From the IMG/VR virus record IMGVR_UViG_3300021599_002354: a stretch of DNA of 20,000 nt. One strand, written 5' to 3'. Origin of the DNA: an uncultured virus (IMG/VR IMGVR_UViG_3300021599_002354). Taxonomy: Duplodnaviria > Heunggongvirae > Uroviricota > Caudoviricetes. Numbering within the stretch: the stretch's first letter is position 1; each line of letters opens with the position of its first letter. Below the pieces are notes generated by a model, which saw only the letters and a list, made by a program, of their open reading frames with translations, did no database searches and was not told the DNA's origin. The position numbers were made by a program, and so were the translations under genes. Shown piece by piece: positions 1 to 20,000 of this stretch.

Positions 1-438
1 TTTAATTTCTGAAACAATTCCATTGAAGGATTTAAAAGGTCCATCGTTTATTATGACACTTTCACCGCTAATAAATTTTATTTTTTTAGATTCTAAATGT
101 TCTAAAAGATCATCATCTTTCAATATTCTTTTAATGTCAGATTGACTCATTAACATTGGTCTTCTATCTCCCATCAATCCCATCACATTAGGAAACATTG
201 AGACATTTTTAATTTCATCTTCTGTTAATCTATTTTTAGTTTCAAAATATAAATAACCACTATAAATAACTTTTTCTCTTATAGTTTTTTTCTGTTTCAC
301 CAAAATGTATTCTTTTTCTGTTGGACATACAAATCTTTCGATATAGTTTATTTTACCAAGTGAAATCTGTTTATTAAAATCTTCATTCAAAGATCTCTCT
401 TTACCTGGCATTACTTTGATAACGTACCATAAATTCAT
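1..438 (-). CDS. nusG: Transcription elongation/antitermination factor NusG (3' end runs off the window)
   Basis: Not in the ORF track. Manual translation from ATG at 438: MNLWYVIKVMPGKERSLNEDF...FVCPTEKEYILVKQKKTIREKVIYSGYLYFE...NVMGLMGDRRPMLMSQSDIKRIL...FISGESVIINDGPFKSFNGIVSEIK. It has NGN-domain WYV..V..G.E and (P/S)GY motifs plus the KOW motif G..V.I.DGPF..F.G.V; open for 146 codons to base 1. Confidence 0.92.
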   Translation of the reverse strand, partial: MNLWYVIKVMPGKERSLNEDFNKQISLGKINYIERFVCPTEKEYILVKQKKTIREKVIYSGYLYFETKNRLTEDEIKNVSMFPNVMGLMGDRRPMLMSQSDIKRILKDDDLLEHLESKKIKFISGESVIINDGPFKSFNGIVSEIK

Positions 439-451
439 ATCATTATTTTTT

Positions 452-459
452 ATAAATAT
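452..459 (-). promoter_or_regulatory. ATATTTAT motif upstream of nusG (putative phage late-type promoter)
   Basis: ataaatat on + strand, 13 nt upstream of the nusG ATG; same motif recurs at other gene starts. Confidence 0.55.
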
Positions 460-463
460 TTTA

Positions 464-1300
464 TTAATAATTCATAATTAGTAACTCAGTACCTATGTTT
501 TTTTCTTTTTTAGTTGAGGCAGCTTTACTAAAATCTTTTTGTTCCCATCGATATTGATCTTTCGGAAACCATTGTGAGAGTAGTGGGAAATCATAATAAG
601 ATAAACTAAATTTACCTTTGACACTCTTTATACAATTCGCCAATCTTTCATGGTCTTTAGAGTCAAAGTCGTGATTTGAATAATAATTTTCTGTTTTCCA
701 ATATGGTGGGTCCATATAGAAGTATGTAGTTGGTGAATCATATTCTTCAACCACCTGTTGAAAATCTTTATTTTCTATAAATGTTATTTTATCAAAATGT
801 TCACGATACTTTGGGTTTTTTAATTTGTCCATAAACACTAAAACTTTACATCTATATTTTCCTTTATAGTCCATATATGATGCTGTTTCCGGTTTAGATC
901 CTGAAAAGACTTGACCCAAAACATAAACATATTTACAAGCGATCTCCAAACTATTTTCTTCGGTGATTACAAGATCATTACTAAAAATTTCCTTTTGGTA
1001 TGTGTTAAACATCTGTTCATACTCAGGAGGAGTATCTACTACTTTAAGTTGTTGACAAGGGTATTTTGATAATTCGTTCCAAAGAATATCGTACTGTTTT
1101 GCCCACTTAAATAAATTAGTATTTAATCTATTAAAATCATTATATACAACAGTTTTAAGATTTGGGTAATCTTTTAGATCCATGTTAAAAAACACCCAGA
1201 ACATACCTGAAAATCCCTCTACGTATGTTTCAATATCGTTAGGGATATATGTCTTAATCCATTTTCCTATTCTTGCTTTACCTCCAATATATGATATCAT
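464..1300 (-). CDS. DNA adenine methyltransferase, Dam/D12 class
   Basis: N-terminal YIGGKARI, SAM-binding region YVEGFSG, YNDFN, catalytic DPPY, C-terminal TELLIMNY. Confidence 0.9.
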   Translation of the reverse strand: MISYIGGKARIGKWIKTYIPNDIETYVEGFSGMFWVFFNMDLKDYPNLKTVVYNDFNRLNTNLFKWAKQYDILWNELSKYPCQQLKVVDTPPEYEQMFNTYQKEIFSNDLVITEENSLEIACKYVYVLGQVFSGSKPETASYMDYKGKYRCKVLVFMDKLKNPKYREHFDKITFIENKDFQQVVEEYDSPTTYFYMDPPYWKTENYYSNHDFDSKDHERLANCIKSVKGKFSLSYYDFPLLSQWFPKDQYRWEQKDFSKAASTKKEKNIGTELLIMNY

Positions 1301-1351
1301 TATTAACTATATTATTGAAATAATATAATTAAAAAAAATCAAAAAAAGAAA

Positions 1352-1765
1352 TCAATCGTATCTCTTTGTTTTTCTATTAAATTTTTCTTTATACACCTTA
1401 TTTTCAATTTCCCATGGACCCTTATTACCATGTTCATTTACCATTTCTCTGAACTGTTTTTCATCATAATACTTACATTGTTCGGGGTATATATTTCCAA
1501 TCCCATAGTACAACATTTTTGGGAATTTTGAGGTTCTGCCGTTAGAATAGTCATATATATTTTCTTCATCTTCACACCATGCATGAGTAAATCTGTACCC
1601 GCTTAATTTTCCATGACCAGATACTATCCCATGGACTAATTTTATATTTTCAATTTTATTTGTAAACGCATTATTGAACATTAAATCAAATGCAGCATCA
1701 AAACAATCACCACCATCCGGTAGATCTTTTTTTGACATCTCATTTATAATCTGCATAATTTTCAT
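1352..1765 (-). CDS. Small transglutaminase/papain-like fold protein (putative Cys-His-Asp triad)
   Basis: GDCFDAA ... LVHG ... HAWCE ... IYDYS: Cys, HAW and Asp in the order typical of transglutaminase-like cores. Confidence 0.55.
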   Translation of the reverse strand: MKIMQIINEMSKKDLPDGGDCFDAAFDLMFNNAFTNKIENIKLVHGIVSGHGKLSGYRFTHAWCEDEENIYDYSNGRTSKFPKMLYYGIGNIYPEQCKYYDEKQFREMVNEHGNKGPWEIENKVYKEKFNRKTKRYD

Positions 1766-1769
1766 ATTG

Positions 1770-1777
1770 ATAAATAT
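1770..1777 (-). promoter_or_regulatory. ATATTTAT motif
   Basis: Minus strand reads ttcATATTTATcaatATG, 4 nt before the ATG at 1765. Confidence 0.6.
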
Positions 1778-1800
1778 GAAAAAATGGTATATATTCTATT

Positions 1801-1953
1801 ATGGCATGTTCAAGTTGTAAAAAAAAGGAGACTTTTAAAAACGAAATTAAAGAAACGGGTGATTTAGTATCCAAAAAAATTGTTTGGTTTGCAATTATTT
1901 GGTCGATTTTGGGGTTGTATGGTTTGTATTCTTTGGTAACCAAATTTATATGA
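1801..1953 (+). CDS. Small membrane protein with N-terminal CxxC (50 aa)
   Basis: Not in the ORF track. MACSSCKKKETFKNEIKETGDLVSKKIVWFAIIWSILGLYGLYSLVTKFI*; its TGA overlaps the next ATG (ATGA at 1950-1953); TATATT at 1790-1795 upstream. Confidence 0.7.
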   Translation: MACSSCKKKETFKNEIKETGDLVSKKIVWFAIIWSILGLYGLYSLVTKFI

Positions 1954-2588
1954 AAAATGGCAAATACTTTATAGTACTTTTTTGTAACAAAAAAAGAAAA
2001 AAAATATTACATCGTTGTATGAAACGTACAACGATAACTGAGTATTGGCATCAATTCAAAACAAAAGTAAAACCACCATTTACTAAAATTCAAGGTGGTA
2101 AAAGAAAACAAGAGAACATATTTGAATTAGCTCTTATATACCCATATAATAGATGGGTCACATCGGTATACGTAAAAGATAGTTTAGGTAGAAATATCGA
2201 AGCAAAAATGGAAAACGATAAATTTAGAATCAAAGAAATTATTCCATATTGGGAAGAGGAACTGATATATGATTTTCAATCAAAAAAAAGAATTAGATAC
2301 TATCAATTGTTAAGTCAAATTTTACCTGTCTCTGAGATCGGTCAGATCTTCACCTTAAATAATAAACTATTGATACAGGTAGAGGATAATATAAAATTAT
2401 TTAGTAATAAAAATCCTACAGATGCGGAAAGATTATTTGAAATAATAAAAAACGATTTGTTAAATAAAAAAAGACAAAACTTTATTTTTGTCAAAGACGT
2501 TACAACACATCAGAGAAAGTTATTGTACGATATGTTAGAAAAGAAAGGTTACAAAAGAGAAGAACTTAGTCGGCATTATTCGTATTAA
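1950..2588 (+). CDS. Hypothetical basic protein
   Basis: ORF track 1884-2588; the ATG at 1950 is preferred because it couples to the stop of 1801-1953. Confidence 0.75.
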   Translation: MKNGKYFIVLFCNKKRKKILHRCMKRTTITEYWHQFKTKVKPPFTKIQGGKRKQENIFELALIYPYNRWVTSVYVKDSLGRNIEAKMENDKFRIKEIIPYWEEELIYDFQSKKRIRYYQLLSQILPVSEIGQIFTLNNKLLIQVEDNIKLFSNKNPTDAERLFEIIKNDLLNKKRQNFIFVKDVTTHQRKLLYDMLEKKGYKREELSRHYSY

Positions 2589-2805
2589 AAACTATTTCAG
2601 TCGTTCCGATTTTTATTGTGAAAGTATTTTCAGGTTTTATCTGATTGTATCTTCCAAATTTACTTTCTATTAAATCATATATTTTTTCAAACTCAACTTT
2701 GGATACTTCAAATATCAGTGTCGGTGATTTTAAATTATATTGTAATTTTTCAATTATATCAGATATCTCTGCCAACTTTGTTAAAAATTCAACTTTTTTT
2801 TCCAT
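2566..2805 (-). CDS. Hypothetical protein (79 aa)
   Basis: ATG start, overlaps upstream gene, part of a tightly packed minus-strand run. Confidence 0.7.
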   Translation of the reverse strand: MEKKVEFLTKLAEISDIIEKLQYNLKSPTLIFEVSKVEFEKIYDLIESKFGRYNQIKPENTFTIKIGTTEIVFNTNNAD

Positions 2806-2992
2806 ATCCTAATATAATAAGTATTTTATCTAATATAGATATTTTCTTTTTTGGTTTAGGTGAGAACATTTTAGATTTATCTAAAGACTTAATCTCCTCA
2901 ATCAACTGATTCTTGTGGTTCGTCAGATCGATCTTGTCCTTCTCCATCTCCCGTTTCAACCAATCTGATGCCTGTTGTATCCTTTTGTCCAT
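2789..2992 (-). CDS. Hypothetical protein (67 aa) with C-terminal amphipathic segment
   Basis: ATG start, helical composition, ends ILDKILIILGYGKKS; overlaps both neighbours. Confidence 0.65.
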   Translation of the reverse strand: MDKRIQQASDWLKREMEKDKIDLTNHKNQLIEEIKSLDKSKMFSPKPKKKISILDKILIILGYGKKS

Positions 2993-3353
2993 TTATTGGT
3001 AGTAAATTTATTTCTTTTAAATTTTCTAAAGATTGTTTTTTGAACAACTCTTGTAATTCTTTTACTTTTTGTTGAAATAAAAATTCTTTTTCTTCTTCCT
3101 CTTTATTAACTCTCAATATTTCATTCGCACAAGCAAAAACAACATCATACCCATTTTGTGTTGCATGTGATATTAATGAAATTAAATTAAATTTTTCATT
3201 CTTATCTTGAATTTTAATTGCGATAGAACTGTAAGGTTTTGCAATATTTTCATACTTCCAAGATAATGGTAATTTAATATCTAAACTCACGTTGTCTTGT
3301 ACTTCTCTTAAAGAGTGGAAATAAGGTCTTAATGTTTTTATATTTTCAAACAC
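2898..3353 (-). CDS. Hypothetical protein (151 aa)
   Basis: GTG start 4 nt downstream of the previous stop; coiled-coil-like C-terminal half. Confidence 0.75.
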   Translation of the reverse strand: MFENIKTLRPYFHSLREVQDNVSLDIKLPLSWKYENIAKPYSSIAIKIQDKNEKFNLISLISHATQNGYDVVFACANEILRVNKEEEEKEFLFQQKVKELQELFKKQSLENLKEINLLPINGQKDTTGIRLVETGDGEGQDRSDEPQESVD

Positions 3354-3357
3354 GAAT

Positions 3358-3540
3358 TTAAATTATTAGGTTAGTTATTATATATGATATCGTTAAGTAT
3401 GTGAAAATCTTTTCTACATTTGTATATTTTATTGGTTCAGGATTATTTACAACCAATCTCATGATTAGATCAAATAATCTAACCCCTAAAAACAATAACG
3501 ATAATACAAGAATGAATATATTAATTTGTTGTGGTATCAT
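3358..3540 (-). CDS. Small two-TM membrane protein
   Basis: Two hydrophobic segments, INIFILVLSLLFLGVRLF and IFTYLTISYIITNLII. Confidence 0.7.
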   Translation of the reverse strand: MIPQQINIFILVLSLLFLGVRLFDLIMRLVVNNPEPIKYTNVEKIFTYLTISYIITNLII

Positions 3541-3712
3541 GTTTTTTCATTTCTTCTAAAATTTCTTTTCTATATACACCTATCAAGAACTTAATTTCTT
3601 GTGCATATTTTCTTGCTCTAATTGATGCACTTCGGTTCCCTTTCTCAAAAACTTTTTGTGTATCAACAGACATTTTTTCAACCAATTCTTTGATTTTTTT
3701 TAAAGTATCCAT
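3521..3712 (-). CDS. Histone H1-like Hc1-family nucleoid protein
   Basis: D..K..EKGNRSASIRARK..QEIK....YRKE matches the GNKAAGTRARK core of short Bacteroidota/Chlamydia Hc1-type proteins. Confidence 0.75.
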   Translation of the reverse strand: MDTLKKIKELVEKMSVDTQKVFEKGNRSASIRARKYAQEIKFLIGVYRKEILEEMKKHDTTTN

Positions 3713-3755
3713 ATTAATTTTTTTCAGTTATTAATACTAATATATGAAAAAAATT

Positions 3756-4211
3756 TTACTTTTTCAAGTTTTGATCAAGTAATTTATATACTTCGGTTAG
3801 AATGTCCAGTTCTGATCTTGTTTTTTTGTGTTTAAAATCAAACAGTTTAGAAAAGTATTCATTTATTTTAATTATACGTTTATCTATTTGAGGGTAATAG
3901 TACGCCTCTAAAAAGAAATTCCAAAAATAATCAAAATGATTACCTCTACTTTTAAAGAATATTTTTTCTTTATCGAAACTTTCTAAGGTTTTATCCCAAC
4001 ACCAAATGAAATGTCCTCTTTGTGATGGTTCTTCGAATAGTACGTCAGGTCCGAGATATGTTTTATCAATTAAATCATATAATGATTTTAAAAAATCGTA
4101 AAACAATTCAGTTTTTTCTCGACTTATATTATATGTCTTATACCAAATGTCTATTTGATGTTTGTAGCTTTCAGATGCAATAAACTCTAAATAACCTTCT
4201 TTATTTTCCAT
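3756..4211 (-). CDS. Hypothetical aromatic-rich helical protein (151 aa)
   Basis: Clean ORF with its own upstream TATATTA motif. Confidence 0.8.
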   Translation of the reverse strand: MENKEGYLEFIASESYKHQIDIWYKTYNISREKTELFYDFLKSLYDLIDKTYLGPDVLFEEPSQRGHFIWCWDKTLESFDKEKIFFKSRGNHFDYFWNFFLEAYYYPQIDKRIIKINEYFSKLFDFKHKKTRSELDILTEVYKLLDQNLKK

Positions 4212-4259
4212 ATTCCTTCTATTTTATAATATAAGGATAAAAGAAAATATTAAGAAGAA

Positions 4260-5585
4260 TTACTGAGTTTTTTTATTGTAAACTGCCATATTTTTCATTT
4301 TCTTGATTTCTTCTTCAAGAATTGTTGACAATTTTGTTTTTTCCGATTCGTTTACAACATTAACTTTTTCGGGATCTTTCCAACTATGTCCCCAGCTAAT
4401 TTCAGGTTCAGATTTAATCTTCTTATCTTTTCTTTCCGCCTTATCTGCTAATTTTTTTCCTACGTCACTTTTAACTGCATTTGCATATTCATGTGAATTA
4501 CCCATAAGTGCATCACCCTCTAATGACATTTTTAATCTTTTCTTAAAATTCTCTGATGGATTTTCAATATTTAAATCTTCTAATCCGCCGCCTCTAATGT
4601 CTGAAACAATTTCATCTTCTTTAGATGAATTCTTTCTTGCCATTTTCTCTTTTGCTTTACCAATTTGATGTGGGAACTCAGGATTGTCATTATTTGAAAA
4701 TGAAAGAGCATCTTTAATTTTTGCGGAAACATCACTAATGTTTTTCTTATTTGATGTTTCACTATCTTTTTTTACACGATTGGTTATGTCTAATCCAGGT
4801 ATGGATTCCTTTACCATTTTTTTGATCATTTTGATCATCTCAGTTTCATTCATTCTAACAACTTTTTTCTTAGATTCCATTTTAGAACCATATCCACATT
4901 CATTACACATTCCCTCTTCGTTCATTGACCCACCACATTCGTTACAAACATGTTTAGATTCTTCAACTTCTTTTTCACCTGATTCATCACTTTGTGTATC
5001 GGCATCAGATAACCATTGATCAAACTCACTTTCTTTTGTCTCAACTTCTTTTTTATTACCTTTATTTTTTAACATCATTAAAAAATCTGATTTAGTTAAC
5101 TTACCATCTTTATTTTTATCTAATTCAGTTTGTCCGCCATGTAATTTTTCCATCATGTCTTTATCACCACATTCATTACAATCTTCTTCATTTTCATCTA
5201 CGTCAGATGTGTCGATATATTCTTTGTTACCTAAATTAAATTTCTCACCTTTAGGTGTATCTTTTAATGCTTTAGTAAATGTATTACCTTCCATTGAATC
5301 TTCTTCTTCAGAAAGTTCATCATTCATTTCATCTAATTTATCTATCATATCATCATGAGATTCATATATACCTTTTTCAATAATTAACTCACCATCATTC
5401 TTATCTTTGTAACGTGGTAAAGCTTCCTCAGCTTCTTCTTGTGTATTGAAACTTGCGAGAGGTATTCCTTCACATTTAATGTGATATACTTCTTTTTTTG
5501 AACCTTCAGATTCTTGAATTATTTTCTTTTTTACTTCCTTAAAAATTAAGTCAGTTACGTTTTTATTTAAATCTTTCGTTTTCAT
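4260..5585 (-). CDS. Acidic modular protein, putative head-internal/scaffold-like virion protein
   Basis: ATG at 5585 preferred over TTG at 5591. Three CNECG motifs, EF-hand-like DKNKDGKLTKSD, helices KKVVRMNETEMIKMIKKMVKES and ILEEEIKKMKNM. Virion role is inferred. Confidence 0.6.
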   Translation of the reverse strand: MKTKDLNKNVTDLIFKEVKKKIIQESEGSKKEVYHIKCEGIPLASFNTQEEAEEALPRYKDKNDGELIIEKGIYESHDDMIDKLDEMNDELSEEEDSMEGNTFTKALKDTPKGEKFNLGNKEYIDTSDVDENEEDCNECGDKDMMEKLHGGQTELDKNKDGKLTKSDFLMMLKNKGNKKEVETKESEFDQWLSDADTQSDESGEKEVEESKHVCNECGGSMNEEGMCNECGYGSKMESKKKVVRMNETEMIKMIKKMVKESIPGLDITNRVKKDSETSNKKNISDVSAKIKDALSFSNNDNPEFPHQIGKAKEKMARKNSSKEDEIVSDIRGGGLEDLNIENPSENFKKRLKMSLEGDALMGNSHEYANAVKSDVGKKLADKAERKDKKIKSEPEISWGHSWKDPEKVNVVNESEKTKLSTILEEEIKKMKNMAVYNKKTQ

Positions 5586-6429
5586 ATTCAATAAATATCT
5601 TGTTTATTTCATTTAATACGAGTTTTTCTATTTCCCTATAAGGTAATTTTAACTCATCAGATGTCTCTTTTATATATATTTGTATTTCTTTATTTTCAGA
5701 AATGAATTCCAATGCTCCGGTGTTACCTTGATTACAATAAGGAAATTTTTTACATTTTTCTTTAATCTTAACATAGATACCCTGAGGTCCACCATACTTG
5801 GGAAAATTCTTATCTTTTACGGCTCTACCTTTATAAATGGATTTTGGACCTTCGATACTCAAAGGATTTTTTCGACCTTTAGTCGTTTTTCCGAAAAGAG
5901 GTACATCAAATTGACCTGAAGAGGATGCGTCCATTGCCTCATCAATTTCTTTTTCCTCATTTAATTTTGAATTATGGATTTTATATATATCTCTTTTTTT
6001 AATCACATCACCTGAAAATGCACCCTCAAAGGAACCTGAGGAACTCGCATCAGTCGCCTCTTTTGTTTCTATTTTTTTTAACTTATCATAATATTTTGGG
6101 TCTTCCCACAAATGGTCCATAGCAATTTCTTTTGCCTTTTCTTTATCATCTGTATGTTCCATCTCAACCTTCATACCCATATGTAATTGTTTCCTTAAAG
6201 AGTCCATCATATTTTTAATATGATAATAACCTTTGGCGTCATGTTTTTTGGATATTTGAACTAATGATTTGTTATCCGCCAAACCACCTTCAATTTCTTC
6301 TGTTTCGTTAACTTTCTTTTTTCCTTGACAATGCGCCCTTTGACTAAACCCCTTTGGATTATTACAATCAATTGATTTCTTATATTTTTCTAACCATTTT
6401 TCGTTAGTTTCTGTTTCGATTTTTTTCAT
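5563..6429 (-). CDS. Mosaic protein with DUF5661-like domain and two small Cys motifs
   Basis: G.KVEMEH...IAMDHLWEDPKYY..L (DUF5661-like), SIDCNNPKGFSQRAHCQG, KCKKFPYCNQG, duplicated EAxDASSSG. Confidence 0.65.
   Translation of the reverse strand: MKKIETETNEKWLEKYKKSIDCNNPKGFSQRAHCQGKKKVNETEEIEGGLADNKSLVQISKKHDAKGYYHIKNMMDSLRKQLHMGMKVEMEHTDDKEKAKEIAMDHLWEDPKYYDKLKKIETKEATDASSSGSFEGAFSGDVIKKRDIYKIHNSKLNEEKEIDEAMDASSSGQFDVPLFGKTTKGRKNPLSIEGPKSIYKGRAVKDKNFPKYGGPQGIYVKIKEKCKKFPYCNQGNTGALEFISENKEIQIYIKETSDELKLPYREIEKLVLNEINKIFIEYENERFK
5591..5598 (-). promoter_or_regulatory. ATATTTAT motif
   Basis: Minus strand reads caagATATTTATtgaatATG, 5 nt before the ATG at 5585. Confidence 0.6.
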
Positions 6430-6668
6430 TATCTAACCGATTTTAATGCACTTTCCCAGAAAGATTTTCTTTGCCAAAGTGTTTTGAATAATTCTACCAC
6501 AACTTTGGTTGATAAATCAATTATTTTGTCATCAATTTTTTTTGTTCCGAGTTCATCTTGTATAATTTTGATAACAATTTTATGAGCCTGAGTTGTCTCC
6601 ATAAAATTGTTTATTTCTTTTTTTACAATTTTTTCGATTTCTCTTTTATCTTGTTCTGTAAATGACAT
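6429..6668 (-). CDS. Hypothetical protein (79 aa)
   Basis: 1-nt stop/start (TAATG) coupling with both neighbours. Confidence 0.8.
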   Translation of the reverse strand: MSFTEQDKREIEKIVKKEINNFMETTQAHKIVIKIIQDELGTKKIDDKIIDLSTKVVVELFKTLWQRKSFWESALKSVR

Positions 6669-7210
6669 TATATATTATTCTTTCTACTGTCGATTATTGA
6701 TTCAAAAGTTGTTTTGAATGTCTCTTCAAATTTTACTAATTTATCTAAAACTTGTCCAACTTCATTTTCTAATTTCATCATTTCCGCATTAACATATACA
6801 CCAGAATCTTTACCTGCGATGAATACAAAACTTATATCCTCATCGGATAATTTACCATCTAATCTAACTTGATCTTGATTTATTGTTAAACCTGGTTCAA
6901 AATCTACAATTTGTGAAACTTGTTGTTTGAAGTTATCCAATAGGTCTGATATTGATTTCTTTTGTTCATCTGTCAAATCCATATCCGCCTCGTCATTTGA
7001 TATCATTTTAACATCCACATCATTGATCGCAGTAATGTTGTCTTTTTGTCCACTGTCTCCTGTTTCCTTATTAGAATCCATATCAACACCAAATTCAGTG
7101 TCTTCTAATAGTTTATTTGCTTTTTTTGATTGATGTGATTCATTTAACTTTCTCAATGTGTTCAACATTGTTTTTGTCTGATCGTATGCTATGACTTTTC
7201 TCTTATCCAT
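6668..7210 (-). CDS. Hypothetical acidic protein (180 aa)
   Basis: Clean ORF, overlapping or coupled at both ends. Confidence 0.8.
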   Translation of the reverse strand: MDKRKVIAYDQTKTMLNTLRKLNESHQSKKANKLLEDTEFGVDMDSNKETGDSGQKDNITAINDVDVKMISNDEADMDLTDEQKKSISDLLDNFKQQVSQIVDFEPGLTINQDQVRLDGKLSDEDISFVFIAGKDSGVYVNAEMMKLENEVGQVLDKLVKFEETFKTTFESIIDSRKNNI

Positions 7211-7802
7211 TTTTAAAAAATATTGTAAAATCGAACGAAGGGTTTATATCTGTATAAATATCCGAATAATTTGATTTATATACAATCCCATTAAACTTAG
7301 ACACACCATTGTTTAATGCGTGTGATGGCATTGATTTTTTTTCTATTTTATGTTTTTCACATAAAGATTCACATAACTTACTTATGGAGTCGTACTGAGA
7401 TTCATTATATTTGTCCCAAAAAAAATAATTTCTCCAATTTCGTATATGTGGTTCACTTCTATACGTGTCTCCGATCCAATTATTCATGAAACCCGTTATT
7501 GTATTTTTATGTAACCAACCGAGATTTTCGATTGCAATTTTAATAATCTTTCTATCTACGTTAGGTATGTCAAAGGTTTTTGAACTATAATCAGTATCAA
7601 ATAATTGATAAATTGCCCCAAGTTTGGAAATAACAAAATGAGGAATATCTTCATATTCCCCATTTTTTCTATACTTTATTTTATTTATGAAATCGTCAAC
7701 TCTTCTTTGAGTGTCGTATAATAGAATCTGAGTTTTCTTAGATTTTTTTCTATATATATTTAATTTTTTATCATCTAAACCGTCTACGTTGTGTACTAAC
7801 AT
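7203..7802 (-). CDS. N-acetylmuramoyl-L-alanine amidase-like (Amidase_2/PGRP fold), apparently lacking Zn-ligand histidines
   Basis: KTQILLYDT, PHFVISKLGAIYQLFD, IKIAIENLG, YNESQYDSISKLC..L..KH.I and GIVYKSNY....TDINP follow the Amidase_2 motif order. Confidence 0.7.
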   Translation of the reverse strand: MLVHNVDGLDDKKLNIYRKKSKKTQILLYDTQRRVDDFINKIKYRKNGEYEDIPHFVISKLGAIYQLFDTDYSSKTFDIPNVDRKIIKIAIENLGWLHKNTITGFMNNWIGDTYRSEPHIRNWRNYFFWDKYNESQYDSISKLCESLCEKHKIEKKSMPSHALNNGVSKFNGIVYKSNYSDIYTDINPSFDFTIFFKNG

Positions 7803-8019
7803 TACGAGAAATTACTTTTCTTATTTGTGTCTGAGGAAGAATTTCTTCTTCTGACTGTGGGATTATGGTTTCATTATTTTCCAAATCATATATTACAAGA
7901 TTTGGGTTTCCGTCGTCCTTTTCCCAATATAAAGATTCTTCATCAACTAATTCTGTCGAATCTAATATTTGTGTTGTATCCGAAACCGGGTCTTCTGATT
8001 GGGTTTTTTCTTCTATTAT
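7771..8019 (-). CDS. -1 frame continuation (82 aa, no ATG) of the 433-aa membrane protein
   Basis: IIEEKTQSEDPVSDTTQILDSTELVDEESLYWEKDDGNPNLVIYDLENNETIIPQSEEEILPQTQIRKVISRNVSTQRRRFR*; same acidic composition as the upstream tail and reachable only through the A11 tract. Confidence 0.7.
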   Translation of the reverse strand: MIEEKTQSEDPVSDTTQILDSTELVDEESLYWEKDDGNPNLVIYDLENNETIIPQSEEEILPQTQIRKVISRNVSTQRRRFR

Positions 8020-9317
8020 TTTTTTTTTTCATCTTCCTCATTATTGGGAGATGGTTCATTTATCTCATCGATTTGAGTTGTCTCTTCATTTGTTGCAAAT
8101 GGTTCAGGAACCGTTTCTTGTTCCCATTCTTGAAACTGATTTGGGTAATCCTCAATATTATCTTGGAAAATATTCTCAGAATTTGGTTCTATAGTGGAAA
8201 AATTTTGTTCTATTTCTTCTTCAGTAGGTTCTATTGTGGAAAAATCTTCCTCTTCAACTAACTCAAATTTTCTTTCCCATTCATCCATAAACATCTCCCT
8301 AACTTCCTCGTCTGATAGTGCTGGTGTGATAGTTTCTTGTTTTAGTTGTTCATGAATTTCTTCTGTCATTTCAAATGCCCCCTCCGGTCCTATTGTAAAG
8401 TCATCACTAACAACCGGCTCCTTAACTATAGGAATAGTGTAAGGTGGTGGATCATATAAACCAAGTTCTTCATCTTTTTGCATCATTTCAACAAGTATTT
8501 CTTTTCTTTCTTCTTGTGTAGGAGTGGTTGGAAATGTGTAAACGGGTTTACTGTACTCGTCATCGTATTCCATATTTTCGGGAAATATACTATGTTTTTC
8601 TTCTTCAATTACAGGAGGTTGGTCATCCCAAGTACTAAACGGCATTTCAATATTTTTTTCTGTGATATTATCTTGATATTTTTTTGCCGACTCTTTTAAG
8701 TTTTCATTTGGTTTTGGTGGGTTCAATAAAACCTCTTCTAATTTTTTAAAATCCTCATCGGATAATCTAATTTTAGAAACTTCACTCATTAAATGATTTG
8801 CAGGAATTACATCCTTTTCTTCTTTTATTTCATTTGTAATTTCTTTTTTCCTATCCTCTTCAGTAAATTTCACTAACATATGAAGAAATGACAAAGAAAT
8901 TATTGGTAACATTCCACCAGCAAATAGTGCTAAAAATCTTTTATGACCAACAAGATCACCTTCTTCTACACCCATAAAAGAAACTAAAGGTGATACTAAA
9001 TCTACCCAATCTTTGAAGGGGATTGAGTTTATATCAATATAAGAATATGCAAAAAATATGTTACCGATGAACTGAACTAATGTAACGATTAAAAAGGGAA
9101 AATAAACTTTCTTACCCATATCGGCAGATATCGCAGCCAGAGCGGATAACGCAGCAATCTCAATACCTATAGACAAATAAATTGCCCAACTTAATGGGTT
9201 GGATATTCCATACCATTTAGTAACGTGTGAAATAGAAACTATTGCAACAGTTATAATCGGTATTAAAAAAGCCCCAATAATTAAACTTTTATAGTGAGTA
9301 TTAATCCAATGTTTCAT
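8016..9317 (-). CDS. Membrane protein with about 4 N-terminal TM helices and a long acidic low-complexity tail
   Basis: Hydrophobic helices in the first ~150 aa (pattern reminiscent of DUF2637), then E/D/P-rich tail with duplicated FSTIEP; ends GAA AAA AAA AAA TAA. Confidence 0.8.
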   Translation of the reverse strand: MKHWINTHYKSLIIGAFLIPIITVAIVSISHVTKWYGISNPLSWAIYLSIGIEIAALSALAAISADMGKKVYFPFLIVTLVQFIGNIFFAYSYIDINSIPFKDWVDLVSPLVSFMGVEEGDLVGHKRFLALFAGGMLPIISLSFLHMLVKFTEEDRKKEITNEIKEEKDVIPANHLMSEVSKIRLSDEDFKKLEEVLLNPPKPNENLKESAKKYQDNITEKNIEMPFSTWDDQPPVIEEEKHSIFPENMEYDDEYSKPVYTFPTTPTQEERKEILVEMMQKDEELGLYDPPPYTIPIVKEPVVSDDFTIGPEGAFEMTEEIHEQLKQETITPALSDEEVREMFMDEWERKFELVEEEDFSTIEPTEEEIEQNFSTIEPNSENIFQDNIEDYPNQFQEWEQETVPEPFATNEETTQIDEINEPSPNNEEDEKKK

Positions 9318-9319
9318 TA

Positions 9320-9610
9320 TTACTTTAATAATTCTTTTTGTAAATTAGTAATGTCTTCATCGATTTGTGTTTGTCTTTGTACATCTAAAATTTTTCGATC
9401 AGTTGCCTGAATCATCCTTTTTTCAGATTTAAGACCTTCGATTTGAAGAATTAAACCTAATTCTTTTTTTGTATAAGTGGAATCCTTAATTTCTTTTATT
9501 TCATTTTTAATTTTTGTAATTTCTCTACTATCTGAACAACCTTTGAAAAAGGTTAATAATATGATTACAAAAACAATAATTGTAAAATTTTTTTCAATGA
9601 ATTGTTTCAT
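9320..9610 (-). CDS. Membrane-anchored or lipoprotein-like coiled-coil protein (96 aa)
   Basis: Hydrophobic N-terminal segment ending FKGC (possible lipidated Cys), then heptad-like helix; TATTTAT upstream at 9631-9637. Confidence 0.7.
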   Translation of the reverse strand: MKQFIEKNFTIIVFVIILLTFFKGCSDSREITKIKNEIKEIKDSTYTKKELGLILQIEGLKSEKRMIQATDRKILDVQRQTQIDEDITNLQKELLK

Positions 9611-9625
9611 ATTTTAAATTTTATA

Positions 9626-10438
9626 TTAATATAAATAGTTAGTTAGACCAAAACTCTCGTTTCTCAACTTCTTAATCGCCTTGTCCCTTAATTGTCTTAT
9701 ACGTTCTTTTGTACATCCAAATTCTTCACCTAAATCCTCAAGGTTCGATTCAATACCCGTAAGACCATAATATTTTTCAATGATTATTTTTTCTCTTTCA
9801 TCCAACACACTCAGCATGTAATGAACTTTTCTTTTAATTTCTTCAGGGGTATTCAGTATTGCATCGGGACTCTCAACGTTGTTATTTGGGATCACATCAA
9901 TTAATTGGTCACCGTCCTCATTAATTTCTTTACTTAAACCTATACAATAAGGTAAATTAGTATCAAAATGTGCGTCGTCTTGATCAAAGAAAAATCTATC
10001 TTCATCGACCTTTTCATTCTTCTTGTTTTTTTGTGACTCTTGAACCAAATTTGATGGTATTCTTATGGTTCTTGAGTTCTCGTTCAATGATGCCATTATG
10101 GATTGTTTAATCCACCATACGGCATACGAAATGAATTTTAACCCACTTGTTGGGTCAAACCTTTCAGCTGCTTTCATTAGGCCTATGTTACCTTCCGATA
10201 TCATGTCTAATAGATCCAACCCTTGATTTTGATACATTTTTGCAACTGCAATGACGAACCTTAAATTACCCCTCACAAGTTCATCGTATAAATCTTTCTT
10301 TTCCTTCTTTGTGATTTCAGGATTTCTTAAAAGATTAAAAATTTCTTCTTGTCTGTCGTGAGTGATTACAGGGATTTTACGGAGATCTTTAATGTAGCTC
10401 TGGATTTCCTCTACATTTGTGATAATAGATTTTTTCAT
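9626..10438 (-). CDS. Sigma-70 family RNA polymerase sigma factor, Bacteroidota primary-sigma-like (no region 1.1)
   Basis: NLRFVIAVAKMYQNQGLDLLDMISEGNIGLMKAAERFD...KFISYAVWWIKQSI (region 2) and LEDLGEEFGCTKERIRQLRDKAIKKLR (region 4.2); ATG at 10438 preferred over TTG at 10489. Confidence 0.93.
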   Translation of the reverse strand: MKKSIITNVEEIQSYIKDLRKIPVITHDRQEEIFNLLRNPEITKKEKKDLYDELVRGNLRFVIAVAKMYQNQGLDLLDMISEGNIGLMKAAERFDPTSGLKFISYAVWWIKQSIMASLNENSRTIRIPSNLVQESQKNKKNEKVDEDRFFFDQDDAHFDTNLPYCIGLSKEINEDGDQLIDVIPNNNVESPDAILNTPEEIKRKVHYMLSVLDEREKIIIEKYYGLTGIESNLEDLGEEFGCTKERIRQLRDKAIKKLRNESFGLTNYLY

Positions 10439-10481
10439 ATGAATGGTGTAAGTGTAAAATAAAAGTAAATAAAATTTCGGA

Positions 10482-10925
10482 TTATTCAAAATTATCCAAA
10501 AAATTTTTTTCCTCAGGTGTTAAACTTTCGACACCCATTTTCTCTATCTTTTCTAATAATTGATCCAAGTCCATTGAGGGTTTGTGTTTGTTTTTAACAT
10601 ACTCTATCCTCATAACTTCTGTCATTTTGAAGGGTTTGAATATAAAATCCCTTATGGTATCAGGAATATGTGAACTTACAAGTGCGTCTCTCTCAACCAA
10701 AAAATAAAATTTTACACTATCATTCAAAAGTAAATCATAGACCTCTTTAGTCAGTTTCTCTTTTTCATGTTCACTGTTAAATATAACAATTATATTTTGT
10801 GAATTTTCTATAACATATCTAACCGAATCAATCACTTCTGATGCACCTAAAATTTCTGAACAAAAGAACTGCACATCTTCATGATCTTCGAACATTCCGA
10901 AAATAAAAAGAATATATGTTTTCAT
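10482..10925 (-). CDS. Hypothetical protein with C-terminal DUF6576-like motif
   Basis: Ends LDQLLEKIEKMGVESLTPEEKNFL, matching the D.ILDKI...G..SLT.EEK..L motif seen in Bacteroidota proteins. Confidence 0.7.
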   Translation of the reverse strand: MKTYILFIFGMFEDHEDVQFFCSEILGASEVIDSVRYVIENSQNIIVIFNSEHEKEKLTKEVYDLLLNDSVKFYFLVERDALVSSHIPDTIRDFIFKPFKMTEVMRIEYVKNKHKPSMDLDQLLEKIEKMGVESLTPEEKNFLDNFE

Positions 10926-10926
10926 A

Positions 10927-11580
10927 TTATTTCTTTTTTAATTCGATCTTCCAATAAACACCTCCGCCGAAATATGGGCTTAAGGTACCATTTACACCGT
11001 CAACTGTTCTATTTGTGACACCACCCATAACTTTATAAATTTTCTCAGATTTTGTTTTATACATAAGTCCTATTCCGACATTATTAACTAAATCAGGTGG
11101 GTTAAAAGATGATTCAAATCCAAAATATAGTAAATTTTTTGGTGGTAAAATAATCTTAACTGTGTCCCTAACAATTTTTTGTTTTAACTTACTTGTAAAT
11201 GATCTACCGAGAATCCTATTGTTAGAAATCGTATCGTATAATGTTATTGTTCCCACATTATTGGGTAATTCTAAAATATCTTTCTTAAATTGTCTATTCT
11301 CTGAAAATAATTTCACAATTGCCTGTGTGTCAACAACTTGATTTACAGGGACTTCAATTGTTTTTTCAACCCTTACTTCTACAGGTACTTCTATTGGTAC
11401 CTCGACTTCCACTTCTACCTCAACCGTATCGTGAACGGGAAAAGGAACAGTATCTATTTGTGATATTTCAATAGTTTTAGTTCTAATTGGTATGCACCCT
11501 TTTGGATTTAATAATATCAAAATTATTAATACTATTAATGATAATATTGTTATATTTTTATAATCAAAATATTTTTTCAT
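10927..11580 (-). CDS. Envelope protein: N-terminal TM, VEVP repeats, C-terminal beta-strand region
   Basis: ITILSLIVLIILILLNPKGC, VEVEVEVPIEVPVEV, C-terminal alternating Gly/aromatic strands (VGIGLMYK, PYFGGGVYWKI). Confidence 0.75.
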   Translation of the reverse strand: MKKYFDYKNITILSLIVLIILILLNPKGCIPIRTKTIEISQIDTVPFPVHDTVEVEVEVEVPIEVPVEVRVEKTIEVPVNQVVDTQAIVKLFSENRQFKKDILELPNNVGTITLYDTISNNRILGRSFTSKLKQKIVRDTVKIILPPKNLLYFGFESSFNPPDLVNNVGIGLMYKTKSEKIYKVMGGVTNRTVDGVNGTLSPYFGGGVYWKIELKKK

Positions 11581-11581
11581 G

Positions 11582-11998
11582 TTATTTTAATAGTAATACC
11601 GATGTTGCAACAATACCAACAAACGTACCCACTTTATACATAAAAGTTTTTCTTCTTTGTCCTTTCAGTTCTTTCAAAAGACTATTTGATTTTTCTCTTT
11701 CTAATGCAAATTGATCGTTTTGTTTAAGGATTATTAATTCTAAATTTGAAATTTGTTTAGTTTTCAAACTGTCTTTTTCCTTAAAAAGAACTATTTGTTG
11801 GTCTTTTAATGTGATTACTTTATTTAAATCACTAATTTCTACTTTCGCACCGTCGCCAGCAATAAGATCTTTAATGACCAATTTTGCAACAGGAACTTTT
11901 AATGGTACAATTGTATCAATGTTTGTCACTGTAACGGTCTGAGAAAAACTTTTCAAGGTCAGAAAAGTTATAATTGTTAACAGAATCAATTTTCGCAT
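11582..11998 (-). CDS. Signal peptide + coiled coil + C-terminal TM protein (spanin-like candidate)
   Basis: MRKLILLTIITFLTLKSFSQ signal, central coiled coil, C-terminal VGTFVGIVATSVLLLK; overlaps upstream gene by 83 nt. Confidence 0.7.
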   Translation of the reverse strand: MRKLILLTIITFLTLKSFSQTVTVTNIDTIVPLKVPVAKLVIKDLIAGDGAKVEISDLNKVITLKDQQIVLFKEKDSLKTKQISNLELIILKQNDQFALEREKSNSLLKELKGQRRKTFMYKVGTFVGIVATSVLLLK

Positions 11999-12260
11999 TT
12001 GTTTGATTTTTAATTATAGTTATGTTTTTAGTAACGTTATTTATATCTCCATCTAAATTATCTATTTCAGAGTCGATTAATTTAATCTCTTCTATTAATT
12101 TTTTATTCTCAACTTGAACGGAGTCTATTTCTTTTTGTATTGCCTCAATTTTGGCGTTATAACCTTTAATATCGGTTTTTATCTTACTACCTTGAAAAAT
12201 GTTCCAAGCCGCTAAAAATATAATAATACCGAGTAAAATGTTTTGTTTATTAATCTTCAT
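11916..12260 (-). CDS. N-terminal TM + coiled-coil protein (i-spanin-like candidate)
   Basis: ILLGIIIFLAAWNIF followed by about 60 aa of heptad repeats. Confidence 0.7.
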   Translation of the reverse strand: MKINKQNILLGIIIFLAAWNIFQGSKIKTDIKGYNAKIEAIQKEIDSVQVENKKLIEEIKLIDSEIDNLDGDINNVTKNITIIKNQTNAKIDSVNNYNFSDLEKFFSDRYSDKH

Positions 12261-12273
12261 AATTACTTTTATA

Positions 12274-12281
12274 ATAAATAT
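12274..12281 (-). promoter_or_regulatory. ATATTTAT motif
   Basis: 13 nt upstream of the ATG at 12260, immediately downstream of the clpP hairpin. Confidence 0.6.
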
Positions 12282-12285
12282 GAAG

Positions 12286-12307
12286 AAGGGAGACTTTTGT
12301 CTCCCTT
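12286..12307 (-). terminator. Intrinsic terminator-like hairpin after clpP
   Basis: Perfect 9-bp inverted repeat aagggagac-tttt-gtctccctt 7 nt past the clpP stop; short U-tract on the minus strand. Confidence 0.75.
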
Positions 12308-12314
12308 TTACATT

Positions 12315-12989
12315 TTATGATTTTCTTACTACAATTTCATCTATAATTCCATAATCTAACGCCTCATGACACCCCATCCAAAAATCTCTTGTGGCGTCTG
12401 TCATAACCTGTTCTTTGGTTTTTCCACAATATTTTCCCAATAGTTCGAATAGTCTGTCATTTTTTCTTCTCCACCACTTCATAGTAATTTCGGCGTCCTG
12501 AATATTACCCATCGCACCCCCCGAAGACTGGTGTAACATGATTTCAGAATCCTCCATCGCACCTCTTTTACCTTTTGTACCTGCACCTAAAAGGATTGAT
12601 CCCATGGATGCTGCCATTCCTGTACAAATTGTTCTAATATCGGAGTGTACGTAATCCATAACATTTACCATAGATAAACCTGATTTTACGGATCCACCAG
12701 GACTGTCTATGTGCATTGTGATGTCATTATGATCTATACTATCAAGATACAATAACTGTGCCTGTACTACTGATGACATATAATCATTAACTTCCCCAAC
12801 CAAAACTAAAATTCTTTCCATCATCAAACGTGAAAATACGTCCATAACCGTCACATTCATTTGTCTTTCTTCTAAGATATAAGGAGTTAAACTGTTTTCA
12901 ATCCTTTTATTGTAGTAGTCCAATGTTAATGAACTAACACCTTTGTCTTTTGCGTATAACCCAAAATCTTTAAACTGATTAGCGTTCAT
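12315..12989 (-). CDS. clpP: ATP-dependent Clp protease proteolytic subunit
   Basis: DVFSRLMMERI, QAQLLYLD, IDSPGGSV, catalytic Ser in AASMG, His in IMLHQ, Asp in RDFWM; Bacteroidota-like N-terminus LTPYILEERQMNV. Confidence 0.96.
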   Translation of the reverse strand: MNANQFKDFGLYAKDKGVSSLTLDYYNKRIENSLTPYILEERQMNVTVMDVFSRLMMERILVLVGEVNDYMSSVVQAQLLYLDSIDHNDITMHIDSPGGSVKSGLSMVNVMDYVHSDIRTICTGMAASMGSILLGAGTKGKRGAMEDSEIMLHQSSGGAMGNIQDAEITMKWWRRKNDRLFELLGKYCGKTKEQVMTDATRDFWMGCHEALDYGIIDEIVVRKS

Positions 12990-13011
12990 GTAAAATATGT
13001 TTTTGTATTAA

Positions 13012-13041
13012 CAAATATATAAAAAAAAACGAGAATTCAAA
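13012..13041 (-). promoter_or_regulatory. Bacteroidota-type sigma-A promoter for clpP
   Basis: Minus strand TTTG-(18 nt)-TATATTTG matches the -33 TTTG / -7 TAnnTTTG consensus. Confidence 0.65.
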
Positions 13042-13056
13042 AATAATATTTGTGAA

Positions 13057-13064
13057 ATATTTAT
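13057..13064 (+). promoter_or_regulatory. ATATTTAT motif
   Basis: aaATATTTATaaatGTG, 4 nt before the start of a plus-strand gene; the motif flips with gene orientation. Confidence 0.65.
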
Positions 13065-13068
13065 AAAT

Positions 13069-13881
13069 GTGATTAAATTTGAAAAAATATTGATGGAAAT
13101 GGAGGTTACTAAACTCCCAAGTGAAAAACTTTTAAAATGGTTTTTAGATAGGATAAACCATACATTTGTTTTTTTCGATACCGAAACTACAGGATTAGAT
13201 AGAAATCCCGAAGAGGGTGGTTCAAACCAATTAACTCAAATTGGTGCAATCGCTTGTCAAATAAATGGTGAAACATTAAGATTTTTTGAAATAGATAGAT
13301 TTAATTTAAAAATTAAATTAAATGATGATTTAAAGAATCAAATATCCACTGAACCCGATGAACCTGAAAAAGACACCGATGAGTATAAAAAATGGTTATT
13401 TGGTACTAAGAAGGGTATTTTAAAATTCAATCACTATGATTTAGTTAATAGTGATTCTTATGAAGATGAGAGATTAGCATTAGAAAAGTTTGATTCCTTT
13501 TTAAAGAAATTTAATGACGTTACTCTTATTGCACACAATGCACCCTTTGATTTGAAATGGATACAGTTTCATAATTTATTCAAAGAAAGTACTGACGAAA
13601 TAATTGATAGTATAGATTTTTTCAAAAACTTTTTCTTTCCAATATTAGATAAATTATCTAAAACTAATTCAGAATATAAATCTACTTTTGATAAGTTTCC
13701 TTCTAATAATAAGGGTAGTAAATCTGTTGGTTTGGGTAACATTGCAACAGGTTTTGACAATGAGATCAATCAATTAAAAAAGAAATTATCAGGTGCACAT
13801 GATGCGTTAGTTGATTGTGAAATCGTTATCGATGTTTTTGAAAAAGGTCTCTTTATTGTTTATCGTTATTTGAACGATTAA
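13069..13881 (+). CDS. DEDDh 3'-5' exonuclease (DnaQ/epsilon-like)
   Basis: ExoI FFDTETTG, ExoII IAHNAPFD, ExoIII AHDALVD. Confidence 0.9.
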   Translation: MIKFEKILMEMEVTKLPSEKLLKWFLDRINHTFVFFDTETTGLDRNPEEGGSNQLTQIGAIACQINGETLRFFEIDRFNLKIKLNDDLKNQISTEPDEPEKDTDEYKKWLFGTKKGILKFNHYDLVNSDSYEDERLALEKFDSFLKKFNDVTLIAHNAPFDLKWIQFHNLFKESTDEIIDSIDFFKNFFFPILDKLSKTNSEYKSTFDKFPSNNKGSKSVGLGNIATGFDNEINQLKKKLSGAHDALVDCEIVIDVFEKGLFIVYRYLND

Positions 13882-16220
13882 GAAATTTTAGTAGTAACAA
13901 AATCTATTGAGGATATATTATCTTCTTTTTTAATCATTATAATATTATCTGACCAATTTCTTATCAATGGATTGTGAGAAATCACCAAGATATGTTCAAA
14001 GTATTCTTTTATCTTCTTAAAAAATTCACCAACCATATCAAGATTTTCATCTGCAATTTTACCAAAAACTTCATCCATAACTACAATATTTGGCTTAGGT
14101 AATGAAGATATTTTTGTTAGTACACTACGAAGTGCTAATGATGATATTGTTCTTTCATATCCAGATCCTGCATTTAATGGTTTGATAACTCTTGTTTCAG
14201 TATCTATCATTAAAAATTCTACTTCATTTTTTTCATTAACATTTAATTCTAAAATAAAATGACAACTATCTACCAATAATCTATAAAGTTCATAGTTTAA
14301 AAGTGGTATCATGTTTTTCATGATTACTTTTGAAATACCATTTTTACCATAAACTGTTAAATATACTTTGAAAATAGAATTCAACTCCTCTTCCGCCTTA
14401 ATCTTCTTAATTAAATCGTCATTTATTTCTATCTTTTGTGTCATTAAAACAATATTAGTATTATGATTTTCAATAGACTTAGTTGATTGTTTTATATCAG
14501 CATTAGTTGTTTCTATTTTTGTTCTAACTGAAATTAATTCACCATCTATTTTTTGATTGTCTTCTGCTCTCTTTTTATTATTTTCGTAATTGTCAAGTTT
14601 AATTTGTTTTGAATTAATCTCAAGTTGTTTTTGATCGGTTTCTAATTCATATCTTGCCTTCTTAAGTTTATTTCTTTCGTAGGTTTCAAATTCAGTTTTT
14701 AAATTTTCAAGAGTATTAGATTTTTCTTTAATTTTATCAAATTCTTTCTTGTTTGATTTTATGTTTTCTTCTATCTCTTCAATCTCTTTTTTTATCTTTT
14801 CAATTTCATCTGTATGATCCACCTCATCAAGTGGTCGGTTACAGGTTAGACATATAGTTCCTTCTGTTAATTGTTTTATTAATTTTTCTTTTTCTCCCTT
14901 TTCATATTTGTATGCAACTTCATACGAATATAAATCACCTAATGTTTCTTTCAAATCTCTATGCTCTTCTTCATCATAATACTTGGACGGCTCAACTACC
15001 GATACTTCTTGTGCATTTTTTTCACTTACACCTTTTTGTTTGTTTAATTCTTCAATCTCTCTCTTTAATAGTGTTGGATTAGTTTTAATTAAGTCCTGAT
15101 CAACATCATTATTTTTAGAAGACAATAAATTGTCTCTTTTATCCTCTAACTTAATTAAATCTTTTTCTAATTTTTTTAACTCTCTTTCTAATCTTTCTAT
15201 TTCATTTTTTGAATTGATAATACTATCGTTGTATTTTGTGTTATCAATTTCTAATTGAGTTATATTATTTGTATTTGAAACTAATTTTTTACTCCAATCG
15301 TTATATATCTCTTTTGCTATTTCTTCTTTTGTTTTCAGGTTTTCTAAACCGAGAAATTTAACAAGTATTTGACCTCTCGCAGTTGGTTTTGATTCGATCA
15401 ATTGTTCCAAATTATTTCCTGTGGTCATGATGGTCGTTAAAAAATCTTCTTCAGTTCCTATTGCAGAAGATATAAACGCTTCGGTTTCTCTTCTTTGTTC
15501 TCCTGTTAGATTTTCAATTGTACCGTCTTCCTTTTTCTTATAAAATTCTAATTTATTAGAAACACTATATTCTCCTGTCTTTGACTTTTTTCTTATTAGT
15601 TTCCTCTCTATTACATAGTCCTCATTATCAATTGTTATGTTACCTTTAACAGTTACATCATCTTTATCAGTAAATTTATTAAAAATCTCACCTATTGTTT
15701 TTGTTTTTGTTGTTGTGTTGAAAAATAGAAATAATAACAAATCTACTGATGATGTAGATTTACCTCCAAAATTTTTCGGTGTCGATTCAATAACCGTGAT
15801 GCCGGGTAACTCTGAAAAATTAATAAAATTATTTTCACCAAAAGAAAGGAAATTTGAAAATTCAACACTTGTTATAAACCACTTATTATACCTTACTTTA
15901 TTGGCATTTATCTTATCAATCTGAACATTAACTTTATTATCAAGTCTATCTAACATTTCCCATTTTGTGGTTATGTTATTCTCTTTAATAAAGTCTTTCA
16001 TCAGTTTTTTCTGGTACTGGTGATCTAATATGTTATCAGTCGCTTCAAGTGATTCTAATTGTATATTAGAATTATTAGTAATACTTTTAGTAACAACTTG
16101 AATATTTTTACTTTTGTATTTGTCTTGAAAATAAGATTTAACTCTTCTTATTTTTTCTGATGTAAAATTTTCAGGGCTGTCTTCCCAAGTAACTTTAATG
16201 AAAGGATTCTTATAATTCAT
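13878..16220 (-). CDS. SbcC/Rad50/gp46-like recombination ATPase with ~110-aa N-terminal extension
   Basis: VEFSNFLSFG, Walker A NFGGKST, long coiled coil with Zn-hook CLTC, signature-like GSGYE, Walker B VVMDE, H-switch ISH. Confidence 0.92.
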   Translation of the reverse strand: MNYKNPFIKVTWEDSPENFTSEKIRRVKSYFQDKYKSKNIQVVTKSITNNSNIQLESLEATDNILDHQYQKKLMKDFIKENNITTKWEMLDRLDNKVNVQIDKINANKVRYNKWFITSVEFSNFLSFGENNFINFSELPGITVIESTPKNFGGKSTSSVDLLLFLFFNTTTKTKTIGEIFNKFTDKDDVTVKGNITIDNEDYVIERKLIRKKSKTGEYSVSNKLEFYKKKEDGTIENLTGEQRRETEAFISSAIGTEEDFLTTIMTTGNNLEQLIESKPTARGQILVKFLGLENLKTKEEIAKEIYNDWSKKLVSNTNNITQLEIDNTKYNDSIINSKNEIERLERELKKLEKDLIKLEDKRDNLLSSKNNDVDQDLIKTNPTLLKREIEELNKQKGVSEKNAQEVSVVEPSKYYDEEEHRDLKETLGDLYSYEVAYKYEKGEKEKLIKQLTEGTICLTCNRPLDEVDHTDEIEKIKKEIEEIEENIKSNKKEFDKIKEKSNTLENLKTEFETYERNKLKKARYELETDQKQLEINSKQIKLDNYENNKKRAEDNQKIDGELISVRTKIETTNADIKQSTKSIENHNTNIVLMTQKIEINDDLIKKIKAEEELNSIFKVYLTVYGKNGISKVIMKNMIPLLNYELYRLLVDSCHFILELNVNEKNEVEFLMIDTETRVIKPLNAGSGYERTISSLALRSVLTKISSLPKPNIVVMDEVFGKIADENLDMVGEFFKKIKEYFEHILVISHNPLIRNWSDNIIMIKKEDNISSIDFVTTKIS

Positions 16221-16228
16221 GTGGATTA

Positions 16229-16537
16229 TTATCCATTTTTATTTTCGAAATATTCAATTATTGCATTTAGTGCCCATACTGATCCTGCGGTAAACATTCC
16301 ATCAAAGAATATTCCAAATATCCAATGAATATCGAAATAGTTTCTTGATAAACCACCCAAACATAAAGATAGAAAGAATCCTACCCATGTTGAAGTGCAA
16401 AGTGTACAACTAACTAAATCACCAAAAAATTTTGAGTGTGATTTTATCCATTCCCTTGTTGTTTCAAAGATACTTCCCCAAACAATAATCGATGTCATAC
16501 CATATGACATAAAAATCCAAAATAATAATATATCCAT
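16229..16537 (-). CDS. DUF1360-like small membrane protein
   Basis: IFETTREWI...GDLVSCTLCTSTWVG with flanking TM helices. Confidence 0.7.
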   Translation of the reverse strand: MDILLFWIFMSYGMTSIIVWGSIFETTREWIKSHSKFFGDLVSCTLCTSTWVGFFLSLCLGGLSRNYFDIHWIFGIFFDGMFTAGSVWALNAIIEYFENKNG

Positions 16538-16584
16538 ATAACAATATTTTTTATAAAATAAGAAAAAAAAATGACAATTTGAAA

Positions 16585-17121
16585 TTACTCATCGTATAAT
16601 GTATTCAAATCACTATTTTTTAAAAACCGACCTTTATTTAGTTTTTGTAAAGAAGATGTAATTTTTTCTAATTCAGTTTTTAAATCCTGATTTTCTTTCA
16701 TTAATTTTTCTAATTCTTTTGTGTTTGTGACTTCTTTTTGTACCTCAACAATTTTTTCAACAGGTACTTCTTTTATTACTTCTTTAATCACAATTTTTGT
16801 ATCGCCTTTAATTTCAATTGGAACTTCTTTAACAACCTCAACAATTTTTTCAACAGGTACTTCTTTTATTACTTCTACGATTTTTTCTACCGGTACCTCT
16901 TTAATCACCTCAATAATCTTTTCAACTTCAATTTCTTTGATTACTTCTTTTTCAACTACTTTTTCTTTGCCTCTGGCAATTTTTGGTGTTTCACCATATT
17001 TTATAATAGAAAATCCTTTAGAAAAGATTTCTTTGGCAAGTTTATCAATATCTGAAATTTTATTTAATTCACAATATTGTAAAAATTCATCATCCAATAT
17101 TAAGGAGGTTTTCTTTTTCAT
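16585..17121 (-). CDS. KEVPVEKIVEV-repeat protein with C-terminal coiled coil
   Basis: Tandem 12-aa units EVIKEVPVEKIV; ATG at 17121 preferred over TTG at 17127. Confidence 0.8.
   Translation of the reverse strand: MKKKTSLILDDEFLQYCELNKISDIDKLAKEIFSKGFSIIKYGETPKIARGKEKVVEKEVIKEIEVEKIIEVIKEVPVEKIVEVIKEVPVEKIVEVVKEVPIEIKGDTKIVIKEVIKEVPVEKIVEVQKEVTNTKELEKLMKENQDLKTELEKITSSLQKLNKGRFLKNSDLNTLYDE
16742..16876. repeat. Identical 42-nt direct repeat within a coding 36-nt-period repeat tract
   Basis: acctcaacaattttttcaacaggtacttcttttattacttct at 16742-16783 and 16835-16876; degenerate copies continue to about 16960. Confidence 0.85.
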
Positions 17122-17896
17122 TTTCAATGTCTCTTATATCATTTATCGAAAAATGAAGAAATGGTTGTTCATTTTTCAAATCGTGAAACGTATATTCATC
17201 AGTTTCAACATTATATGTACCATAACCATGATGTTTAATTGTTTCACCAAAATTTTGTTGGATTAATGAACCAATCATAACCGCCTTTCCACCATTAGGT
17301 AATTTAAACATTTGTCTTTTGTGTATATCACCACACAGTAATAAATCTAAGTTGATAAAATTAAGTCTATCATAACCATCTTCGAATTGAAAACCTATAT
17401 CTGTTGACATTCCTTGAATCACCCCATGAAATAAACCAACATATAACATATCTTCTTCTTTTTCAAACTGTGGTCTTTCATTATGTTGATATAATGAATA
17501 AACAACCCAATTAATATTTTCATCTTCATATACACCACTATCTTTATAATATTTAATCTCATCACGATTCAACAACTCTACTATTGGTGTGATACTGTCC
17601 ATTCTTTGAGTATTGTTTTCAAGAAAATCATGATTACCAGGTATGATAATAACTCTTCCGATATGATCAACAAGTTGAGTAATAAACCAAGATGTTAGCA
17701 TCATTTGCTCATTAGAGATGTTGATTTTCTGATGTGCTAAATCACCAACAATTACAACTCTCACCTCTTCATAGTCATAACCTTTAATTTCTTTTTTTAA
17801 ATTCTCAATAAGAATTTCAAATTGTTTTTTATATAGATCGTGTAACTGAAATGTTCTGATATGTATATCAGCGATATGTATAAGTTTTTTTACCAT
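17090..17896 (-). CDS. SbcD/Mre11/gp47-like metallophosphoesterase nuclease
   Basis: Motifs ADIH, GDLAH, GNHD, FHG, GDIH, GSLIQQNFGE; close to the SbcC-like gene. Confidence 0.9.
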   Translation of the reverse strand: MVKKLIHIADIHIRTFQLHDLYKKQFEILIENLKKEIKGYDYEEVRVVIVGDLAHQKINISNEQMMLTSWFITQLVDHIGRVIIIPGNHDFLENNTQRMDSITPIVELLNRDEIKYYKDSGVYEDENINWVVYSLYQHNERPQFEKEEDMLYVGLFHGVIQGMSTDIGFQFEDGYDRLNFINLDLLLCGDIHKRQMFKLPNGGKAVMIGSLIQQNFGETIKHHGYGTYNVETDEYTFHDLKNEQPFLHFSINDIRDIENEKENLLNIG

Positions 17897-18749
17897 AATT
17901 TATATATTTTGTCATATCCAAGTTCATAACTTTATTAATTACATCTGGTGGTACTTTATATTCTTGATGTGTTCCATCATCTTTTAATAACACAATTACA
18001 CAACCTAATAATTTTAAATTTTCATATTTTGTGCCTTTCAACATTTTAATCAATAATCTTGCATACAATGGTAATTGTAAATAATAATGACCTAACGCAG
18101 TATCATGATAGTTTTGAAATGGATCGTACATTTTACCGGTGTAATGTTGGATTTCAAAGTTTTTTGGTTGATTTGTTTTCCAATCGGTAACAACTAAACC
18201 AAAATCTGTATTATCCTTATTCATCATTAACCAACACTTGTCAGGTTGTCCTGTATAACCAAGTTCATTATCGCCAAGTATTGCCTCTGTATCGAGAAGT
18301 ATTGCACCTCTTTGTTCCATAATATTTAAAAATTCGGTTCCCGCTTTTATCATCTCATTACTTCTATTTGTTTGTGTTTCATCACATTCAAATATTGGTT
18401 GCCTAACATCTTTATAATTACCATTTCTTGCTATCGCCTCCATTTCAAGTTCAAAGTGTACTCTACTTCCCATATTAGTTGCATAGGAACCAGCTTGTCT
18501 CCATTGTTCTTGTAATTGTGCTGCAGCTTCAGGATCACCATTAGACATTCTGAGAGCAGTACCTTCAGCATCAAATGGTTTGAAAAACTTTTTTATAACC
18601 TTAGAAACTGATGGAAATGTTTTTCTTAATACACCTTCCGTGTCTCTCATGTAATAGATATGTTCTTCTTCAACAAATGAGATATCTAATTCTTTTCTTC
18701 TGTTTTCTAATAATTCATTAATTTCTTTAGAAATTTCTTTTAAATTCAT
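17868..18749 (-). CDS. PD-(D/E)XK superfamily exonuclease
   Basis: PSVSKVI, GSRVH..LE, GQPD, DWKT, Y.LQL.LY motifs of RecB-like phage nucleases. Confidence 0.85.
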   Translation of the reverse strand: MNLKEISKEINELLENRRKELDISFVEEEHIYYMRDTEGVLRKTFPSVSKVIKKFFKPFDAEGTALRMSNGDPEAAAQLQEQWRQAGSYATNMGSRVHFELEMEAIARNGNYKDVRQPIFECDETQTNRSNEMIKAGTEFLNIMEQRGAILLDTEAILGDNELGYTGQPDKCWLMMNKDNTDFGLVVTDWKTNQPKNFEIQHYTGKMYDPFQNYHDTALGHYYLQLPLYARLLIKMLKGTKYENLKLLGCVIVLLKDDGTHQEYKVPPDVINKVMNLDMTKYINYGKKTYTYR

Positions 18750-19687
18750 TAATCTAACTGTTTAATTTTATAATTACTCAGATCTCCTTTGAGGTCTGCT
18801 ATATCTTTATTTCCCTCCAATTTTATAGTATACACTTTACCCATAAGTTTACCACAATTTAATTTATGATATAATTTTTCTGCATCAAACCAAGCATCGG
18901 GATCCAAAACAATTACCACATCTTTTTTAACATTATCATAAATTTTATCAAATAAGTGTTGTGACATAAATTTACCTAACATAGGGATAGAATTAGGTAA
19001 GAAAATACTATCGAAAGCACCCTCAACAATATATATTCTTTCATTCCAATCAATTAAATGTTCATTCCAAATTATTATTTCTTTTTGTACCTCAGGATTT
19101 TTATACTTTAATTTTGTTTTAGATAAAAATGACCTTGCAACAAAATAGTTTAAATTTTTTTCAGTATCATATGAAGGAATTATAATCCTATTTTCATATA
19201 GACCACTTAAACAAAAACCAATATTATATTTTTTTATAATTTCATCTGTTATGTTTCTATTTTTAATATAATTTAACGCTTGTTTATATTGTGGTAACAA
19301 TTTAACTCCTTGTGACACTTCATTGAATGATACAAATTCTTTTGGTAGATAAATCCTTTTGTATATTCTTTTGTTTTCTTCGACCTCATCCGGTAATAAT
19401 AGTTCGAATTTTTTTATTTGTTTTTTATTACCGTATTTTTTAACAAATTTATATAATGATCCATGTGTATCATGTGATTCTGCACAAGACCAACATTTGT
19501 AAACTCTTAATTTATAGTTTATTTCTAAGTTACCTTTACCGTCTCCACTATCTAATCCTTTAATTTCATATGAACACACGGGACAATCAAAAGAAATTTG
19601 GCACTTATAATCATTGTGTAATTTATAATCACCAAGAATTTCTTCTAAGATATCTATTATGGGTTCATAATTTAAATCATTAGACAT
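18749..19687 (-). CDS. DNA primase (Zn finger + TOPRIM)
   Basis: CPVC...CWSC Zn ribbon, Y...RNI, RIIIP, KYKNP, TOPRIM IVEGAFD and LDPDA. ATG at 19687 preferred because the ORF-track extension runs through a terminator. Confidence 0.92.
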   Translation of the reverse strand: MSNDLNYEPIIDILEEILGDYKLHNDYKCQISFDCPVCSYEIKGLDSGDGKGNLEINYKLRVYKCWSCAESHDTHGSLYKFVKKYGNKKQIKKFELLLPDEVEENKRIYKRIYLPKEFVSFNEVSQGVKLLPQYKQALNYIKNRNITDEIIKKYNIGFCLSGLYENRIIIPSYDTEKNLNYFVARSFLSKTKLKYKNPEVQKEIIIWNEHLIDWNERIYIVEGAFDSIFLPNSIPMLGKFMSQHLFDKIYDNVKKDVVIVLDPDAWFDAEKLYHKLNCGKLMGKVYTIKLEGNKDIADLKGDLSNYKIKQLD

Positions 19688-19714
19688 GAATAAAATATAA
19701 GAAAAAAAAGTTGT

Positions 19715-19747
19715 AAAAAAAATGGGGGAGAACACCACCTCTCCCCC
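19715..19747 (-). terminator. Intrinsic terminator
   Basis: Minus strand GGGGGAGA-ggtggtgt-TCTCCCCC-A-TTTTTTTT: 8-bp GC-rich stem plus T8. Confidence 0.85.
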
Positions 19748-19792
19748 TACCAACTAAACGCAGATTTTAACATCTACGTCCCGTCTCCATTA
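19715..19792 (-). ncRNA. Candidate small structured RNA
   Basis: ATATTTAT motif at 19793-19800, then a GC-rich stretch with hairpin ACGTAGAT-gttaaa-ATCTGCGT and the terminator hairpin. Confidence 0.4.
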
Positions 19793-19827
19793 ATAAATAT
19801 AATATAATAATTTTCAGATAAGAAATC

Positions 19828-20000
19828 TTAGTTGCCGGATTTATCTGATTTCAACATATTAACGAATCCAATAACCGCAGTTGCGGCGTCCGCCATGTCG
19901 TAATTTTCTTTTTTTAAATGCATCCGCCTTTTTTAATAGTTCCTCAATTTTATCTTCTGGTTGCGGTTTTATCTTTGGTGAAAAGTGAGTTAATTCTAAT
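19828..20000 (-). pseudogene. Disrupted RuvC-like resolvase: N-terminal-type segment joined out of frame to the C-terminal segment
   Basis: Frame A (from 19999) LELTHFSPKIKPQPEDKIEELLKKADAFKK then non-protein-like residues and a stop at 19859. Frame B LKKENYDMADAATAVIGFVNMLKSDKSGN* carries the RuvC-type DxxDA motif but is closed by TAA at 19933-19935. Confidence 0.55.

Follow-up and report, generated by a model that had tools for sequence, protein, structure and literature searches.

A conserved hairpin and A tract mark a probable transcriptional slippage site in a membrane protein gene of giant phages

Why does a phage gene end in a run of eleven A's with a second reading frame held open behind it? 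The question arises in a 20,000-nucleotide stretch of DNA (the window) from an uncultured freshwater giant phage, whose source record is a metagenome assembly of 66 kb and 31% G+C, estimated to be 20% complete. On the minus strand, a 433-aa open reading frame (ORF; 8016..9317) ends GAT GAA AAA AAA AAA TAA TAG. Its A11 tract (8019..8029, T11 on the plus strand) is followed directly by two 0-frame stops, TAA at 8018-8016 and TAG at 8015-8013. The -1 frame has a TGA at 8031-8029 and is then open until the TGA at 7773-7771. It forms an extension (7771..8028, minus strand) of 85 sense codons, KKK plus 82 more, then the stop. The extension ends in QRRRFR and overlaps the next ORF (7802..7203) by 32 nt.

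The first-pass annotation had proposed that a -1 frameshift or transcriptional slippage on the A tract joins the two frames. We re-derived its coordinates on the minus strand and found each one exact to the base. The -1 frame is indeed closed immediately before the run and then open for 82 codons lacking an ATG, both frames are open solely within the A11 tract, and the 213-nt gap between the 0-frame stop and the next ATG is filled as described, down to the basic tail. A shift at the tract would turn the 433-aa protein, the short isoform, into a long isoform of 515 aa with the predicted junction peptide ..EEDEKKKIIEEK... We considered stop-codon reassignment as another route to a longer protein and rejected it, since TAA is followed by TAG in the 0 frame, and it is the other frame that encodes the conserved peptide.

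The run by itself is not significant. A first-order Markov model predicts 1.35 T runs of at least 11 in 66 kb, and the more-than-chance case for the tract rests on comparative evidence. Nonetheless, no other homopolymer in the record reaches 10, and long runs are depleted there (T runs of at least 9: 8.7 expected, 1 observed). Such depletion fits slippage by the polymerase on long runs, and is expected where polymerase slips by an argument made in the passage of PMC1088944 used here.

Comparison with relatives revealed a deeply shared layout. Among 83 loci, 82 viral plus the window, 65 have an A9-A11 tract at the ORF end followed by an open -1 frame. Six encode long forms fused in frame, with an internal A9 or A10 at the homologous EE(D)LKKK position, and 12 encode short forms lacking both the acidic region and the tract. 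An uninterrupted A9-A11 run stands at the junction in all 47 unique long-form relatives on viral contigs. The out-of-frame loci reduce to 43 unique sequences, window included, with tracts of A10 (36), A11 (5) or A9 (2) and never fewer than nine. In these, the 0-frame stop ends 3-15 nt past the tract while the -1 frame runs on for 34-152 codons, and the offset is always cured by one added nucleotide (opposite offset, 0 of 43). All 43 thus carry a hallmark of slippage-type sites, an A/T run of at least 9 at the junction of two overlapping frames. At the protein level, 120 homologues among the matches listed all have a KK(K) run no more than 6 residues from their C-terminus.

The first-pass annotation had suggested asking whether homologues, too, finish on an A run with an open acidic -1 frame behind it; the 43 unique DNA sequences are of this kind. 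It had also held that single continuous ORFs without a conserved tract would speak against recoding. Continuous ORFs do exist, in four unique viral loci (L016, L027, L049 and L050) and in P0127 and P0184, but all of them retain the tract, at the homologous site in each of the four viral cases. On a quick tree, 42 of 51 rows, spread over the whole tree, are out of frame. The shared tract, offset and extension support the shift or slippage first proposed.

Could the offset be an artefact, either a miscalled homopolymer that is truly A12 or a recently frameshifted pseudogene? Homopolymers are error-prone and the record is an incomplete metagenome assembly, yet we consider this extremely unlikely. 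The window's sequence is present in 12 studies. A11 recurs in a Logan contig from run X8 (1801 nt at a depth of 18.8, free of gaps over 7200-8292), which may be the source sample, and in metagenome contig L086. The identical 433-aa product, which implies A11, is encoded by at least 18 contigs drawn from four sources. A pattern scan for tract-length variants within the window's own flanks returned 0 matches in viral_contigs; in metagenome_contigs it returned 1, with A11. The same layout spans 43 unique sequences, three tract lengths, many assemblies and four data sources, and between L023 and L025 substitutions turn A10 into A11 with the offset kept. The homopolymer error raised in the first-pass annotation is therefore not what we see. 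The tract is neither an assembly error nor part of a dead gene, since relatives keep it together with an extension that is intact over deep divergence and under purifying selection.

The evidence for selection is specific to one frame. Across 12 disjoint pairs, aligned as nucleotides in a frame-neutral manner, pooled pN/pS of the extension is 0.44 in its own frame versus 1.31 and 0.75 in the other two. In the closest pairs it falls to 0.13-0.20. We dropped the last 36 nt from these tests because they overlap the conserved N-terminus of the next gene. The ratios indicate purifying selection on the extension, in the -1 frame only. Its conserved core (7843..7932, minus strand; LYWEKDDGNPNLVIYDLENNETIIPQSEEE) has the consensus LYWExDDxNPNQxIYDLENN, found in 31 of the 43 unique sequences, with Y and E invariant and L nearly so. 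In a fused relative the core is predicted to be disordered (pLDDT below 50), so it may possibly act as a linear binding motif.

A RNVxNxxRRR tail at the end of the extension is also conserved, and it shares its coding sequence with the conserved N-terminus of the gene that follows. This N-terminus keeps its conservation in L006, L030, L055 and L071, in which the extension stops early, and the tail probably owes much of its conservation to the overlap.

The extension might instead be an independent short gene that initiates by itself, as gene callers suggest when they predict fragments of 42-110 aa there. We give this practically no weight. The window's extension has no ATG and a single TTG, located 3' to its conserved core. 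Of the 31 motif-bearing sequences, 12, the window among them, have no ATG, GTG or TTG between the -1-frame stop and the motif, and just two have an ATG in that interval. Natural fusions join the extension to the upstream protein in a single frame and carry the same C-terminal tail.

What, then, moves the reading from one frame to the other? A previously unnoted RNA hairpin (8030..8053, minus strand; CAUCUCC...GGAAGAUG) lies just upstream, its 3' arm running up to the base that precedes the A tract. In the window it has a free energy of -7.4 kcal/mol (z -3.70), and 1 of 200 shuffles is as stable. Hairpins with an MFE of -4 kcal/mol or lower and a stem that stops 0-3 nt short of the tract occur in 33 of the 43 out-of-frame sequences versus 15.6% of 4614 windows taken from these genes as controls, and 10 sequences have no match to this criterion. 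A stricter criterion gives 28 of 43 versus 6.2%; in both cases binomial p-values overstate significance, because the loci share kinship. Folding is concentrated on one side of the tract, with a mean z of -2.15 upstream and -0.42 downstream.

The hairpin is maintained while its sequence changes. Stems vary between lineages through compensatory changes. In MAFFT alignment A5 covariation scores 0.307, compared with 0.184 after shuffling (none of 500 shuffles reached 0.307) and 0.06-0.16 after sliding, for a structure derived from the very sequences tested. Presence of the hairpin follows the need to shift: only 1 of 7 tracts from the four in-frame lineages has one. We found no terminator-like site on the gene strand. 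The position of the hairpin, directly behind the run, favours slippage by RNA polymerase.

A ribosomal mechanism is the chief competitor, and we consider it unlikely. Here tRNA-Lys pairs would slip back on A_AAA_AAA, or ribosomes would slide, on unaltered A11 mRNA. A perfect 0-frame A_AAA_AAA heptamer is present in all 43 tracts, so a ribosomal -1 shift would yield the same 515-aa protein. The part of PMC4363877 cited here documents sliding of ribosomes along iterated AAA codons. SD-like tetramers are also enriched 2-20 nt upstream of the tract, occurring in 21 of 43 sequences versus a 16% background, and they coincide in part with the hairpin 3' arm and Glu codons. Bacteroidota make little use of SD pairing, however, and the only two homologues in microbial genome bins are both labelled Bacteroidota.

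Other features sit poorly with a ribosomal shift. The tract is never shorter than nine A's, though a ribosomal heptamer needs only seven. No common structure, and hence no conserved stimulator, appears in the 70 nt downstream, where only 5 of 43 sequences have a z below -2. The conserved hairpin instead ends at the tract and would fall inside the ribosome with the P site in the tract. Upstream hairpins attenuate -1 shifting and are not known to stimulate it. Polymerase slippage and ribosomal shifting could also operate jointly.

A third possibility is phase variation at the DNA level, in which replication slippage alters the tract and rare in-frame genomes alone make the long protein. The family does hold both in-frame and out-of-frame states, and on the quick tree its four in-frame rows require four separate changes. 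Close relatives sometimes differ in assembled tract length, as in P0135 (in frame, on a 1.2-kb contig) and P0097 (out of frame), whose flanks are near-identical. Against this, tract length is invariant within all 7 groups of near-identical loci, which together comprise 32 loci drawn from different assemblies; these are consensus assemblies, which hide minority variants and would not display low-level variation. Random length change should also yield both offsets, and the state requiring +1 occurs in 0 of 43. Nor would a locus that is merely switched off be expected to keep a selected extension, or a hairpin specific to the out-of-frame state. Together with the repeated A11 of the window's own allele in L086, the Logan contig and the contigs encoding its exact product, these observations make phase variation very unlikely.

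We conclude that the locus is probably a conserved programmed recoding site, in which a hairpin and an A tract promote RNA-polymerase slippage and so provide two isoforms. We propose the following mechanism. Once A9-A11 has been transcribed, the entire 9-10 bp RNA:DNA hybrid would be rA:dT, and the nascent-RNA hairpin would form right behind it. This geometry resembles that of an intrinsic terminator and could allow the transcript to realign, so that a fraction of mRNAs gain one A, giving A12 in the window phage. Unslipped mRNA would yield the 433-aa protein, terminated at the TAA after the tract, whereas mRNA with the extra A would yield the 515-aa protein, whose 82 added residues bring the LYWExDDxNPNQxIYDLENN motif and the basic tail. 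Contigs from RNA libraries (X19, X20) map off the tract, at 8558-8873 and 7327-7485, and raw-read run X22 yielded no reads. We infer that the shift occurs at transcription, by insertion of one A, and that both isoforms function.

Known systems supply precedents for most parts of this arrangement. The closest is Citrobacter rodentium tssM1 (with Yersinia pseudotuberculosis tssM), likewise a membrane protein gene with 11 A's before its stop. According to the sections of PMC4256274 consulted, tssM1 mRNAs carry 10-15 A's and the extra A's restore the frame, giving short and full-length variants as we propose here; neither an SD nor an mRNA structure typical of ribosomal shifting lies nearby. Unlike the window gene, tssM1 belongs to a bacterial secretion system, and its slippage was proven by mass spectrometry of RT-PCR products, whereas the evidence here is comparative. 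The upstream hairpin also sets the window apart, as those sections report none for tssM1.

Two further cases match the hairpin and the gene overlap. In Shigella flexneri spa13/spa32, as described in the portion of PMC5009743 available, slippage adds a 112-aa C-terminal extension to 25-30% of the product. The last part of the sequence coding for that extension runs into the beginning of the following gene, whose expression it strongly affects. The overlap of our extension with the amidase-like gene has the same layout, although spa13/spa32 is a type III secretion gene. In Roseiflexus IS630 (Penno et al. 2015), the same portion of PMC5009743 describes a nascent-RNA stem-loop 5'-adjacent to the slippery motif that enables slippage, with a hybrid of 9-10 bp. 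The window hairpin likewise abuts its slippery motif in terminator-like geometry. IS630, however, slips on a T5C5 motif and its product loses a base, whereas the window and its relatives have a pure A9-A11 run that can slip unaided, and they need an added base. Since this documented hairpin-stimulated case gives a deletion, the direction of slippage required here is unproven.

The in-frame lineages and classical phage recoding offer further comparisons. In-frame lineages resemble Thermus thermophilus dnaX, where, in the same portion of PMC5009743, the long product occupies one ORF and slippage would truncate it; shifted-frame stops in these phage lineages lie 1-25 codons past the run. Unlike them, dnaX is a replication gene. 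The tail chaperone G/GT, as treated in the review passage we drew on, also shares the principle that a fixed fraction of the product gains a -1-frame C-terminal extension. There the shift is ribosomal, at a heptamer near the end of gene G, and the protein serves tail morphogenesis. The window instead combines a run of at least 9 A's and an upstream hairpin with a multi-pass membrane protein encoded beside an amidase-like gene.

The recoded protein belongs to a large and unnamed family. By hydropathy and Pfam, the 433-aa product begins with a four-helix membrane domain, continues with a segment similar to DUF1778/TacA and closes with a long, acidic and largely disordered part ending EEDEKKK. 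The membrane domain (residues 1-152; 8862..9317, minus strand) has four predicted transmembrane helices and holds most of the invariant alignment columns. Neither it nor the extension matches Pfam above cut-off (searched at E<=5), and PHROGs has no family for the membrane protein, the extension or the amidase-like ORF. A search of 8000 scored candidates gave 3495 homologues at E<=0.001, and matches in the ESM Atlas are unnamed viral clusters only. A blastn search of 7000-9700 against annotated phage records gave no match, and tblastn gave a single weak match to the N-terminus, in an unannotated 462-kb uncultured phage.

The DUF1778/TacA-like segment (residues 173-215; 8673..8801, minus strand) resembles the C-terminal, toxin-neutralising half of such antitoxins. 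It matches positions 37-79 only of the 80 in PF08681 (E 2.6e-6; 27.7 bits versus a cut-off of 21), and profile A1 retrieved the DUF1778 chains 7zg5_C (E 1.8e-4), 6ajm_C, 6gtq_C and 5zgn_A from the PDB. In an AlphaFold2 model of the in-frame relative L027 (mean pLDDT 59.8), it is the sole region with pLDDT above 90 and the extension is disordered; Foldseek of this model against the PDB gave no match at E<=0.001. Positions 1-36 of PF08681, the ribbon-helix-helix DNA-binding part, are unmatched in the 433-aa protein, and GNAT toxin families are absent among the 26 window ORFs scanned. We therefore rejected a canonical DUF1778/TacA antitoxin; at most, this is a toxin-binding segment.

The gene next downstream encodes a 199-aa Amidase_2-like ORF (7203..7802, minus strand). 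The Pfam match covers profile positions 25-119 of 131 (E 9.8e-8; 32.8 bits versus a cut-off of 26), and a profile search of amidase alignment A4 against the PDB gave no match at E<=0.01. A homologous ORF of about 200 aa comes next in all 42 unique relatives. Its ATG sits within the extension-tail codons AAT GTT (N V). Only ribosomes making the long form would arrive at this start, so slippage may also set translation of the amidase-like gene.

The first-pass annotation placed the isoforms in an envelope/lysis-type operon, a label that we consider no more than a plausible guess. Holins are small membrane proteins whose C-termini are charged and whose genes neighbour an endolysin gene. The membrane protein here has four transmembrane helices and sits directly upstream of an Amidase_2-like ORF, yet it is 433-515 aa long and matches no holin family in Pfam or PHROGs. 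Neighbouring genes are mostly of replication type.

Known cases of programmed transcriptional slippage come from IS elements, RNA viruses and a small number of bacterial genes. A full-text literature search found no report that connects slippage with jumbo or huge phages, or with any phage gene for a membrane or lysis protein, and poly-A recoding of such a phage gene is, as far as we could find, apparently undescribed. Gene callers split or shorten this gene in thousands of metagenomic records. As a result the long isoform is missing from protein databases, where mostly the 42-110 aa fragments appear.

The family offers a natural experiment in recoding. Among relatives, lineages that depend on the shift carry the hairpin and those with the two frames fused do without it, a contrast that makes the role of a nascent-RNA hairpin in slippage on pure A runs directly testable. 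A more ambitious reading, which we put forward as doubtful, would make slippage a clock. The polymerase, and not the ribosome, would set a fixed isoform ratio of a membrane-anchored protein with an antitoxin-like segment, through a tunable, terminator-like hairpin-A10 cassette widespread in a freshwater, Bacteroidota-associated clade of huge phages. Because ribosomes that read the extension would alone reach the amidase-like start, slippage frequency would gate the enzyme as a late, lysis-type timer, with isoforms acting in a holin/antiholin-like manner. If that were true, this would be the first conserved polymerase-slippage recoding in a dsDNA virus.

The 433-aa ORF (9317..8016, minus strand) ends GAT GAA AAA AAA AAA TAA TAG, with an A11 tract at 8029..8019 (minus). 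The -1 frame is closed by TGA at 8031-8029 and then stays open for 85 codons, without an ATG, to TGA at 7773-7771 (minus); its last residues are QRRRFR. An Amidase_2-like ORF (7802..7203, minus) starts 213 nt past the 0-frame stop and overlaps this extension by 32 nt. The first-pass annotation had described the ORF end, the A11 run, the ATG-less open frame, the QRRRFR tail and the 213-nt gap, and every statement was correct. The window covers positions 5201-25200 of a 66-kb IMG/VR virus record, whose completeness CheckV puts at 20%. Because the contigs that carry relatives are 317-336 kb long, the record represents only part of a huge phage. The sequence occurs in 12 studies in all, with runs labelled as freshwater or lake-water metagenomes among them.

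The tract is not an assembly artefact peculiar to one record. A11, rather than A12 or A9 as the annotation had wanted checked, recurs in a Logan contig of sequencing run X8 (gapless over 7200-8292; sample possibly identical to the window's) and in metagenome contig L086, and is implied by at least 18 contigs (NCBI, JGI, Logan, ENA) encoding the identical 433-aa product. A11 alone is not improbable, since composition predicts 1.35 T runs of at least 11 in this AT-rich record, where it is the sole homopolymer of at least 10. Under a first-order Markov model, long homopolymers are depleted in the 66-kb record: 8.7 expected against 1 observed for T≥9, and 3.0 against 2 for A≥9. Both A9 runs lie between genes, at window 13021 and 16563.

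Relatives share the arrangement, as the annotation had asked of homologues. Among 8000 scored candidates, 3495 matched the 433-aa protein at E≤0.001, and all 120 homologues listed carry a KK(K) run within 6 residues of the C-terminus. We fetched 84 viral loci, the second scan taking the best 80 of 141 matches, and dropped two short partial matches (L008, L009). In the remaining 82 loci plus the window, 65 combine an open -1 frame with an A9-A11 tract where the ORF ends (L046 continues past its contig end), six encode the long form as an in-frame fusion (L016, L027, L043, L049, L050, L053), and 12 are short forms (234-266 aa) that lack both the acidic region and the tract. The out-of-frame class holds 43 unique sequences (A10 in 36, A11 in 5, A9 in 2), all with the same offset; the opposite offset occurs in 0 of 43. 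Their 0-frame stop ends 3-15 nt past the tract and their -1 frame spans 34-152 codons. An RNVxNxxRRR-like tail terminates the extension in 38 of them, and 31 carry an [LI]Y[WLE]E-type core motif, aligned as LYWExDDxNPNQxIYDLENNxxIIPxSEE. Between loci L023 and L025, substitutions convert A10 to A11 with the offset unchanged. An A11 tract with a 108-codon extension also lies on L088, a 248-kb bin contig labelled Flavobacteriaceae that is probably the phage itself. L088 and L087 (a 2.2-kb Emticicia sp. contig) are the only homologues in microbial genome bins, and their Bacteroidota labels hint weakly at the host phylum. A quick rather than careful tree search places the out-of-frame state in 42 of 51 rows, the four in-frame rows needing four separate changes.

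Comparative evidence indicates that the extension is translated. Pooled pN/pS is 0.44 in its frame against 1.31 and 0.75 in the two alternative frames (12 disjoint pairs, frame-neutral nucleotide alignments, last 36 nt left out), falling to 0.13-0.20 in the three closest pairs; protein-guided alignments of 58 pairs agree. An independent start was considered and ruled out: 12 of the 31 motif-bearing sequences, the window included, lack any ATG, GTG or TTG from the preceding -1-frame stop to the motif. In-frame lineages join membrane domain, acidic region, KKK and extension in one ORF. Searching an extension profile against 1.84 billion representatives found P0127 (557 aa) and P0184 (450 aa) built likewise; the other 68 matches are mostly 42-110 aa gene-caller fragments, alongside a small number of partial in-frame forms and apparent chimeras. 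P0127, on a 3.9-kb Logan contig, begins with an unrelated membrane/coiled-coil domain, which is followed in the same frame by the TacA-like segment, the acidic region, the KK run and the extension; the C-terminal module has apparently moved between membrane anchors.

Selection also acts on the tract itself. At least 9 uninterrupted A's persist in 47 of 47 unique long forms; with AAG encoding 19% of lysines elsewhere in these genes, a row of three AAA codons would be expected in no more than ~53% of sequences. In-frame lineages retain the tract, where a one-base slip would bring a stop 1-25 codons later and truncate the protein, resembling Thermus dnaX, in which slippage on a run truncates the long product (excerpted text of PMC5009743). 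Some carry two: A9-A10 tracts recur at repeated EEKKN/EDKKK motifs in L050 (codons 255, 348), L049 (264, 450) and L016 (384, 402), and slippage at either would truncate the product. Tract length could instead vary in the DNA itself, as at a contingency locus. Fragment P0135, in frame on a 1.2-kb contig, has flanks nearly identical to those of out-of-frame P0097, a difference that fits occasional length change, assembly error or an RNA-derived contig equally. Against such phase variation, 0 of 7 clusters of near-identical loci (32 loci, different assemblies) differ in tract length, and only a single offset is ever seen.

A hairpin abuts the tract. In the window it occupies 8053..8030 and ends at the tract (-7.4 kcal/mol, z -3.70). 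Across the 43 unique sequences, which are related loci, the 40 nt upstream average z -2.15, and a stem of -4 kcal/mol or lower ends 0-3 nt before the first A in 33; the rate in 4614 control windows taken from these genes is 15.6% (under stricter limits, 28 of 43 against 6.2%). Stems vary between lineages in a compensatory way, for example CAUCAUC/GAUGAUG, CAUCUUC/GAAGAUG, CUUCC/GGAAG and CUUCGUCA/UGACGAAG. In a plain MAFFT alignment, which leaves some 5' arms out of register, a 7-pair helix derived from these same sequences is paired at 62.5%, a level that none of 500 shuffles reached (53.2%), and scores 0.307 for covariation against 0.184 in shuffles and 0.06-0.16 when slid. Only 1 of 7 tracts of in-frame lineages has such a hairpin.

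Intrinsic terminators have this geometry, a hairpin directly followed by a homopolymer of roughly RNA:DNA-hybrid length. RNA polymerase would slip on the A9-A11 tract with the hairpin just behind it, and the mRNA would gain one A. We consider this the probable mechanism, because the geometry resembles a terminator and that of Roseiflexus IS630, and because tracts are at least 9 rather than 7 long. Excerpted text of PMC5009743 presents IS630 as the one described stem-loop-stimulated transcriptional slippage (hybrid 9-10 bp) and slippage on 9 A/T as efficient in bacteria; IS630 shares the hairpin abutting a run of about hybrid length but yields a deletion, whereas the phage site needs an added base. 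In Citrobacter rodentium tssM1, as in the window, A11 precedes the stop, and mRNAs carry 10-15 A (excerpt of PMC4256274). Ribosomal -1 shifting or sliding on the tract is unlikely. SD-like tetramers do occur upstream more often than in background (21 of 43 against 16%), but no structure is conserved in the 70 nt downstream (mean z -0.42; 5 of 43 below -2), the hairpin would lie inside the ribosome once the P site reached the tract, and runs of at least 9, not 7, fit polymerase. Both processes may act together. Two genes upstream, a sigma-70-like protein (regions 2 and 4; 9626-10489, minus) suggests that host core RNA polymerase transcribes the region, a point relevant to the identity of the polymerase that would slip.

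The protein combines membrane and antitoxin-like parts. Its N-terminal 152 residues, the most conserved, hold four predicted TM helices and match no family in Pfam or PHROGs, and only unnamed viral clusters in ESM Atlas. Residues 173-215 (8673-8801, minus) match the C-terminal half of DUF1778/TacA above the Pfam cut-off, and PDB chains 7zg5_C, 6ajm_C, 6gtq_C and 5zgn_A; the RHH part is absent and no GNAT toxin gene was found nearby. In the AlphaFold2 model of the fused relative L027, it is the one soluble stretch with a confident fold, the remainder, extension included, being predicted disordered. The segment could be a membrane-tethered antitoxin mimic acting against host abortive-infection toxins. 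Upstream lie small ORFs (9320-9610, 10927-11580, 11582-11998, 11916-12260; all minus) with an N-terminal TM/signal-like segment and a coiled coil, without family matches and spanin-like by shape only; two have Gly-Cys past the hydrophobic stretch and one a second, C-terminal TM. The neighbours also include the sigma-70-like gene, a ClpP-like protease farther upstream (12315-12989, minus), an exonuclease, a primase-like gene and a Dam-like methylase; a lysis cassette is no more than possible.

In nearly all relatives, the extension tail shares sequence with the conserved start of the amidase-like gene, over 32-35 nt in most. In the window, the amidase-like ATG sits within the N-V codons of the RNV tail (7771-7802, minus). 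Tail conservation may be largely a by-product of dual coding, because the amidase N-terminus MLEIHNVExLD stays conserved even where the extension ends earlier (L006, L030, L055, L071). Shigella spa13/spa32 is laid out likewise, and slippage there controls the gene that follows (excerpted text of PMC5009743). In full-text literature searches, no paper described this site, and none reported transcriptional slippage in a jumbo or huge phage or in a membrane or lysis gene of any phage. The kind of mechanism is known. What is new is its setting in this gene and host system, the pairing of a covarying hairpin with a pure A run, and the existence of shifted and in-frame lineages as a natural contrast. 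We infer that the phage makes two isoforms of a membrane-anchored protein, possibly gating translation of the next gene.

Follow-up and report, generated by a model that had tools for sequence, protein, structure and literature searches.

Small RNAs encoded by phages are known mainly from a few model enterobacterial phages. In lambdoid phages, the lambda 6S RNA (pR' to tR') and StxS of Stx phages are short, promoter-proximal terminated transcripts; a short RNA of this type can itself be a regulatory sRNA, and the units depend on the Q antiterminator at their promoter. The T-box antiterminator bulge UGGN pairs with the 3' NCCA end of tRNA, and L15 of RNase P has a GGU. To our knowledge, environmental jumbo phages, whose hosts are probably of Bacteroidota type, are almost unexplored at the RNA level. 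A preprint concerns a trans-acting phage sRNA, one of lambda that acts on host replication (bioRxiv 10.1101/2024.10.31.621285). A recent catalogue (Fremin, Bhatt and Kyrpides, 2023; PMC10690425) draws on IMG/VR to predict 10,006 unnamed candidate structured RNAs; its tables place seven csRNAs within 25 bp upstream of primase-domain genes, and the entries of four of these describe marine or human-gut motifs.

We analysed a 20,000-nt stretch of DNA (the window) from an uncultured virus of the Caudoviricetes (IMG/VR IMGVR_UViG_3300021599_002354), in which an initial annotation had proposed a self-contained small transcription unit between a RuvC-like gene and a primase gene. This unit resembles lambda 6S and StxS in that a phage promoter, here a putative one, and a strong intrinsic terminator lie within ~70-200 nt of each other just upstream of an operon. 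Unlike them, it has no known Q-like system, it is followed past the terminator by a separate promoter-like module, and its terminator loop is conserved; the element also has no sequence or Rfam similarity to 6S/StxS-type units. With HK022 put and lambda nut it shares stem-loops within ~70 nt just past a promoter, fixed nucleotides in covarying helices, a GNRA-type loop in the first hairpin and a G/U-rich element that recalls boxC, whereas its second hairpin is a canonical terminator, it occurs as a single copy per genome, and we recognised no boxA-like element. Its exposed UGGU(G), complementary to ...(C)ACCA-3', is reminiscent of the T-box bulge and of RNase P L15, but it is without the Stem I/specifier, the sequence context and the antiterminator/terminator alternative of a T-box, and these phages encode 22-25 tRNAs. 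Like the lambda sRNA outlined in the preprint, the RNA predicted here would be small, independently transcribed, ended by a terminator hairpin and either adjacent to replication functions or tied to them; in contrast to it, the candidate contact would be a G/U-rich terminator loop and not a 5' single-stranded seed. Since an enterobacterial host is improbable, Hfq dependence is not to be assumed.

All features lie on the minus strand. The upstream neighbour is the 3' end of a RuvC-like Holliday-junction resolvase gene (19828..20000; stop codon TAA at 19830-19828), which extends past the window edge and encodes 203 aa when read at full length in the identical record L002. Its product matched PHROG 159 (E = 7.5e-7) and had no match in Pfam. 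The downstream neighbour is a DnaG/gp61-type DNA primase gene of 312 aa (18749..19687; ATG at 19687), with matches to PHROG 47 (E = 1.5e-40) and to the Pfam family DNAG_N (32 bits), and a primase is the downstream neighbour of the RNA element in all family members. Between the two genes, a promoter-like octamer, TATATTTA (19801-19794; in an alternative register ATATTTAT, 19800-19793), lies 8 nt 5' of a GACGG and is inferred from its sequence to be the -10/-7 element of the small unit. The RNA element itself is ~73 nt long (19715..19787), counted from the putative start to the end of the U-tract. The octamer, hairpin and terminator to which the initial annotation had drawn attention were all found in place, including the stem of ACGTAGAT and ATCTGCGT with its one G-U pair (within 19779-19758), directly followed by TTAGTTGGTA.

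Folds and covariation extended this first hairpin, which is real but longer than had been described: GAC-G-GGAC (19785-19778) pairs with GTTT-A-GTT (19759-19752), giving a 34-nt hairpin that we refer to as P1 (19752..19785). P1 thus consists of a basal GAC/GUU helix, a G/A internal loop, a GGAC/GUUU helix with two G-U pairs, and a variable upper stem (ACGUAGAU/AUCUGCGU) and loop, and it comprises the conserved GACGGGAC (19785-19778) on its 5' side and part of GTTTAGTTGGTA (19759-19748) on its 3' side. A single-stranded 4-nt linker, GGUA (19748..19751), is placed by alignment and folds within a conserved GUUGGU(R) and leads to the terminator hairpin P2, GGGGGAGA(G)/(U)UCUCCCCC (19724..19747), whose stem covaries freely. 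As DNA, P2 reads GGGGGAGAG-GTGGTG-TTCTCCCCC, which is the GGGGGAGA-8 nt-TCTCCCCC of the initial annotation (19747-19724). Its loop is GUGGUG (19733..19738) with the invariant core UGGUG (19737-19733), and one A separates the hairpin from a U8 tract (19715..19722). P2 and the U-tract have the make-up of an intrinsic (Rho-independent) terminator, a G+C-rich hairpin followed by a U-tract, and they were the first-listed site in a terminator scan (9 pairs, 6 of them G-C; 6-nt loop; T8) that found 18 terminator-like sites in the window compared with 5.5 ± 2.4 in shuffles. The separate T-tract/TATATT motif that had been reported before the primase is present as a second promoter-like module (19694..19709; T8 at 19709-19702 and TATATT at 19699-19694), 6 nt before the primase ATG.

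The window belongs to a 66-kb IMG/VR record with a completeness estimate of ~20%, and the element stands out from this record in G+C content (0.47 versus 0.313), in line with the GC-richness relative to the surroundings that had been remarked on. The 143-nt intergenic RNA has a folding energy of -34.9 kcal/mol (z = -3.1), a stability matched by 1 of 200 shuffles. A 7-codon ORF (METGRRC, ATG to TAA) does occur at 19790-19767, as had been pointed out. By eye in the element listing, however, an ATG just before GACGG is found only in the window type and in one other locus (L034), where it would encode another peptide; METGRRC is not conserved, and we rejected it as a small protein gene. Elsewhere in the window (16585-17127, minus strand), VEKIVEVIKEVP-type repeats stand in tandem in an ORF of 180 aa; the long mirror ORFs opposite it are probably repeat artefacts.

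We next compared the element with known RNAs. The Rfam comparison that the initial annotation had called for gave no family: at gathering thresholds, Rfam 15 had 0 matches in the window and 0 in eight relatives, and a permissive scan of 19500-20000 gave only sub-threshold matches at chance level, the best on the element strand being the S15 leader (14.2 bits versus a threshold of 39.5). No Rfam T-box family was among the matches, and P1 has a GNRA or UUAAAA loop without a specifier-like internal loop. ARAGORN found no tRNA or tmRNA in the window. Likenesses to a Cas13b/Cas12a repeat mimic, SRP Alu, Y RNA, a G-quadruplex, a Shine-Dalgarno mimic and a Chi-like site were dropped, being partial and at non-conserved positions. 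The DNA of 19600-20000 had no match among 50,697 deposited phage records, and the closest cultured-phage primases, from Flavobacterium phages, are only 31.6% identical. A search for RNA sequencing runs that contain the stretch listed none, and three small lake metatranscriptome runs, searched as contigs, had no alignment to 19500-20000, which is uninformative either way. Titles and abstract openings returned by a full-text literature search contained no description of the element. With the csRNAs of PMC10690425, as its tables describe them, the element shares the IMG/VR source and the character of terminator-containing, gene-proximal covarying motifs; relative to the 25-bp table, it ends 27 nt before the ATG. 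The RNA family is thus apparently undescribed, set apart from the motifs of that catalogue by the table entries of four of them only.

Conservation of the element was examined in several sets of relatives. A primase-based search of IMG/VR gave 24 loci, and relatives with a primase identity of at least 64% shared the upstream architecture, each stem being built of other sequence. We then combined the invariant pieces into a strict pattern, and scanning IMG/VR with it gave 68 loci, 65 of which have a RuvC-like gene upstream and a primase (63-100% identical) downstream; the other three, which have neither gene and no promoter motif or terminator, were discarded as chance matches. The 65 loci contain 36 distinct elements, which we aligned together with the divergent elements of L006 and L008 (alignment A2; MAFFT, not structure-fitted; 38 sequences). 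RNAalifold predicted two hairpins with 19 pairs, 12 of which show compensatory changes. Standard pairs filled 95.9% of cells, compared with 69.2% in shuffled alignments (0 of 500 reached the observed value) and 33-57% with slid partners. In the upper stem of P1, both sides of a pair had changed in 7-17 of the 38 sequences, and in P2 both-side changes were found in all nine pairs, with 92.4% of cells paired; folding each RNA individually gave the two-hairpin form as well. G-U pairs are frequent, which identifies the strand that folds as the gene strand.

Since the strict pattern presupposes the conserved motifs, we assembled a second sample by primase alone (80 metagenome loci, primase identity 48-77%). 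A covariance model (R1), which scores the window element at 69.4 bits (E = 1.4e-14) as its sole match in the 66-kb record, matched 43 of these 80 loci, and every model-positive locus lies directly upstream of the primase. In this set, fitted to the model, 97.4% of cells were paired versus 62.3%, 16 of 18 pairs were compensatory, and the wider sampling revealed compensatory changes in the basal pairs of P1 as well. Covariation analysis therefore has the same outcome in the 38 distinct relatives and in the primase-ascertained set, with both P1 and P2 covarying. The initial annotation had allowed that only a terminator for the upstream gene would be left if the first hairpin showed no conservation or covariation; because P1 and P2 covary in relatives, this is not the case. 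Judging from these comparisons, the two-hairpin structure is clearly under selection as RNA, and we regard the predicted element as a real and well-supported phage non-coding RNA family of a generally known kind, the phage small transcription unit or sRNA.

Within A2, the (nearly) invariant parts are the 5' GACGG..C, the GUU(U)RGUUGG past the upper stem, the U-tract and the loop UGGUGU, which (as TGGTGT in DNA) shows no change in 38 of 38 sequences. All 38 members carry the terminator, with covarying stems and T5-9. The top of P1, by contrast with its sequence-fixed, G-U-rich base, varies in sequence and length; its loops are GNRA (GAAA, GUAA, GCAA) or UUAAAA, and its apical part accommodates long insertions in L209 and L225. 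The stem of P2 is wholly free in sequence.

We also asked what sequences recur upstream of genes in these phages. Across 729 upstream intergenic regions of five related genomes, TATATTTA, ATATTTAT and TATTTATA were the most enriched 8-mers (16-20 fold), and TATATTTG was enriched 11.5 fold. TATATTTG and TATCTTTG, both enriched upstream of genes, resemble the Bacteroidota -7 promoter element, for the former in what we take to be its TAnnTTTG consensus. At the element, each of the 36 distinct upstream sequences has an octamer of the TATNTTTA type whose end is 4-9 nt away from GACGG, often with a T-run 5' of it, and this octamer would be the small unit's own promoter. On the other side of the terminator, all printed distinct downstream sequences have, by eye, a T-run together with a hexamer resembling TATATT, at 5-12 nt from the primase ATG. 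Should T-run/TATATT modules at this distance from start codons act as promoters, they would give mRNAs with little or no leader.

The surroundings of the element vary more than the element does. In L058 and L079 the cassette is intact although a gene of 274 aa has been placed between it and the RuvC-like gene, and it is likewise unchanged with other intervening DNA in L198, L199, L185 and L211. The inserted ORF (L058, 618-1442; also in L079) has, by eye, a Rossmann-type GxGxxG N-terminus. Together with the covariation and the fixed spacing of the octamer, this intactness despite upstream insertions supports the proposal of a self-contained promoter-hairpin-terminator unit. In 18 more distant relatives, the RuvC-like stop and the primase ATG are ~35-40 nt apart with the T-run/TATATT module alone, and neither a terminator nor the RNA was found at the junction. 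As these relatives have only the promoter-like motif, the cassette is best described as an inserted self-contained module: ~110 nt of predicted promoter, RNA and terminator, inserted 5' of a pre-existing promoter-like module of the primase. A search with the RuvC-like protein of L007 gave one further contig, with a different downstream gene and without the element at the junction.

In some lineages the cassette has been lost or cut to a plain terminator (L009, L188 and L223). L009 retains a plain terminator with a different loop and without P1. There, a primase-like start (MTDKIVDYSPVIDILE) follows the terminator, then an opposite-strand ORF of 282 aa (1895-2743) that looks, by eye, like a GIY-YIG homing endonuclease, and the full primase ORF begins at 2989; the region (1834-3924) has the look of an insertion by a homing endonuclease in which the 5' end of the primase gene was duplicated. 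In L188, whose primase is 68% identical, both the RNA cassette and the terminator are absent and the T-run/TATATT module is kept. The primase of this locus is directly preceded by an ORF (~1-430) in which we noted, by eye, an HNH-like motif.

The most conserved part of the element is the terminator loop. Using a structure-blind script, we screened every locus that has 150 nt or more of sequence 5' of the primase for a hairpin followed by a T-run in that region. With a primase identity of at least 63% (30 loci), a terminator was present in 29, and in all 29 TGGTG was in the loop. At 56-62% identity (16 loci), 11 had a terminator and 10 a TGGTG loop, to which L204 and L219 can be added by eye, with imperfect stems; below 56% (29 loci), there were no terminators and no TGGTG loops. 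In the 56-65% group, unrelated AT-rich sequence with another small hairpin stands in place of the GACGGGAC-type P1; what is kept is the promoter-like TATATTT and the UGGUG in the loop of the terminator. UGGUG is thus retained where P1 has been replaced, which makes the loop the oldest and most constrained feature of the element. It is also specific to the locus: a TGGTG loop occurs in 5 of the 151 terminator-like hairpins of the five related genomes, each of them at this locus, and the other 146 have ordinary loops.

What might such a unit do? The reading that we prefer, at middling confidence, is a new phage small-RNA gene whose product acts in trans. From the motifs, transcription would start a few bases before GACGG at the TATATTTA-type promoter and stop ~70 nt on at the strong intrinsic terminator, and the resulting discrete ~70-nt RNA would act through the UGGUG loop, the conserved base of P1 and the linker. 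A contact surface for a complementary CA-rich RNA (...CACCA...) or for a protein could be made up of the exposed G/U-rich loop, the base of P1 and the linker. Most likely, termination would be constitutive and the primase would be transcribed from its own promoter. The evidence leans towards an independent sRNA gene because relatives that have no cassette still carry a promoter-like motif for the primase and because no conserved antiterminator pairing is apparent. Against action in trans stand the constant adjacency to the primase, which is as expected of a cis-acting element, and the location of the conserved loop, since the seeds of base-pairing sRNAs are mostly 5' and single-stranded and a conserved terminator loop is unusual.

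Searches for targets did not single out a partner. Scanning the loop against the start regions of genes in five genomes gave no convincing conserved site; the top candidate, a weak one, was ACACCATAA, ~31 nt upstream of a 141-aa gene in G001-G004. Because CACCATAAA also occurs ~20 nt before other genes, this candidate looks like a promoter-type motif. We observed (A)CACCATAAA(A) 20-32 nt upstream of several starts (G002 165,020, 167,293 and 172,429, plus strand, and the 141-aa gene of G001-G004), and it may be another promoter class that is by chance complementary to the loop of the RNA. ACACCA is common in coding sequence, with 67 coding-strand occurrences in the 66-kb record. The corresponding scan with the linker gave no conserved complementary site; a site shared by G002 and G004 was rejected, as it is due to a conserved YQPIV peptide and mismatches the RNA of G004 itself.

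Promoter, short structured leader, terminator and gene in this order are also the layout of a classical attenuator, and we therefore weighed the possibility, which we consider unlikely, that the element is a control cassette acting in cis. A factor would read the nascent P1 base and/or UGGUG and allow read-through into the primase-nuclease operon; absent that factor, transcripts from the TATATTTA promoter and from the RuvC-like gene would stop at the terminator, and the ~70-nt RNA would be a by-product of termination. By analogy, such a cassette would be a delayed-early switch like lambda N/nut, lambda Q/tR' or HK022 put. The location speaks for it: the primase is the next gene after the element in each of the 65 true IMG/VR loci and in each model-positive metagenome locus, and the element keeps this position when upstream synteny changes. 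The sequence-invariant P1 base and loop suggest recognition by a factor, and P1 is mostly capped by a GNRA tetraloop, like boxB-type hairpins. The terminator, however, is near-ideal (8-11 bp G+C-rich stem, U7-9), and a promoter-like module lies between it and the primase ATG in every member; in sister lineages this module stands alone at the junction, from which it follows that primase expression needs no cassette. The element is present as one copy per genome, nut/put sites being one per early operon, and no candidate antiterminator protein was identified. Inspection of the element listing and of A2 revealed no conserved antiterminator pairing, and none of the conserved, mutually exclusive pairings that characterise a riboswitch or attenuator. 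Indeed, the terminator arms are wholly different between members (GGGGGAGA, CCCCGGGG, GGGAGUCGA and others) and the upstream segments are invariant, so that no conserved complementarity is possible. This lack of a conserved antiterminator alternative, the near-ideal terminator and a primase module that suffices in sister lineages are why we prefer an sRNA over an attenuator.

The primase itself could be the partner, an explanation we hold to be improbable. Here TGGTG, in the RNA or in the loop of displaced non-template DNA, would be recognised by the zinc-finger primase, and the hairpin would let the primase regulate itself, as an operator or decoy, or would signal priming or an origin when fired by the local promoter. 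Put differently, a UGGUG hairpin in RNA or displaced DNA would mimic the template site of the primase and so titrate or autoregulate it or mark a priming start, which is doubtful to the same degree; we know of no described RNA decoy or operator for a DnaG-type primase. G/T-rich pentanucleotides are typical sites of phage DnaG-type primases and origins often adjoin replication genes, and the element is strictly linked to this primase type over 56-100% identity, has a loop motif unique to one hairpin per genome and lies in very AT-rich surroundings with two or three T-runs. Yet L009, L188 and L223 have the same primase without the motif, the invariable U-tract and the many G-U pairs are more in keeping with an RNA terminator than with a signal in DNA, and no iterons or repeats were noticed. 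Five genomes have no extremum of cumulative GC skew and no switch of gene orientation at the element, a weak argument since skew mostly follows transcription. Least probable of all, and in our view very improbable, is a plain terminator of the RuvC-like gene that insulates the primase operon, its hairpin and loop conserved by relatedness alone. L009 does have such a terminator, with its different loop and no P1, and RuvC-like transcripts must end at P2 because the RuvC-like gene has no other terminator. Relatedness alone would nevertheless leave unexplained that TGGTGT, GACGG..C and GTTGG are invariant although the neighbours have diverged to 63% (primase) and 80% (RuvC-like), that both stems have changed by compensatory substitutions, that the other 146 terminator-like hairpins have ordinary loops, that a promoter-like motif lies at a fixed distance, and that sister lineages need no terminator at this junction.

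The carriers are AT-rich jumbo phages, all of one uncultured lineage known from metagenomes of lake type. One copy of the element is present in the 66-kb record of the window and in each of four phage records of 234-324 kb (70-97% complete). The related jumbo phages have 30-35% G+C and 22-25 tRNA genes, which form clusters in G001-G004. A tmRNA is present in two of them, and its tag of 20-21 residues is unusual, GNVYNNMEVAG... (ARAGORN; G002 119,903-120,304 and G004 6,451-6,857). The TAnnTTTG-like upstream motifs and the 31.6%-identical Flavobacterium phage primase are the only two pointers to a host, and they suggest a member of the Bacteroidota. Prokaryote genomes (one per species; 185,579 species, 596 Gb) gave 21 pattern matches, none of which is a true member; the best scored 22.9 bits, compared with 47-87 bits for true members, and no host copy or prophage of the element was found in the genomes scanned. 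A second orphan unit is present in all four large relatives, with a promoter-like motif (TATATATTTATAT), an RNA of ~100 nt (GAGGUUCUCUUUGUCGAUUACC...GUGGGGUUGAACCCAC...) and a terminator (G002:C1 ~96,430-96,570, plus strand, which equals L099 ~16,430-16,570; G001 ~76.7 kb, plus; G003 ~82.0 kb, minus; G004 ~292.2 kb, plus). It had no Rfam match and was not detected in the 66-kb record. Small promoter-to-terminator units are therefore not unique in these phages.

With ~100 loci, strong covariation and natural variants that lack either half, the element offers a clean testable case. Even with no role assigned to it, the element could be proposed as a new RNA family, and it supplies a covariance model for annotating these phages. 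If its loop contacts a host RNA, a tRNA end or the primase, the element would represent a new way in which a phage couples RNA regulation to replication.
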